From IMG/VR virus record IMGVR_UViG_3300043959_000228: DNA of 64,000 bases. One strand, 5' to 3'. Shown piece after piece: positions 1-64,000 of the stretch. The translations under genes were made by a program, and so were the position numbers. The DNA comes from a virus. Lineage: Duplodnaviria > Caudoviricetes. The notes below the pieces were generated by a model, which saw only the letters and a list, made by a program, of their open reading frames with translations, was not told the DNA's origin and did no database searches. Position 1 is the stretch's first letter, and each line of letters starts with the position of its first letter.

Positions 1-10
1 TGATGATATT

Positions 11-247
11 ATGGCCGAATTCGTCATTAACCGACAACTAGCAGATCATTTAGCCACATTATTCTCTAATATTCGTAAATCATTTGACGGTGAACCATTG
101 GATAGAAAACGACAGCCATTCTCGATTGATCGTATTAAGAAGAGTTTTGCCGACACCTGGAAATACGAGCCATTGAAAATCGTATTGACTACCCTATTAG
201 TCGTCATCGTTATAGCCGTCATTGTCTATGGATTTATCGTAGGATAA
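11..247 (+). CDS. small hypothetical protein with C-terminal transmembrane helix
   Basis: 78 aa ORF; hydrophobic C-terminus IVLTTLLVVIVIAVIVYGFIV; followed by AAGGA and the next ATG. Confidence 0.6.
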   Translation: MAEFVINRQLADHLATLFSNIRKSFDGEPLDRKRQPFSIDRIKKSFADTWKYEPLKIVLTTLLVVIVIAVIVYGFIVG

Positions 248-256
248 GGACTGATT

Positions 257-1144
257 ATGGAACATGTAGGATTACCTGATCTTAACGTCATGAAAAGTGC
301 AACGATCTTCGAGGATGACGGACTGCTCAAGATCAGAGTCATCAATATTTTTGATCTGACGACAGAATACGAACATGAGATTGATCTTAAGAATCATAAT
401 GATCTTCATGAAATCATCGATCAAGCATCACATTTACTCGATGGCGCGCCATCCGTGAAAATCAGAAGATTGATGGTTGATGCACCAGTAAAAGACGGTA
501 AGATTCTAAAACCATTATATGGTCAGAGCGCAGATGAAATCTATCTCGACTTCACGATGAAACTCGGTTATAAGAACATTCAGTTGATGTCTACTGATGA
601 CGCTATAGCGATGGCCGCATGGGAGTCTATAGGATCAAACCTCAAGAATGACCCAGTGAGGCAATTACACTGGAGTCAGAAAAGCAGACTCCTATCCTTA
701 CAATCATCATATGATCACGTTGGTCTTAGTCTTATCGAGAATGGACGACTGCTGACAGGATTATCCTTACCATATGACGATTACACGGCGTCGTGGTGTT
801 CTCAATCACGATTACAGAACGCTGACGATACCGATCTTGACTATTATCAATATCGAATCAATGCATTGATGCATGATCATATGACCCAATGGTCTCCGGA
901 CATTATCGTTATGACCATCCCCGGATACACGGCGCGTCAAATGGATCAACTTGAACAGGATCACACTATGATCGTTACTACGCCGGATGATAATGGTTAT
1001 ACACGATCTGACATGATCGCCATAGGATCCGCTCTCATCGAACGTAAAAACACGTTTGGATGGACGCCAAAATTCATTCACGACGCTAATCATGAGGATC
1101 CTGACGAGGACGACGAGCTACTAGAATATGAAATCGACGCGTGA
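257..1144 (+). CDS. degenerate ROK/ASKHA-fold-like protein
   Basis: Segments STDDAIAMAAWE, HVGLSLIENGRLLTG, WSPDIIVM and MIAIGSAL echo ROK motifs in the expected order; acidic tail. Confidence 0.4.
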   Translation: MEHVGLPDLNVMKSATIFEDDGLLKIRVINIFDLTTEYEHEIDLKNHNDLHEIIDQASHLLDGAPSVKIRRLMVDAPVKDGKILKPLYGQSADEIYLDFTMKLGYKNIQLMSTDDAIAMAAWESIGSNLKNDPVRQLHWSQKSRLLSLQSSYDHVGLSLIENGRLLTGLSLPYDDYTASWCSQSRLQNADDTDLDYYQYRINALMHDHMTQWSPDIIVMTIPGYTARQMDQLEQDHTMIVTTPDDNGYTRSDMIAIGSALIERKNTFGWTPKFIHDANHEDPDEDDELLEYEIDA

Positions 1145-1210
1145 CGAGATCATAGAAAACCGCCTCTAACTATATCTTTCTCATAACTAATATTTTTCTG
1201 AGGAGCACGT

Positions 1211-2041
1211 ATGACAATAGAGGCCAGCATCATCATCGCCATTAGCGTAATGATCATCTTCCTATCAGCCTGGATAATTCCTAAAACCCGATTACAGAAA
1301 CTCGTGAATGACGTCCAACAGGATGACGGAACATTCAAACGAGTAGAATCTGCACGATCAATTGATTGGATGAAGGGAACAGCGCTAGGAGATCATTGGT
1401 TGATCTTCAACATCGTATCAGCCTTATCATCGGTCATCATTGCCGTTATCGTAGCGATAAGCCCACTTGGTGCACAGCTCATGAGCAAGGATCATGTCAT
1501 GTGGATGTTCTTCCTTATGACCGCCGCCATGTTTGGGTATCATCTGATATGGTCATCCTCTCTTGATTGGAGATTCCATAAGATACCACGATGGGTCATG
1601 GTCTTCCACATGGCTATCATCCTAGCGGCCTCAATATACGCTACAGTAAACTCAACCAGCTTCCAATGGGTGACACTCTCAGTCATCATCGTATCGATTA
1701 TGTGCTGGTTAATAGGAACTGTTCCAGGATCAGGTATGTCAGACGGAAGATTATACGTCATTATAGCTGCTGGCGCTGTGCCATTCCTATCAACAGCAGC
1801 CATATGGCCAACATTACTAGCTGGCGGATTAGCCGTTGTGAACGCCGTCATCGTCGCGGTGGGCCCAGGAAAAAGACTTGATAGGGGCGATACGAAGAAG
1901 CCAATCATCAATCGTATCATGAAAGCTGGATCACCAATGGGTCCATTCGTCATCGTATCTTTCACCATAGGCCTCATTCTCGTATCATATATGATCTGGG
2001 GATCACCATCAGTATCTATTCTTAATGGATCACTATCATGA
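1211..2041 (+). CDS. A24-family prepilin (class III signal) peptidase-like membrane protein
   Basis: Multi-TM; LDWRFHKIP (first Asp), GMSDGRL (second Asp), C-terminal PMGPF; GAGGAG RBS. Confidence 0.75.
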   Translation: MTIEASIIIAISVMIIFLSAWIIPKTRLQKLVNDVQQDDGTFKRVESARSIDWMKGTALGDHWLIFNIVSALSSVIIAVIVAISPLGAQLMSKDHVMWMFFLMTAAMFGYHLIWSSSLDWRFHKIPRWVMVFHMAIILAASIYATVNSTSFQWVTLSVIIVSIMCWLIGTVPGSGMSDGRLYVIIAAGAVPFLSTAAIWPTLLAGGLAVVNAVIVAVGPGKRLDRGDTKKPIINRIMKAGSPMGPFVIVSFTIGLILVSYMIWGSPSVSILNGSLS

Positions 2042-2222
2042 GAGATCGTATCGAACAACGTGCTGACAGATTATTGAAGGCGGTGATTAACAGTCAAGAA
2101 TCATCGTTCAGCACAATCAATCATGATGAGCAGCAAATGTTGATCATGCTCAGAATTTTAGACGCTTAAACGTTTGGTCAAGAAATAAGGCTCTAAGATT
2201 AGTAAACGATTCATCAGGATGG

Positions 2223-2528
2223 ATGCAGAAACAGGAGGTCTTTCGATTCTTAACACTTGTCGAAGAGCAGCACTGGCAACAGGCTCTGAATCTAGTAGAG
2301 TACTGCGGAACTGCTGATTTATCATTCAATAGTGGTATCCTTAACAGTATCCTATCCAAAGCAGAACGCATGAGGGTGCCACCAGAGTGGATAGCTGATG
2401 AGGAATTACATGATCTGAAACCATTACAGGATGGAGATCAAAAGTCATCAGCGATCAACCTTCCACATCATGCTAAGCCGTCATCAAAGCCATCTACATT
2501 CGTGATTCATAAGGACGCATTGAAGTGA
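2223..2528 (+). CDS. hypothetical protein
   Basis: 101 aa ORF with AGGA upstream; stop overlaps next start (GTGA). Confidence 0.5.
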   Translation: MQKQEVFRFLTLVEEQHWQQALNLVEYCGTADLSFNSGILNSILSKAERMRVPPEWIADEELHDLKPLQDGDQKSSAINLPHHAKPSSKPSTFVIHKDALK

Positions 2529-3304
2529 GCCTACCAAAACGAAGAAACCAATCACACTCGAGCACGGTGCAGGAACATCATCAGACCAGTCTTCCTCTAC
2601 CAATGCCCAAACCGATACCAGAGCGAGCATTACCAGAACCGTCGATAAGTTTGCCAATGCCAACACCAGATTATCAAGTAACGAATCCTGGTCATGACGA
2701 ACCGGCGAATGATCAATCATCGAATCATTGTGAGGCACCTTCCAATTATAATCAGGTATCGCCAGAATCGTCTCCAGAACATCATCTTTCATCATCTGAG
2801 AATAGTCAGCTTCATGTATTAGACGGATTACCTACGACGCGTTACAATAGCAAACGACAGGAAGAGCGACCTGTAGCTCCAGCACATAGGCCATTCCATT
2901 ATCCAGGATGGGATGGCCCAGGATATCCCAAGGGTCTTGGTCATGGTCCTATTGTCTGGAGATACGACAATAAGAAGAATAAAATGATGAAGATCGAGGG
3001 CATGTCTTACGAAAGTCTTAAAAAGATAGGTTCATCGGAACGATCGGCTTGGCAGAAAATGCTTGATGAGCAACCATATGATGCGGCCGGGCAGTTACGT
3101 ATCATGAGAAGAGGAGTCAGTGGTACACAATTAATCGTTGAATGGAATTCAGATCAGGCGGCTTTGATCTATCAACGCGATATGAACCAACGCGCATCAG
3201 GTCTTAATGATAGCAGCATTGATGTATCATATACGCATAGACCCCGTGTTGATGATAGGGATTCCGATGATAAGATGATGTGGCCATCTCCGAACAAGAA
3301 ATAG
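2525..3304 (+). CDS. hypothetical protein, Pro-rich disordered N-terminus
   Basis: 259 aa ORF coupled to the upstream ORF; SLPLPMP and SLPMP motifs. Confidence 0.55.
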   Translation: MSLPKRRNQSHSSTVQEHHQTSLPLPMPKPIPERALPEPSISLPMPTPDYQVTNPGHDEPANDQSSNHCEAPSNYNQVSPESSPEHHLSSSENSQLHVLDGLPTTRYNSKRQEERPVAPAHRPFHYPGWDGPGYPKGLGHGPIVWRYDNKKNKMMKIEGMSYESLKKIGSSERSAWQKMLDEQPYDAAGQLRIMRRGVSGTQLIVEWNSDQAALIYQRDMNQRASGLNDSSIDVSYTHRPRVDDRDSDDKMMWPSPNKK

Positions 3305-3330
3305 TCATAATCGCATATTAACAAGATTCA

Positions 3331-3431
3331 TTAGATCTAGTTAGGCTCAGAACATGAGTAAAGATTCATGTTCTGAGCCTATTCAGATTGGAACTGGCTG
3401 TAAAAACCTTCAGATGATACGTTATACTAGA
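3331..3431 (+). repeat. dispersed 101-bp repeat, copy 1, containing a 16-bp hairpin (3342-3381)
   Basis: Matches the reverse complement of 32974-33074 with 10 mismatches in 101 by manual alignment; stem TAGGCTCAGAACATGA / TCATGTTCTGAGCCTA. Confidence 0.9.
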
Positions 3432-3510
3432 TGAGACGAGAATCAGGATTAGACGCGAGATCTATCAATAACGGTATAATGCATTATATGATAATAGGGA
3501 GACGATATTG

Positions 3511-4449
3511 ATGAGTAAGGAAGCTGTCCTAATAGTTGATGGCAATAATATCGCATGGAGAGCCGCGGCTGTTATTGAGCGTGATCGTTTTAAGGATGAG
3601 GGTGATCATCTGAGTCTAGGTCTACTTGATGTTATGCTGAATAAGAGAATGCGAGAGATGCAAGAACGTGATGGATATAGCGTTGTGGTGCCTATGGTTG
3701 CTTTTGACGCTGGCAAGCAGGATATCAATAATGACGCTAAAATCAATCGATTCACCTATTATCAGCAGTATAAGGCCAACAGAAAAGACACGGGAGAAGA
3801 TCCGGAGAAGACCGAATTCAATGCATTGAGAGAACAGTGGAAGGATCGTTGGCGTGATCAACTGCTAGATCAAGGCATAGCCGTAGTAGAGCATCCATGC
3901 GTTGAAGGTGATGATATTTTATCATACGGATCCCATCTTATCGCGCATCGTACTGACGCTAATGTTGATGTTGCCCTATGGACCGTCGACAAGGATTTGA
4001 TGCAATGCGTCAATGATGATGAGAGTCATCGAGTGATTATGTATCGTAAACGCTTCTCTAAAGATCCCGTGACTGGTCGCAAAACATCAGAGGAACGTAT
4101 GGTTAACGGAACTGAGGTCATGAATGAGAAGGGTGTCCCTCCAGAAAAAGTCAGGATGCAATTAGCTCTTGCCGGTGATTCAGCTGACGATTACAAGGGC
4201 GTTAAAGGATATGGAGGCGTCAGAGGAGTGAAACTAGTAAATGTGTCACAGAACATTGACGATCTAAGAGCACGACTTTGTGCAGATCTACAAGCTAAGA
4301 AGACGCCACCATCAGACGATGAGTTAGCGTCATATGTATCAGACTTAGATCGTAATTGGACGTTAGCCGGCTGTGGCCGTGATTGGATGCCGACATCGGC
4401 TATTACTGGCGTCGAATTAGGTGTTCATCACGTACTTAATCAGCTATGA
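3511..4449 (+). CDS. 5'-3' exonuclease / flap endonuclease (Pol I N-terminal, T4 RNase H-like)
   Basis: LIVDGNNIAWRA, YKANR, EGDD, DKDL and LAGDSADDYKGVKGYG motifs. Confidence 0.9.
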   Translation: MSKEAVLIVDGNNIAWRAAAVIERDRFKDEGDHLSLGLLDVMLNKRMREMQERDGYSVVVPMVAFDAGKQDINNDAKINRFTYYQQYKANRKDTGEDPEKTEFNALREQWKDRWRDQLLDQGIAVVEHPCVEGDDILSYGSHLIAHRTDANVDVALWTVDKDLMQCVNDDESHRVIMYRKRFSKDPVTGRKTSEERMVNGTEVMNEKGVPPEKVRMQLALAGDSADDYKGVKGYGGVRGVKLVNVSQNIDDLRARLCADLQAKKTPPSDDELASYVSDLDRNWTLAGCGRDWMPTSAITGVELGVHHVLNQL

Positions 4450-4522
4450 CATTCGGTTCTTTGACATATATGATATAATGATTATATATGATGCTAAATT
4501 ATTCTAAGGATTGGTGGATATT

Positions 4523-5860
4523 ATGACTGATGCCGTACAATCGGCTTCTGAGGACACATTCGACGACTCAGTACTAAATGGTGTTACAGAACCGTCTCAA
4601 TCTCAAAGTCAGGAGGCCGTCAAATCAAAGGTTAACGATGCTGATAATGACCTTCTCGTGACGACTACGAATGATACTCAGATGTCTATGTCCTTTTACA
4701 ATGCGCTTAGTCCTAAAACTCGGGCTATTCTTGACCAAGAGGCTGCAAAGAGTTTCTCAGCGTTCATGGATAGCGACGATAAAATTGTTGATTTTGGCAA
4801 GGATTCCGTCGAGGGTTTGAATAACGTCGTACGACAGCTTCTTGAGAATCAAAAGAAGATGCACATACCAGAAATTGATAGTCTACTAACCGAGGCTAAT
4901 AGAGCTATTGATGGATACGCGGCTAAATATAAAGACCAGATTGTTGATAAGAAGCCGAGTAAGATCGTTGTGTGGTTCAAATCGAAGAAACGACAACTTG
5001 AGGACATGAATTATGACCGTAAGGACGTTCTCACGAAGATTGATAAACTCGATGGTAAGATCATGGGTAAACGTGAGGATCTTAAAGAGTCGACAATCTA
5101 TATTAAGCGTCTGCTGGTAGCGAATAAGGAAGCTATGAACAAGATGGTTGGCGTTCTAGCGGCATTGGAGGCCATTCACCTTCTAGCTCAGCAGAAAGCT
5201 ATCGAGAAAAGGGCGCTTCTCGAAAAGACCAATAAGGATACGCCTCAATGGCAGGACATCCAGGATGATTTGGCAAGGATTTCCGAGGTGAGTAACGCGG
5301 TCGAACAGCAACATTCGAATTATATGTCACGATCAGCTGTTGCTAGGTTCACTAATAGTCAGGTCCGTAATCTGATTCGCACATCGTCTAATGTCATTAT
5401 GAATATGAACGTGGTGCATCAATACACGATTCCATTGATGCAACAGTCGATCGCCCAGATTGGCTACGCGGATACGCTGAACAACGCTAGTGAAGCTAGT
5501 GAAGCCGTCAAGGATGCGAATGAACACTCCTTGAATATCCTTGCGAATTTCAATTCTAAGGTTCTTCCTGGTATCGAATTACAAGCACAGAAGCCTGTTA
5601 TCTCTGCTGACGCTATCAATAAGCTGTCTGATTCAGCTGTAGCCGGTAATGCGAATGTCGTTGAGGCGATTCGAAGAGGGCGTGAAGCTAGAATCGAACT
5701 GGAGAAAGCTGTTGAATCAGCTAATGCTAAGATCCAAGAATCCGATATGCTGCGAGATCAGGAGCTTGTCAAGGCTTTACTGAATGAGAAACAAGCTGAC
5801 GATCAGGCTGTGGACAGATTCGATCAGATTGCTTCAGATGCATATCATAGCGCTAAGTAG
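4523..5860 (+). CDS. TelA-family toxic anion resistance protein
   Basis: All-helical coiled-coil protein with TelA-like pattern (IVDFGKDS, TIPLMQQSIAQ); start uncertain (4511/4514/4523). Confidence 0.65.
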   Translation: MTDAVQSASEDTFDDSVLNGVTEPSQSQSQEAVKSKVNDADNDLLVTTTNDTQMSMSFYNALSPKTRAILDQEAAKSFSAFMDSDDKIVDFGKDSVEGLNNVVRQLLENQKKMHIPEIDSLLTEANRAIDGYAAKYKDQIVDKKPSKIVVWFKSKKRQLEDMNYDRKDVLTKIDKLDGKIMGKREDLKESTIYIKRLLVANKEAMNKMVGVLAALEAIHLLAQQKAIEKRALLEKTNKDTPQWQDIQDDLARISEVSNAVEQQHSNYMSRSAVARFTNSQVRNLIRTSSNVIMNMNVVHQYTIPLMQQSIAQIGYADTLNNASEASEAVKDANEHSLNILANFNSKVLPGIELQAQKPVISADAINKLSDSAVAGNANVVEAIRRGREARIELEKAVESANAKIQESDMLRDQELVKALLNEKQADDQAVDRFDQIASDAYHSAK

Positions 5861-5905
5861 TAAAATAGCTTTAACCATCATCAACATTATAGGAGGATAT
5901 GACAA

Positions 5906-6283
5906 ATGAGTAGAATTGATTATGGCGCATTAGCGTCAAAAGCGGCGAATAGTCTCGGTAAGGTGACGCGTAAGATTGTGGATACTGGCGTCTCTTTAGT
6001 TGATCCAGAAAATCTTAAGGCTGTTGGAGAGGGCGTTAAGAACGTCGCAGGCTCTGTAGCTGAGGGATGGAAGACTGCGGGCGAGGAGTCGAACACCAAG
6101 GATCCCCTGGTTAGTGTCTCTGAGGCCGCTAAGACCGCAGGAGAAGCCATCAAAACGAAAGTCAACGACGTGAAGAAGGGCTTCGAACAGCCTGAGGACA
6201 CTACTGAGCAAGCTGATGCCACCTCCGAGGATAAGCCGGCTGACCCATCAGTTAATGTTCACGATGATCTCCCAGATGTGTGA
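5906..6283 (+). CDS. hypothetical Ala/Lys-rich amphipathic protein
   Basis: 125 aa ORF with AGGAGG RBS. Confidence 0.6.
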   Translation: MSRIDYGALASKAANSLGKVTRKIVDTGVSLVDPENLKAVGEGVKNVAGSVAEGWKTAGEESNTKDPLVSVSEAAKTAGEAIKTKVNDVKKGFEQPEDTTEQADATSEDKPADPSVNVHDDLPDV

Positions 6284-6304
6284 TCCTCGCATCTAACACG
6301 TAGT

Positions 6305-6342
6305 AGAATATGGCCCAAATCATGTGATTTGGGCCATATTCT
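6305..6342. terminator. perfect 18-bp inverted repeat, likely terminator
   Basis: AGAATATGGCCCAAATCA-tg-TGATTTGGGCCATATTCT directly downstream of 5906..6283. Confidence 0.7.
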
Positions 6343-6408
6343 TATGACAAGACGGTATTATGTCTAATGTTGTAGTATATACATAAGAAACGTAACTGGA
6401 GGTCATAC

Positions 6409-7596
6409 ATGGCTAGAATTAAGAAATCTGAAACACCTACTTCTACTAATGACGTCGACGCGCCAACTGTTGAAGCGTCAAGATTGAAAGCCATTGCTAA
6501 AGCAACGAACGGCATTAATGATAAGTATGGAGAGATGTCCGCGTTCTTCCTAGGAAGCAATCCTAGAGTTGAAGTCAAACGAGTCAGCACCGGATCCCTG
6601 GCGCTTGATTATGTCATTGGTGGCGGTGTGGCTAATGGTCGTATCCATGAGTTCTTCGGACCAGAAGGATCCGGTAAGACATCAGCGGCCCTACAGACTG
6701 TTGGCAATGTGCAGAAAGAAGGCGGTGTCGCCGTTTATGTTGATGTGGAGCACGCTATGGATCCTAAGCAAGCTCATCGTTTAGGTGTTGATATTAATAA
6801 GCTGATTTTCAGTCAGCCAAATAGTGCTGAACAGGCCTTGAATATCATGGCCACCTATATCAAGGCCGGTGTTGACATTATCGTGTTGGACTCGATTGCA
6901 TCCCTCGTTCCACAGGCTGTTATGGATGGAGAAGCCGAGGATCAAACCGTGGCGTTAGTGGCGAGGCTCATGAGTAAGAGCCTATCGAAGATTGCTACCC
7001 TAGCTGGAGAATCTGGCACTAAGGTCATCTTCATCAATCAGGTACGAGCGGCTATCGGTGGATATGGCAATCCAGAGACAACAACAGGTGGAAAAGCTCT
7101 CCCCTTCTATTCGTCTATCCGAGTACGAATCAGTAAGGGCCAGCAGATTAAGAAGAAGGTCCGTGGAGAGGAACGTCCTATTGGTCAGAAGGTTTTCTTC
7201 CGATGCAAGAAGAACAAGGTGTCCACGCCATTCCTCAATGCTGAATCAGAATTCTACTGGAAGGATGGCTATAACACACCATACGATATTGTCACGTTCG
7301 GTAAGAAGTACGGTGTCTTCAATTCTACCTGCTCAAAGGATCTTACCGAGAATCCTGAGGGTGAACAGATCATGTGGAATGGACAGAAGGTCACCAAGAC
7401 AGATATGCTCGCAGATGCTATTCGTGATAAGTCTTCAGGTCTCGAGGAAAAGTATTATCCCATCGTCTTGAAGCGTATGCTTGAGGATCAGAATTTCGAT
7501 GATGATGACGATGATGACGCCACGAAGGACGAGAACGAGGAAGCCTCACAGGACGTTGCGATATCTGAGGACGCTATTGAGGATGTAGTTGATTAA
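6409..7596 (+). CDS. recA: recombinase RecA
   Basis: STGSLALD, GPEGSGKT Walker A, DVEHAMDP, IVLDSIASL, FINQVR, ETTTGGKALPFYSSIR; GGAGG RBS; acidic tail. Confidence 0.97.
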   Translation: MARIKKSETPTSTNDVDAPTVEASRLKAIAKATNGINDKYGEMSAFFLGSNPRVEVKRVSTGSLALDYVIGGGVANGRIHEFFGPEGSGKTSAALQTVGNVQKEGGVAVYVDVEHAMDPKQAHRLGVDINKLIFSQPNSAEQALNIMATYIKAGVDIIVLDSIASLVPQAVMDGEAEDQTVALVARLMSKSLSKIATLAGESGTKVIFINQVRAAIGGYGNPETTTGGKALPFYSSIRVRISKGQQIKKKVRGEERPIGQKVFFRCKKNKVSTPFLNAESEFYWKDGYNTPYDIVTFGKKYGVFNSTCSKDLTENPEGEQIMWNGQKVTKTDMLADAIRDKSSGLEEKYYPIVLKRMLEDQNFDDDDDDDATKDENEEASQDVAISEDAIEDVVD

Positions 7597-7617
7597 CGCT
7601 TTTTTCATGTAGTGTGA

Positions 7618-7648
7618 AATGGCTCTACCCATTATGAGTAGAGCCATT
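7618..7648. terminator. hairpin downstream of recA
   Basis: AATGGCTCTAC...GTAGAGCCATT inverted repeat. Confidence 0.6.
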
Positions 7649-7691
7649 GTCATATATGAAACCAATAATCAAATATGGTATAATATCTATT

Positions 7692-9800
7692 ATGGGCAAA
7701 AGAGTGAATTTCGATGAAGCTAAGCGCATTATCAAAGAACGAATTAATCTTGTATCATTCTTTGAGGAAAAAGGATATGACTTACGAGCCTCTGGATCGT
7801 CGAGATATGTGACGCTATGTCCATTCCATCAGGAGAAAACGCCATCATTCAGTATCAGTGAGACGAGAAACAATTGGAAATGCTATGGCTGTGGTAAGAG
7901 CGGCGATGTCTTCACCTATCTCATGGACAAGGAGGGATTGACTTTCCCGGAGGCTATCGAGCAATTAGCCGAGCAATTAGGATTAGACATTGCCAGGGAC
8001 GATAAGGCCGCGGAGGAGAGCAAGCAACGATCAAGGTTGATGCGGATTCTTGCAGACACCTGGTCATGGTTCCGCGCACAATATGATCAACTACCAGAGG
8101 ATCATATCGTGAAGGCCCATGAGATTAGAGAGAAGCGTGGCATTAGCTCGGACGCGAAAGACAATCATATGCTTTTCGGATGGGCTCCTGAGAATGGACA
8201 TCTTCTGCTCAACTATCTACAGGGTGAGAAGTACAGTCTTGAGGACATTTTGGCCGCTGGCGTCATCGACAAGTCTGACCGAGATGGATCGTTATATTGT
8301 CCATGGCGTGGTCGATTGATGTTCCCGGTATGTGATGTTCTAGGTAAGCCATTAGGATTCGTCGGTCGACAGGTCTTCTATAAGCCAGACGAGAAGATCA
8401 AGCGTAAATACATTAACAGTAAGGAGAATGACGTCTATCATAAGCGAGACTTGCTCTTCTGTCAGTCTATAGCGAGGGAGCAAGCTCGAAGAGATCATGA
8501 GTTGTTCGTCGTTGAGGGTCAATTTGATGTCATAGCCATGCAGCATGCTGGCCATGATAATACGGTAGCGTCATCAGGCACAGCTTTAACCGAACAGCAA
8601 GCGCAATCCATGCGACGAATGGTCGGTGCTGATGGTAAAGTCATCTTCATGTTTGATGCTGATGCAGCTGGTCAGAAAGCCGCGTTACGAACATTAGCCT
8701 TACTGGGTCCTATCCAGGCTCAATCATACGCTAGTATTACCGAGGGTAAGGACCCGTCCGATATGTATAAGGATGAGGGGAAAGAAGGCCTCGATCGACA
8801 GGCTCATCAGTACATCGAACTGTGGAGGCACGTGGTCATTCATCTTGCTCAGAATTACGATTTGACAAGACCAGATCAACGTCAAGCATTCCTAGCCACG
8901 TTTAAAGATTCAGTATGGACTCATCTGAATGATGCGAACATCAGTGAACAGGCCGCACGATTAGCCGCTCTGCTATCTGGCATGTCATATTCATCATTAA
9001 TTCAACAGTTAGGCAATAGACAACACGATACCGTTGAACCAAATCGCGACATCATCGTAACCGATCTTTCTCATGATCAGGATCTATCGTCAAATCCTCC
9101 GGCCGCCGCTCTCCTAGCCAATACACTAGAGCATCCTGAATTACGAATCATCCTATCGAAAGTCAGAATGAGTGGATTAGATGAACAAATGAGGACCATC
9201 ATTCTTGAATCAGGTGACAAGAAAATCGTAGCAGAATCATATGACAAGGACTTACACGATTATATTAATCGTTTAGACAGAATCATTGATAAGATGCATG
9301 AGATGGAAAGAGCTGCTCCTATCTTAACCGATCCTTCACAACTCGCCGCACAACAGACACAGGCTCTTCTCAAGGAGAGGATGCAACAACGTAAGGAGAG
9401 CGTCATTGCAAAGAACACGGCGGCGGGTCAAAGTATGAATGCAAGCATTGCAAGAACATATGATGACACCATCCGTCAAGCTATGAGCCATATTGAAGAT
9501 GTCTATCATAAGAACCTTGAAACAGCGAATGAACTCATATCGAAGATCGCTGACGAGCATCAATACAGCCAGCAATTGCGTAAAACGAATGACGATGATT
9601 ATAAGGACATCAAACCACGTCCATACGTCATTCAATTACAGGATGAGATGAAACGTCGTAGGGAAGTTCATATCACGGAATCAATTGATGTCAACGAACC
9701 GGTATTCTCAACCACACCAATGTATAATCATGATACGCCATTCTACGATCCGTCAGACTATGATGATCGTCATGAGGACTGGGCTCCAGACGAGGAGTAA
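7692..9800 (+). CDS. dnaG: DNA primase
   Basis: CHC2 zinc finger CPFHQEKTPSF...CYGC; KYINS; TOPRIM VEGQFD and FDADAAG; ATG 7692 lies 7 nt after TATAAT (leaderless). Confidence 0.95.
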   Translation: MGKRVNFDEAKRIIKERINLVSFFEEKGYDLRASGSSRYVTLCPFHQEKTPSFSISETRNNWKCYGCGKSGDVFTYLMDKEGLTFPEAIEQLAEQLGLDIARDDKAAEESKQRSRLMRILADTWSWFRAQYDQLPEDHIVKAHEIREKRGISSDAKDNHMLFGWAPENGHLLLNYLQGEKYSLEDILAAGVIDKSDRDGSLYCPWRGRLMFPVCDVLGKPLGFVGRQVFYKPDEKIKRKYINSKENDVYHKRDLLFCQSIAREQARRDHELFVVEGQFDVIAMQHAGHDNTVASSGTALTEQQAQSMRRMVGADGKVIFMFDADAAGQKAALRTLALLGPIQAQSYASITEGKDPSDMYKDEGKEGLDRQAHQYIELWRHVVIHLAQNYDLTRPDQRQAFLATFKDSVWTHLNDANISEQAARLAALLSGMSYSSLIQQLGNRQHDTVEPNRDIIVTDLSHDQDLSSNPPAAALLANTLEHPELRIILSKVRMSGLDEQMRTIILESGDKKIVAESYDKDLHDYINRLDRIIDKMHEMERAAPILTDPSQLAAQQTQALLKERMQQRKESVIAKNTAAGQSMNASIARTYDDTIRQAMSHIEDVYHKNLETANELISKIADEHQYSQQLRKTNDDDYKDIKPRPYVIQLQDEMKRRREVHITESIDVNEPVFSTTPMYNHDTPFYDPSDYDDRHEDWAPDEE

Positions 9801-9811
9801 TAAGAATACGA

Positions 9812-11248
9812 TTAAGCGTTCGTGTAAATCATAGCTGGTGCGTCACTCGGTAGTAATCCGTGCTTGTCGTGGATAAGTTCTGTCGCTGGTTCATCGTCAT
9901 GATGATCCTCGTCATCATCATTAACCAGCGTCCATACCAGAGTATGCACATCTAATGGTACAAGGCTCATAGGACAAGTGATGCCAGCCTGCTCTGATTG
10001 ATGCTTATCATCTGGGACAGGCTTACCGTTAGGACCAATAACTGTTTGTAGAACGCCATGATCATCCCTTTCCTTCTTGGCACCCCAACCCTGTCCGGAG
10101 AGATCCCATGTCACCTCTCCATTCACCGAACGGCCTAATCTGATGATATTCCAAGGCGTTTCATCAAGATCCTCAGGCAGTGAGGCAATACTTGGAAGAG
10201 GCGGCATAGCCTTCAACCACACTTGGAGCTTATTGAAATCCCAGCCATTCTTACTGACAATACGACCATTCTTATTCACATCTCTCTGAGCTATCCATTC
10301 GACGGTGTTACCACCAATGGACTGATTAAGGTGTTTGATGAATGCGGGTATGGATTCTTGCATGAAATTCGCGTCAAAGGTAATAACCATTGATGATGGA
10401 ATATCCCTGAAATTCGAGATACGAGGCTTGATGATATGTCCACGTTTATCCTTCGGATGAATAATACTCTCAGCCTCATCAACCTTGCCAATCTCATTTG
10501 CATATACGGTTGCGTCGGCCACGGCCTGAGATTCACCCTTAGCCTCCCATCCAGTGATATTAACCATGTCTTTAATTGTAGCGCCATCGGGGATTGATCC
10601 AAAGTACTTGCGATAGAGAATCTCAATCTTATCCCAAGTCGCCTTGTTCGCATCTAAACAGGCTTTTCCTTCACGCCGCATAATCGAGGCGATGATAGTC
10701 GTCATGATGATAGGAATCAGGAAACCGACATACACATGGATCATCGATATCAAAACACTCACGATACATGATGCTAACAATCCTATCTTATAGGTGGTAT
10801 TCCATGAAGGTATTTTCTTCCCTGGATCAACTGGAAGAGGATTCTTCTCCTTCAGATGAGGATTGCAATAATCTTCATTAAACGCATCAAATCGGTATTC
10901 CTTAATGACCTTATCGTCATCATCCTTAGCCGTGACCATGGCGGCATCATTCGGATCATCGACAATATTGCCCTTAGCGTCTACAGGATTACCGTTATCG
11001 TCCTCTTTAGGAACCATGACCTTCTTTTGAAGACCGATAAGACGATCGTCTTTAAGCGCCATTCCCCAACGACTGGTAAGATCCCTCTTATGGGTTGCCG
11101 TCGTCATGAGATCATCGTATTCTCGAGCATTGCCCTTACGAGCCTTGCTCTTAATCATCGCATCCTTCAGAGCCTCTATACCCCATAACACGATAAATGG
11201 GCTGAATGCCACAATGACGCCTATAATCACTGCGATCATGATATTCAC
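9812..11248 (-). CDS. membrane-anchored FtsK/TcpA (coupling protein)-like N-terminal portion lacking the ATPase core; possible split-intein N-fragment at the C-terminus
   Basis: TM segments; IRLGRSVNGEVTWDL...CPMSLV resembles the FtsK lead-in to Walker A; followed by PLDVHTLVWTL and an acidic tail. Confidence 0.5.
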   Translation of the reverse strand: MNIMIAVIIGVIVAFSPFIVLWGIEALKDAMIKSKARKGNAREYDDLMTTATHKRDLTSRWGMALKDDRLIGLQKKVMVPKEDDNGNPVDAKGNIVDDPNDAAMVTAKDDDDKVIKEYRFDAFNEDYCNPHLKEKNPLPVDPGKKIPSWNTTYKIGLLASCIVSVLISMIHVYVGFLIPIIMTTIIASIMRREGKACLDANKATWDKIEILYRKYFGSIPDGATIKDMVNITGWEAKGESQAVADATVYANEIGKVDEAESIIHPKDKRGHIIKPRISNFRDIPSSMVITFDANFMQESIPAFIKHLNQSIGGNTVEWIAQRDVNKNGRIVSKNGWDFNKLQVWLKAMPPLPSIASLPEDLDETPWNIIRLGRSVNGEVTWDLSGQGWGAKKERDDHGVLQTVIGPNGKPVPDDKHQSEQAGITCPMSLVPLDVHTLVWTLVNDDDEDHHDDEPATELIHDKHGLLPSDAPAMIYTNA

Positions 11249-11868
11249 GACGTACCTCCAATCATTGTCCGACGGACCATGGCTGTTGCCCGTCCAATAC
11301 CTATAGATGCGTGAACACGCATACGCAATCCACTCATTGATACCAACGGATCCTCATGATGACAATAAGCATACCTACTATCATACGAGGCGTCAACGTT
11401 ATCCCCTCGAAGCCAGACATATCCATCAGGTATGCGAATAGATGTGCGATCAGTGATCGTACATCCACCAGTATACGCGTTCTCACGCTGATCAAATCCA
11501 GTATGATCTGACGAGCAACCATGCCATGACGATATGACGCCATTCCCTTCAATACACAGAATATCACCAGGAACGGCTATAACTCGCTTCACTAGGTTCT
11601 CATCGTTCGCAATCTTACCAATTGACCATGACTTCGGCCTATCAATGACCACGACATCACCTCTCTGTATGCGGTCATTACGACCAATGAGTATGTCCCC
11701 GTCCTCATACGTATCATGCATTGATGAACCAGACACCGTCCAATACGAGTATGATGTGACTATGGCGTAGCCACATCCGACGACAACAATGATAGCCAGT
11801 ATGCATGCCACAGCTATGATTCGTGACGATAGTCGATACGATCGTTGATGGGCAGCATCCACTATCAA
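11245..11868 (-). CDS. lepB: signal peptidase I (S26 family)
   Basis: N-terminal TM; VSGSSMHDT catalytic Ser, LVKRVIAVPGD catalytic Lys, GDNVDASYDSR. Confidence 0.9.
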   Translation of the reverse strand: MIVDAAHQRSYRLSSRIIAVACILAIIVVVGCGYAIVTSYSYWTVSGSSMHDTYEDGDILIGRNDRIQRGDVVVIDRPKSWSIGKIANDENLVKRVIAVPGDILCIEGNGVISSWHGCSSDHTGFDQRENAYTGGCTITDRTSIRIPDGYVWLRGDNVDASYDSRYAYCHHEDPLVSMSGLRMRVHASIGIGRATAMVRRTMIGGTS

Positions 11869-13295
11869 TCACCGACTTGATTCAAGACATTGAAACCACT
11901 AGCGCTAAGCATCTCAATATTCGTCGTCTGCATGAAGCTATTCTCTCGAAGGTGATCACCAGGAACCGATTCTAGCATTAAGTCTAGTTGATCATGGAAG
12001 GTCCTGACCAATTTGATGTTGTTCATTGATTCATCATAGAACGAAGTCATCAATTTACAATACTCATTTAATTGATCCTTGGTATCAGCAGTGATAACTA
12101 GACGATACGTACCACTCAGCCAGGGATCCTTGTTCTTGGTTACTTGAGCTTGCATCTGACGACCCTGTTGGACCTCTTCGGTTAAAGCAATGCCGGGATC
12201 GCTGCCAGCCCCCATGGCGTTATCATAGGCGTCAATGGATTGGGCAATGCCCTTCTCGATGTCCTTCTTGATCTTCTTAGCTGGTACGAGGCTAACCCAT
12301 GCTTCCACGTCGAATGGTACGGCCACCTCGGAGAAAATACTCGCGTATATCCATGGAAGCCCATACGGTACGTTCATAGAGTCCTCGGGGAATTGTTTGA
12401 ACGTTAACGTGGTCCTATATCCCGTCATCAAATCGCCATTAATTGATTGCGTGACCTTGACACAGGTAGGATCACTGGTGTCAATGATGCCTCCAATGCT
12501 CTTCATGATGTCACCCCTTCCCCAGACATCATCGTTAATATCGAGGTATGGTGTAGGCATGGCTGGATGGAAGACCTTATTGGTTATCAGGGCAATGTCC
12601 TCAGTTGTTGCTCGGAAACCATTCAACGACGATGATTTCAATGTCGTGTAAATATCCTTCTCCTGAGCCTGCGCATGTCGCAACTCTGACTCTTTAACAG
12701 ATTTATCCACAAATTGCAATGCTTGATCTAAGTATCCTGTAGCGTATCTAAGAGCATCTTTAATGCCAGCATTGAAAGGATTGACCATATCGGTATCTAA
12801 TTCATGTCGCTTACCAAGAACCACACCAAGATACACTCTCTTCTCATAGAAGACGCCATTCTCTAATAACTCTACCTGTTCATTCAAGAACCGCTGAAAA
12901 CCAGATTTACGATGATAATTCTTCGTGACTTCGAGATAGTTGCTCTCCCACTCGTCAACGTTAATAGGCGTATTCGTCACTTTAAGTTTCATATCAAGAA
13001 CCCGCTCTTGATTCTTATTCAAACCAATAATAGCAGAATTTAATCGATTCACATAAGCGACTTTTTTCTCATTCGACAGGAAATCGTAGATCGTAGTGGG
13101 GATCTCATAAAACGCCGTGACCCTATCAGCTGAGAACACGATATTACCAATGACTGACTCTGTACAAAAATCAAGAGCCTTCTTAGGCTGCCTGATACTC
13201 TGACGATTCTTCGCTATGGCCGTAGCCTCGTCAGCTGTAGATGCACGATCATCAGTATCATCGGCATCATGACTCTTCTTGGTATTCCAGAACAT
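11865..13295 (-). CDS. VirB4/TcpF-like conjugal transfer protein, N-terminal domain only
   Basis: GNIVFS...AFYEIP..YDFLS start, YRLVITADTKDQL, DQLDLMLESVPGD; ends at VGD with no Walker A or B. Confidence 0.6.
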   Translation of the reverse strand: MFWNTKKSHDADDTDDRASTADEATAIAKNRQSIRQPKKALDFCTESVIGNIVFSADRVTAFYEIPTTIYDFLSNEKKVAYVNRLNSAIIGLNKNQERVLDMKLKVTNTPINVDEWESNYLEVTKNYHRKSGFQRFLNEQVELLENGVFYEKRVYLGVVLGKRHELDTDMVNPFNAGIKDALRYATGYLDQALQFVDKSVKESELRHAQAQEKDIYTTLKSSSLNGFRATTEDIALITNKVFHPAMPTPYLDINDDVWGRGDIMKSIGGIIDTSDPTCVKVTQSINGDLMTGYRTTLTFKQFPEDSMNVPYGLPWIYASIFSEVAVPFDVEAWVSLVPAKKIKKDIEKGIAQSIDAYDNAMGAGSDPGIALTEEVQQGRQMQAQVTKNKDPWLSGTYRLVITADTKDQLNEYCKLMTSFYDESMNNIKLVRTFHDQLDLMLESVPGDHLRENSFMQTTNIEMLSASGFNVLNQVGD

Positions 13296-13419
13296 AACAT
13301 TAAGATATGTCTACAAGCCATTCTTAGAGCATCGTCATCACGAAGGAATAAAACCCTGGATAATAGTGTTATGCATAATGCTACCACATACTGGTAAAGG
13401 ATATTCAAGGAGGCCTATT

Positions 13420-13917
13420 ATGGATAGCAAAAACACTAAGGATATAATCTCAAGGAACGCTCAATCTGACACAGCGTTAGACAATTATGCGACAAGAGCA
13501 TTCAGGGATATGAATCAATTCATGAAAAGATGGTATGACGAAGATATGGACGGATTCTTCACAGGACTATCCTTCCCATCATTTGCGTCGACAGTATCTA
13601 ATCCCTCATCGTCTACATATGACAATGAGGATGGAAGCAGAGACGTCGTCTACGAGATTCCACGAGTCACTAATGACGAGATTACCGTAACCAGTCCATC
13701 TGATGGTATAGTTACCGTATCCATCAAGGATAATCAGAAGGACGAACAGTACGAACGTCATACATCGTATAATAACACCTTCGCTGTAGACAAGAAGAGA
13801 TTCAACGTTGATGATATGACCGTCACTCATAAGAATGGAGTTCTAAGACTGCATATTCCGAGAAACGAACAGAAGGACGAGGATCAACAACCAAAGACCT
13901 TCAGGATCGAATCATAA
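13420..13917 (+). CDS. Hsp20/alpha-crystallin small heat-shock protein
   Basis: YEIPRVTNDEITV, HKNGVLRLHIPR, C-terminal FRIE; AGGAGG precedes ATG 13420. Confidence 0.85.
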   Translation: MDSKNTKDIISRNAQSDTALDNYATRAFRDMNQFMKRWYDEDMDGFFTGLSFPSFASTVSNPSSSTYDNEDGSRDVVYEIPRVTNDEITVTSPSDGIVTVSIKDNQKDEQYERHTSYNNTFAVDKKRFNVDDMTVTHKNGVLRLHIPRNEQKDEDQQPKTFRIES

Positions 13918-13934
13918 TCTGAGTAATTATCTCC

Positions 13935-13971
13935 ATAATGGCTGCCCAATATTAATTTGGGCAGCCATTAT
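13935..13971. terminator. 15-bp inverted repeat terminator
   Basis: ATAATGGCTGCCCAA-N7-TTGGGCAGCCATTAT after hsp20. Confidence 0.75.
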
Positions 13972-14432
13972 TATTTAGACGGCACGAATAAATAATGAAT
14001 CTAAGCCGCCATCCTCGGACGCAACCGCGCAGACCCATAATTACGCCAGTAAAGGGTCTGCATCCGTTAGACCGGCGGTTCTGTCCATCTGAAACGTCCT
14101 TGTACACCAATACAGCTATCCTATGAGGAAGTGCATCTACATCATATTGAAAAGGAGGACTTGGTGAGGGTATAGGTGCTATCCAGGGGGGGGGTGTAGG
14201 TCATAGAAAATTGGCGAATGGCCGAGCACTATGTGTAGTACGGGAGAAATGGAACCGCTAGATTGCAACGATAGATCGTGTCCATGAGGAAGCATATCCT
14301 AGGAATACGCTCTAGGGTTGACCCCTGAGGCTTCTTCCTTCAAACCCTTGGTACACTGATCTCCATCACGATCAAACGGTTAGATCTATCCTAGGCCCAG
14401 CCCAGCCACCACGACCATCAATTGGAGGACTC
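13972..14432. promoter_or_regulatory. candidate replication origin / rep control region
   Basis: Longest non-coding stretch, directly upstream of the replicase; hairpin GCAGACCC...GGGTCTGC, G9 tract 14186-14194, recurring TATCC(T)AGG-like and ATGAGGAAG words. Confidence 0.4.
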
Positions 14433-16682
14433 ATGCATCAAGCTACTAGTCAACAACGTGATTATCTTCTCCGACTAGTAGCTCAGCGTCTTAAAGCTCC
14501 ATCCAATGCACTGAATCTTGGCATTAGCTTGGATCATGACCTTCAGTGGTTTTCCTCTATTATTCCTTGTAACTTTCCTCATAAGACAGCGTCTACTCAT
14601 CAATTTAAGCGTGATTACGATGAACTTTGTGAGGGTCTTAGTCGTGGCCGATTTTTCGCATCTGATTGGTCTGATGTTGGATTGACCTCAGATGATGTTC
14701 AACGTGTGTATCGATTGTCCTCATCGAGTGTACGATCGTATATTGATGGTCAAGTCATGAAATCTCGATGGTCTATTCTCGCTCAGTATCAGGCTGACAC
14801 CTGGATGACGTCTAAAGTACAGCAATTATTGCTTAATATCACGTCCTCTACGGTGCATAGAATTCTGGGTAAATGGTTGTCATCATTAGGTATTGACCGA
14901 GTTATGGAGTCATATCATCAACCATCGACTGATTGGATTGCTTCATGGTCAGATCGTGATGGAGGATTACATCTTAGCCCTGTTGATCATCATCTTCAGC
15001 AATCACTTAGCCAACATGATCGTGCACAGCGTTGGTGTGGTCCTGTCGACTTACGAGCACTCCCTATGATGAGCAATTTTACTGACGAGCATGATCGTAG
15101 GGTTGATGGTCATCAATTAGATGATCATACCATAGTATCATCATCTCTGATTCGTTCGTCAGTGAAGAGTGTCGCTAATCGGAAGAACAGTGTGATTCAG
15201 CCATCTGACCGTCATGTTGATGTTCGTTGTTCGTCGTTCTGGTCATATTGGACTGCTGATACATCAAGGACATCGTATCCTGGTGTCCTCATTGATGTTG
15301 ATCGTGATGATGCTATGACGTCAGTGAATCAATTGATTCATGATGGTAAGATTCCTACGTATTCTTGGGCTATTGTCAATCATGTGAATGGTCACGCCCA
15401 ATTCTGCTGGCAGACACCAGCATGGTCTAAGCAGAACGCTGGTGTCATGAAGCTGTACTCGGCCGTGTATCATACGTTGTCCTTCATTATGGGCGGTGAT
15501 CGTTGCTTTGTTGGATCGAGGAGTCAGAATCCACTATGGTCTGGTCTTGGAAAACGATCATCTCATCGTGAGATGGTCATACCTACTGGTGTGTATCGAC
15601 TCTATGCTCTTGATGGTTTGAAGCAATGGTTCGTCCAGCATGAATCCTGGTGTCCTCGTGGTTCTATGCAACGCCATCATGATCGTTATGTCGTGTTTGA
15701 TGGTCGTTCGAAGGCTACAGCCGTGGCGAATGGTGATGCATCTCCAGTTCTCGATGATCATGGTATGGCTCCTGAGGAATTGAAGCGAATGTACGGATCT
15801 AAGGCTGATCATATCTTCAACGATACGTTGACTGCACTCGATCCTCGGCTTCTTGATGGCGTGATCATTCCTAAGGGATGGCGTAACGCGATTGTTTTCA
15901 GAGTAGCCACATGGCTGATCTGGCATAATAGGAGACCGGAGACGGTTACTGATTATGTGCATTTTCATGACGACGAGCATCTTTCCGCACGTGAGATTGC
16001 CTCCGTTTGTCGTAAGGTCACGAGATATTATCGTCGTAGATTTAATCCTAAGTATCGTTCAGCGTCAAATCATGCATTGTTAGATGTATGCAGAATCATG
16101 GGTCGTAAAGGTGGACTGAAGAGGTCGAAGGCTCAGATAGAGACATCTGATGTGAATCTTCAGCGTGGACGTGATCAGTCATCAGCCATGGCTTCTGATA
16201 GGGATGCCAGTATCTGGGTGGCCGTGTTAACTCGTGGTCAGGAGTCGCGGCGTTCGGTGTCTGTAAGGATGTTGGTCTCGTATTCTACTCTTCGTAGAGC
16301 TTTACAGAGGGTTCGTGGTGTGATTCTTGGTATGATCAAGCGTAAGCAAGTGGTATGTGATCATCCTATTCTCGACGCTAATGGTCAGGCTATCAGTGAG
16401 TTGAGTGATTGTTGGAGGACGCCATTGGTCATGAGAACCATGACCATCGGGTATCGTGGCGTTATGGACGCGATCATGCATCATGATGATGAGTTAGTAG
16501 CATCAAGACTGTCAGCATGGCATGACGATCTATGGATGAGCATGGCTCTCGGATCGAGGGCGCCTGCATCGTTCATGAGACGACTTGATCTTGCTGAGCG
16601 TCGTAATGATGGTCGTATTCCGAAGCTGAATCAACATGAACGTCAATTGTTATTCGATGTCCAGCCTGCATTGACCTCCTAA
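14433..16682 (+). CDS. repA: plasmid replication initiator, ColE2/pAL5000-type replicase (prim-pol) with PriCT-like and HTH-like regions
   Basis: VLIDVD, WAIVNHVNGHAQFCW, GGDRCFVG..SQNPL, GWRNAIVF...LSAREIASV, MGRKGG; GGAGG RBS. Confidence 0.75.
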   Translation: MHQATSQQRDYLLRLVAQRLKAPSNALNLGISLDHDLQWFSSIIPCNFPHKTASTHQFKRDYDELCEGLSRGRFFASDWSDVGLTSDDVQRVYRLSSSSVRSYIDGQVMKSRWSILAQYQADTWMTSKVQQLLLNITSSTVHRILGKWLSSLGIDRVMESYHQPSTDWIASWSDRDGGLHLSPVDHHLQQSLSQHDRAQRWCGPVDLRALPMMSNFTDEHDRRVDGHQLDDHTIVSSSLIRSSVKSVANRKNSVIQPSDRHVDVRCSSFWSYWTADTSRTSYPGVLIDVDRDDAMTSVNQLIHDGKIPTYSWAIVNHVNGHAQFCWQTPAWSKQNAGVMKLYSAVYHTLSFIMGGDRCFVGSRSQNPLWSGLGKRSSHREMVIPTGVYRLYALDGLKQWFVQHESWCPRGSMQRHHDRYVVFDGRSKATAVANGDASPVLDDHGMAPEELKRMYGSKADHIFNDTLTALDPRLLDGVIIPKGWRNAIVFRVATWLIWHNRRPETVTDYVHFHDDEHLSAREIASVCRKVTRYYRRRFNPKYRSASNHALLDVCRIMGRKGGLKRSKAQIETSDVNLQRGRDQSSAMASDRDASIWVAVLTRGQESRRSVSVRMLVSYSTLRRALQRVRGVILGMIKRKQVVCDHPILDANGQAISELSDCWRTPLVMRTMTIGYRGVMDAIMHHDDELVASRLSAWHDDLWMSMALGSRAPASFMRRLDLAERRNDGRIPKLNQHERQLLFDVQPALTS

Positions 16683-16708
16683 GCTTGATCGTAGCATATC
16701 TTCATTGC

Positions 16709-17581
16709 ATGTCAGATCCTCAGTTAGTAGTGCATCATCCAAAGGCTACGACCAATGAGCGTCATGATCGAGTGGTAAGTATTATCGTATCATTCATCAT
16801 GTTCCTAGTCATGGTCGTAGCCGCGTCAATTCCTGCTGTAATTATCAGCGTTATCTGGTTGATGAGTCAATCATCAGATCCATTGGTCACGTCAACATCT
16901 GCTGGTATGACGTTCAATCCCGATCTCTTGACGTTATCCACATTATGGACCATGGTGTTCACACCGGTCTTATCCTTGTTAGCCCTATGCCCGTCCCCTG
17001 TGCGCAGGGCAATATCATGGAATCATGGCTTAGGAACAAGCCTATCCATGCGAGTGTCTATGAGGACGTCATCTGAATGGATGGGATGGTTGAAGGCTAC
17101 TGGTATTGGTGTAATGGTTAGCGTCATCGTGTTCATGTTACTCCAAGTTATGGGATGGGCGGTTAAGCTTTGGCATCCAACAGTAGCTACGTCTAATGAT
17201 ATGACGCAGCAAATCGTATCAGCTATTAAGACTGGTCCATGGTATCAGGGACTGATTTTCATTGTTTGCTCTGGTGTGCTTGCGCCCATTGTAGAGGAGC
17301 TTGTATTCAGGGGAGTCATAGCTAGATCGTGGCTTCGATTAGCCACGTCCAATAGGGGGCGTTGGTTGGCCATTCTTGGATCAGGCTCGCTTTTCGCATC
17401 AGCTCATTTTCTATCAGCCGGGTTCAGCCTTGATCCAAGTGTCATTCTCACTATTCTAATTACCTGGCTATTAGGATCTGTTCTTGCATGGATGATGGAT
17501 CGTTATGATTCTATATGGCCTGGTGTCATTGCCCATGTCGTGTATAACACTGCCGGTTTGATGATTGCTATTCTAGTATGA
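16709..17581 (+). CDS. CPBP family (CAAX-like) intramembrane metalloprotease
   Basis: APIVEELVFRG, FASAH, HVVYN; multi-TM. Confidence 0.9.
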   Translation: MSDPQLVVHHPKATTNERHDRVVSIIVSFIMFLVMVVAASIPAVIISVIWLMSQSSDPLVTSTSAGMTFNPDLLTLSTLWTMVFTPVLSLLALCPSPVRRAISWNHGLGTSLSMRVSMRTSSEWMGWLKATGIGVMVSVIVFMLLQVMGWAVKLWHPTVATSNDMTQQIVSAIKTGPWYQGLIFIVCSGVLAPIVEELVFRGVIARSWLRLATSNRGRWLAILGSGSLFASAHFLSAGFSLDPSVILTILITWLLGSVLAWMMDRYDSIWPGVIAHVVYNTAGLMIAILV

Positions 17582-17601
17582 CGGTAAGAGGATAAAGACA
17601 T

Positions 17602-18528
17602 ATGTCACCATTACTGATGTTTACAGTTAAGGCCAAGCTAGCTATTCGATCAATGATTGAGAAGCTGCTGTCCTCTGATGAGGCAGATCGATGGGGTGTC
17701 ATCTTATCATCAGTTCTGCTTTGGCTTGTTTGTAATGTTGCTCTTCAGATGGGCATGGTCTTCATTGGTGGAGGATTATGGTGGATGATCGATGGTGTCC
17801 AGCCTCCAGTGTTCACTGGTGATGGTTCTGATCCTCGGGTAAAAGCCTTCCTCCTACTCATGGGTCCATTAGCTTCAGTGCTTGCGTATATTCCTGTACT
17901 TCTGATGATTCCTTTCATCAGAGTAAAAATGACGTCTTCTCCTATCATCAAGCATGATGATCATCGTAATCACCGGCGTTCATGGGTATCATGGGTGTTG
18001 GTGACCATCTTTACTATCATCGGGCTTTTTGGTGTCATGCAACTCATTGGAGGCCTCTTCAGATGGATGGGATGGTCGTCAAATCATGCTCATCAGGAGA
18101 CGACGACGTTCGTAACATTAATCATTGATTTGATGCATGGCCATGTGATATGGCCATTCTGGACGATAGTGACGATAGGCATTGTGGTCATCGTTGCACC
18201 TATTCTTGAGGAGTTATTGTTCCGGGTTATTATCACCGGTCAGTTACGTGATAGTGTCTTTACGAATCGATATGACGCGGATGGTCGTCCTTATCAATCA
18301 CAGTCATTAACCATGTTGATGTATGTGGTTGGTGGTCTTATTTTCGCATCGGTTCATCTTATAGGATCAAATGACAATATGTTGTTGACAATGGTGTCGA
18401 TGACCGTCTTCGGTACGGTCTTATCATGGCTTGATTACGATGTTTTCCGTTCTTTCAAGATTGGTTGTTTGATTCATTGTGGGTATAATATGCTGACTAT
18501 TGGCATTGGCGTCGCATTACTGATCTAA
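17602..18528 (+). CDS. CPBP family intramembrane metalloprotease (tandem paralogue)
   Basis: APILEELLFR, FASVH, HCGYN; multi-TM. Confidence 0.85.
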   Translation: MSPLLMFTVKAKLAIRSMIEKLLSSDEADRWGVILSSVLLWLVCNVALQMGMVFIGGGLWWMIDGVQPPVFTGDGSDPRVKAFLLLMGPLASVLAYIPVLLMIPFIRVKMTSSPIIKHDDHRNHRRSWVSWVLVTIFTIIGLFGVMQLIGGLFRWMGWSSNHAHQETTTFVTLIIDLMHGHVIWPFWTIVTIGIVVIVAPILEELLFRVIITGQLRDSVFTNRYDADGRPYQSQSLTMLMYVVGGLIFASVHLIGSNDNMLLTMVSMTVFGTVLSWLDYDVFRSFKIGCLIHCGYNMLTIGIGVALLI

Positions 18529-18560
18529 GGCGTTAGAGGCTGATTGGTACAATGCTTTCT

Positions 18561-21245
18561 ATGGATGTTGAGATAACCATAACGACGGACACTGATCGCA
18601 GGATGATTCATGTCATGCTGAGTAAGCCAGTGGGCGAGGATATTGGTCTCACGGACATACCTACATGTCATGAGGGATTAGCCTTTGGTGGGACATGGTC
18701 GTACGATCTTCATCTTGCTCCTGTGGTGTCTTTATCCTTGCGTGACCAGATCGCTATGGCTAAGAGATTAGGCTATACAGTGACGTATGGATCTGATGCT
18801 GATAAAGCCGCATTGAAGGCGTCTGTAGCGGAGAATATCAAACCCTCCCTATCGTGGGACGACCACGCGCATCGAGTTATAGCGGTGTTTCCACAGACTG
18901 AACGATATAAGAAAATTATTCGTTCATTGTACGGCTCTCCTAGAGCTGACGCCTCATGGTCATTCCCCATTACGAGTCTTAACGATTGTATGGCCTGTAA
19001 TGAACGATTACCTAAGAGTATGAGATTCAGTGTTTCCGATGATGTTCAGAAACTCCTCGATGAAACGCTTCCAGATCCATATGATGGAACGGCTGAATCA
19101 TTACGATTGATACCAGTATCAGCTCTTCGTGTGGTTCAATCGAATATCCAGTCCTTTGCTCTTCGTAAGATTGATCCTGCAAGTATAGCTGAGAAGTTAG
19201 AGCGAATGGATGTGCATTCCTTATACGATTTACTCATGATCCGTCCTAGACGATATATTGATCGTTCTAATCCTCAGGATATTCGTGATCTTATTGAGGG
19301 TGAGACAGTAACGGTTGTTGGCAGGGTCACCGAATGGAAGGAGCCTTCATCCCATCTATCCGTAATGGTTGTAGAGGATAAGCGTGGTGCATCTATTCAG
19401 TGTTCATTCTTTAATCAGAGTAGATGGTTTAAGGATCACTATAAGGTGAATGACGAGGTGATCGTCACTGGTGCATATAAACCGTGGAAATCATGGAGTG
19501 GCTATACGGTTGATCAGATAGCTCAGCCTCAGGTTGATCCTATTGAGGCGGCTGGAGCTGTGCCAATCATGCCGGTGTATCATACCCCGGCGAAGGCTGC
19601 ACTTAGCTCGATGATTCTTGTACATTGTGAGCAAGAGCTCGTGTCTCGTTTAGGTCCTGATTTTCGTGGACCGAGCTGGGCCGATCCAGCATTACAGGCT
19701 AATGACATCAGTGGTGCATCATATGGACAGGCTCTGAAGATCATGCATTTCCCTAAGACGACTGATAGTCAAGACGACGCTGAGCAAGCATTAGCTTTCT
19801 GTGAAATGGTCCAGTTATTAGTCTGGATAGAAGCTCATCGTTCTGGTGATGACTCCACACTCGGTGTAGACAATACGAATGATGGATCATATCAACAGGC
19901 CTATGAATCATGTCTTCCGTATGCTCTTACTGGCGCGCAACATCGATCCATCACGACTATTACAAGTGGCATGAGCTCTCAGAAGAATCTTCATGCTCTT
20001 CTTGTTGGTGACGTCGGATCTGGTAAGACGACGGTCATGCATATGGCTGCTCTTAATGCGGTGAATGCTGGGCACCAGGCTGTGATCTGCGCTCCAACTG
20101 AGATTCTAGCGACGCAGTTATATGATGTCTTCATGAGGATACTAGCCTCGATGCCATCATCAATAGCTGATGCTATCCATCCTATCCTTCACGCTGGATA
20201 CACTGGTAAGGGATCAGCTAAGAGACGTCGTGATCATGTGTCTGCCGTTGCTGATGGACAGGCTAACATGATTTTCGGAACGCAGGGTGTGTTAAACCTT
20301 GATTATGCTGATCTTTCCTTTGTCGGTGTTGACGAGCAGCATAAATTTGGCGCTGCACAGCGTAGTAGGTTGCTTGATGTTCGAGATGATGGACATGTTC
20401 CTGATTTTCTCATGCAGACAGCTACGCCTATTCCACGCTCAATGGCCCAGGTATATTATGGGGATGTCACGTATCTTGCACTTGATGAATTACCAGCTGG
20501 TCGGCAGCCAATTACCACCGAGTGGGTGAAGAAGAAGGGATCACAGGTCGTTGCCGATCCTGCTAGCCCTATTTGGGCTGATGTTCTTTCTGAGATTCGC
20601 GCTGGACATGGTGTCTTCATTGTGTGTCCTATGGTTTCAGAATCAGAGAAAACTGACGCGGCGTCAGTAAGAAGAACTGTTAAGGAACTGGCTGATGTGT
20701 TTCCTGATGATGTGCAGATGACAGCCGTATATGGTGGACAGGACAAGAAGAAGCAAGAGGCGGCTATCACTGGATTCAAGGATGGTTCTATCAGTGTCCT
20801 CGTAGCGTCATCTGTAGTCGAGGTTGGCGTGTCTTGTGAATTGGCCACAAGAATGATTATTCTCGATGCGAATCGTTTCGGTATTGCATCATTACATCAG
20901 ATCCGTGGTCGTATTGGTCGTTCAAATCTTCCCAGTAAGTGTTGGCTAGTAGCCATGCCATTCAATGATACAGGATCATCGAGAATGCAGGCTATGTGCA
21001 ACACTCTTGACGGTTGGAAATTGTCAAAGACCGATTTACGGAATAGGGGAACTGGGTCCATCTTTGGTACCGCTCAATCAGGTAAGTCTGATTTGATGTA
21101 CGCTAATCTTGTCAGGGATGCTGCCTGGATAGCTCCAGCTAGACAAACCGCTAAGACCATCCTGAGGAGTGATCATGCTCAGGACGCTATAGATGATGCC
21201 CGAAAGTACTTCTGCGTTGACGAGGATCAGGGGATTCTATCGTAG
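18561..21245 (+). CDS. recG: ATP-dependent DNA helicase RecG with N-terminal extension
   Basis: PRRYID and OB wedge, GDVGSGKT, APTEILATQ, DEQHKFG, TATPIPRS, LHQIRGRIGR; ATG 18561 lies 7 nt after TACAAT. Confidence 0.93.
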   Translation: MDVEITITTDTDRRMIHVMLSKPVGEDIGLTDIPTCHEGLAFGGTWSYDLHLAPVVSLSLRDQIAMAKRLGYTVTYGSDADKAALKASVAENIKPSLSWDDHAHRVIAVFPQTERYKKIIRSLYGSPRADASWSFPITSLNDCMACNERLPKSMRFSVSDDVQKLLDETLPDPYDGTAESLRLIPVSALRVVQSNIQSFALRKIDPASIAEKLERMDVHSLYDLLMIRPRRYIDRSNPQDIRDLIEGETVTVVGRVTEWKEPSSHLSVMVVEDKRGASIQCSFFNQSRWFKDHYKVNDEVIVTGAYKPWKSWSGYTVDQIAQPQVDPIEAAGAVPIMPVYHTPAKAALSSMILVHCEQELVSRLGPDFRGPSWADPALQANDISGASYGQALKIMHFPKTTDSQDDAEQALAFCEMVQLLVWIEAHRSGDDSTLGVDNTNDGSYQQAYESCLPYALTGAQHRSITTITSGMSSQKNLHALLVGDVGSGKTTVMHMAALNAVNAGHQAVICAPTEILATQLYDVFMRILASMPSSIADAIHPILHAGYTGKGSAKRRRDHVSAVADGQANMIFGTQGVLNLDYADLSFVGVDEQHKFGAAQRSRLLDVRDDGHVPDFLMQTATPIPRSMAQVYYGDVTYLALDELPAGRQPITTEWVKKKGSQVVADPASPIWADVLSEIRAGHGVFIVCPMVSESEKTDAASVRRTVKELADVFPDDVQMTAVYGGQDKKKQEAAITGFKDGSISVLVASSVVEVGVSCELATRMIILDANRFGIASLHQIRGRIGRSNLPSKCWLVAMPFNDTGSSRMQAMCNTLDGWKLSKTDLRNRGTGSIFGTAQSGKSDLMYANLVRDAAWIAPARQTAKTILRSDHAQDAIDDARKYFCVDEDQGILS

Positions 21246-21312
21246 AATACCATCTGCCTATATCTTTGTTATACTTGATGTGACAATCGGACCCTAAAGG
21301 GGGAATATTTAT

Positions 21313-22377
21313 ATGGCTTCTCGTGTTCATGAGACCAAGGAAGATCATCAATCATGGAATCCATTGATGCGGCCTAAGCAACGTCGCATCGTGATGAGAA
21401 CAGTATGGTCAATGATGCTGGTCAGCGTGATGACCCTATCCCTAGGATCAGTAACAGCTAATGCAGACACCGTCTCATCATCAGGTAAGAGTCAGTCTGG
21501 AACAGTCACATCGTCACGATCATTTAAGAAGGTCGCATCGAACGCTGATCGAAGAAAGATTCTTCAAGAGTCCGTCAGCACGACTGTTGAGAAGGACTCT
21601 AACTGGGGCGGTCTCGGGGATATGCAAGTCCAATATTCTCCATCAACAGATCAGAAAACAGCGAATAAATCGCTACAAGACGCCGTGAATCAAGGCAACG
21701 ATGTCTATAATTCATCAAATGGACTCGGATCAGACGCCACACGATCAAGTTTACATGATGCGTTACAGCAAGCTCCAGCATTATTAGCTAATGAGAAGAC
21801 TACAGCTGCTGATCTTGATAAGGCTACGTCATCGATTACGTCAGCCATTACCGCTGTTCAAACGTCGGTATCGTCTGCTCAAGCGGCAGCAGTCGCGCAG
21901 GCTGATGCATTGACGGCGTCTCGAACGGCCTCTGCTTCTAGATCATCAACTCGTTCACCATCGTCTCCGTCAACGACGTCTTCTTCCGCACCAGATCTAG
22001 GCACGATTACCCTGCCAAATGGTCATAGTGGTTCTGATGTCGTGAATTACGCTCTTCAATATGTCGGCAAGTCACCATATGTCTGGGGAGGAACAGTTCC
22101 GACAGGATGGGATTGCTCTGGTTTTGTCATGTATGTCTACGCACAATTTGGCATTAGTCTTCCCCATTTCTCTGGCTCTCAGGCGGCCATGGGCAGTAAT
22201 GTCTCATCTATCGCTGAAGCTCAGCCGGGAGACATCATTGCTAACAATCAGCACGCTGCTCTATACCTCGGCAATGGATTAGTCGTAAATGCCTTGAATC
22301 CTCGCGTAGGAACCGTGATTACCCCCGTTAATGGGGCATTCCACGGATCATACTCTATCCGTCGTATTATCAATTAA
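21313..22377 (+). CDS. secreted NlpC/P60 peptidoglycan endopeptidase
   Basis: Signal peptide ending ANA; helical stalk and Ser-rich linker; PYVWGG...DCSGF, PGDII, HAALYLG. Confidence 0.92.
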   Translation: MASRVHETKEDHQSWNPLMRPKQRRIVMRTVWSMMLVSVMTLSLGSVTANADTVSSSGKSQSGTVTSSRSFKKVASNADRRKILQESVSTTVEKDSNWGGLGDMQVQYSPSTDQKTANKSLQDAVNQGNDVYNSSNGLGSDATRSSLHDALQQAPALLANEKTTAADLDKATSSITSAITAVQTSVSSAQAAAVAQADALTASRTASASRSSTRSPSSPSTTSSSAPDLGTITLPNGHSGSDVVNYALQYVGKSPYVWGGTVPTGWDCSGFVMYVYAQFGISLPHFSGSQAAMGSNVSSIAEAQPGDIIANNQHAALYLGNGLVVNALNPRVGTVITPVNGAFHGSYSIRRIIN

Positions 22378-22495
22378 TCTGACACCATTGGTATTAGCTT
22401 TCACTTTGTAGTGTGATTGCATTGTTTTGACGTTACACCCTGATATCTTTAGTAATGCTACTATTAGATTTATAGATACCATCGGAGGTTGACGT

Positions 22496-23686
22496 ATGGT
22501 GAATCCATTTGATGATTCTGATGAGGTGAAGAAGGACGCTGAAGATGCGTCATCATCTAATCATGAGAACACCGTTGAGGACAAACCGTTACCGCATGAG
22601 CAGGTCGCGGATTCTTCTGATACCACGGCGTTCTTATCTGAGGACGATGATGATGACGATGCTGCTGTTAATCCTGAGATTGCTCATCTCGTCACGACGA
22701 ATACTGATACAGATGGACCATCGGCTTCATCTACTCATCTCGACGATCTTGACGATGATGATCAGGAGGATACGTATCGTCCTAAGATCAGTAAGCCTGT
22801 CATCGCGGCTATTGTGCTTGTCATTCTGATTATGTTCGGTGTTGGTATATGGCTAACTCAGGGATCGAAGATTCAGAAGATCTTTTCACCGAGCGCTGAT
22901 AACAATTCAAGTATCACTAAGTCTGATGGATCATCACAAACGAAGGCCGGTGTTGGTTCATCGTCGTTCAAAGGACTAAATGTACCTGAGTATTATCAGA
23001 AATCGTATTCATCGTTAAGCGATGATGAAAAATCTGATGCCGATAAGGCCGCTATGGCTAGTCGTCCTGTTGGATCATACGGTGCCCTAGCGTCAACAGC
23101 AGGTAATCCTAACATTACTGATAACCCAGATAAGTATCTGAATGATGATGGGACTATTAATCCTAATTATTCATACTTGACTGATGCTAACGTCATACCA
23201 GTGATTCAGAATGATTTAGAGAGATTAGTCAACCCGGTATATGGTGATTGGACATCATTGCAGAATCTTGGATGGGTGTCATCAGACGGTAAATCAACGA
23301 ATCCTGATGCATGGGAGCATCTGAGGGACATGTTCTCACCATCTATCCAATCAACGATGGTTGATGTGCCTTCGGCCAGGAAAGTCATGTCTATCTACGC
23401 CGATTGGGATCAAAATGCCTTCAACGGCGCATATAATGACAAGGTGTACAATAACGCCGCCGTCGGCGTACCAAGTAATCTAGACTGTGATTATCAGATA
23501 GCTGGTTCGACTGATGATCATATTGATTGTACAGCCGACGTAAAGTATAGTGCTTTGCTTACTGGTGATGATGGCTCCTCAAAGACTGTCACGACCGATA
23601 AGAAGATCACGTTACATTACATAGTGAATTACGATCAAAGACGGGCCAGTAATCGTCGAATATTGCTCACGTCGGTCGAGCAATAA
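22496..23686 (+). CDS. single-pass membrane protein (possible VirB8/TcpC-like transfer component)
   Basis: Acidic cytoplasmic N-terminus, one TM, extracellular alpha/beta C-terminus; GGAGG RBS. Confidence 0.45.
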   Translation: MVNPFDDSDEVKKDAEDASSSNHENTVEDKPLPHEQVADSSDTTAFLSEDDDDDDAAVNPEIAHLVTTNTDTDGPSASSTHLDDLDDDDQEDTYRPKISKPVIAAIVLVILIMFGVGIWLTQGSKIQKIFSPSADNNSSITKSDGSSQTKAGVGSSSFKGLNVPEYYQKSYSSLSDDEKSDADKAAMASRPVGSYGALASTAGNPNITDNPDKYLNDDGTINPNYSYLTDANVIPVIQNDLERLVNPVYGDWTSLQNLGWVSSDGKSTNPDAWEHLRDMFSPSIQSTMVDVPSARKVMSIYADWDQNAFNGAYNDKVYNNAAVGVPSNLDCDYQIAGSTDDHIDCTADVKYSALLTGDDGSSKTVTTDKKITLHYIVNYDQRRASNRRILLTSVEQ

Positions 23687-23700
23687 GGAGTATAGCGACT

Positions 23701-26454
23701 ATGAAAGGAAATATGATACGCAGGAATAAGAAACGCATCTTGTACTGCCTCCTAGCGGCGTTCTTCGTGCTAACGGGATCATTCATCTTCGTTTATCACG
23801 CTAACGCTGGACAAGGTGGTGGATCTGGTGATGGAAGCTGTGCTAACGGATGTCATTCGGGTGTACCAGTAGCCAAGATACAGGTAGGCAATTGGGGTTC
23901 ATGGCGTGAAGTCAACTTCGGCGGCGCTCGTGTGGCCTCATGGAGTGGTGACCGGCTAGACGCCTTGATGGATTCTACATTCAATAGAGCTGTCGCTGAT
24001 TGTAAGGCGAAGGCTCAGGCCAGGGGTAAGACGTGTAATAACCCGCGTCTTGTTACCATTGGATACATCGTCAATGGTGGGAACACTTGGGTCACTAGCC
24101 ACTCGACCGTCAAGTTGAATGGTACCGATCCAGGATGCCAGTCCATTAATGTGAACAACCATAACATTACCACCTGTACACCTGACCTCTCAGGTATCTC
24201 AGGAACGATTCGATCTGAGTATAACAACGTTAAGAACAATCAGGTCGTCGCTATGGTCGTCGTCGGAGAGTCTCAATTCCCACAGAAGGGATGGCGAGAG
24301 AATTGGACGAACATACCTGAATCAGATGTGAAATCTGTTAGCACGATTAATTCTGAGGATCTAACGGCCTGCCCAGTGTACTATAGCATACAAGCCAATG
24401 GTTACGATGGTTATGTCAGGAATATGTCCGCTCAGTCAAAGCTCGTCCTCACGCCGTATGGCCAGTTATGGAACGCTATCAATCAAGGTAAGAACACTTG
24501 GACTGACCCCGCCAACGGCAATGTGCTGTCCTGGTTCCAAGTTGAGAAACAACCACAGGGTGATTATAAGACGAATCCTACAGCTGCGGTCAATCGAGCT
24601 GTAGCCGACATAAAACTTGCTCATGACGTTGCTTGCGCTGAGACCTATAAGATGAAGATCGATTATAATCTTGACACTGACGGAGGTATACCAGGTCAGC
24701 AACTTAATAAGCAGTTTGCCCGTGGTGGACAGTATAAGCTTGTGAAGCAGACCAAGAACGCGGTCATTACCGTGAAGAACTTGAATCTTGACTATTATCG
24801 TCGTGATGTCAACTGGGGACAGTGGAACGGTTGGAGCGAGTGCTACCAGGGCGAATCAGGATGTGGCCATATTGGTGAGTCTCGACCAGCTGATCCTTCA
24901 GGTCTAGTCACTGATCTCTATGGAACTGGTCAACGTGGCCGATACTCAGTCGGTGATTGGGTGAAGGGTGACTCGAATGAGATTCAGAATGCTGTCAACA
25001 AGGGTGGTAATGTCAATGTTGCCGGCCGTCGACTCAGCGCAATCTTCGCATCTGATAATTCCATGATTGGTCATAATACTAATAATGGTGTATCTTGGAA
25101 TACTGGTGGAAAAGACAAGTGGATCTTCGGATCAAGTACTGGTATTATTGATGGTACAAAGTTCCATGGTGTAGCTAATGAGTTGCAATCATATGTGGCT
25201 GTTGCTATGCAGGACTTCATTAACATTAATTGTAATCAGGACGACTTCGATACCATCGTCAATTATGTCCGTGGCAGGAAAGACGCTAACGGTAAATCTA
25301 TACTTGATGAATCGTCTGTGAAGAGCACCAAGTATAATGGTTCACTATCCACAGTCGTCATGACCGGATTCCCAGCAGTGCAGAAGATTAATCAACGAGC
25401 ATTAGACATTGTTGCTTCCGCTAATGATGGATCCTATCCAGGTTGGAGTGGAAATAAGGGTGATACCAATGGATGGTCAAGTTCTGACTCTGAAAAGGCC
25501 GGTGACGCCGATCCTATCTATACAAAGGAATGCCCATTTGATTGCTCTGATTCAACATCAGCTAGTACATCAACGTCAACTAACGTCGGTGACAAGTCAA
25601 CGTCAAGCGGATCTGTAAGCTCTGCTGACAAGGCTACCGGTTCATTCGGTATCCTATCATCAAAGCTCAATGCGTCAACGTCAACATTGCTCAGTGGTCT
25701 ACAGGGCAATGATAAGATCAACCAGCCAGTAGCAAACACCGCTGACCCAGTGTTCTTCCGTGATAATGAGTGGAATTACATGAATCTCGATCAGTGGGCA
25801 CCAGTCTCAGCTGCATCAGTGAATTATAATAAGTCCACTACGCCAGTAACGACAACATTCGTTGTTAATACCGATGGATCTCCTTGGTATATTGGAGACA
25901 ATAAGACTCCAGTAACGAAGGTTCAGGCTCTTGATCCTAAGACGAACACTTGGGTTGATATTCTCAATGGTACGCAAGAAGGATCGAGCTCTCAATGGTC
26001 ATCAAGTGAGAACTCAAAGTCTCAGACTGTTACACAGAATTTCGTAAATTCTGATATGAGAACAGCAACCACTCAGCTGGCCACGAATGTCACTAAGATC
26101 AGAATCAAGTCTCCATGGGCATCTGAAAAGAACAGTCCGTTAAAGTTTAACGTCAAGTGGGAGTACACTGCACAGAACTCTGCTCCAGTAGTGTCTACTT
26201 GGTCAACGCAGGGCGACGGATCTGTCAGTGGTAATAGCACAACGAAGGACATGGGAACGTCAACATCAAAGGTTGATGGTAAATGCGACAGTCAATACCA
26301 TCTTCCAGGAGTGTCTTATAACGATCACTCTTCATTCATTCAGCCAGAAACTGGACAAAGTGTGAAGAACAATCTTGATAAGAGTTACCAGGGTGAGGGT
26401 CAGACAATGTCCGGTTGGTTCACTGTGACATTCGTCAGGGCGACTAGTGAGTAA
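23701..26454 (+). CDS. large secreted Cys-containing protein (adhesin-like)
   Basis: Signal peptide ending HANA; Gly/Asn/Ser/Thr-rich with many Cys; no LPXTG seen. Confidence 0.55.
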   Translation: MKGNMIRRNKKRILYCLLAAFFVLTGSFIFVYHANAGQGGGSGDGSCANGCHSGVPVAKIQVGNWGSWREVNFGGARVASWSGDRLDALMDSTFNRAVADCKAKAQARGKTCNNPRLVTIGYIVNGGNTWVTSHSTVKLNGTDPGCQSINVNNHNITTCTPDLSGISGTIRSEYNNVKNNQVVAMVVVGESQFPQKGWRENWTNIPESDVKSVSTINSEDLTACPVYYSIQANGYDGYVRNMSAQSKLVLTPYGQLWNAINQGKNTWTDPANGNVLSWFQVEKQPQGDYKTNPTAAVNRAVADIKLAHDVACAETYKMKIDYNLDTDGGIPGQQLNKQFARGGQYKLVKQTKNAVITVKNLNLDYYRRDVNWGQWNGWSECYQGESGCGHIGESRPADPSGLVTDLYGTGQRGRYSVGDWVKGDSNEIQNAVNKGGNVNVAGRRLSAIFASDNSMIGHNTNNGVSWNTGGKDKWIFGSSTGIIDGTKFHGVANELQSYVAVAMQDFININCNQDDFDTIVNYVRGRKDANGKSILDESSVKSTKYNGSLSTVVMTGFPAVQKINQRALDIVASANDGSYPGWSGNKGDTNGWSSSDSEKAGDADPIYTKECPFDCSDSTSASTSTSTNVGDKSTSSGSVSSADKATGSFGILSSKLNASTSTLLSGLQGNDKINQPVANTADPVFFRDNEWNYMNLDQWAPVSAASVNYNKSTTPVTTTFVVNTDGSPWYIGDNKTPVTKVQALDPKTNTWVDILNGTQEGSSSQWSSSENSKSQTVTQNFVNSDMRTATTQLATNVTKIRIKSPWASEKNSPLKFNVKWEYTAQNSAPVVSTWSTQGDGSVSGNSTTKDMGTSTSKVDGKCDSQYHLPGVSYNDHSSFIQPETGQSVKNNLDKSYQGEGQTMSGWFTVTFVRATSE

Positions 26455-26485
26455 TCGATGTTGTTAAGATGAATCGATGATGCAT

Positions 26486-26526
26486 CTTGCGGGGTAACAG
26501 ATCGTATAGATCTGTTACCCCGCAAG
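26486..26526. terminator. perfect 18-bp inverted repeat terminator
   Basis: CTTGCGGGGTAACAGATC-gtata-GATCTGTTACCCCGCAAG. Confidence 0.75.
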
Positions 26527-26589
26527 TGATTATATACCGTATTCAATAATAAGACAATATTCTCGTTATGACGTGGTATTATATATTGT

Positions 26590-27093
26590 ATGAATGAACA
26601 TAAACAACGTCAAGGAAGATCGGTATCTTCACGTGGCCAGTTTGCTGGGCAACACGATGAGCGGTTAGCTATGATTGCCAAGGAGACTGATCGTAAGCTG
26701 AATCAGGAAGGGCATGATGATATATCTGAACGGTCACACCTATCAGATGCCTCAAACAATATGAGTTTTACCTTGACTAAATTCGGTCTTAAGAGCGCTA
26801 CCTTGCTATCATTGTTCCTAGGTCTTGTCTATGGGCTAGCTGTTATGGGAGCTGGATCTGTTATTACATTTATGATTTCTAGAACATCTATTCTTGATAT
26901 TATCAATCGAATCATGGGTAACGCCATGACATTGACACCGGGAACCTTATATCTTCTTTCAGCGTTGCTGGCTATCGTCGTATCAGTGTTCGCAGCATTG
27001 ATTATCTGGTTTAAGGCGTTATTGTATAATGCTGGTTCGATGGCTTTCGGAGGATTACGTATCACATTAGCGAAGACGGAGGATAAGAATTGA
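26590..27093 (+). CDS. DUF3566-like membrane protein
   Basis: Two TM; LTKFGLKSATLLS and LLYNAGSMAFGGLRITL pattern; leaderless ATG 7 nt after TATTAT. Confidence 0.7.
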   Translation: MNEHKQRQGRSVSSRGQFAGQHDERLAMIAKETDRKLNQEGHDDISERSHLSDASNNMSFTLTKFGLKSATLLSLFLGLVYGLAVMGAGSVITFMISRTSILDIINRIMGNAMTLTPGTLYLLSALLAIVVSVFAALIIWFKALLYNAGSMAFGGLRITLAKTEDKN

Positions 27094-27437
27094 TGGTTAG
27101 CCCGTTACTTGATCCACTTGCAGATGACCCTAAGGATCATCTTATCATGCATCCTAAAGCCGTCCGATTAATTCTGTATCGTCGTCCTACATCTATCAGT
27201 ATGGATGAGGAAATGTATCGTCAGGGAAATTTCAAGGACACACCTTTTAACATGACGTTAGAATCGTCTGTCAATAAACAGGATAACACTATCGAGGAAT
27301 GGTCCTGGATTCTATCTGATCAACAAGGAGGGGACATTGATATGAACCGTCTTACGACGTTCATGGTTCATGTTTTTGATACCATGAGTTCATATTCCCC
27401 TCAAATAGAATTATTAGATCATATACCTCATCATTAA
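27090..27437 (+). CDS. hypothetical protein
   Basis: 115 aa ORF overlapping the upstream stop. Confidence 0.5.
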   Translation: MMVSPLLDPLADDPKDHLIMHPKAVRLILYRRPTSISMDEEMYRQGNFKDTPFNMTLESSVNKQDNTIEEWSWILSDQQGGDIDMNRLTTFMVHVFDTMSSYSPQIELLDHIPHH

Positions 27438-27535
27438 GAAGAAGGATGATGAGGATCATGTATATGATATTTGAACATCATAAGTAAGACGACCGGCACA
27501 TAGGATCATACACGGAAATATGGAGGTTTTGACAA

Positions 27536-28936
27536 TTGGGTACGGTCTATAGAAAGCAGAAAGCATTATATACCAATGAGGAGTTCAAGCAACTTGATTT
27601 AAGATTCAGAGTAGGAGCTATTCTCAGTGATGGTCAATGGTATACATCAGATAAGATTCGTCAATGGTCTAAGGAACGTAATCTTGATGAGATTAATCCT
27701 ATTCTCAATGAGATGATGCATCAGCATCAGATTATCAAGAGTAATAATGGCGCGTCATATCGAATGTCTCTACGTCAAATGCAGCAATGGCGGCATGATC
27801 AACATATGAGCATGGACGCTCAGCCAATACCAAAACTCCTTTATCCGAGAGTATTTGGACAAGGTGATCACGCTATGAGTGAAGTAGAGCTCTTCGAATC
27901 AGCTCCATTACACCAAGTAGCTATCTTAACATTCATGCTTAAGAATCCTGATGACATTGACAAGCTGAAAAAGGATTTAGGATATCTCGGAAGATTTAGG
28001 AAATCCCCTACATCTGGTAAATATCAATTATACGCCTTATCAAATAAGGTCACGAAGGATGCCCTCCTCAAATGGGAGGACTCTCATGGCGGGGATATCT
28101 TCGTTCCTGGAAAATTCAATTCTAATAACTCAAGTAGACGAAGAGAACTCATTGAACTCGATAGGCATGTCGTCAATGAGCTCATTACCTTTTATATTCA
28201 ATTCTCTAAATATCTCGTACCATCGATTAAAAAGACTTTTAACGTATACTTAAATGGTAGTATTGGTGCATCAGCATCACAACGAGAAACCACCGACTCA
28301 ATATCCGAGGGTGATAGCATCATCATGCAATGGTTACTCAGTCTTATCAAGACATACGATGAAGGCAGATGCGTACCATTCAGTTACTCTATTGTCATGT
28401 TATTCCCACGTAAGGCCTACGATTACTCCTCTAAGATCATCGGTGATGACTTGAATAGGTTTCAATTAGAGAAGAACAGAGCTATCAAACGTCTTAATGA
28501 ACAGAGTAAAGCGCAGGGTTCGTTGAACTCTATGAAGCACATCGAGAATAGCGTTATCTGTAATGAAATCAATAAGAATGGTAGTATTGATCTTTCTATC
28601 CATGAATATGAGGATCTTGATATGTCCTTGAAGTCATGGCAAAAGTCATATTCACAGGAATCATTAGATTGGACGGAGACAGGAGAGGAACGTGGGTTTG
28701 TCAGTAAGAATGATGAATCCTTCCTCGAAGGTATCGCCAGTAGATCTGATATTCATCATGCTATCATATTAGCTGCTGAGGACACACACGATTGGTCATC
28801 AGAAGTCATCATGTTCAATGCTCTGACCGATTCGAGTATCGCGTCAGCTATGATGAAAGGGAAGATGGATCTCATATCTGACTCATTCAGAGATGCATTA
28901 GCCACATCATTAGCCGAGGTTCGCAGGCTTGGCTGA
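27536..28936 (+). CDS. divergent sigma-70-like transcription factor with N-terminal extension
   Basis: WLLSLIKTYDEGRCVPFSYS...KAYDY resembles region 2.2-2.4; QESLD resembles region 3; no clear region 4.2 HTH; GGAGG RBS. Confidence 0.5.
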   Translation: MGTVYRKQKALYTNEEFKQLDLRFRVGAILSDGQWYTSDKIRQWSKERNLDEINPILNEMMHQHQIIKSNNGASYRMSLRQMQQWRHDQHMSMDAQPIPKLLYPRVFGQGDHAMSEVELFESAPLHQVAILTFMLKNPDDIDKLKKDLGYLGRFRKSPTSGKYQLYALSNKVTKDALLKWEDSHGGDIFVPGKFNSNNSSRRRELIELDRHVVNELITFYIQFSKYLVPSIKKTFNVYLNGSIGASASQRETTDSISEGDSIIMQWLLSLIKTYDEGRCVPFSYSIVMLFPRKAYDYSSKIIGDDLNRFQLEKNRAIKRLNEQSKAQGSLNSMKHIENSVICNEINKNGSIDLSIHEYEDLDMSLKSWQKSYSQESLDWTETGEERGFVSKNDESFLEGIASRSDIHHAIILAAEDTHDWSSEVIMFNALTDSSIASAMMKGKMDLISDSFRDALATSLAEVRRLG

Positions 28937-28953
28937 GATGATATCTCAGTATT

Positions 28954-30198
28954 ATGCCATCATTATCAGGAGGACTATCTATGCCAGCTATTCGTCAAGC
29001 GCGATATGAGCTGGTGTCAGATCTGAATTCTGTCAGCAGATTACTGCCATTGAAGAAATTGATATGGGCGTATGGACGATATCACGCTAAGCCAACTGAG
29101 GTTCCAACGGCCGACGGTCTGGCTCAGAGTGGATATAGAGCACTCGTATACGAGGAGCTTACAGAGCGCGATGAATCATGGCGCATTGCCTTGCTCTTTA
29201 GAATCGGACGAGAGAAGAAGAGCGTATGGCATACTGTCGTCAGCATCGATTACGTTCTTATTGATCCTTCTGCCAGAATCACATTTACAAAACTCAGTTC
29301 CTGCGTCAGACTCTTATCGCAATTCTCGTTAAAGCATCTTAAGGCATCGTGCATTGACATTCTTATCAATTTAGAGAATCAGTCTAATCCAGCATTGAAG
29401 AAATACCTGCAACGAGCCTTCATCAATGAGGGTATGACCGTGTCTAATGATGGTTCATCATGTGCTAAGAGATTACGAGACGTCGATGACGATGGTAAGA
29501 ACACAGTCAATCTACCATTACCGAATGTTGTCAAATCTGAGGTAAAGGGTCTACGACCAGCCGTTCAATCAACCATTAAGAGTCAGAATACCAAGGATGG
29601 TGAGCGTGTCATCTTCGTCGGACGTATTCCTAAGGGCAGTAAGAATCATAAGCTCATTCTCTCATTCTGCAAGAAACATGATGGGTGGATGAATCCTAAG
29701 TTAAGTGATCGTACTAGCTATATGCAAACGACATTCACCGGAGAAGGCAATGTGAACGCCTATGTGGAGTCGTTAGTCCAGGATGCACATTTTATCATCG
29801 TACTAGACGCTGACAAGCGTATGACCGGATTTATGGCTTTTATCGCTGGATACTCAATGTCATCGATATCGAATATGCAGAAAGGTGGATTCTCTAATCC
29901 ATCAAAGTACGTATCACCAGAACGAGTGATTTACGTTCCGGCAATTGTCTGTGATTCGAGATTCGGTGGATTATGGACGAAGAAAGGATTGCAACAGGCC
30001 GTTAGCCTATGGAAGATGTTATTCACCATCGTGTCTGATAAGAAGAATCGTAATGAGTACGAGTTAATAGGATCAATCGTCGGTAAGGATAGTGTTCATG
30101 CTCATTTGCTGGAGGCTCTTGGATTCACTTGCAAATCAACGATGAGCAATCTTCCATGGCATGCACGAGCCTCATCAATATACGCTCGACATACATGA
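28954..30198 (+). CDS. hypothetical protein with degenerate GNAT-like folds
   Basis: IIVLDADKRMTGFMAF...IYVPAIVCDSRFGG...LLEALGF is GNAT-like. Confidence 0.4.
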   Translation: MPSLSGGLSMPAIRQARYELVSDLNSVSRLLPLKKLIWAYGRYHAKPTEVPTADGLAQSGYRALVYEELTERDESWRIALLFRIGREKKSVWHTVVSIDYVLIDPSARITFTKLSSCVRLLSQFSLKHLKASCIDILINLENQSNPALKKYLQRAFINEGMTVSNDGSSCAKRLRDVDDDGKNTVNLPLPNVVKSEVKGLRPAVQSTIKSQNTKDGERVIFVGRIPKGSKNHKLILSFCKKHDGWMNPKLSDRTSYMQTTFTGEGNVNAYVESLVQDAHFIIVLDADKRMTGFMAFIAGYSMSSISNMQKGGFSNPSKYVSPERVIYVPAIVCDSRFGGLWTKKGLQQAVSLWKMLFTIVSDKKNRNEYELIGSIVGKDSVHAHLLEALGFTCKSTMSNLPWHARASSIYARHT

Positions 30199-30230
30199 TC
30201 TTCTAATCGTCACCCTGATATCTTCATTGT

Positions 30231-30851
30231 ATGTCAGATGAAAAAGTATCCAGATTAGCTTCCTCTAATGTCCAGGTAAAGACCGGATATGTAATAGGCT
30301 CGTTAATCAAACGTATTATCAAGGCCGTACTGATTATTATGGCTTGTTTGTTTATCGTGTATTCAGTCGTGCTTGTACCAACGGCTGTTCGAGTATTATA
30401 CACGGATAATTTCGGATTAGTCCTGACAAAAGACCCGACCATCAAAATGGGTAAGATACCATCTGGTAAGACAGAATTAGTCATTATTGGATCTGGAATA
30501 AATGCGACTGAAACTGCCAAATCTAAAATCACCGCCGCCTTTACGCCACATCAGTCTACATCTATTGTGAAAATAGCCGGTGGCCCTACTGGTCATCTAA
30601 AGATTGACGACGCGACAGGGCTCGCCAGTATCGATGGTAAGACCATCAATAATTCTAGAAAACCGCTTAATTACGCATCAGTCGTGAAGAATAAGTACCT
30701 TCTTGATAATCAGTATTACGTGCAGTGTCTGAAAGGATCATGTCAACAAGGACAATTCTATGTTATGGATCAAACGGATATTCTTGGTGAAGTAAAGACC
30801 AATGATACTGATCAACCATTGATCGATGTCTTAAAGGAGCAACGCTCATGA
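30231..30851 (+). CDS. membrane protein, degenerate S26 signal peptidase-like
   Basis: One TM; VKIAGGPTG, IDGKTI, NQYYVQ and DILGEV follow the S26 layout, but the SxSM and GDN motifs are absent. Confidence 0.45.
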   Translation: MSDEKVSRLASSNVQVKTGYVIGSLIKRIIKAVLIIMACLFIVYSVVLVPTAVRVLYTDNFGLVLTKDPTIKMGKIPSGKTELVIIGSGINATETAKSKITAAFTPHQSTSIVKIAGGPTGHLKIDDATGLASIDGKTINNSRKPLNYASVVKNKYLLDNQYYVQCLKGSCQQGQFYVMDQTDILGEVKTNDTDQPLIDVLKEQRS

Positions 30852-31093
30852 GCATGAATTTTAATCCATTATACGATAATAAACCTTGGTCTGAACCCAA
30901 GGATAGAGAAACGCCAGAAATTGCTGATAAGCATGACGAGACGATCCTCGATAAGAAACTCCGCCGTAAATCTAAAGATAATCGAGGATCAATAGTGATT
31001 CTTCACAGAATCTTAGGTGGCGTTATTATCATTGCGGCCATATCAGCTATAGGATTATTGCTCTATGGTGGATTCGTATACGCTTTCCTATAA
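30848..31093 (+). CDS. small membrane protein
   Basis: 81 aa, C-terminal TM, ATGA overlap. Confidence 0.6.
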   Translation: MSMNFNPLYDNKPWSEPKDRETPEIADKHDETILDKKLRRKSKDNRGSIVILHRILGGVIIIAAISAIGLLLYGGFVYAFL

Positions 31094-31182
31094 ATGGTCT
31101 TCAGATTTTATCGGTGATATCTTCATCTTGTTATATATGTATATGGTATTAAACAGCTTCGCGGCTAAGGGGTAAACAAAAT

Positions 31183-31908
31183 ATGATACAGAGTTTGAGG
31201 TCATTCCTCCATAAGCGACTACGATCTGAGAAAGCTGAGAACACCATTACTTTTCTGATCGCCTTTCCTTTCCTATGGTGTATTATTATGACCATTATCG
31301 ATTTTGGCGTTTATGTCAATAACACGACGACACTTCGATCAGATCTTCGTGATGGCGCTCGAACAGTAGCTATCTTCGGTGGAACAAATACTGTTGTTAG
31401 TGACGCCTATCTGAAGGAATGTACATCAACATCATCTCAAGGTGGATCGTCCAGGGGATATACAACTTCTGATAACGGCATAGCTTGTCTTGTGTCAAAT
31501 AAAATTAATGCTAATACATCGTATGTCAATAATATGGTTATTAGCAATATTCAATGTGGCCCTGTAAGCGGCGTTTCCGTAGGACAATCCACATGGTGTT
31601 CTGCACACTATCTGTACACTGGCATGCCGGGTTCTGCTCTAAGTCTCTTTGGCGGTGGCGTATCTAGTTTCAATACTGGTGGTGGAACGGTTGCCACGAA
31701 GAGCGGTGATGAAGGATGGAATGCAGGTACCATCAAGGCCTCGGCACAATCAGAGGTTAGTACGAATTATGATCAAGAGGATAATTCTAATGACTCTATG
31801 CTCGATTATAACTCGACGCCAACGTCTACGGCAACGCCGACACCAACGACAACATCCGGTCACTTTGGCGGTGGCGGAAACATGTCGACACAACCAAATC
31901 TTAATTAA
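31183..31908 (+). CDS. TadE-like pseudopilin
   Basis: Basic leader, then FLIAFPFLWCIIMTIIDFG...LRDGARTVA; Cys pairs. Confidence 0.75.
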   Translation: MIQSLRSFLHKRLRSEKAENTITFLIAFPFLWCIIMTIIDFGVYVNNTTTLRSDLRDGARTVAIFGGTNTVVSDAYLKECTSTSSQGGSSRGYTTSDNGIACLVSNKINANTSYVNNMVISNIQCGPVSGVSVGQSTWCSAHYLYTGMPGSALSLFGGGVSSFNTGGGTVATKSGDEGWNAGTIKASAQSEVSTNYDQEDNSNDSMLDYNSTPTSTATPTPTTTSGHFGGGGNMSTQPNLN

Positions 31909-31938
31909 TCAATCGTAGAGGAGTGCAGGAGGTATCAA

Positions 31939-32940
31939 ATGAATCCACGAACGAAACGCTTCCTCACGAAGCTACGATCAGAAGCTGCTGACACCATGTC
32001 CATGGTTATTCTAACAGCATTACCAATGATCTTGTTCTTCGCAGGATGGACCATCGATTATACGAAGAATGCTGCCGTCAGATCTGATTTGAATGACATC
32101 GCTCAAGAGTCTGTGCAATCAGCTGTCCGAGAACAGAATTCCTCAGGTGCATTGCAATGTGGACAGGACTCCACGTATGAAATGACTCACGATTCGACTC
32201 CTCAGCTCGTAGTCCGGGGTCTTTCTAAGATTCAACGATTAGCTCAGGGAGATTATACTGCTATTAATGGCGTCTCTGGAACTGGTAACAGTATGACTTA
32301 TTCTGGAGGAGGAAAGTTCAATAAGAACTCAGCAGCTAGTCTATCACAGTTAGCCGCCGCGTATTTGCAGAAGACTGGTCGTGACTCAGGAACGACCAGT
32401 GTGTATGGGAGCAATGATAAATACAGCGCTGCGAATGACGCAAGATTTGTGTCGTCAATGAGGAGTTTTGTTGATAAGGGCGTACACGACTCAGCCGAGC
32501 AGTCAACTCTTGAGAAGAACTACGGATATTCAGGCGCGTACGATGCAGCCGCTGGAACTCGTCCAGGTAATAATTCATCTCAGAATAAGACACACACCTT
32601 CTATAATGGTACAAGTTTTGATGGCACCGGATCTGACCTAGGCGTTAATAACAGTCTGAACTCAGGATCACCGGCTAATAGCTTTACAGTAAACAACGAT
32701 GACACGTTGGTCATGATCATTACATGCAGTAAGGGTCTAAAGAACGCTGGATCATATAATGAGGACACTGTAGGATCATCTAACACCTTCACTACAATTG
32801 ATGTTGATATTCGTGATTGGACATCAAACTTTGTAATGGGCATGTTTAATTCCGAATGGGATGTCCAACGATTCAGAATTAATCCTCGTGCAACGACATC
32901 TTGGTCTACATCGGTTGTCGGTTATCCTAATGTTACATGA
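31939..32940 (+). CDS. TadG/TadE-like pilus protein
   Basis: Basic leader, then ILTALPMILFFAGWTIDY...DLNDIAQESVQSA; AGGAGG RBS. Confidence 0.7.
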   Translation: MNPRTKRFLTKLRSEAADTMSMVILTALPMILFFAGWTIDYTKNAAVRSDLNDIAQESVQSAVREQNSSGALQCGQDSTYEMTHDSTPQLVVRGLSKIQRLAQGDYTAINGVSGTGNSMTYSGGGKFNKNSAASLSQLAAAYLQKTGRDSGTTSVYGSNDKYSAANDARFVSSMRSFVDKGVHDSAEQSTLEKNYGYSGAYDAAAGTRPGNNSSQNKTHTFYNGTSFDGTGSDLGVNNSLNSGSPANSFTVNNDDTLVMIITCSKGLKNAGSYNEDTVGSSNTFTTIDVDIRDWTSNFVMGMFNSEWDVQRFRINPRATTSWSTSVVGYPNVT

Positions 32941-32973
32941 GAAATACTGATTCTAAGACCCTGAAATCATTCG

Positions 32974-33074
32974 TCTAGTATAATGTATCATCTGAGGGTT
33001 CTCACAGCCATCACCAATCTTAATAGGCTCAGAACGTGAATCTTTACTCACGTTCTGAGCCTAACTAGATCTAA
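32974..33074 (-). repeat. dispersed 101-bp repeat, copy 2, with 16-bp hairpin (33024-33063)
   Basis: Inverted copy of 3331-3431; lies between convergent genes. Confidence 0.9.
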
Positions 33075-33082
33075 GAACAATC

Positions 33083-33517
33083 TCATGAAAAAGAAATGGG
33101 TCTTACTGGCTTGCTATTCTCCTCAGTAATGCTTTCCATGATCTTTTCCTTAACATCCCTTTCATTTTGATCAAGTAACCGATTGTTCTCATCAGCAATC
33201 TTCTCCATGTCCTCATTAAACGTGAAGATTCTAGCTGTAGCGTCAAACGGTCCATATGGAACCTCGTCCCCGAACGTGCCGTCAGCATGTTCAAGGATAG
33301 ACTGTTCGTCTCTCGGCACGAAGATTGCATTCTTCCCAGATTGCAATCCATAATCACTAAGATTCACTGAAACCGTTGCATAGATCTCTCCAGAAGGATC
33401 TCCAGGATATCTGGCTTGAATGGCTAATGCGCCATTCAGAAAATATCGAGTCGGAATCAGTTCTAGATTCTCACCGTCAGCGTCCTTGCCTTTAGTGTTA
33501 GATGCATGTAAAATCAT
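33083..33517 (-). CDS. DUF4313-like protein
   Basis: YFLNGALAIQ...GEIYATVSVNL...NAIFV pattern; AAGGA RBS. Confidence 0.55.
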   Translation of the reverse strand: MILHASNTKGKDADGENLELIPTRYFLNGALAIQARYPGDPSGEIYATVSVNLSDYGLQSGKNAIFVPRDEQSILEHADGTFGDEVPYGPFDATARIFTFNEDMEKIADENNRLLDQNERDVKEKIMESITEENSKPVRPISFS

Positions 33518-33553
33518 TATCAGTCCTTCTACTATTCCGATATAAACAATATC

Positions 33554-33583
33554 ATAATAACATCATTGGTATAGTCTTGTCAA
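33554..33583 (-). promoter_or_regulatory. sigma-70/SigA-type promoter
   Basis: TTGACA-N18-TATTAT on the minus strand upstream of 33517. Confidence 0.65.
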
Positions 33584-33606
33584 CATATGTGCACATTTAC
33601 TAGTAA

Positions 33607-33635
33607 TTGCCATATAGAATTATTTTTGATATGAT
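33607..33635 (+). promoter_or_regulatory. sigma-70/SigA-type promoter of a leaderless gene
   Basis: TTGCCA-N17-TATGAT, with ATG 7 nt downstream. Confidence 0.6.
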
Positions 33636-33642
33636 TCATCAC

Positions 33643-33882
33643 ATGAAAACAATTGCGAAATGGAATACTGAAGATCATACGTATCACGATATAGACATTC
33701 CTGAGGATTGGAATGTCAAAACATATTCATCAGATCTTGATGAAATCATTACTTGTCCTAACTGTGGACATGAATTGACATATGGCGATGGATATTGCTC
33801 ACATCTATATCAGACCGAGCATGGTATGGGATACTCGGTCTGTGAAGATTGCTACGCTAATGAAGATAACGCTATCGGGTAG
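33643..33882 (+). CDS. small zinc-finger protein
   Basis: CPNCG...CEDC. Confidence 0.65.
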   Translation: MKTIAKWNTEDHTYHDIDIPEDWNVKTYSSDLDEIITCPNCGHELTYGDGYCSHLYQTEHGMGYSVCEDCYANEDNAIG

Positions 33883-35266
33883 AACCCACCGGCGTGGTTC
33901 CAACGACATCGACCTTCGTACCAATGGGAGCAAAGTCATAGATCCATTTAGCGTCATTGACATTCATATTGATGCATCCATGGGACGATGAAATGCCATG
34001 CGCGATATTATAGGTGTTCCATGGTGCGCCATGGAATCCTTCTCCACCATTGAAATACGATATCCATGGAACATTCGGCGTCACGTAATCAGCACCACGC
34101 ATTGTCTGTGTCGTATATTTGACATTGACATAAAAGACACCATTATCGGTTGTCTTATCAGCCTGTCCGCCTTTCCCGGTGGCAGCATTCAATGTGTTCA
34201 CTAAAGTTGATCCCTTATACGCGTAGACGCGTTGTTCGGAAAGATTGACTTGAATCCAAGGAGAACCATTCGCTGATGTGAAATCTCCAGGAGCGTTCTT
34301 CTTAGTCACAGGGCTATCAATGATTTTCCATTCAGCGGTTATCTGAGCGTCGATTCCCTTCTTCATAGCATTCATGATGACTGAGACACTATCATCAGGG
34401 ACAAGTAACTCCTTACCATTCGATCCGTAGGTTATGGTTGCAATTTTCGCTGACCCGTCAGGAGTCATCATATTTACCGTTGGCGTTGCTTCTAATCCTA
34501 ATCCTTTGACATACTGATCAAATGCGCTCTTAGCTACATCGTTATTCCAGACAATGTCTTTTGATTGATTGTCTATAGTCATCATAGAAGCAATAACACT
34601 CGTTGGTATCGTTTCTGATCCCGTATTCGTTTGTATAATATATGATCGACGAAGAATGGTATTTGCCCGTTCAATAGTCTTGTTAAGATCGTCATGTGCT
34701 GATGGTTGGACATCGTCCTTCCTCGTCGTTGTAACGGATGTGGTGATATTATCCAGTTTCCCATTTTTGACCATGGCTTGAATAATAGGATCGACGTCAA
34801 TACTAGAGCCGTTCTTACCTGTGACGAGAGTATAATCATTCGTATTACCGGAGAACGATGCTGAGGCTTGTTGAACAGCCTGATCACCGAGAAAATCCAT
34901 ATTCAATTTCGCGGTCATGTTTTCAGAGTCGATCGTCACGGGTATGTCTACACGTCTATTGATGAATGATTGACCTATTGACCTTCGTTCCGAGGCCTGT
35001 TTCACTGTAGAGTCAATATTTGCTGTGATACCTAGATCGTGTAGTGTATACGTGTGATGCTGAGATCCCACGGACACAGTAATCCTCTGATGCTGAAGAG
35101 CAGTCTTCGCTTGCTTAACCGTCATTCCAGAAACATTCAATCCAGCTATTGATGTGTTTTCAATAGTGTTCGATGATGATGGTATGATGAACAGACAGCC
35201 GATACTGATAGCAATGACGCCGATGACGATAGCCGACGTTACGATGACCTTGTTTTTAACGTTCAT
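33872..35266 (-). CDS. L,D-transpeptidase (YkuD) with PG-binding-like N-terminal region
   Basis: N-terminal TM; IQVNLSEQRVY, GFHGAPW, SSHGCINM. Confidence 0.92.
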   Translation of the reverse strand: MNVKNKVIVTSAIVIGVIAISIGCLFIIPSSSNTIENTSIAGLNVSGMTVKQAKTALQHQRITVSVGSQHHTYTLHDLGITANIDSTVKQASERRSIGQSFINRRVDIPVTIDSENMTAKLNMDFLGDQAVQQASASFSGNTNDYTLVTGKNGSSIDVDPIIQAMVKNGKLDNITTSVTTTRKDDVQPSAHDDLNKTIERANTILRRSYIIQTNTGSETIPTSVIASMMTIDNQSKDIVWNNDVAKSAFDQYVKGLGLEATPTVNMMTPDGSAKIATITYGSNGKELLVPDDSVSVIMNAMKKGIDAQITAEWKIIDSPVTKKNAPGDFTSANGSPWIQVNLSEQRVYAYKGSTLVNTLNAATGKGGQADKTTDNGVFYVNVKYTTQTMRGADYVTPNVPWISYFNGGEGFHGAPWNTYNIAHGISSSHGCINMNVNDAKWIYDFAPIGTKVDVVGTTPVGSTR

Positions 35267-35610
35267 AATTGTTGTAATCCCTCGATGACATCTCGCTCAG
35301 CCGTAAGATAGATTTTATGATATCGCTCATGTTTGAGCGTAATCATAATGACTGGATGATCTCCTTGAACAAAGCAGAAATCTCGTGTCCTATCCGTTAG
35401 ATTGACGGTTTCGCCAATATGCATCTGATACATTGACGTGCCCATGGTCTTAAATCGATCTAAATGGGCCTTAGACTTATCGAGATGATAATTAATGGAT
35501 ACGATGTTTCTTCGTTGGAAGCTCATTTTATTTTTCATTGACGCAATCTTGCTCATGCCGTCAAACTCAATGATCACTACGCCATTTCGCTGAATGATTC
35601 TAATGGACAC
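35263..35610 (-). CDS. small bacterial PH-like protein
   Basis: 115 aa, beta-rich, ITLKHERYHKIYL; coupled to the LDT gene. Confidence 0.45.
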   Translation of the reverse strand: MSIRIIQRNGVVIIEFDGMSKIASMKNKMSFQRRNIVSINYHLDKSKAHLDRFKTMGTSMYQMHIGETVNLTDRTRDFCFVQGDHPVIMITLKHERYHKIYLTAERDVIEGLQQL

Positions 35611-35789
35611 GATATTCTTCTCCCTGATGGCTACCTATGCATAATATGACATGGTACCAACGATATAAGGATATAACAATTGTATGTTTGGTTCATATTA
35701 TGATAATCCGTGATATAATGACGCATGTAATTAGTAAACAACCTATTATACAAGGCTGAGGTATCAGCTTTACACAGGGGTGAATTATT

Positions 35790-36557
35790 ATGAAGAGTAT
35801 GATTAGTAATCTTCGAACCGGATTCGCGTATGCATTGAATCCTAAGAACATCATCAAAGAGCTCATTGATTGGACGAAATTTGAATGGGCGTTGCTCGCT
35901 ACGTTACTTACCGTGCAGACAGGTGCTTTTATCATTGGATCTGATTATTCCATCATGGGATGGATCGGTCTACTTACTGGGATCGCGACTATCCTTTCCC
36001 TCGTCCTCGTGAATAAGGGCCGATTAACCAATTATGTTTGGGGATTCCTTGGTAGCGTGACTTGGTTCATCGTAGCGATACACAACTGGTTGATTGGTGA
36101 CATGTTCAGTCAGGCTTTTTATGTTGTGATGCAGATAGTCGGATTGTACACCTGGGCACGATTGCTCTCTAAGTCGTCTAAGGACACGGTGTCTGCACGC
36201 AAGATGAAGCCATTGCAGGGCGTGCTCAGTATTATCGGAACCATCGCTATCTATGCCATTGTGGTCACGGTGTCTATCCACGCTGACGGTAATCAGATAT
36301 GGCTTGATGGCACACTACTTCCACTTGGCATTGCAGGACAGACCCTGATGACTTTCGGCTATCGTAGCCAGTGGTTCGCTTGGATTGCTCTTGACATCGT
36401 GAATGTCGTGATTTGGTTTAACCAGCTACAGAGTGGAGGTGTGGCTGCAGTGAGCATGTTGGTATTACAGATCGTCATGCTACTGAATGCCTTCTACGGA
36501 GCCTACTGCTGGTTCAAGTCTTCTAATGACACGCCGAAGGTATCGACCAATGATTAA
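35790..36557 (+). CDS. pnuC: nicotinamide riboside transporter PnuC
   Basis: Multi-TM; KGRLTNYVWG, QIVGLYTW, WLDG, YRSQWFAWIALD, NAFYGAYCW. Confidence 0.9.
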   Translation: MKSMISNLRTGFAYALNPKNIIKELIDWTKFEWALLATLLTVQTGAFIIGSDYSIMGWIGLLTGIATILSLVLVNKGRLTNYVWGFLGSVTWFIVAIHNWLIGDMFSQAFYVVMQIVGLYTWARLLSKSSKDTVSARKMKPLQGVLSIIGTIAIYAIVVTVSIHADGNQIWLDGTLLPLGIAGQTLMTFGYRSQWFAWIALDIVNVVIWFNQLQSGGVAAVSMLVLQIVMLLNAFYGAYCWFKSSNDTPKVSTND

Positions 36558-36605
36558 TGTTACAATAGACGTATTGACAAGGTACATAATCGTAGGGGAT
36601 GCATC

Positions 36606-37178
36606 ATGACAGATTTTCATATCGATATCAACCATCAGATGGTGTCGAATCAGCAAGTATTCGCTGGCCCTATCTTCACCATTGATCAGAGAGTCATTGA
36701 CATTCAGGGTAATCAGGTAATGCGACAAATCGTCAATCATGCACCAGTCGTGTACATTCTGGCTCATAACATCGATAATGATACGTATCTCCTAGAGAAA
36801 GAGTATCGTTCTGGTGTGGACGCCGTGTGCTACGGCCTCCCAGCTGGCTTTATTGATGATCATGAAACACCAATGACGGCAGCACAAAGAGAATTACAGG
36901 AGGAAACTGGTCTCATCGTGCAGGAGAGCGATCTTGAGCATGTCGGAGATTGGCACTCTAGTCAGGGATTCACTAATGAGCTTGCTCATGTATATCGTGT
37001 TGATGTTCATAAGCCAATCATTGGTTCTACATCATTTGACAAGGACGAGTTTGTCGAGTCTCAATGGGTGTCTTGGAATGACCTTTATGAATTGGTAAAG
37101 AATGGTGATCTATCAAGTGCTACGGCCGTAGCGACGGTATTGCATGAGGTTCTATTGAGGCAGGAGAAGGAATCATGA
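36606..37178 (+). CDS. Nudix hydrolase (ADP-ribose pyrophosphatase-like)
   Basis: Nudix box PAGFIDDHETPMTAAQRELQEETGL. Confidence 0.9.
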   Translation: MTDFHIDINHQMVSNQQVFAGPIFTIDQRVIDIQGNQVMRQIVNHAPVVYILAHNIDNDTYLLEKEYRSGVDAVCYGLPAGFIDDHETPMTAAQRELQEETGLIVQESDLEHVGDWHSSQGFTNELAHVYRVDVHKPIIGSTSFDKDEFVESQWVSWNDLYELVKNGDLSSATAVATVLHEVLLRQEKES

Positions 37179-38296
37179 GTCGTCAACGAATTGGTGTGGT
37201 ATTCGGCACGTTTGCTCCATTGCATGTCGGTCATCAACAGGAGATTTATAAGGCCGTAGCAGAATGTGGACAGGCTATCGTCATCGTCAGTGGATATCAG
37301 GGTGATCGTGGTGATCTAGTTGGTCTGCCCTTGCAGAAGAGGTATCGGTATCTACGAGAGGCCTATAGTGATGAAACGACCATCCACGTGGATATGATCG
37401 ATGAATCAGCAATACCAAGGTATCCTGATGGATGGGGTCCATGGCTTGATGCGCTCGTAGCTGTCATTCGGAGAAACACGCCAGAGGGCATGACTGATAG
37501 GGAGTATGTCCTCTATACTGGTGAGCAAGATTATATTGATGAGTTGTCAACAAGACTGCCGAATTATACGGATGATCATACATCATGGACGACCGTGAAA
37601 CTGGATAGGAGTCGCATACCTGTATCGGCAACCATGATTCGGTCTGATTCAATGCAGTACTGGTCGTTGATCAACCGTGTGTTCAGGCGTGCGTTCACGA
37701 AGAAAGTGCTCGTGATGGGATCAGCGTCAACTGGCAAATCTACTCTTGTACGAAGACTCGCTCGGTCAATTAATGCGCCATTTTCTGAGGAATACGCTCG
37801 AACATACGAGGAGGAGAGGAATCTTAAGGACGACGATCTTAGCGTGGCAGATTACGTGTCCTTCTTTGAGGGACAGGATCGAGTCAATTGTCAGGAGGTC
37901 AAATCACCATCAAATCAAGGTGTGGTCTTCTTTGATACTGACGCTATTGTCACGAAGACGTATGCTGAGCGGTATCTCCCTGAAACTGATCGTAGCCAAT
38001 GGGAGGCCGTTGCCCAGTTATACATCAATAGGGAATCGCCAGATCTCATTCTTCTGATCCCTCCGATGACTGACTATGTTGACGATGGATTCAGGAATAT
38101 GGACTGGGCCGCTGACACTGATGGCTTCTACTCGGCACTACTAGCCAATCTTCGGCAGGCTAATCTTATGGATAAGGTCGTCGTACTTGATGATGGCGGC
38201 ACGCCAGGCGACGAGGGTGGCTTCTACGCAAGATTGACGCATGCTAAGAAAGCCGTTGAGGATCATATTGGTGTCTCGATGGACTTCTTGGACTGA
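37175..38296 (+). CDS. nadR: NadR-type NMN adenylyltransferase / nicotinamide riboside kinase (no HTH)
   Basis: FGTFAPLHVGH, VSATMIR, GSASTGKST, EYAR, FFDTDA, YVDDGFR. Confidence 0.92.
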   Translation: MSRQRIGVVFGTFAPLHVGHQQEIYKAVAECGQAIVIVSGYQGDRGDLVGLPLQKRYRYLREAYSDETTIHVDMIDESAIPRYPDGWGPWLDALVAVIRRNTPEGMTDREYVLYTGEQDYIDELSTRLPNYTDDHTSWTTVKLDRSRIPVSATMIRSDSMQYWSLINRVFRRAFTKKVLVMGSASTGKSTLVRRLARSINAPFSEEYARTYEEERNLKDDDLSVADYVSFFEGQDRVNCQEVKSPSNQGVVFFDTDAIVTKTYAERYLPETDRSQWEAVAQLYINRESPDLILLIPPMTDYVDDGFRNMDWAADTDGFYSALLANLRQANLMDKVVVLDDGGTPGDEGGFYARLTHAKKAVEDHIGVSMDFLD

Positions 38297-38312
38297 TCCT
38301 GTTTTTCTGACT

Positions 38313-38362
38313 TGAGGACACGAAACTACAATCGTTGAATCAGATGTAGTTTCGTGTCCTCA
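38313..38362. terminator. 18-bp inverted repeat terminator
   Basis: TGAGGACACGAAACTACA...TGTAGTTTCGTGTCCTCA after nadR. Confidence 0.75.
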
Positions 38363-38428
38363 GATCGTTTATTCTGAATGCTATCAAATTGGTAATATAA
38401 TTATTATTCGATACGATTGGAGGACTAG

Positions 38429-38908
38429 ATGGTTGATCAGAGGGTTAGAGGCGTTCTCGATTGGGATGAATCCTACATGAGACTTGCTGAGGATATCGCT
38501 CATTTTAGATCGAAGGATCCGTCGACGCAGGTCGGTGCCTTCATTGTTGGCAGGGATCATAAGCCATTGTCCTTAGGCTATAATGGAACCCCTCATGGAT
38601 GGGATGACCGTGATTTTCCATGGGGTAAGACATCGTCGTCTAATCTTGACACGAAATATAAATTCGTCGTACACGCTGAGAGGAACGCTATTCTGAACGC
38701 TCCTGGTGGTGTGACGTCTCTACGTGATTCAACACTGTATACGACGTTGTTTCCATGTAGTGAATGCGCTAAGGACATCGCTCAGACAGGTATTCGAGAA
38801 GTGGTATTCAGAGAATATCGAGAATCAGAGGACGCTGATGCATCAAAGATGATTCTAAGCCATGCTGGTATTACCTGGAGATCAATAGGAGATTATGAGA
38901 ATGCGTAG
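38429..38908 (+). CDS. dCMP deaminase
   Basis: RSKDPSTQVGA, GYNG, HAERNA, PCSEC. Confidence 0.93.
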   Translation: MVDQRVRGVLDWDESYMRLAEDIAHFRSKDPSTQVGAFIVGRDHKPLSLGYNGTPHGWDDRDFPWGKTSSSNLDTKYKFVVHAERNAILNAPGGVTSLRDSTLYTTLFPCSECAKDIAQTGIREVVFREYRESEDADASKMILSHAGITWRSIGDYENA

Positions 38909-39416
38909 GAGAAGCATAGCGTTAACGATCCTTATGATCTTAACGATGATAGCTGTGTCTGGTTGCGGGGCTCATAAGCAAACCTACGATTATGGTTTCT
39001 CGATTTCAGATCAAACCGTTGACGAACAATCTGCTCAAGCACGCAGGGCTGCAGACAAATATCTTATTGTAGATCTTATTCCTTCAGGTAATAATACACA
39101 ATGGACTCCAGCGAAGCGCATTGAGACATCAGATAAGAAGACCATGACTGAATCCGGGTCATTCGTCATTGGTTCTTGTCTTAATGGACCATACACGATA
39201 CAACGATCAACGCGTACATCATCCTGGTCGGGTCAATCACATGTGCAACAGATTGACATCTCGTCAGATATGATGCAACTGCAAATGCAGAACGAGATGT
39301 CGTGTGACCAGAATATCATTGGTCAGCATGATTATTCGATCACTTGGTCGTTGAGTACGAACGATGTAACAGCTATGCAAGTTGACGGGAAGAACTTGAA
39401 GCTAATATCGAAGTAG
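38895..39416 (+). CDS. lipoprotein of unknown function
   Basis: MRMRRR, hydrophobic stretch and lipobox VSG-C. Confidence 0.65.
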   Translation: MRMRRRSIALTILMILTMIAVSGCGAHKQTYDYGFSISDQTVDEQSAQARRAADKYLIVDLIPSGNNTQWTPAKRIETSDKKTMTESGSFVIGSCLNGPYTIQRSTRTSSWSGQSHVQQIDISSDMMQLQMQNEMSCDQNIIGQHDYSITWSLSTNDVTAMQVDGKNLKLISK

Positions 39417-39527
39417 ACACCATATAGATGAAGCATACGAGTTAGATTCATCGTATGTAATTGTTGTGTGATGTCATTGTGTTTTTGATGATATCCTCAT
39501 CATACGTCTACATGATTGGAGGATGGA

Positions 39528-40187
39528 ATGCCTGTTCCACTCACTGAGAGGATTTCTAGGAGCATCATTCAGGATGGTTATTTATTAGAGCCAATAGGTC
39601 ATGATGGCAAGGGTCGATTAATATGGCCCAGGATGGTAGATAATCCTCATTCACACATGTTAGTCATCGCTTCACCGTCAAATCAGCGGCGATTAGATGC
39701 ATCCTTGCATATTATTCATGATCGTTCGACGGTCCCAGTCATGATGATTGATCAGCAATTAAGCGTTATGCAAGCAAGATCGAATCTTAGGAATATCATT
39801 AAATCAATAGATTCTGGTTGCAGTCATCCAATGATGGTTATGATTGTTGGATTAGATGCACTTTTGCATGGTATCAGGAGATCAGAGAATATAGAATCCG
39901 TATATCATGATCTTATTCGCTTAATGACTATTGGCCCAGCGTATGATATCCACGTGGTGATTGGACAGACGATGAACGATCGAGGTGTTCGCCAGTTACG
40001 TCGGTTATCATGTGATTGGGATTGGATTATTAGTGTAGGCAGACTGGATCCTATATCATGTGAAATGGCTTTAGGAGATTTGAGCGTATCGTCGTTGCCT
40101 ATCAGGAATACGAATGTGATTCTTCATGAACGATCTGGTCGTCGTCATTCTTCCATGAGGATTATTATGGACCAGAGAATGATATGA
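39528..40187 (+). CDS. degenerate FtsK/EccC-like domain protein lacking Walker A
   Basis: PIGHDGKG...PHSHMLV, PMMVMIVGLD (Walker B-like), IGPAYDIHVVIGQ; GGAGG RBS. Confidence 0.5.
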   Translation: MPVPLTERISRSIIQDGYLLEPIGHDGKGRLIWPRMVDNPHSHMLVIASPSNQRRLDASLHIIHDRSTVPVMMIDQQLSVMQARSNLRNIIKSIDSGCSHPMMVMIVGLDALLHGIRRSENIESVYHDLIRLMTIGPAYDIHVVIGQTMNDRGVRQLRRLSCDWDWIISVGRLDPISCEMALGDLSVSSLPIRNTNVILHERSGRRHSSMRIIMDQRMI

Positions 40188-40335
40188 TTATTGGTATTAT
40201 GTTCTATATGGACGAGAAGCCACCATAAAAATCATGTAGGCTGATGATCTTGTTTCACTGATTGGATACGAGGATCAATCTCATCAGTAATCAGTCTATA
40301 TTCTTACGGGATCTTCATGAACATTGGATGGTTTT

Positions 40336-41766
40336 ATGGTTACTAGAATTACCTCGGTTATTGATACAAACGTTTTTCTAAGCACTGGAGATGAGGTCTT
40401 CAGTCATCTGAAGAATCGGGATATCGTCATTCCACTCACTGTCTATAAGGAATTAGAGAGATACAGGACGGATCCAGGTGGTCGTGGATATGCCTCTAGG
40501 GCAGTTATTAGAAAACTCGAAGAGCTACGAACGAGTAATCCTGATATTGACATGAGCCAGCGCGGCGTGAAAACCTCAAGCGGCAATACTGTACGAGTCG
40601 AAGTGAATCATACGAATCAAGACGTATTGATAGAGGATCTTCGTGATGAATCTTCAAATGATCATAAGATTCTCGCTGTCGTGAAGAATCTTGAAGAGAA
40701 GGACAAGTTAACTGTCGAATTCATTACTAACGATGCGCCATTACGGTTCATTGCTAGTGTATTCGAGAAGATTAATGCTATTCCATATGAGGATGGTCGT
40801 GCTGAGAAATTCACTGGTGTTATTGATCTTGATTTAGACGCACCAGAATACGCTGACAAGCATTATGAAATTGGCTCTATAGAAGATGAAGAGTATACCG
40901 ATCTTATTCGACCGCTATTCCATAGAACGCCATATCATGCTGTGATTCATGTATCACAGGGTGCGAATGATGATTGGATTATCAAGAACGGTCATACGTA
41001 TTCTGATTTTAATAAAACGACATGGCCGCATGTTGGTCCAGTGTATCCAATGAACGAGGAACAGGGTATGGCTAATACCTGGCTGAACGATGACTCCGTG
41101 TCCATGGTGTCTCTTGGAGGAGTTGCTGGAGCTGGTAAATCGTTACTTGCCCTATCATATGGATTAGATGCTGTTGAGCATGGTAAATACTCTAAAGTGA
41201 CGGTATTCAGATCAATGTATTCTGTCGGCCAGCAGGATCAGGGATTCCTCCCAGGAGCTGCTGACGAGAAGATGCGACCATGGGCACAGGCCGTCTGGGA
41301 TAATGTCAGAAAATATGATAAGTCGAAGAAAGGAAAGAAGTCTAAGGCCGCGTCGAGTAAAGCTGTTCATGCAAAGAGTAGTGACGATTCACGAATGACA
41401 ACCATGCCTGATGGCAGGGTGTTACCCATGATTGAGGCTCAATACGGTGATAAGGTATCAGTTGAGCCAATCACCTATCTTAGAGGACGTACACTTGAGG
41501 ATCAGCTTATTATTGTTGATGATGCTCAGTCGTTAGATCGTTCCATTCTTCTTGATGTCGTATCTCGACTAGGTCGTGGGTCGAAGATTATCTTCACGTT
41601 TGATATGGATCAGCAGGATAATCCATATCTTTCCTCGGGAACGTCTATTGAATCATTGATCAATCGTCTAAAGTCGGAGAAAGTGTTTGCTCATGTCAGC
41701 TTCACGAAGTCTGAACGTTCAGAACTCGCTCAATTAGCTTCAAAACTCCTATCAGAATTGAATTAA
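40336..41766 (+). CDS. PIN-PhoH (PhoH2-type) protein
   Basis: VIDTNVF, ELE, NDHKIL and TNDAPLR PIN motifs; GVAGAGKS, GFLPG, YLRGRT, IVDDAQ, SRLG and RSELA PhoH motifs. Confidence 0.92.
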   Translation: MVTRITSVIDTNVFLSTGDEVFSHLKNRDIVIPLTVYKELERYRTDPGGRGYASRAVIRKLEELRTSNPDIDMSQRGVKTSSGNTVRVEVNHTNQDVLIEDLRDESSNDHKILAVVKNLEEKDKLTVEFITNDAPLRFIASVFEKINAIPYEDGRAEKFTGVIDLDLDAPEYADKHYEIGSIEDEEYTDLIRPLFHRTPYHAVIHVSQGANDDWIIKNGHTYSDFNKTTWPHVGPVYPMNEEQGMANTWLNDDSVSMVSLGGVAGAGKSLLALSYGLDAVEHGKYSKVTVFRSMYSVGQQDQGFLPGAADEKMRPWAQAVWDNVRKYDKSKKGKKSKAASSKAVHAKSSDDSRMTTMPDGRVLPMIEAQYGDKVSVEPITYLRGRTLEDQLIIVDDAQSLDRSILLDVVSRLGRGSKIIFTFDMDQQDNPYLSSGTSIESLINRLKSEKVFAHVSFTKSERSELAQLASKLLSELN

Positions 41767-41776
41767 AACAGTAGTG

Positions 41777-41825
41777 ATCATAATGAGGGCTCCAATCCGT
41801 TGAGGGTTGGAGCCCTCATTATGAT
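41777..41825. terminator. 19-bp inverted repeat terminator
   Basis: ATCATAATGAGGGCTCCAA...TTGGAGCCCTCATTATGAT. Confidence 0.75.
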
Positions 41826-41863
41826 TGTTGGTGATATCTTCATTGTGGTAATACGAGACCTCA

Positions 41864-44800
41864 TTGAAAAATGAGATAGACAGTAGGAAGGTTCTGGTGA
41901 GTATCTTACAATCGTCACAGTATGTCAGACGCGCCTCCACGACACATGGAGCTGGTCGTCTTATTACGGTTAAAAAAGCCGTAGTGATGATTGTCTTATC
42001 ATTATTAGCTCTGTTCTCTGTAGGTGTATCAGCAGTTTCCATGCAAACGGCTAATGCAGCGAATCCTATAACGGATTTCTTCTGCGGTCTAAGTGGCGGA
42101 ATCGGTTTAAATACGCAATATCGAGATTTCGGTGGAGGCATTCTAGACGCCAATCAGAAAACCGATAACACTGCTAAGATGTCGATGCTAGATCTTTACG
42201 GGGATTCGCTGAATTGGACGACTTATAATGGTACGCCAAAGCCAGATAAAATACCCGGTGGCAGTGGTAACATCTTCGGTTTAGACGCTGATGTCTATCA
42301 GGCTGATCAAAATGATACGTTAGTTAAAAGTTCTGAGAAGAGCCACGCTGTTGTAAAGTGTATCACTCAGCCCTTGATTAGCATGATTGCGGGCACTATC
42401 CTTGGAACCGCTAATATGGTTTCATCGATTAGCAGTTATTTTGTGACGAAAGCCGTTGATCCTGATTTCATCTGCCAGGACGCGAATAATAGTGCGGGTG
42501 TTAGCTGCATCAATCTCTTAGCCGTCATCGGAGGAACAGGGGCCGCAGGAAGTGATGGCGGTATCATAGGCCGATTATATTCTGGATTATATCAGGGATT
42601 GATTATTCTGATATGGGCTATTGTTGGTGTATGGGTAGCCTGGACAGGATTAGCGAAGCGAAAATTAACGACAGCGCTGGGTGGCGTATTCGGCGCATTC
42701 ATCATTTTCGGAGCCGGTGTCATAGCTTTGAATAATCCGTTATTGTTAGCACAAGCGCCAATGCGTATAGGAACTACTGTGGGCGGATGTGTCGTGCAAG
42801 GCATCAATGGTGTTAACTGCATGAGTAGTAATTCCTCAGATCCCAATGGCGAACCAAGTACGAATACTGAATGTTATGTAGATGATGCGAAGAGTGTTGA
42901 TGTATCCCGATCATTAAGTCTTGTAGCTAGACAATCAACATGCTCTATTTGGAAGGCTTTCGTTCTCGAGCCGTGGTCTGTAGGCCAATTCGGTGCGTCA
43001 TACGAATCCCTGTATTATCAGCAGGGTGGCACAACCGGACAGATTTTCCAGAACAAGTATACGAAGGATGTCCTCAGTAAGAATTGGGGAGACAGTGGCT
43101 CTGACAGTTCTGCCACGTTAGGTGTATCAATGTATGCATCTGACTCTAATCCAATGAGTACTTGCTCAGCTTCGTCATCGAAGTTCACCTATAAGAATCT
43201 AGCCTTATATCAGTTGAATCTACAATCATCGCTTCATAATTGTAACGGAGCAGTAAACTCTAAGTATCATTCGACGAAACAATTGAATTATCAGAGTGGA
43301 TCTAATACCTATGCTGATTGGTATTGGATGGTTATGACGATGAACGCGACTAACGCTTCTGCCGGTAAGGGAACCGATGACATCAGTTACATGTGGAATA
43401 ATTGGACTGGTGACAATGCCTTTAGTCGTATTGGCGTAGGGTTAATCGCGCTTATTGCATCCGTTTGCGGCGCATTGATTCTGGTGTCAACATCAGTATT
43501 GGCTATCATGTACCTATTCATGAGTGTCCTTCTTATGGCCTTCGCCCCACTATTCTTCCTCATTGGTATTGTTCCTGGTCAAGGAAAGAAGATCTTCCTA
43601 GGATGGCTTGAGAAGGTTGTCTCAGCAATCTTGAAGTATTTTGCTTGTGTTCTTTGGATGATGGTTACCGTTCAATTATACGGCGCAGTTCTTGGTAATT
43701 CCTCTGGACTTGGAGGAACGCTAATTTTCGTGATCATCGTAACATTAGCCATGATGTTCTATAGGAAGGAATTCCTTGGAATGATTGGAAAGGCGAATTT
43801 CGGTGGTGTACAGTTCTCTAATAGAGTTGGAGAGGAAATCAGCAAACGGGCGAAGAAAGTCGGTCAGGTCGCTGCTCTTACAGGAGCAGGTGCTGCCGCA
43901 GGATTCGTTGCTGGTGGTGGTAATGGAGAATCGTACAAGGGTAAGAACTTTGCTGATCGTGTTAAGACATTCGGTCACAATGTTGCTGATCGTAGTGGCG
44001 CTGCTAAGAATTCTGGCGGATTCACGGCTATGCAACAATTGAAGCGTGGTAACGGCATTGTCGCCAATGGTGCTCGCTCGTATGATAAGATTATGACGAA
44101 GCGTCGAGGCGAAACTATCGCTAAGGCGAATGACGCGGCCGGAAAACTACGTAAGACCAGTGACGCCGTTCGATCTAAGAACGCTGAATTAGCTGCTGAT
44201 AGGGACACTAGAGATTTCATTAAGTCTAATCCTAATGCAACGAAGGATCAAATAGCCGCTCATCGTCAATCAGCGTTGAAGGGTTATACTGATAATCTTG
44301 AATCAGCTAAGACATCCACCGCGCAACTTGAAGCGACTAGAGCACAAGATCTCGGTGGAGCGATGATTGGCGCAAATGGACAGACAAAGCTAACAGCAGA
44401 TGGTAAGACATATACCATGACTCATCAGAGAAGAGATGACTTGTCGGATATCGCTTTGAAGGCTTATCAACAGAAAGCCACGCAACAAGCGTCCATCCTA
44501 CAGAAGGGAACGAATGGATACGATATGTCTAACGATCAAATTGGTCGTCAGTTAGGACTTGCTGGATCTGATGGATCGATGAGCACTGATAATGTTCAGG
44601 CTCTTGATGATTATCGTAAGAACTCCGAGCTTATCTCCAGTTATGATGGACGACAATTGTCGAACGAGGATCAGGCAGCCGTGAATCACGCTCGTAGGGA
44701 ATTAAGTATGAACGCCGTCACGCAGGCTCTTAATCAGCAGAATAACGCCTACATTGATCAGCAAGCATCCGCCGCAGGATATGCCGATATTCATAATATC

Positions 44801-45169
44801 AGTGACGTTAACAATGGTATATCAGCCGCTGACACGAGTATATCCGAAGCTGACACGCACTACGCTGAGGGTGTATCAGTCAATCAATCCATATCCGCAG
44901 TTGATGAACTTGATAGGCAAGCCACCATAGCTGAGAAGAATGCCTCTAGAATGAATCGTCGTAGAGATTCTGGATCAGTCCACGCGAAGGATATGAATAA
45001 CATTAACGCGTCATACGATCTTGCTAATAACATCGCGGATTATGGTGGCGGTGGAGCTAGCTTTGATGATCAGGTTATTGTTGATGAAATGGCCAATATT
45101 CGTCAGGGCGGTGGACCAGGGTTCAATAATCGTATAGATCAACATCGATATAATAGGAACAAACCGTAA
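41864..45169 (+). CDS. VirB6/TrbL-like polytopic conjugation membrane protein (paralogue 1)
   Basis: Signal peptide, two TM clusters, CSIWKAFVLEPWSVGQFG, FAPLFFLIGIVPG, long helical cytoplasmic tail; start uncertain. Confidence 0.65.
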   Translation: MKNEIDSRKVLVSILQSSQYVRRASTTHGAGRLITVKKAVVMIVLSLLALFSVGVSAVSMQTANAANPITDFFCGLSGGIGLNTQYRDFGGGILDANQKTDNTAKMSMLDLYGDSLNWTTYNGTPKPDKIPGGSGNIFGLDADVYQADQNDTLVKSSEKSHAVVKCITQPLISMIAGTILGTANMVSSISSYFVTKAVDPDFICQDANNSAGVSCINLLAVIGGTGAAGSDGGIIGRLYSGLYQGLIILIWAIVGVWVAWTGLAKRKLTTALGGVFGAFIIFGAGVIALNNPLLLAQAPMRIGTTVGGCVVQGINGVNCMSSNSSDPNGEPSTNTECYVDDAKSVDVSRSLSLVARQSTCSIWKAFVLEPWSVGQFGASYESLYYQQGGTTGQIFQNKYTKDVLSKNWGDSGSDSSATLGVSMYASDSNPMSTCSASSSKFTYKNLALYQLNLQSSLHNCNGAVNSKYHSTKQLNYQSGSNTYADWYWMVMTMNATNASAGKGTDDISYMWNNWTGDNAFSRIGVGLIALIASVCGALILVSTSVLAIMYLFMSVLLMAFAPLFFLIGIVPGQGKKIFLGWLEKVVSAILKYFACVLWMMVTVQLYGAVLGNSSGLGGTLIFVIIVTLAMMFYRKEFLGMIGKANFGGVQFSNRVGEEISKRAKKVGQVAALTGAGAAAGFVAGGGNGESYKGKNFADRVKTFGHNVADRSGAAKNSGGFTAMQQLKRGNGIVANGARSYDKIMTKRRGETIAKANDAAGKLRKTSDAVRSKNAELAADRDTRDFIKSNPNATKDQIAAHRQSALKGYTDNLESAKTSTAQLEATRAQDLGGAMIGANGQTKLTADGKTYTMTHQRRDDLSDIALKAYQQKATQQASILQKGTNGYDMSNDQIGRQLGLAGSDGSMSTDNVQALDDYRKNSELISSYDGRQLSNEDQAAVNHARRELSMNAVTQALNQQNNAYIDQQASAAGYADIHNISDVNNGISAADTSISEADTHYAEGVSVNQSISAVDELDRQATIAEKNASRMNRRRDSGSVHAKDMNNINASYDLANNIADYGGGGASFDDQVIVDEMANIRQGGGPGFNNRIDQHRYNRNKP

Positions 45170-45225
45170 GGTGCATGATCTGATATCTTAACGATAGATC
45201 AGGAGTATCTAGGAGGATTATCCGT

Positions 45226-45894
45226 ATGCAGAGCGTCAAACGTTTAGATTGCGGCGTGGAGGTCGTGAAAATGACCACGCCAGAGTTCTACGCGTGTATG
45301 AATTATGCTCTTGTCAATGGCAGGACGTATCCTATGGCTATCCTTGGACTTGATACGGATCAAGTTGATGAACATGCCGTCAGCGGATATAACTCTTTAA
45401 TCGCTGACGGAGCCTTTAGAATTGACACTGATGGATATCCTGAATTGATGGACGCCATTCCTACCATATCAAGTCTTGTCATTAGTCTCGATGAGATGAC
45501 CTATCTCACCACCGTTAAAGCTACTGTTAGTAAAAGCAGAATGCAATTCTATTGGCTTCACGGTGAACATACTTGGTCTCTCATGTGGAAGACAAAAACC
45601 GATTGGTATGTCTGCTCAGCATCTAGCGAATACCGACCATCAACGGTCTTTATGGAATTAGTTAAAGTCGTCATGAAGAATTTAGGACACACGTCCATCG
45701 GTTTTCATTTCGTCTGGTGGACGATGAATGGTAACCAATTAATGTCAACAATCATGAGATCTAAACACGATACGATTTTTATCGAACGTCGACCAGAGAA
45801 TCCTATTCTTTCGTCGATGATTGACCGTTGGCCTAATCGTATGAGCGTATCACAGTTCGCGGAGAGAGCTGGTGCACTGCTAGAGGTGATGTGA
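45226..45894 (+). CDS. hypothetical protein
   Basis: 222 aa ORF, AGGAGG RBS. Confidence 0.6.
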   Translation: MQSVKRLDCGVEVVKMTTPEFYACMNYALVNGRTYPMAILGLDTDQVDEHAVSGYNSLIADGAFRIDTDGYPELMDAIPTISSLVISLDEMTYLTTVKATVSKSRMQFYWLHGEHTWSLMWKTKTDWYVCSASSEYRPSTVFMELVKVVMKNLGHTSIGFHFVWWTMNGNQLMSTIMRSKHDTIFIERRPENPILSSMIDRWPNRMSVSQFAERAGALLEVM

Positions 45895-45895
45895 T

Positions 45896-47491
45896 ATGTC
45901 TGACGATCAACAATCACCACATACGTCTAATCCATCATCAAACAGTCATCAGTCAGTACCTCAACATTCTCCAGTCACCGATCCATCTGAATCAAGGGTT
46001 CCATCTGCACAACCAGCAGGTACCAGTACAAGCCCAATGAGCTTCGCTAACAGAATGATTAAGAAAGGTGTTGATGGCGTTCGTAATAAGGCTGTCAATA
46101 CTGCTGATCATGTACTTAATGGCGCAACGAAAGTAGCCGCTAAGACTGTTGACATTGCTAAGACCGTAGCTAATAGAACAAAACAGATCGTTGGATCAAC
46201 AATCAAGTTTATAAAAGCTGTGTTCTTCCCACCAGGATTATGGATTACAGCTACGGCCGTAGGTATTATCATATGCCTGTTGAGTTTGATAACGATTGTA
46301 CAGACATTCGGACCATCAGATATGGATTGCTCTAAGGTAGATCAACAATCGAAGGATATCGAATCTAATGGTGGGGCGTCAAGTTCTAGTGGCGCATCAT
46401 GGGAGCAACAAGGAACAGACTCTTATAACAACGCTAAGAAGACGTGGGATTATTGGGTGGCCAAGGGGTTCTCTGGGGCTGCTGTAGCCGGTATTATCGG
46501 CAATGTGGCTACAGAAAGCGGAAACACGTTCAATCCACAGATCGTACAGGGAGGATCAACATCACCAGATCCAGCATCAACGTCAGCCGGATACGGTATT
46601 TATCAGTTCACTCCTGGCAGTAAATATAAGAATTGGAAGGGATACACATCGTCTACTATTGAGAACGAGAGTGACGCTGTGTGGGATATGGAGGTCAAGG
46701 CTTGGTCAGCTAACGCTTTTGCGCAATTGACAGATGTAGCGGCTGCTACAAAATACTGGATGAGGACATATGAGCGTCCAGCTGATCAGTCTGATGCGGC
46801 CGCCCAACCTCGTATTGACCACGCTAATACGGCCTATCAGCTTTTTAATGGCAGTAGCGTACAGTTTGACTCATCAAAATTCGGCGGTTCGGGATCGTCA
46901 TCATCTGATAGCGGATCTGATGGTGATAGTGCTCAAGCTAATACGACGAAATGTGATGAGAAGGACGCCACTGATAATAATGTTCAGGGCGGAACCACCG
47001 ATGTGAAAGCCTGCGATGTAGGATACTGTGATTTTAGTTGGATGTGCAATGCTATCAAATTATGCGCATCTGGTCAGGCTGGATCAGGCATCTATCCTCA
47101 TCTTGAATATGGCTATCAATGCGTCTTCTATGCTTGGAATAGACTAAGTATGATTCATGGTTCGTCTGGCTGGAATTGGGTCATGGGTGATGGTGGAGAT
47201 ATTTGGGCCAATCTCTCCGGAAACTCAGCATGGGAGGTTGACACCACGCCACATCCAGGTGATGGCATATCTGGTCATGGTCATCCTTTCGCTGGTTCAA
47301 CCCACGTCGCTGTCGTCGAGAAAGTAGCAGCCGACCCCAGTGGATGGAAGATTTATATTTCTGAGGGCAACGCTAATGGTACAGCGTCATGGAATAGTTA
47401 TCATACTCGATGGTTAACAAAGACACAGGCTTTAACATCTGATAATCATTTCTTTAGAAACAAGTCTTGGAAGCCAATCAGCGGTTCATGA
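45896..47491 (+). CDS. VirB1-like cell wall hydrolase (phage tail lysozyme + CHAP)
   Basis: TM anchor; AGIIGNVATES, GYGIYQFT, YERP; YQCVFYAW, HVAVVE, ISEGN. Confidence 0.88.
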   Translation: MSDDQQSPHTSNPSSNSHQSVPQHSPVTDPSESRVPSAQPAGTSTSPMSFANRMIKKGVDGVRNKAVNTADHVLNGATKVAAKTVDIAKTVANRTKQIVGSTIKFIKAVFFPPGLWITATAVGIIICLLSLITIVQTFGPSDMDCSKVDQQSKDIESNGGASSSSGASWEQQGTDSYNNAKKTWDYWVAKGFSGAAVAGIIGNVATESGNTFNPQIVQGGSTSPDPASTSAGYGIYQFTPGSKYKNWKGYTSSTIENESDAVWDMEVKAWSANAFAQLTDVAAATKYWMRTYERPADQSDAAAQPRIDHANTAYQLFNGSSVQFDSSKFGGSGSSSSDSGSDGDSAQANTTKCDEKDATDNNVQGGTTDVKACDVGYCDFSWMCNAIKLCASGQAGSGIYPHLEYGYQCVFYAWNRLSMIHGSSGWNWVMGDGGDIWANLSGNSAWEVDTTPHPGDGISGHGHPFAGSTHVAVVEKVAADPSGWKIYISEGNANGTASWNSYHTRWLTKTQALTSDNHFFRNKSWKPISGS

Positions 47492-47520
47492 AGCTAATCT
47501 ACCTTGGTATAATAAACTTC

Positions 47521-47967
47521 ATGGGTAATAAAGCTAAAAGATTCAAATGGGTGACCATCAAATATCGTAATGGTGAATTAATTCCTGATGACATACCATC
47601 GAAGATCTCCGCCTATTGCGCGCAATGGGGAGCACCATCAGACTTCGTCATTGATAATGCCGTCATGAAGAACATCGAGAGAACGATGCACGAACAAATC
47701 GCTGGAAGAGGATCATATGATTGGAATTCAAGAATAGATCTTGCGAATGATGTGGTTCAATTACCACTTATTGGATTTGATGATCTTGATAAAACACAGC
47801 GATTCGTTCTTGACAAGCAGGGCTTGCTTTTAGCTTCAGACGATGACCAGGACGTATCTATGACATATCATGAGCTACGTGAAGAAATCAAACGCAAGAT
47901 CCTTGATTGGGCTGATATCTCCCTCTTGTATTCAGTAGGAGGCGTGGTTGACGCCATAGCGTTATAG
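47521..47967 (+). CDS. hypothetical protein
   Basis: ATG 47521 lies 7 nt after GGTATAAT. Confidence 0.55.
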   Translation: MGNKAKRFKWVTIKYRNGELIPDDIPSKISAYCAQWGAPSDFVIDNAVMKNIERTMHEQIAGRGSYDWNSRIDLANDVVQLPLIGFDDLDKTQRFVLDKQGLLLASDDDQDVSMTYHELREEIKRKILDWADISLLYSVGGVVDAIAL

Positions 47968-47978
47968 GGGGATCAACC

Positions 47979-48281
47979 GTGAATGATAATGAGGACATCG
48001 TCAAAGAGATAGCTAATAGAACCGGATTACCTAAAACCTTGATTAGAGTGGTTTTACTAGCTTTCACCGATGTCGCCAATGAGACTCTCGCAGAGCGTGG
48101 AAATTTCCGTATTCCAAACATTTTAACTATTAAAACGAGGACACTGCCAGAGCGTAAGGCGAGGGATCCACAGACAGGTTCACTTAGGATGTATCCAAGG
48201 GTCGACACGTTAACAGCTAAGTTTTCATCGCGTTTTCTGAAACATTTTAAGAACAGCCATCGTGGAGGCAGTCATGAATAA
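47979..48281 (+). CDS. HU/IHF-family DNA-binding protein
   Basis: DIVKEIANRTGLPK...ERKARDPQTG...AKFS. Confidence 0.88.
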   Translation: MNDNEDIVKEIANRTGLPKTLIRVVLLAFTDVANETLAERGNFRIPNILTIKTRTLPERKARDPQTGSLRMYPRVDTLTAKFSSRFLKHFKNSHRGGSHE

Positions 48282-48843
48282 ACGTAAAACGAGAGAGCTC
48301 ACGTTTGACAAAGTCCCCTCAGATGTGAAACGAATAGCTGATGAATCAATGGGTCGTAATGCCCTTAAATCGTTATGGTCATCTGTCGTTGATAATAGTC
48401 CCGACGGCCACCCTAAATTCTATCTACTCCTACGAGTCGTTGATGGGATACCAGTAGGATTTGCCTTATTCCACTACGCCATCATCTCAACGCGCCAATT
48501 TGATTATACGATAGGCGTTATTGACGCCGTTTGCGTATCAGCACCATATCGGTCATCTGGTTATGGCGCTATGCTGACATTCAATGTTCTCAGAAGAATG
48601 AGTCTTCATGGAGTGAACAGAATAGAATTAGTCCTGAAGGCTAGTGGCGTTGATGATGACGAACTACCAGCTGAGCCGATTCTAGGATCAGAACGCTTCC
48701 TATATGATCTAGGCTTCAAGAAAATAGCCTATCTGAAAGAGTATTGGCGTGAGGACAGTCTGAATTGCTCCTATGACTGCCCTATCTGTCATGATCGTCC
48801 GGATCGTTGTACTGGCATGCTACTAGCTATTAATGAATATTAG
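48274..48843 (+). CDS. GNAT N-acetyltransferase with Cys-rich C-terminus
   Basis: VCVSAPYRSSGYG motif A, FLYDLGF, CPIC...C; GGAGG RBS. Confidence 0.8.
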   Translation: MNKRKTRELTFDKVPSDVKRIADESMGRNALKSLWSSVVDNSPDGHPKFYLLLRVVDGIPVGFALFHYAIISTRQFDYTIGVIDAVCVSAPYRSSGYGAMLTFNVLRRMSLHGVNRIELVLKASGVDDDELPAEPILGSERFLYDLGFKKIAYLKEYWREDSLNCSYDCPICHDRPDRCTGMLLAINEY

Positions 48844-48854
48844 ACGATATTGCA

Positions 48855-48956
48855 TCTAAGCGCATTAGAAGGGGTTCTAACAGCCGTAATTTCGATAGGT
48901 AAAATTATACCTACTCGTGCTTTGCGGCCGTTAGAGGCTTATTAGAACGCCTTAGA
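48855..48956. other. ~100-nt imperfect hairpin (candidate single-strand origin or ssDNA signal)
   Basis: Nested arms TCTAAG/CTTAGA, TCTAACAGCCGTAA/TTGCGGCCGTTAGA and CGATAGGTA/TACCTACTCG around loop AAATTA. Confidence 0.55.
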
Positions 48957-49075
48957 CGGTTGTTATAGACATGTTGGTGGCGTTATATACGAGTAAACGA
49001 TCATTAATCGGGACATATCATCATCTTATTGATATCTACACTATATAACGATGTCAACAATAAGAGGTAGATACC

Positions 49076-52000
49076 ATGATGCAGGATAATATGACCTACT
49101 CGCGTAAGGCCGTCATGTTATCATCGTATCCTCATCACGATTGGAAGCGTCCATTATCGTTCTCAGTGGCCGTCATCATACTCATCGCCTTATCATGCAG
49201 TTACATCTTCATGTCAGCGTCTAATGTTACGACGAATAATACTAGCTTTACCAGTGGATTAGATCTTAGTGGATCAGCATCAAGTCTTAAAAGTGCTCTA
49301 TCTGGTTTAGGACTAGAAGATACATCGAAGGCGTATGCAGCGTTAGCTTCAGATTGTAAGGATTCCGCCTCATCTGATGACGCTGAATCAAAATCAAATG
49401 GCTGCGTTGACTCCATGTTAAATACCAAAGTCGACAAGTCTGATGACAATGATGCAGTTATCGCTAAGGATAAGAACGGGAACTCGTGTCCAACCGTCGA
49501 ATACACCGTTGACGCTAGCGGATCGTGTGTCATGAATAATGATCTAAACACAACTGGCACGATTAAATCAAATCCTGGCGGTTTCATCCAGAAATCGATG
49601 AAGGATTCAGACACATATCAGTCATCAACACCGAGTCTGATGGATATCCTGTCCATGGTTGTTAATAGAGTGGTTCTACCCGGATATTACATTAATTCAG
49701 ATTTTCAGAATTATACTGGTGAGGGTAATAAGGTAGCTCCATATTCTGGCTCAAAGGGTACTCCGGCGGACATTGGCAAAGCCGCTGATGAACGAACATC
49801 TGTCAGCAAGGATTCATCAGATTCTACCGCCCATATGTATGCGTGGCGAGATATGGAATGTAAGACAGGTCTTACTGACGTGTTAACCGGTAAGACAGGA
49901 ACACCAACGTTGAATACGAGTAATTGCGATATTCCTAATATCAGCACTGAGGCCGTTCAGAGCTTAGCGTCATTAGTCACCAGCACTGGTCTACAGAACG
50001 CGCAGAAGAATAGCGCTAAGACACCATTCGGTCTTGGATATTCCTCTGATTTACTACCAACATCAGACGTACCAATCTCAGCAAGTCAACGAACAGACAA
50101 GTATACGGCATTAGAATTATTCGGTTATAATCTTAATTGGACATCGTATGCCGGTGAATTTGATCGAATCAACGTTATGTCTAGTGTAAGATTCTCAGCA
50201 AACATGAGTCTAGGCAACGCGCTGAAAGTCGCGGGCAACGCGCTGTCAGCTTTTGGCGAAGGATATTCATCAGATGCCGCATCTGATTGGGGCAAGTTCA
50301 CTGACTCTAATAATGATTGGTGGTCTAGAGCAAGTGGATTCTTCGGTTTCATCAATCCTGTAAAGCATTTAGCTGCGGGATTCTCAGCAGCTGGATACAG
50401 CCTTCTATCAGACATGTTATACTCAGTCGAATCGAGTTCTACGGAGACTGGAAGTTGGTATCGACCAGATTTCGTATCACAGACAGTCTATGGCGTTCGT
50501 GAGTTGACCTCTATCGAGCAGACTGCTCTAACGGCCTTTAAGACTAAAGCGGGCATGTGGAGTGAGATATCGAAGCATACCCTAGATCAATTAGATTTTA
50601 ATGCGTATTATGCGGCCCATGCTGTTCCAGCTGAGCCAACGTCAAAGGCCGTCACGCCCGATTCATGTGATGATAAGGACAAAGAGGACAAGAAAGATGA
50701 TAAGGGCAATGTTATTAAGGACGCTGATGGTAATACTGAAAGACAATGTAAGAAGGTACAGCAAGTAGAATCATGGTCTGATTATAAGAAGTCACAAGAT
50801 GTAGACAGTAAGGCCTCTGCTATAGGATTAGACGCTAGTAAATACGATGCTATGAATGGCGACGCTACCGTCAAGTATAAGGCCATGGCCTCTGATTGGC
50901 CTGCAGCCATGAAAGCGGCGGCACAGGCGGAGAACGAGAAGACGAAGCAAACGTCCTATAATAATCAGATCGATGGTATTATCGGTGACTCCATCAACAC
51001 TTATGGTGTGGTGAAGGATATGAATAATATCGGTAAATGGTATTGTGTAGACGGATCCGGTAATCCAGAGGGTAAATCGACAAATCAATTCGTCCAATTA
51101 GCCGTCCAACAGGGTATGATGTCTGATCCTGGTAAGGAGGCTTTTAACGCCCAAGGAGAATGGCAGTGCTCATCCAATCAGCCTAGGCCAACCATCATCG
51201 GTGGATTATACGGATCAGCTCATAAGGGTAATGATGACGCCTATAAGGATACTCGACGACAGGCCTATCAGGGCGTGAACATCTTCAACATTCTCGTCGG
51301 TAACAATGTTGACAAGCTTGGTAGCACTATGCTTAGTGTCAGCCAGAATGTCATCATGGTATTGAACACGCTCGTCGGTTGGAGTTTCACACCAATCCTC
51401 GATAAGATAGGATTCACTGATCTGGCTAAGAAGATGATTAAAGAATTGCGAGAGAGTGTGTACATGCAATTCATCGTCATCTTTATTGGCATTGCCGGTC
51501 TTATGGTCATCCTCAAATTGGTCAAGGGTCAACCAGTACAAAGCTTCCAGCAATTAGGATTAATTATCCTATCCGTGTTCCTAGGATTCATGTTGCTCTT
51601 TAACACGGCCATTATGTTTAAGGTTGTCGACGATGTGCCAACGGCCGTGGAGAGAGCAGCCATAGGAACGATATTCAGTAGTAGCGGCGAGGATAAGATC
51701 TGCTCAGCCACTGGTAAGCCTGCGGGAACGTTAAGTGCAGGAGTCTTTGAGGATCTATTCGGTAAGAACACTGGGTATAACCCTGATGCTCAAGTACGAG
51801 TACTGCAATGTCGTATTTGGGAGACATTCGTACTGACGCCATGGTCATATGGACAATTCGGATCGTCTATTAATCAGTTATATGCGACGGGATACTCTAC
51901 ATCAGAAGGCGTAGGAAATTCATCAGGGGAGTTCTCCGTCAGTCAATCAACGTCAGATCTTGTTGGCAACGCTGCCGTTGATATGGGCGCTAACACCACG

Positions 52001-55000
52001 TTACATAATTGGGGAATCTACCAGTTAGCTCATACGACTAGTGGAACCATATCAACCGAGGATTCATCGTCAAGTGCGAGGACCATCGACAAGAATATGT
52101 ATAAGCTCGTTGATCTGCAGGCTGGGCCTAATAACGCTAAGGGGAGGGATACATCTCGATGGAGCACATGGAATGGATCAAATGACAATAAGTTCATGAT
52201 TGGACTTACGGCATTACCTGCGGCCATTCTTGGATTGATAGCCATTGGCGGATTAGCCTTGAAGAAGATTCAATACTCTGTGATGAGTAGCCTTCTCCTA
52301 CTCATATCCCCATTCATGCTCCTATTTGGCGTACTGCCAGGTAAGGGACAGATGAAACTTAAGTCATATTGCTTCGAGATCATCAGTCTTATGATTAAGA
52401 GAGTCATGACGGTCGTCTTCATGAGCTTGGGATTAGAGGTCATGATTGAGATAGCTAATGGTTCGAACACGAGTTGGACAACAGTCTGCATCGGTTTGTA
52501 TGCACTATGTCTTATGATTATCTTCCACGCTGATGAATTAATTGGTCATATGTTCTCCAGTATTGATAAGCGACGACAGGGTTGGGATGAAAAAGAGCAA
52601 CGAATGATGAATGCTGCTACGAACAACACCTTCATGAACACGATGAAACAAAACGCTCATGACATCTTCGTTGGAGGTGCTGGAGCCGCCATAGGATTAG
52701 TCTTAGCTGGATCTGCTGGTGATGAGAACAGTCGTCGTAAAGTGCGTGATCGTCTGAATAAGCAGATGTTAGGATCAAACGGTCTTATCAAGAGGTCTGC
52801 TAATGGTGACATGACGTATGATGGTGATGGTATCGTCAGTCTAGATCTTTCCCGTGTTATGGCCGGTAATGGAACGAATTTCCAAGCACACGTAGGTTCT
52901 GAGACTCGTCGTATAGCCACATTGTATGCAGGATTACAATCATCTAAGCAGAATCTTGATGATATGAGATCGCGTGCTCAAGCCATCCAATTAGAGTTAA
53001 CGTCGATTAAGCATGATAAGAGCGCTTCCGCCGTGGCAAGACGAGCAGAGCTGAAGAGACAGCTTGCAGCTCTGAATATGAATATATCAAAGGCAGAACG
53101 TGTATACCAAGCGAAGAGAAAGAACTATATCAGCGTTCAAAATGCTTATCTTAGTAAGACGCGTCTTATGAGCACGATGGATCAGTCAGATCTATCTCAG
53201 CAATTAGCCGCTGCTCGTGGTAAGGGTGGTAAGGCTGCTGCCGAGGCTGTTGGTAACGTCATGTCGAATAAGATGAAACTCGCTCTTAAGGAAAGGAATC
53301 GTGAGGACGTCTATGATAGCAAGGGTCTAACAGTAGACGATATATCATTAGCTACTGAGGCCTCATTCCGTATTGATAGGATCATGCATCGTTCAAAGTT
53401 AAGCAGGTTGCGTAAAGGTCAATCAAACTTCCTGTTAGAAATGAATAGTGATATGAACAAGGAACTGAGTAATCAAATTAAGCAATCTCAATACGAGCTA
53501 ATGAATAAACTTCATGATGGATATTATGGTGTTGACGAGCGTGGCGAACAATTGAATTCATTGAGTGACGCGATCGGCATTAACGGTGTCACCGATGATG
53601 AGATCACCAGGATCATAGCATCGGCGCCAAATCCCATGATGCTTGAATCAGATATTGATCTTGCTATTCAGAGTGGAGATTGGCGTCAAGTAAGAGCTGG
53701 CATCGGTGATATTCTCAATAACGAGCGTCTAGTAGATGCTAAGATTGCTGATTGGAAATATTCTCCAGACGAGATTGATTATCTTGTGAATGCTCAACTT
53801 AGCGCTAGTGGAAAGGACTTAGCTTCCGCAACGTTACGGGAGGAGGATCTCGCTAGGCAGAAAGTTATATCCAACATTGATTCTACCAGAGCTGCGGATC
53901 TTGAAGGCATCAAATATGATATGGCTTATAATAACGTTGTAGATCGATTCGATGCGAATAGGAAGGCCGCCTTCAACGATTTACTAGGTCCAGAATATCA
54001 GGCTGCTCTTGCTGATGAAGCTACAGATGCTGGCAGAGCACGAATTAAGAATACAATGCAGCGTCTAGGCGGACAGCTTGACAATCAACTGTCAAATATC
54101 AATACTCAGCGTGAGACCCTACGTCAGACATATGGTGATGATGTCAATAAGATGCTTGGACAAGATAAGATTGATTACGATCAGGCTATGTCTAAGTTAG
54201 ACGACGAGGAGAAACGAGCAAGGCAGCAGTTCACTGATGCATCTAGGACTGTGGTTAAGTCAAAGGCCATGGAGGCTGAATGGGAGGATATTGCTCAGAA
54301 GAGGATTCAAGAGTTACGACAGAGTCACGATCCTTCATCATCAAAGCCGATATCGGATAAGCGATATGAGGAAGGTGTGGATAAGATCGTCGCGTTAAGC
54401 GCTAGAGTGAAGACTGCCGAGGGTCAATTAGACGCCGCTCTCATGGCTGTTGCCTATAAGGATGCTGTGACGCAATCTGGTTCTCAATACGATGATATTC
54501 AGCAGAGAATCAATGGATTGGATCAGGAGAAACGTCAGATCAAGGTTGAGCGTATACAGCTTGTCGCGAGCAGTAAGAAAGTTAAATCTGATATGGATAG
54601 ACTATCTAAGAAAAATGAGCAAGGCGGACTCACTCAAGATGAACGTACAGAATTTGATACTCTGGCGGCTCGTCGTTCAGATATTAACGATCAACTGACT
54701 GATAATAGTCGTCGACAGTCATCGCTCAGTAAGAGATCGAGTGTGTATCAGGACGAAAAATCTGATATGATCAAATCTGCTATCGATCAGAGAACATCTT
54801 CGCGTGGATCAATCATTGATCCTAGTAAGAATTATGCTGATCTATCTGATGAGGTCAAGAATGAGATGGAGTCTGTCATTAATGGTAACGATAGCCAAGC
54901 TACAAGATTCATTAATGGTACAACCGTGAAGAAAGATAATATTCATCATCGTGTACGAGACACCATGTTAGGGGACTCTATATCAATTTCGTCGGAATCT

Positions 55001-55903
55001 GCTAGAAGTGATGCTGACAATGTTCTACAGACGGCTAGGGTATCTCAAAGCGAACAGGATCATATAGCTAATGATGAGAAGGACTACACTGCCATCAGTG
55101 AGGGTCTTCAACGATCTGAGAAGCCAAGTCGTCGCTCTAAGTCGAATTGGACATCTAGTGAAGAAGCCAAGGCCTATAATGAATCATTAGAGGTCGATAA
55201 GCAGAATCATAAAGACTTTGACGCTGAGATTGCCTCATCAAAGTCTTCTGAGGACAAGGCTTGGGATTATGCTAGTAAACGATATGATGACGCCAAGCAG
55301 TATTGGAGGAATCACGGCTTGTCTGATGCCGATGCTGACGATCGTGCGTCGGCAGAAGCCTTCAAGGGATATAACGATATACTCGATCAAACGCACTCGA
55401 CAGGTCAACGATGGTCTCATGCTGACACCACAATTACCGTGAACAGTCAAGATGATTTCAATGAGGACGCCAAGGATAAGAGTAAAACCTTCAATGACTT
55501 CCTACACGAGCATATGACTGATCGTCAGGCTGGTAGTTATCAACCTGGTTCTGCGGCTCCATCAACGGCTAATACGCCGTCATTCCAGCCATTGCCAAAG
55601 CCTAGCGGATCTCGTCCTGCAACTAGCCAATCATCAACATCTAATAATCAGCAGACACAGCGAGCGTCTAGTGGATCGTCTTCAAATGTTAATGACATTC
55701 ATAAGGCAAGGAATCTTGTTGAGGACAATGCTAAGAAATTCAGGAGACGCCCGCCTATTGGTAAGAAGGACGATAAGATTTCTAAGCACCGCGTCCATAA
55801 TGATTTCACTGGAGAGGATTATTACGTTGTATCAAGTAAGGATGAGGAGCGCGACAACACCATCATTACTGATGATACTCTAAGGAAGACCGATGGATCG
55901 TGA
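49076..55903 (+). CDS. giant VirB6/TrbL-like membrane protein (paralogue 2) with ~1,000-aa coiled-coil tail
   Basis: YTALELFGYNLNWTSYAGE, CRIWETFVLTPWSYGQFG, HNWGIYQL, ISPFMLLFGVLPG; 2275 aa. Confidence 0.65.
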   Translation: MMQDNMTYSRKAVMLSSYPHHDWKRPLSFSVAVIILIALSCSYIFMSASNVTTNNTSFTSGLDLSGSASSLKSALSGLGLEDTSKAYAALASDCKDSASSDDAESKSNGCVDSMLNTKVDKSDDNDAVIAKDKNGNSCPTVEYTVDASGSCVMNNDLNTTGTIKSNPGGFIQKSMKDSDTYQSSTPSLMDILSMVVNRVVLPGYYINSDFQNYTGEGNKVAPYSGSKGTPADIGKAADERTSVSKDSSDSTAHMYAWRDMECKTGLTDVLTGKTGTPTLNTSNCDIPNISTEAVQSLASLVTSTGLQNAQKNSAKTPFGLGYSSDLLPTSDVPISASQRTDKYTALELFGYNLNWTSYAGEFDRINVMSSVRFSANMSLGNALKVAGNALSAFGEGYSSDAASDWGKFTDSNNDWWSRASGFFGFINPVKHLAAGFSAAGYSLLSDMLYSVESSSTETGSWYRPDFVSQTVYGVRELTSIEQTALTAFKTKAGMWSEISKHTLDQLDFNAYYAAHAVPAEPTSKAVTPDSCDDKDKEDKKDDKGNVIKDADGNTERQCKKVQQVESWSDYKKSQDVDSKASAIGLDASKYDAMNGDATVKYKAMASDWPAAMKAAAQAENEKTKQTSYNNQIDGIIGDSINTYGVVKDMNNIGKWYCVDGSGNPEGKSTNQFVQLAVQQGMMSDPGKEAFNAQGEWQCSSNQPRPTIIGGLYGSAHKGNDDAYKDTRRQAYQGVNIFNILVGNNVDKLGSTMLSVSQNVIMVLNTLVGWSFTPILDKIGFTDLAKKMIKELRESVYMQFIVIFIGIAGLMVILKLVKGQPVQSFQQLGLIILSVFLGFMLLFNTAIMFKVVDDVPTAVERAAIGTIFSSSGEDKICSATGKPAGTLSAGVFEDLFGKNTGYNPDAQVRVLQCRIWETFVLTPWSYGQFGSSINQLYATGYSTSEGVGNSSGEFSVSQSTSDLVGNAAVDMGANTTLHNWGIYQLAHTTSGTISTEDSSSSARTIDKNMYKLVDLQAGPNNAKGRDTSRWSTWNGSNDNKFMIGLTALPAAILGLIAIGGLALKKIQYSVMSSLLLLISPFMLLFGVLPGKGQMKLKSYCFEIISLMIKRVMTVVFMSLGLEVMIEIANGSNTSWTTVCIGLYALCLMIIFHADELIGHMFSSIDKRRQGWDEKEQRMMNAATNNTFMNTMKQNAHDIFVGGAGAAIGLVLAGSAGDENSRRKVRDRLNKQMLGSNGLIKRSANGDMTYDGDGIVSLDLSRVMAGNGTNFQAHVGSETRRIATLYAGLQSSKQNLDDMRSRAQAIQLELTSIKHDKSASAVARRAELKRQLAALNMNISKAERVYQAKRKNYISVQNAYLSKTRLMSTMDQSDLSQQLAAARGKGGKAAAEAVGNVMSNKMKLALKERNREDVYDSKGLTVDDISLATEASFRIDRIMHRSKLSRLRKGQSNFLLEMNSDMNKELSNQIKQSQYELMNKLHDGYYGVDERGEQLNSLSDAIGINGVTDDEITRIIASAPNPMMLESDIDLAIQSGDWRQVRAGIGDILNNERLVDAKIADWKYSPDEIDYLVNAQLSASGKDLASATLREEDLARQKVISNIDSTRAADLEGIKYDMAYNNVVDRFDANRKAAFNDLLGPEYQAALADEATDAGRARIKNTMQRLGGQLDNQLSNINTQRETLRQTYGDDVNKMLGQDKIDYDQAMSKLDDEEKRARQQFTDASRTVVKSKAMEAEWEDIAQKRIQELRQSHDPSSSKPISDKRYEEGVDKIVALSARVKTAEGQLDAALMAVAYKDAVTQSGSQYDDIQQRINGLDQEKRQIKVERIQLVASSKKVKSDMDRLSKKNEQGGLTQDERTEFDTLAARRSDINDQLTDNSRRQSSLSKRSSVYQDEKSDMIKSAIDQRTSSRGSIIDPSKNYADLSDEVKNEMESVINGNDSQATRFINGTTVKKDNIHHRVRDTMLGDSISISSESARSDADNVLQTARVSQSEQDHIANDEKDYTAISEGLQRSEKPSRRSKSNWTSSEEAKAYNESLEVDKQNHKDFDAEIASSKSSEDKAWDYASKRYDDAKQYWRNHGLSDADADDRASAEAFKGYNDILDQTHSTGQRWSHADTTITVNSQDDFNEDAKDKSKTFNDFLHEHMTDRQAGSYQPGSAAPSTANTPSFQPLPKPSGSRPATSQSSTSNNQQTQRASSGSSSNVNDIHKARNLVEDNAKKFRRRPPIGKKDDKISKHRVHNDFTGEDYYVVSSKDEERDNTIITDDTLRKTDGS

Positions 55904-55952
55904 GACTAAGATCTCATTGATATCTTCATCATAATAGTACGGGGGTGTAGTT

Positions 55953-58900
55953 GTGACACGATACGCGGAACGAGCAATGATCATTGGCACTCGGACTGTC
56001 GTAGGATATGATCGTAAGCTTATCTTCCGGCGAGTCCTCGCTATCATTATGCTTCTTGTAACGGTCAGTATGACGATGCTCTCCGTGGTCGCTATGCGAC
56101 AGCAGCAAGCTCACGCTGATTTCATTCAACACGTATTATGTACCTGGGGAACCGATGACGCATCAGCGTCCGAAAACGCAGACGATGATGGTGATTATAG
56201 CCCATCACCAGTTCGTATGATTTATCAGTTATCACAAACAGAGGACCTTGCTAAGTCACTCGTCTATAAAAGTGAGGTTGGAGCAGAATCGGCTCTCGGT
56301 AATGATAGCTGGCCTAATGTTCTGACGCGTAAAGATTTTGATAAGGCCACTCTTGATATTGTCAATACGTCTAATGCTACTAAAACGAAGTATACACCAT
56401 ACGATCTATACGGTTTCAGCTCCTTGAAATGGACTGGATATCAGGGTGAGTGGAATTGGATCAAAGTGTATTACTGCGGCGCTAGCGGCACGGGAGATGA
56501 TGCGAAGGACCCTGAGGACCAGAAACTCAATCTTTACTATCCAGATAGGAATAGACCTCGTGACCAATACGCCGACCGCTTCTCATCCTCTGATCCGAGA
56601 GTTCAGTTAAAGGGTGTAAACACTGCTGAAATTTATCGTAACAATTTTACGCTGAATATAGCGAATTTCATCTTCTCCATCACTAAGACCGTTGTAGCTC
56701 TGAATAATGCGTTTATCGAATTAAGTTTTAGTAATGTGGCTTCAGATATGGGATTAGATAAGGTTGCATCAAGTATCATGACTAATCTCATGAATGGCTT
56801 GTTCTTACCTATGGTTGTGTTCATGATTGCACTGACTGGATGTTACATTGCGTACAAGGCTCTATTCAAACGACAGACCACTGAGGCCCTGAAGGAGTTT
56901 GCAAAAGTACTATTATGCTTATTCCTAGGTTATCTTGTATTAGCCATGCCTACCGTTTTCGCTAATCTTGCAAATGATGTAGGCATCACCATGCAATACA
57001 TCGTTATGTCCGCTACTACTAGTACCATTAAGGGATCGTCGTCGGAAATGTGTAGCACAACCGTAACGGCGTCTACCGTTAAGAAAGATGACAGTCTATC
57101 ACTCTTCAAGAATGGTCATTTTAACACTAAGGGCATTCAGAATTGGGGCGCTAATCTAAGCAACGCTACTGGCAGGACGCTGTCATGCCAATATTGGCGT
57201 ATCTTCGCCGTTATACCTTGGTCATTAGGTCAATATGGTACTGATGTAAACAATCTGTACGCCTCTGGATATGCTGAGCAGAATGGCAAGGAGATGAATC
57301 CAAATGGAACTCAAGGCGATTGGGTCGGACTAGCGGCAGTTCCACTTGGAGATGGTCAAGTATCACATAATTGGGCTATCTATCAGATATCTGCTCAATC
57401 AAAGAATCATATTCCATCGACGATCGCTGACGCTAAGACCGGTGAGATCAAGAATGAGAACAAACTTGAGTATAAGAATGTTGATCAAGTCCAACGCAGT
57501 GGACGTATTATCGACTCGACGAATGGCGATTGGTGGAGGGTTGTTGACGCCGTATCCGGATATGACACGGTAAATCAAGATGGATCAACGAAGAGCTCAA
57601 CAACGAGTATTAATACTGCTGTAAAGAAAGCTAAGGCGGCGGTAGACGCCGGCGGACAGGGAACAGATTCTGCTAGTATGATAGCGTCAGCATATACATC
57701 AGCTGGTATTAAACTGTCATCCTCGTCAGTTGGATCATTAGCTAATGATGCTAAGACAGCTGGTTTTCATAAGATTACTGGTGCCAATTTGAATACTGGA
57801 GATGGGCTTAAACCAGGCGACATCCTTATTGGCGGTGGACAGGCCGCTATGTATTATGGATCAAAATCGACGTTATCGTCAAGTGGCACTGGTGGTCTTA
57901 GTGGATTCACCGAGGCTTGGAGAATGGGAACAGGTGGAAGCGCATCCTCCGTCAGTGGCTCTAGTTCGTCTGATGCTATAGCGTTCGCTGGTTCTGATGA
58001 TCTTCTCAGATATACGAAACTCGACGGTGCAAATCTCACCGATTATTGGAGTAATTGGATAGGCGGTAATGCGGCGAATCGTGTCAGTGTGGCTATTATG
58101 AGCCTTATTGCTCTTGTAGCGTTGATCATACCATTGTTCCTAGGAGCAACGTTAATCATACTGGCTTGTGGATCGGTCATTCTTATGGCCTTCCTTCCAG
58201 TGGTCTTATTGATGGGCTTATGGGCTGGTCCAGGTTCTCAGATTGTGAAAGAGTATATTCAGATGATTTGGTCAGTAGTGACGAAACGTATTGCCTTCGG
58301 CATGCTATACGTCATCATCCTAGTCTTAACATCGAAGATATTCAGTGGCGTTACTGGTTCGATGGATTATTTGAAGTCTATCATCCTAACACTTTTTGTG
58401 AGTTATGCTGTATACGCTAATAAGGACAAATTAGCAAGAATGTTTACTAGTGCTATGGGCGCGGTACAGAATAACACTTTAGAAAGAGTAGGTTCAAAGG
58501 CCACTGGAATGATGACCGGTGCTGGCAAATTTGCTGGTGGCGCTGTTGGTGGAGCTGCACTAGGTGCTGTCAAACGTCAGAAAATCTACGCTCAGGACGC
58601 TAATGGTGAATATAAACGCGACAAGTGGGGTAATAGAATTGTCACCGGAAAGGCTAGATATGGATCTATCAATAGTAAGGGTGAGGCTGTGCATGGAACC
58701 GTCAAGCAGATTCTCAATGGTGCTAGAAGAGGTGCTTCTGGAAGCATGAAGACCAGGACGAAGATGGGTCTGTATCAGAGTGAATTCGGTCGTCAATTAC
58801 TGCACACGAACGATCAGATTAAGTCTATCAAGAATAGGAACGCCGTGAGGAATGAATTAATCAACAGTGGCAAGACACCAGATCAAATTAATGAGGCGCT

Positions 58901-59066
58901 ACGTGAACGAATTGGTGAACCTTGCTCTATCTGTAATAATTCCTTCCTTCCGGAAGAACTTACCATGTACTCTACCCCTAACGGAAGCTATTATGTTTGT
59001 GATCAATGCGCAAGTGATTATGGTATCGGCTCTGGAGCCGATATCGAAGCAATTATTGGTATATAG
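55953..59066 (+). CDS. VirB6/TrbL-like membrane protein (paralogue 3) with inactive NlpC/P60-like insert and C-terminal CxxC..CxxC
   Basis: YTPYDLYG...WTGYQGE, CQYWRIFAVIPWSLGQYG, HNWAIYQI, FLPVVLLMGLWAG; CSIC...CDQC. Confidence 0.65.
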   Translation: MTRYAERAMIIGTRTVVGYDRKLIFRRVLAIIMLLVTVSMTMLSVVAMRQQQAHADFIQHVLCTWGTDDASASENADDDGDYSPSPVRMIYQLSQTEDLAKSLVYKSEVGAESALGNDSWPNVLTRKDFDKATLDIVNTSNATKTKYTPYDLYGFSSLKWTGYQGEWNWIKVYYCGASGTGDDAKDPEDQKLNLYYPDRNRPRDQYADRFSSSDPRVQLKGVNTAEIYRNNFTLNIANFIFSITKTVVALNNAFIELSFSNVASDMGLDKVASSIMTNLMNGLFLPMVVFMIALTGCYIAYKALFKRQTTEALKEFAKVLLCLFLGYLVLAMPTVFANLANDVGITMQYIVMSATTSTIKGSSSEMCSTTVTASTVKKDDSLSLFKNGHFNTKGIQNWGANLSNATGRTLSCQYWRIFAVIPWSLGQYGTDVNNLYASGYAEQNGKEMNPNGTQGDWVGLAAVPLGDGQVSHNWAIYQISAQSKNHIPSTIADAKTGEIKNENKLEYKNVDQVQRSGRIIDSTNGDWWRVVDAVSGYDTVNQDGSTKSSTTSINTAVKKAKAAVDAGGQGTDSASMIASAYTSAGIKLSSSSVGSLANDAKTAGFHKITGANLNTGDGLKPGDILIGGGQAAMYYGSKSTLSSSGTGGLSGFTEAWRMGTGGSASSVSGSSSSDAIAFAGSDDLLRYTKLDGANLTDYWSNWIGGNAANRVSVAIMSLIALVALIIPLFLGATLIILACGSVILMAFLPVVLLMGLWAGPGSQIVKEYIQMIWSVVTKRIAFGMLYVIILVLTSKIFSGVTGSMDYLKSIILTLFVSYAVYANKDKLARMFTSAMGAVQNNTLERVGSKATGMMTGAGKFAGGAVGGAALGAVKRQKIYAQDANGEYKRDKWGNRIVTGKARYGSINSKGEAVHGTVKQILNGARRGASGSMKTRTKMGLYQSEFGRQLLHTNDQIKSIKNRNAVRNELINSGKTPDQINEALRERIGEPCSICNNSFLPEELTMYSTPNGSYYVCDQCASDYGIGSGADIEAIIGI

Positions 59067-59138
59067 GTATTGCTTCGATGACTAACGGCCATATCATGTC
59101 CGCATATCTTAATATCATCTAATCTACGAGGAGAAGTT

Positions 59139-60227
59139 ATGGACATTTCCAATGTGATAAAGAGCATTAAGTCTCTATTCATGAAGGGACCAGATAAGGG
59201 CGACGACAAGCCATCTAATGCAGGTGGCGTTTCGAGTGCTGTTCTTGAAGCATTGAGTCATGAGGATGATGAACCCTCTGATAGTAATGATATTGACATG
59301 CTTGGTGTGGTCGGAGTGCCCAGAAAATACGAAATATCTGATGAGTATCTTCTTCCCGGTGATCTTGACCGAATTAAATTTGATATTACTAAGCCGTCCG
59401 GATACGATACGGCCATGGTTGATGATTTCTATGAGAACGTATATAACACGTTGAATCATTTATTAGACATTATTAGAAAACGTGATTCAGACGTGAACAA
59501 ATGCGATAAGTTCATTAATCGTTTAGCTGTTGACCTACATAACTCCAAACTGAGTGATGAAATGAGCGAAGGATTGACCGTACTCCCAGGTCAACCATCA
59601 ACATCTGAGGCTGAATTACAACAGGCTAATTTGAGGATTATCAAACTCCAAGAAGAGTTGAAAGCCTATAAATCGACCGGAACGCCTAGAAATACTGGTG
59701 ACTCTAAGTTCGATGACATCCAGAATCAGGTGAGCATTCTACAAGCGAAGAACAGACAATTAACATCTGAAAACAAACGACTACGATTACATGGCGCAGC
59801 CGATGTCGAATCAAATCTCTCCCCGAATATTGATCCTATTGACGACGAGTTAGAGCCTGATGATATGAGTATGCCGTTACCCGATTTTGATGAAGTCGAA
59901 GACATGGCTATGAAGACCGAGGGCTATAAGAATAGTCCTAAAGGATTAGAGAACGTTGCTAAAGCCGACGCATCAGTTGACTTAGATATGGGACCGTCTG
60001 ATAAGAACCATCATGCATCATCATTACCCGTTCCAGACGATATGGTCATACCATCTCCAGAGGATGGATCTCTTCCTCAGATGAGTATGCCTATGCCAGA
60101 TGACCAGTCATCAGATGACGAGGAACTAGAGTTGCCACTCCCATCCGTCATGGATGACTCATATGAGGATATTAATTTTACCGATGGTCACGATGACGGT
60201 GAAATAGACATGTCAAAGTTAGTGTGA
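59139..60227 (+). CDS. DivIVA-domain protein
   Basis: LLPGDLDRIKFDITKPSGYDTAMVDDFY DivIVA signature, coiled coil, acidic/Pro-rich tail. Confidence 0.7.
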   Translation: MDISNVIKSIKSLFMKGPDKGDDKPSNAGGVSSAVLEALSHEDDEPSDSNDIDMLGVVGVPRKYEISDEYLLPGDLDRIKFDITKPSGYDTAMVDDFYENVYNTLNHLLDIIRKRDSDVNKCDKFINRLAVDLHNSKLSDEMSEGLTVLPGQPSTSEAELQQANLRIIKLQEELKAYKSTGTPRNTGDSKFDDIQNQVSILQAKNRQLTSENKRLRLHGAADVESNLSPNIDPIDDELEPDDMSMPLPDFDEVEDMAMKTEGYKNSPKGLENVAKADASVDLDMGPSDKNHHASSLPVPDDMVIPSPEDGSLPQMSMPMPDDQSSDDEELELPLPSVMDDSYEDINFTDGHDDGEIDMSKLV

Positions 60228-60311
60228 TAGATACGATAATAAAATCGCGTCTATTCATTGCATCATCGCTATTGCTGACACGATCATATGCATATTGGTA
60301 CCATATGATAT

Positions 60312-62591
60312 ATGCGTACAATAAAAGGTCTTCTCCATACGACGATAGGCGTTATCGGTCTTATCGTCGTATTTGTTTCAGCTATGGCCGCATTCGGATG
60401 CCTGGTCTTTCTCGGTGTCGCACCCGTTGTCAGATATTGGGTAGAGGCTGATGATACCCTACCAGAGATACAGACCAATCAACATACGGTCATGTATGAT
60501 AAGAACGGTTCTCAATTCGCTGAGATATGGTCAGAGGACAGAAAAGAGGTTAAGTCAATCAACGATATTAACCCGATCATGAGGTCTTCTATTCTATCAG
60601 CAGAGGATAAGGACTTCTATTCACATGGTGCAATCGATGTACCAGCAACGGTGAGGAGTGTAGTTAGTAGCTCTGGCGGTGGATCTGGAATTACTCAGCA
60701 GCTCATTAAAAATCTGCTCTTTTATCGGAATAACGCCACGACTGCTGAGAAGAAAACAGCGTCTGAGACTACCATATCGAGGAAGATTAGGGAGTTAAAA
60801 CTCGCCTTGTCATATGAGAAGAATCATTCTAAGGATGATATCCTATTAGAGTATCTGAATACGGTGGCTATTGGTGGACCTAACACGTATGGCATTGAAA
60901 CAGCTTCGGAGTCTATATTTAATAAGTCCGCGAAGGACCTAACGTTAGGTGAGGCGGCAGCTTTAGCGGGGTCAGTGAATAATCCTAGTCTATATAATCT
61001 TACAAGAATGAATGACGCTGATAACGCTAAACGAGTTAAGACGAGACAAGAATATGTGCTCTCTCGATTGTTAGCTGATGGAAAAATATCGAAGAAGGAT
61101 TATGATCAGGCGGTAAAGGATCCTATTACAACGAATATGCAGGAAAGAACGGGATCGTGCTCAGCCAGTAAGTATCCTTTCTACTGTCAGATGGTTGTTG
61201 ATTATTTGCTGAAAGATGGTATGCTCGGTAATACGGCGGATGAACGGGCAAGAAGCGTAGCCGCAGGTGGATTGGAAATTAAAACCCCACTAGATCCTAC
61301 GATGATCGACCAATTAGAACATCAATTGAAGACTGATTGGGGAACTGATAATACCAAGGTCCAGGCAACTGCCGTTGTCCAACCAGGAACAGGATACATT
61401 ATGGCCATAGGATCTAATCGTGACTGGGGATTAGATGCATCTAAGGGTCAGACGCAGGTTGTGCTTCCAACGAGTAAGACACAAACAGGATCAACCTATA
61501 AGATGATGACCCTAGCCGCCGCGTTAAATGCCGGTTGGTCTGAGGATCGATTGAACGCTGTTTCTAGTGCCTGCCCATGGACAAAGAATGGTTTTGATAC
61601 GCCAGTTGGAGGTATCCGTAATTCAACGTCATGTGCCTTACAGGGTGGACATCTGAGTTATCGTCAGGCTACGGCTTATTCAGCGAATACTTGGTTCGTA
61701 GAATTAGAGTCGCAGATAGGCGTGAATGCTGTTAAAAACTTCTCTAAGAGTGTAGGATTGACTGTTCCCGATTCGATAACTAGCCGATCAGCTTCGTTCG
61801 CGCTTGGCGTCACTGACAATAGTCCTGTTGACATGGCCGCAGCTTACGCCACATTCGCTAATAAGGGTGTGTATTGTCCAGCAAGCCCGATCATATCCAT
61901 GCAACGAGCAGATGGTGACGCAATTCAGCCGCCAGATGAATGGAATCCTGATTCTACGACGTGCAGGTCGGTTATGAGTCCGCATTCTGCTAGTATCATT
62001 CTGAAAGCTCAAGACGCCAATATCAATGGAACTGATATCCCCGGTCGTTTCGGAGAGAAAGCCGCGGTTGCCGGGCATCTCACTGTTGGCAAGTCTGGCA
62101 CAACAACAAATTACGCTAATCAGGTATGGACTCAAACCGTTGGACAATATGTCGTGTTTTCAAACGGATATGATCCTAGAGGTAACTTCCAGCATACTAT
62201 GGAGCATTATCGTTGGCGAGGATACTCGTCTAGTCCTGCTACGGAGGCGGTATTACAATCAACACGAGACTTTATATCGACGAATCTACAGGGCCAAAAT
62301 AACGCTGGATTAGATTTGACTAACACCGATGATAATTGGAAGAAAGTTGCGTCCGCTAATAAGAGTATGGTGACAATACCAGATCTTCGTGGTATGAAAC
62401 CATCGTCTGCTTTAGAAACCTTGCGCTCATTAGGTATTAATGGAGCTGTTCTCAAAGTTAAGGAACACGCTGATCAAGTGCAGAATAATAGTCAATGGCC
62501 TAGTGGTGTCATATATCACCAGTCTATTGATCCAGGAACCAAGATTCTTATAGGATCAAATAAAATCATCGCTTTATCCGTTGCTGAATAG
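60312..62591 (+). CDS. class A penicillin-binding protein (transglycosylase-transpeptidase-PASTA)
   Basis: EDKDFYSHGAID, GSGITQQLIKN, RKIRE, YLN; STYK, SAN, KSGT; IPDLRGM PASTA. Confidence 0.93.
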   Translation: MRTIKGLLHTTIGVIGLIVVFVSAMAAFGCLVFLGVAPVVRYWVEADDTLPEIQTNQHTVMYDKNGSQFAEIWSEDRKEVKSINDINPIMRSSILSAEDKDFYSHGAIDVPATVRSVVSSSGGGSGITQQLIKNLLFYRNNATTAEKKTASETTISRKIRELKLALSYEKNHSKDDILLEYLNTVAIGGPNTYGIETASESIFNKSAKDLTLGEAAALAGSVNNPSLYNLTRMNDADNAKRVKTRQEYVLSRLLADGKISKKDYDQAVKDPITTNMQERTGSCSASKYPFYCQMVVDYLLKDGMLGNTADERARSVAAGGLEIKTPLDPTMIDQLEHQLKTDWGTDNTKVQATAVVQPGTGYIMAIGSNRDWGLDASKGQTQVVLPTSKTQTGSTYKMMTLAAALNAGWSEDRLNAVSSACPWTKNGFDTPVGGIRNSTSCALQGGHLSYRQATAYSANTWFVELESQIGVNAVKNFSKSVGLTVPDSITSRSASFALGVTDNSPVDMAAAYATFANKGVYCPASPIISMQRADGDAIQPPDEWNPDSTTCRSVMSPHSASIILKAQDANINGTDIPGRFGEKAAVAGHLTVGKSGTTTNYANQVWTQTVGQYVVFSNGYDPRGNFQHTMEHYRWRGYSSSPATEAVLQSTRDFISTNLQGQNNAGLDLTNTDDNWKKVASANKSMVTIPDLRGMKPSSALETLRSLGINGAVLKVKEHADQVQNNSQWPSGVIYHQSIDPGTKILIGSNKIIALSVAE

Positions 62592-62661
62592 GTATAATGC
62601 CTCATATTGGTGATGAACACCAGAGATCATAAGAAGATAGTCCAATAATGAGAGGATAATC

Positions 62662-63141
62662 ATGGCGGCTTCAAACGTAACGACATTAGTTCAACAGATG
62701 GCCGAGGCCCGTAAGGCCGTTGAACAAGCCTTAAAGAAAACTGATACGAAGGAACATACTCTTAATGAGAAGATATCCTCTATTGAGGATCAATTACATA
62801 AGGCTAAGAATCAACTTCAAGAAGTCCTTCAGGAGAAGAACGATCTTACTGCCGCATTGGGTGGATCAGCGCCAACGGTCAGTTCTGATGATGGTCATGA
62901 TGAGATCATCGTTGAAGACGAGCCATCCTCTGATCATGAAGATGCTCATCAAGAGAGTTCATCGAAACCAATCGTAGAGGATCATAGTCAGGACCCAGCC
63001 AATGATGATCTTGACGATTTTGATAATATTGATCCTCAGCAGCCATCATCTGATGCATCTAGTGATACAGCAACCCCTACGCCCAAGGCATCCTCAACGG
63101 CCTATGTCGCTGAGGATGATGAAGACGATGAGTTCATCTAA
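62662..63141 (+). CDS. coiled-coil protein with acidic disordered tail
   Basis: 159 aa, GAGGA RBS, ends EDDEDDEFI. Confidence 0.6.
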   Translation: MAASNVTTLVQQMAEARKAVEQALKKTDTKEHTLNEKISSIEDQLHKAKNQLQEVLQEKNDLTAALGGSAPTVSSDDGHDEIIVEDEPSSDHEDAHQESSSKPIVEDHSQDPANDDLDDFDNIDPQQPSSDASSDTATPTPKASSTAYVAEDDEDDEFI

Positions 63142-63193
63142 TCGTTATCACGGTACAATGTTCATTACCATACATAAGCATAAGGAGTAAGCA

Positions 63194-64000
63194 ATGGAAA
63201 TACAGTTCGATAGGCAGGACTTCATTAACGCCGTTAAATGGTCTACGGAGATTATCGACGTGAAGAACGATCTGGCTACAGTCAGAATGGACGCAAACGA
63301 TGATGGAACTGTAGAGTTCTCATCAGTTTCTGGTGAGGGCGAGAGGTCAATTACTATTCCCGCGACCATCACCGATTTTACGGACGAGCCATTAGAGTTA
63401 GTTGCTGGAGCTTTGAAGAAAGTTCCATCTCAGATTACATCTGATAGTGTCGTTTTGACGTATTCTGATAAGGACAGGACGCAATTATCGGCTAATGTCG
63501 GATTAAAGTTGAAGCTGCCTATCATGTCTAGTCAGGATAGGCCATTGCACGATATATCGTCAATGGATTATGTTGGCGTTATAGCTCCGGCTGATCTGTT
63601 TTACGTGGCTTCACGACTGGCTGTGGTCAGCGATGAAAGTGTATCTGATTCCCGTTTCCGTTGTCTAGATTTTGAGACTCAAGACGATGGCCATATCAAA
63701 GTCGTGGCCACTGATGGATTCGTATTCACAACACGTTTGATTAGTTATCAGCCAGACGCTGATAAGGATTATGAGGATCGTCAATTCATCCTTCCGTCAA
63801 GTGATATTAAGAAAATGTCTGATGCTAGCAATGCTTCCAGCGTTGACGTGTATGTAGACGATGCATCTATTCTCTTCTCATTTGATGATGGAAGAACCAG
63901 TAGAATTAATAAGTTCCTTGAGGAGTTTCTGGAATATCAGGTACTTGTCTATGGGGAGAGGGAGAATGAGGAATCATTTGACGTCTCCTTCGAGGATTTG
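63194..64000 (+). CDS. dnaN: DNA polymerase III beta clamp-like protein (runs off the window end)
   Basis: Not in the ORF track; manual translation from ATG 63194 (AAGGAG RBS) gives MEIQFDRQDFINAVKW...IKVVATDGF...FILPS, open to the window end. Confidence 0.75.
   Translation, partial: MEIQFDRQDFINAVKWSTEIIDVKNDLATVRMDANDDGTVEFSSVSGEGERSITIPATITDFTDEPLELVAGALKKVPSQITSDSVVLTYSDKDRTQLSANVGLKLKLPIMSSQDRPLHDISSMDYVGVIAPADLFYVASRLAVVSDESVSDSRFRCLDFETQDDGHIKVVATDGFVFTTRLISYQPDADKDYEDRQFILPSSDIKKMSDASNASSVDVYVDDASILFSFDDGRTSRINKFLEEFLEYQVLVYGERENEESFDVSFEDL

Follow-up and report, generated by a model that had tools for sequence, protein, structure and literature searches.

Why does a long, intact gene with the front part of an FtsK-type DNA-transfer ATPase stop just where the nucleotide-binding P-loop should follow? 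This question is raised by a 478-residue open reading frame (ORF) in the 64,000-nucleotide stretch of DNA analysed here, which we refer to as the window. The original prediction, made from the DNA letters, read an FtsK-type lead-in and the strand CPMSLV, followed by a motif resembling block A of an intein and a stop codon 48 residues after the first residue of that motif. All of these elements were found as described, with the codon of the first motif residue, Pro431, at 9956-9958. Considering the relatives of this ORF together with structure models, we think it likely that a conjugative DNA translocase of the TcpA/FtsK type is encoded in several distant genes, with the ORF as piece 1, and would be joined by split-intein trans-splicing.

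The features of the ORF, its operon neighbors, and the corresponding genes of a complete relative, G001, are collected in Table 1. An alignment of homologues revealed near-invariant residues in the lead-in motif (R370, G372, G377, E378, W381, D382, and L383) and three invariant ones in CPMSLV (P426, M427, and L429). Block A of the window ORF reads Pro431-Leu-Asp-Val-His-Thr, which fits x-L-x-x-x-T and places no nucleophile at intein residue 1. The tail behind it carries a net charge of -9 over its first 15 residues and has a pLDDT below 50 in the AF2 model, in which the last 65 residues (414-478) are disordered. An insertion of about 41 residues (384-424) separates WDL from CPMSLV in the window subfamily and is absent from contiguous relatives.

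Table 1. Coordinates of the window ORF, its operon neighbors, and the motor genes of the complete relative G001.
Feature	Sequence	Position	Strand	Description
Whole ORF, 478 aa	Window	9812..11248	-	Candidate piece 1 of a TcpA/FtsK-like coupling ATPase encoded in fractured form: N-extein plus short intein N-fragment
N-extein, residues 1-430	Window	9959..11248	-	N-terminal hydrophobic helices, alpha/beta domain, FtsK-type lead-in (AF2 model)
Lead-in motif IRLGRSVNGEVTWDL, residues 369-383	Window	10100..10144	-	Nearly invariant in homologues
CPMSLV, residues 425-430	Window	9959..9976	-	Strand before Walker A; N-extein positions -6 to -1
Core of putative intein a N-fragment, block A PLDVHTLVWTLV, residues 431-442	Window	9923..9958	-	Pro431 as intein residue 1
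Variable acidic tail, 36 aa, residues 443-478	Window	9815..9922	-	Stop codon 9812-9814
Signal peptidase I (S26)	Window	11245..11868	-	PF10502 E 2.7e-22; TIGR02227; stop overlaps start of window ORF
N-terminal half of VirB4/TcpF-like ATPase	Window	11865..13295	-	NF052333 positions 9-428 of 813, E 1e-11
Middle piece	G001	~100.9-101.8 kb		Intein C-part (H-x-W block B, V-R-C-I block F, THN), TGGGKS, Walker B, intein N-part
C-piece	G001	~91.6-92.7 kb		46-residue intein C-part (I-Y-C-I ... THN), then S, ATQRP motor end
Bridge ORF	G001	104,779-105,681	-	Remainder of intein a (second hairpin strand to THN), Cys-Gly-Gly, block A PLTLDT and first half of a'

By itself, the ORF gives few clues to its function. 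It contains no Walker A, Walker B, or C-terminal ATQRP region, and it had no match in Pfam, PHROG, or NCBIfam, nor by tblastn and megablast in phage and plasmid collections. No relative was found among 185,579 GTDB genomes, the family profile retrieved nothing from the PDB sequences, and Foldseek with the ORF's own model returned nothing significant. With residues 202-352, the top structure in VIA-align was TcpA of pCW3 (Z 5.8, rmsd 4.0, 81 residues aligned), a weak match that is suggestive at most because the score is tied with unrelated ferredoxin-like folds. Since the motor motifs sit on other pieces, as described below, we regard the ORF as a piece of a PF01580 family member and not as a member in its own right.

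A search of 5.8 billion proteins provided 19 relatives of 467 to 535 residues, and an exhaustive HMMER search added five more of 389 to 486 residues, for a total of 24 homologues with 35-60% identity. They sit on contigs as large as 491,046, 419,707, and 349,703 bp, and all end alike, with a strand P-M-x-L-V/I that runs into P-L-x-x-x-T. The Pro, Leu, and Thr of this motif are invariant (24/24), position 8 is Val or Ile, and position 9 is Trp, Phe, or Tyr in 23 of the 24, so the conservation to be expected of the PLxxxTxV tail was borne out and the motif exceeds a chance resemblance. The sequence behind the motif could not be aligned; it varies from 7 to 93 residues and is net acidic over its first 15 residues in 19/23 homologues. 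Stop codons fall 19 to 105 residues past Pro1, leaving a conserved core of 12 residues, which agrees with the predicted very short, atypically split N-fragment in that the gene stops within the region of the first Hint strands. Judged from these sequences, the truncation is a family-wide trait and not the strain-specific lesion that the original prediction had allowed for.

The identity of the motif became clear from relatives in which the gene is contiguous. In P0145 (859 aa) and P0146 (1106 aa), two longer proteins from the exhaustive HMMER search, a homologous N-terminal part, corresponding in P0145 to residues 81-332, is joined to the motor through a cis intein at the site of the motif. 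The order in both proteins is a strand TPMSLI, an insert PLSVSTMIW...THN, the sequence CGSTGGGKS, and a complete FtsK_SpoIIIE domain (PF01580, E 2.8e-15). The best PDB match of the ATPase domain in these contiguous relatives was TcpA of pCW3 (E 6e-15). The window sequence PLDVHTLVWTLV aligns with PLSVSTMIWVKE of the cis intein, and Pro431 aligns with Pro-333 of P0145; thus, the last conserved residues of the window ORF are homologous to Hint residues 1-12 and stand where the cis intein stands, directly before Walker A.

To view the insert as a structure, P0145 was folded by AF2 from an alignment of 28 sequences. Block-mean pLDDT within the insert was mostly 75-91, with values of 62-70 in 3 of 19 ten-residue blocks. 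The best structural matches were class 3 DnaB inteins: model residues 333-520 superposed on residues 1-146 of MchDnaB-1 (PDB: 6riy) with Z 18.5, rmsd 1.9 Å, and 131/131 residues aligned, and on the Msm (M. smegmatis) DnaB intein (PDB: 6bs8) with Z 18.3 and rmsd 1.4. Dozens of further inteins matched at Z 12-17. The Hint fold starting at the proposed residue 1 is a property of the model of this cis relative, not of a modelled split pair. These comparisons bear on the idea that the window ORF is a decayed remnant, or a stand-alone membrane protein whose C-terminal motif is unrelated to inteins, as its lack of a family match and its disordered last 65 residues might suggest. We consider this reading very improbable. 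The ORF is intact, its length is conserved among the 24 homologues, the motif corresponds position by position to residues 1-12 of the modelled Hint fold, and matching partner pieces co-occur on each of the three large contigs named above.

If the ORF ends in an intein fragment, the remainder should be encoded elsewhere. The original prediction saw no partner in the window, and our searches for the three partner pieces by tblastn and with an HMM of the intein middle segment likewise gave none within the 64 kb. We then turned to G001 (IMG/VR record UViG_3300044557_000292; 419,707 bp, terminal repeats, CheckV 100%), whose N-piece is 60% identical to the window ORF, and searched the whole record. 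Two further motor pieces, a middle piece and a C-piece, emerged from a PF01580 search; the intein N-part at the end of the middle piece is matched by Hint in Pfam (E 3e-4). A six-frame scan of G001 for the class 3 C-part motif recovered only the a' and b C-parts of the motor gene, its pattern allowing a spacing too short to detect the intein a C-part of the bridge ORF; the same scan with this pattern found none in six frames of the window.

The middle piece of G001 begins at block B only. Joining it directly to the N-piece would drop about 45 residues of the cis form together with the first Gly of Walker A, and for this reason we built an HMM of the missing segment. Across the six frames of G001 it had a sole match (E 2.5e-12), the bridge ORF of Table 1. 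With this gene besides the N-, middle, and C-pieces, the motor of G001 comprises four genes, at about 208.6, 105, 101, and 92 kb, and three split inteins, here called a, a', and b. Ligation is predicted to restore ...PMSLI-CGG-TGGGKS, a canonical Walker A. A single intein in three pieces was also considered and rejected; G001 fits two adjacent inteins separated by Cys-Gly-Gly, because the cis forms read THN/CGS directly before TGGGKS (the slash marks the intein end).

Other members of the family display further arrangements of the same parts. P0147 and P0148 contain intein a in cis, then CGS and the N-part of a'; P0112 consists of an a' C-part and an uninterrupted ATPase, and P0126 carries intein b in cis. 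The intein b junctions are fixed by the intein-free and cis forms P0112 and P0126. P0024, encoded on the 349,703-bp contig together with an N-piece (P0003) and a C-piece (P0152), starts with an intein a C-part whose THN leads directly into CGGTGSGKS. The partner originally proposed, a Hint domain lacking block A fused to the ATPase, therefore has an exact counterpart in P0024; in G001, the direct partner is the bridge protein instead. In a separate group of 58 proteins, a different intein interrupts Walker A between GK and S.

In the genome of the window, the database entry of the ORF (P0001) is on a 491,046-bp contig, and a contig of this same length encodes a middle piece, P0022 (67% identical to that of G001; PF01580 positions 47-137, E 1.1e-7), and a C-piece, P0153 (70% identical; PF01580 positions 192-219). 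All 59 index words of P0153 recur in this genome at a site 45.8 kb beyond the end of the window. P0022 is of the a' type, beginning at block B and reading THN/TGGGKS, and the intein b junction in P0153 reads THN/S. Because P0022 is of this type, a bridge gene is expected here too; we infer its presence, and by homology with the closest complete relative the direct partner of the window ORF is probably a bridge protein. A metagenome scan with the G001 bridge protein gave just one weak match, on an unrelated contig.

A simpler scheme would pair the N-fragment directly with P0022, giving two inteins, three genes, no bridge, and an intein of about 100 residues. P0022 does start right at block B, as this scheme would have it. 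However, G001 contains a matching N-piece and a P0022-type piece and nevertheless has a bridge gene; the directly joined product would be without Cys-Gly-Gly of Walker A, and its Hint fold would be short of the roughly 45 residues found in every cis form. In addition, position 9 of block A is Trp in the window, as in intein a, versus Pro in a' N-fragments. We rejected a P0022-type piece as the direct partner on the grounds of its block B start, the lost first Gly of Walker A, and the bridge ORF, and we judge the scheme as a whole to be highly unlikely.

The surroundings of the ORF point to a conjugative system. Three minus-strand genes form an operon here: the VirB4/TcpF-like half-gene comes first, signal peptidase I second, and the ORF last. 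Elsewhere, the window encodes VirB6-like mobilome membrane proteins, a CHAP/lysozyme protein, RecA, DnaG, RecG, PhoH, and a class A PBP. An assignment of the element to the 'Inocles' was rejected on base composition (G+C 24-32% in Inocles versus 44% in the window). For the VirB4-like half-gene, an intein split was likewise rejected; in G001, its C-half is encoded by a gene of 407 aa that stands apart, has a start of its own, and contains no Hint part. Between or beside the motor pieces of G001 were a DUF559-like endonuclease and a protein of 952 residues that carries seven DUF4379 zinc fingers.

We also compared the catalytic residues of the split inteins. Class 3 inteins are defined by the triplet Trp B:12, Cys F:4, and Thr G:5 (PMC2807308, PMC7891396). 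All three inteins of G001 have this triplet, together with a non-nucleophilic residue 1 (Pro, Pro, and Ala). Six intein a C-parts were available, all from relatives: the G001 bridge ORF, P0024, and the cis forms P0145-P0148. The triplet, the block B His, and THN/C occur in 6/6 of these, and the split ones begin at the second hairpin strand of the intein. The class 3 assignment made in the original prediction from the lack of an N-terminal nucleophile is thereby supported, with Pro1 of the N-pieces paired with the complete triplet in the partners of relatives, as in the DnaB intein of Mycobacteriophage Bethlehem (PMC2807308). Among a' C-fragments, HN/T is present in 61/61 and H-x-W in 58/61; in b C-fragments, both the block F Cys and a His-Asn end with Ser or Thr at +1 occur in 94/94. 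Block G position 5 is Ser or Ala, not Thr, in some a' fragments.

These residues also bear on the possibility that the intein fragments are docking modules only, holding the pieces together non-covalently with no peptide bond formed. Such pairing was already raised in the original prediction, and the splicing chemistry is argued here from sequences and models; the a' fragments with Ser or Ala at block G position 5 and the VirB4-like ATPase of the same system, which works as two genes without an intein, would suit it as well. It is hard to see how a P-loop assembled from three non-covalent chains, one of them giving only three residues, could bind a nucleotide. Moreover, residues needed for chemistry alone (block F Cys, block B His/Trp, His-Asn, and +1 Cys/Thr/Ser) are kept across families with 40-50% identity. 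We therefore consider docking alone unlikely and favor trans-splicing.

The trans-splicing model can be outlined as follows. A plasmid-like element of about 490 kb would encode its motor in several distant genes. The product of the window ORF would extend from the membrane anchor through the strand that precedes the P-loop and close with residues 1-12 of class 3 intein a, Pro first, followed by a tail that is disordered and mostly acidic. Another protein would carry what remains of intein a, from the second hairpin strand through the block B His/Trp and the nucleophilic Cys of block F to block G ending in THN. The short N-fragment may dock to supply the first strand that the Hint fold lacks. 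The two known split intein a C-parts have basic N-termini (net charge +2 and +4 over 20 residues), and an acidic tail would suit electrostatic capture by them, although two sequences are only a hint. The block F Cys would then attack the Val430-Pro431 bond, the N-extein would be handed to the +1 Cys of the bridge, and Asn cyclisation would release the intein. By homology with G001, the acceptor would be a bridge protein made of the intein a C-part, the extein Cys-Gly-Gly, and the N-part of a'. Two more trans-splicing steps would add the region from Walker A to Walker B (P0022) and the C-terminal part of the ATPase (P0153). Splicing and the order of its steps are inferred from the class 3 pathway (PMC2807308).

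Because the parts of the P-loop are on separate pieces, the sequence ...PMSLV-CGG-TGGGKS would arise only by splicing, and since Cys-Gly-Gly is carried by a bridge protein that is otherwise all intein, Walker A would be complete only after two consecutive reactions. The full arrangement, in which four scattered genes and three mutually specific split class 3 inteins yield one ATPase, with the first cut after about 12 residues, the second just before block B, and the three-residue extein Cys-Gly-Gly between them, is somewhat favored by the present data, with less assurance than the role of the window ORF as piece 1.

If this is true, the motor of a giant conjugative element would form only when all distant loci are co-expressed, a possible control point. 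A regulatory role of the fractured motor is thus possible, and the conjugation switch suggested in the original prediction is speculation. The layout is accounted for just as well by selfish intein invasion with subsequent gene fracture, and the apparent control point may simply be the trace of invasions by inteins and endonucleases. If confirmed as splicing, an N-fragment of about 12 residues without a cysteine or any catalytic residue would be attractive for semisynthetic protein labelling, three serial split inteins would constitute a ready set of presumably orthogonal ligation pairs, and the motor would offer a natural precedent for multi-piece protein assembly. The findings also matter for annotation; at present the pieces are labelled 'hypothetical proteins', and those with ATPase parts resemble broken FtsK genes.

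Comparison with known inteins disclosed several partial parallels. The first reported natural split class 3 intein is AceL NrdHF (Hoffmann et al. 2020, PMC7891396; PDB: 6zgq), which matched the P0145 intein model at Z 14.4. In the survey of that year, none of the 1701 class 3 inteins in nr was split, and a metagenome provided one split case (PMC7891396). AceL NrdHF resembles the inteins described here in that it is split, belongs to class 3, lacks a nucleophile at residue 1, and has a block F Cys (seen here in relatives); it, too, comes from mobile DNA of uncultured origin with its gene in pieces. It is split at the canonical site into 98 and 48 aa, has Met for Trp in the triplet, and is without two conserved His, and its halves lie side by side, flanking a homing endonuclease gene (PMC7891396). 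In contrast, the inteins here have the standard Trp/Cys/Thr triplet (in relatives), the cut falls after about 12 residues, one protein would be served by three split inteins, and the pieces are about 100 kb apart in G001.

In nature, the N-fragments of atypically split inteins measure 15-37 residues, and VidaL (16-aa N-fragment) and PolB16 (15 aa) are cut at the S1 site (PMC13014065). The similarity to these two lies in a very short N-fragment that ends after the first Hint strands and leaves all later blocks to the C-fragment; the VidaL structure matched the P0145 intein model at Z 14.9. VidaL is cysteine-dependent and PolB16 cysteine-less, and class 3 is not mentioned in that work (PMC13014065). 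The present fragments differ in having Pro as residue 1 and a conserved core of about 12 residues with a variable tail, 19-105 residues in total. As residue 1 is Pro and the nucleophile would lie on the C-fragment, an N-fragment of the window type would be without a catalytic residue.

The DnaB intein of Mycobacteriophage Bethlehem (MP-Be), the class 3 prototype, has Pro1 at its start and undergoes splicing (Tori et al. 2010, PMC2807308). It, MchDnaB-1, and Msm DnaB have in common with the inteins described here a P-loop ATPase as host, Pro1, and the Trp/Cys/Thr triplet (seen here in relatives), whereas those three are contiguous and splice in cis. Among inteins that bear the triplet and lack an N-terminal nucleophile, Bvi IcmO is singled out as the one with Cys at +1 (PMC2807308), and intein a, as read in relatives, resembles it in this residue. 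The fractured genes of marine phages offer another parallel, as the break is at an intein with a fragment on each half (Dassa et al. 2009, PMC2677866), and their endonuclease genes recall the DUF559-like endonuclease-like genes near the pieces of G001. As far as the consulted portion of that work describes them, the marine phage loci differ in having one split intein each, with a homing endonuclease gene between adjacent halves, and several split inteins in one gene are not mentioned there (PMC2677866).

As for the host protein, TcpA of Clostridium perfringens pCW3 (PDB: 6o1w-6o1z), already the best sequence match of the assembled ATPase, is also its best fold match (Foldseek E 1.7e-7). The context agrees with a Gram-positive T4SS-type system, namely the TcpF/VirB4-like ATPase, VirB6-like membrane proteins, and CHAP lysozyme. 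In the alignments, the TcpA constructs of known structure (348-360 residues) are each one uninterrupted chain in which nothing resembles an intein, unlike the three or four genes found here. A literature search retrieved no report that connects split inteins to FtsK or to coupling proteins, nor one on several split inteins in one natural gene. Relative to these known systems, two things appear to be new, namely the cut of a class 3 intein after about 12 residues and the use of three split inteins that, by putative splicing, would build one P-loop.

The bridge protein of the complete relative G001 consists almost entirely of intein sequence, namely the C-part of one intein joined to the N-part of the next, with Cys-Gly-Gly as its sole extein. 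A related family of middle pieces (the P0057-P0139 group; ~58 proteins of 253-276 aa, on contigs of up to 727 kb) carries at its N-termini a class 3-like intein C-part of 39-52 residues that ends [ST]HN|S, the +1 Ser being the Ser of the Walker A GKS. The insertion site in this family is a different one, located a few residues downstream.

In the subfamily of the ORF, the N-piece of the TcpA/FtsK-like coupling ATPase, ~41 residues (384-424; window 9977-10099) are inserted between WDLSGQG and the CPMSLV strand; this segment was modelled with low confidence and is missing from the contiguous relatives. The cis intein of one such relative, P0146 (1106 aa), contains a ~250-residue low-complexity insertion rich in Ser, Thr, Asn, and Ala between blocks F and G, whereas the corresponding spacer spans about 15-35 residues in P0145, P0147, and P0148.

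The same system splits its VirB4/TcpF-like ATPase between two genes as well, yet without an intein, and in G001 the ATPase half is located on the opposite strand, ~15 kb from the N-half. Two large proteins of the window each match a different half of the model for the CD3337/EF1877 mobilome membrane protein, and they may represent a further T4SS component spread over separate genes.

Coordinates of the genes discussed, in the window and in G001
Feature	Source	Position	Strand	Remarks
Bridge gene	G001	104,779-105,636 = L018:4779-5636	-	
DUF4379 protein	G001	101,921-104,776 = L018:1921-4776	+	952 aa; seven DUF4379 treble-clef zinc fingers
DUF559-like protein	G001	93,365-94,084 = L017:13365-14084	+	Vsr-type endonuclease-like
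VirB4/TcpF-like N-half	Window	11865-13295	-	C-terminal end ...NQVGD
VirB4/TcpF-like ATPase half	G001	L010:1462-2685	-	Separate 407-aa gene, own Met
Large protein	Window	41864-45169	+	CD3337/EF1877 model, positions 290-437 of 450
Large protein	Window	55953-59066	+	CD3337/EF1877 model, positions 50-251 of 450

Positioned between the middle piece and the bridge gene of G001 is the gene for the DUF4379 protein, while the DUF559-like protein adjoins the C-piece. By analogy with fractured genes, these two proteins may be free-standing homing endonucleases.
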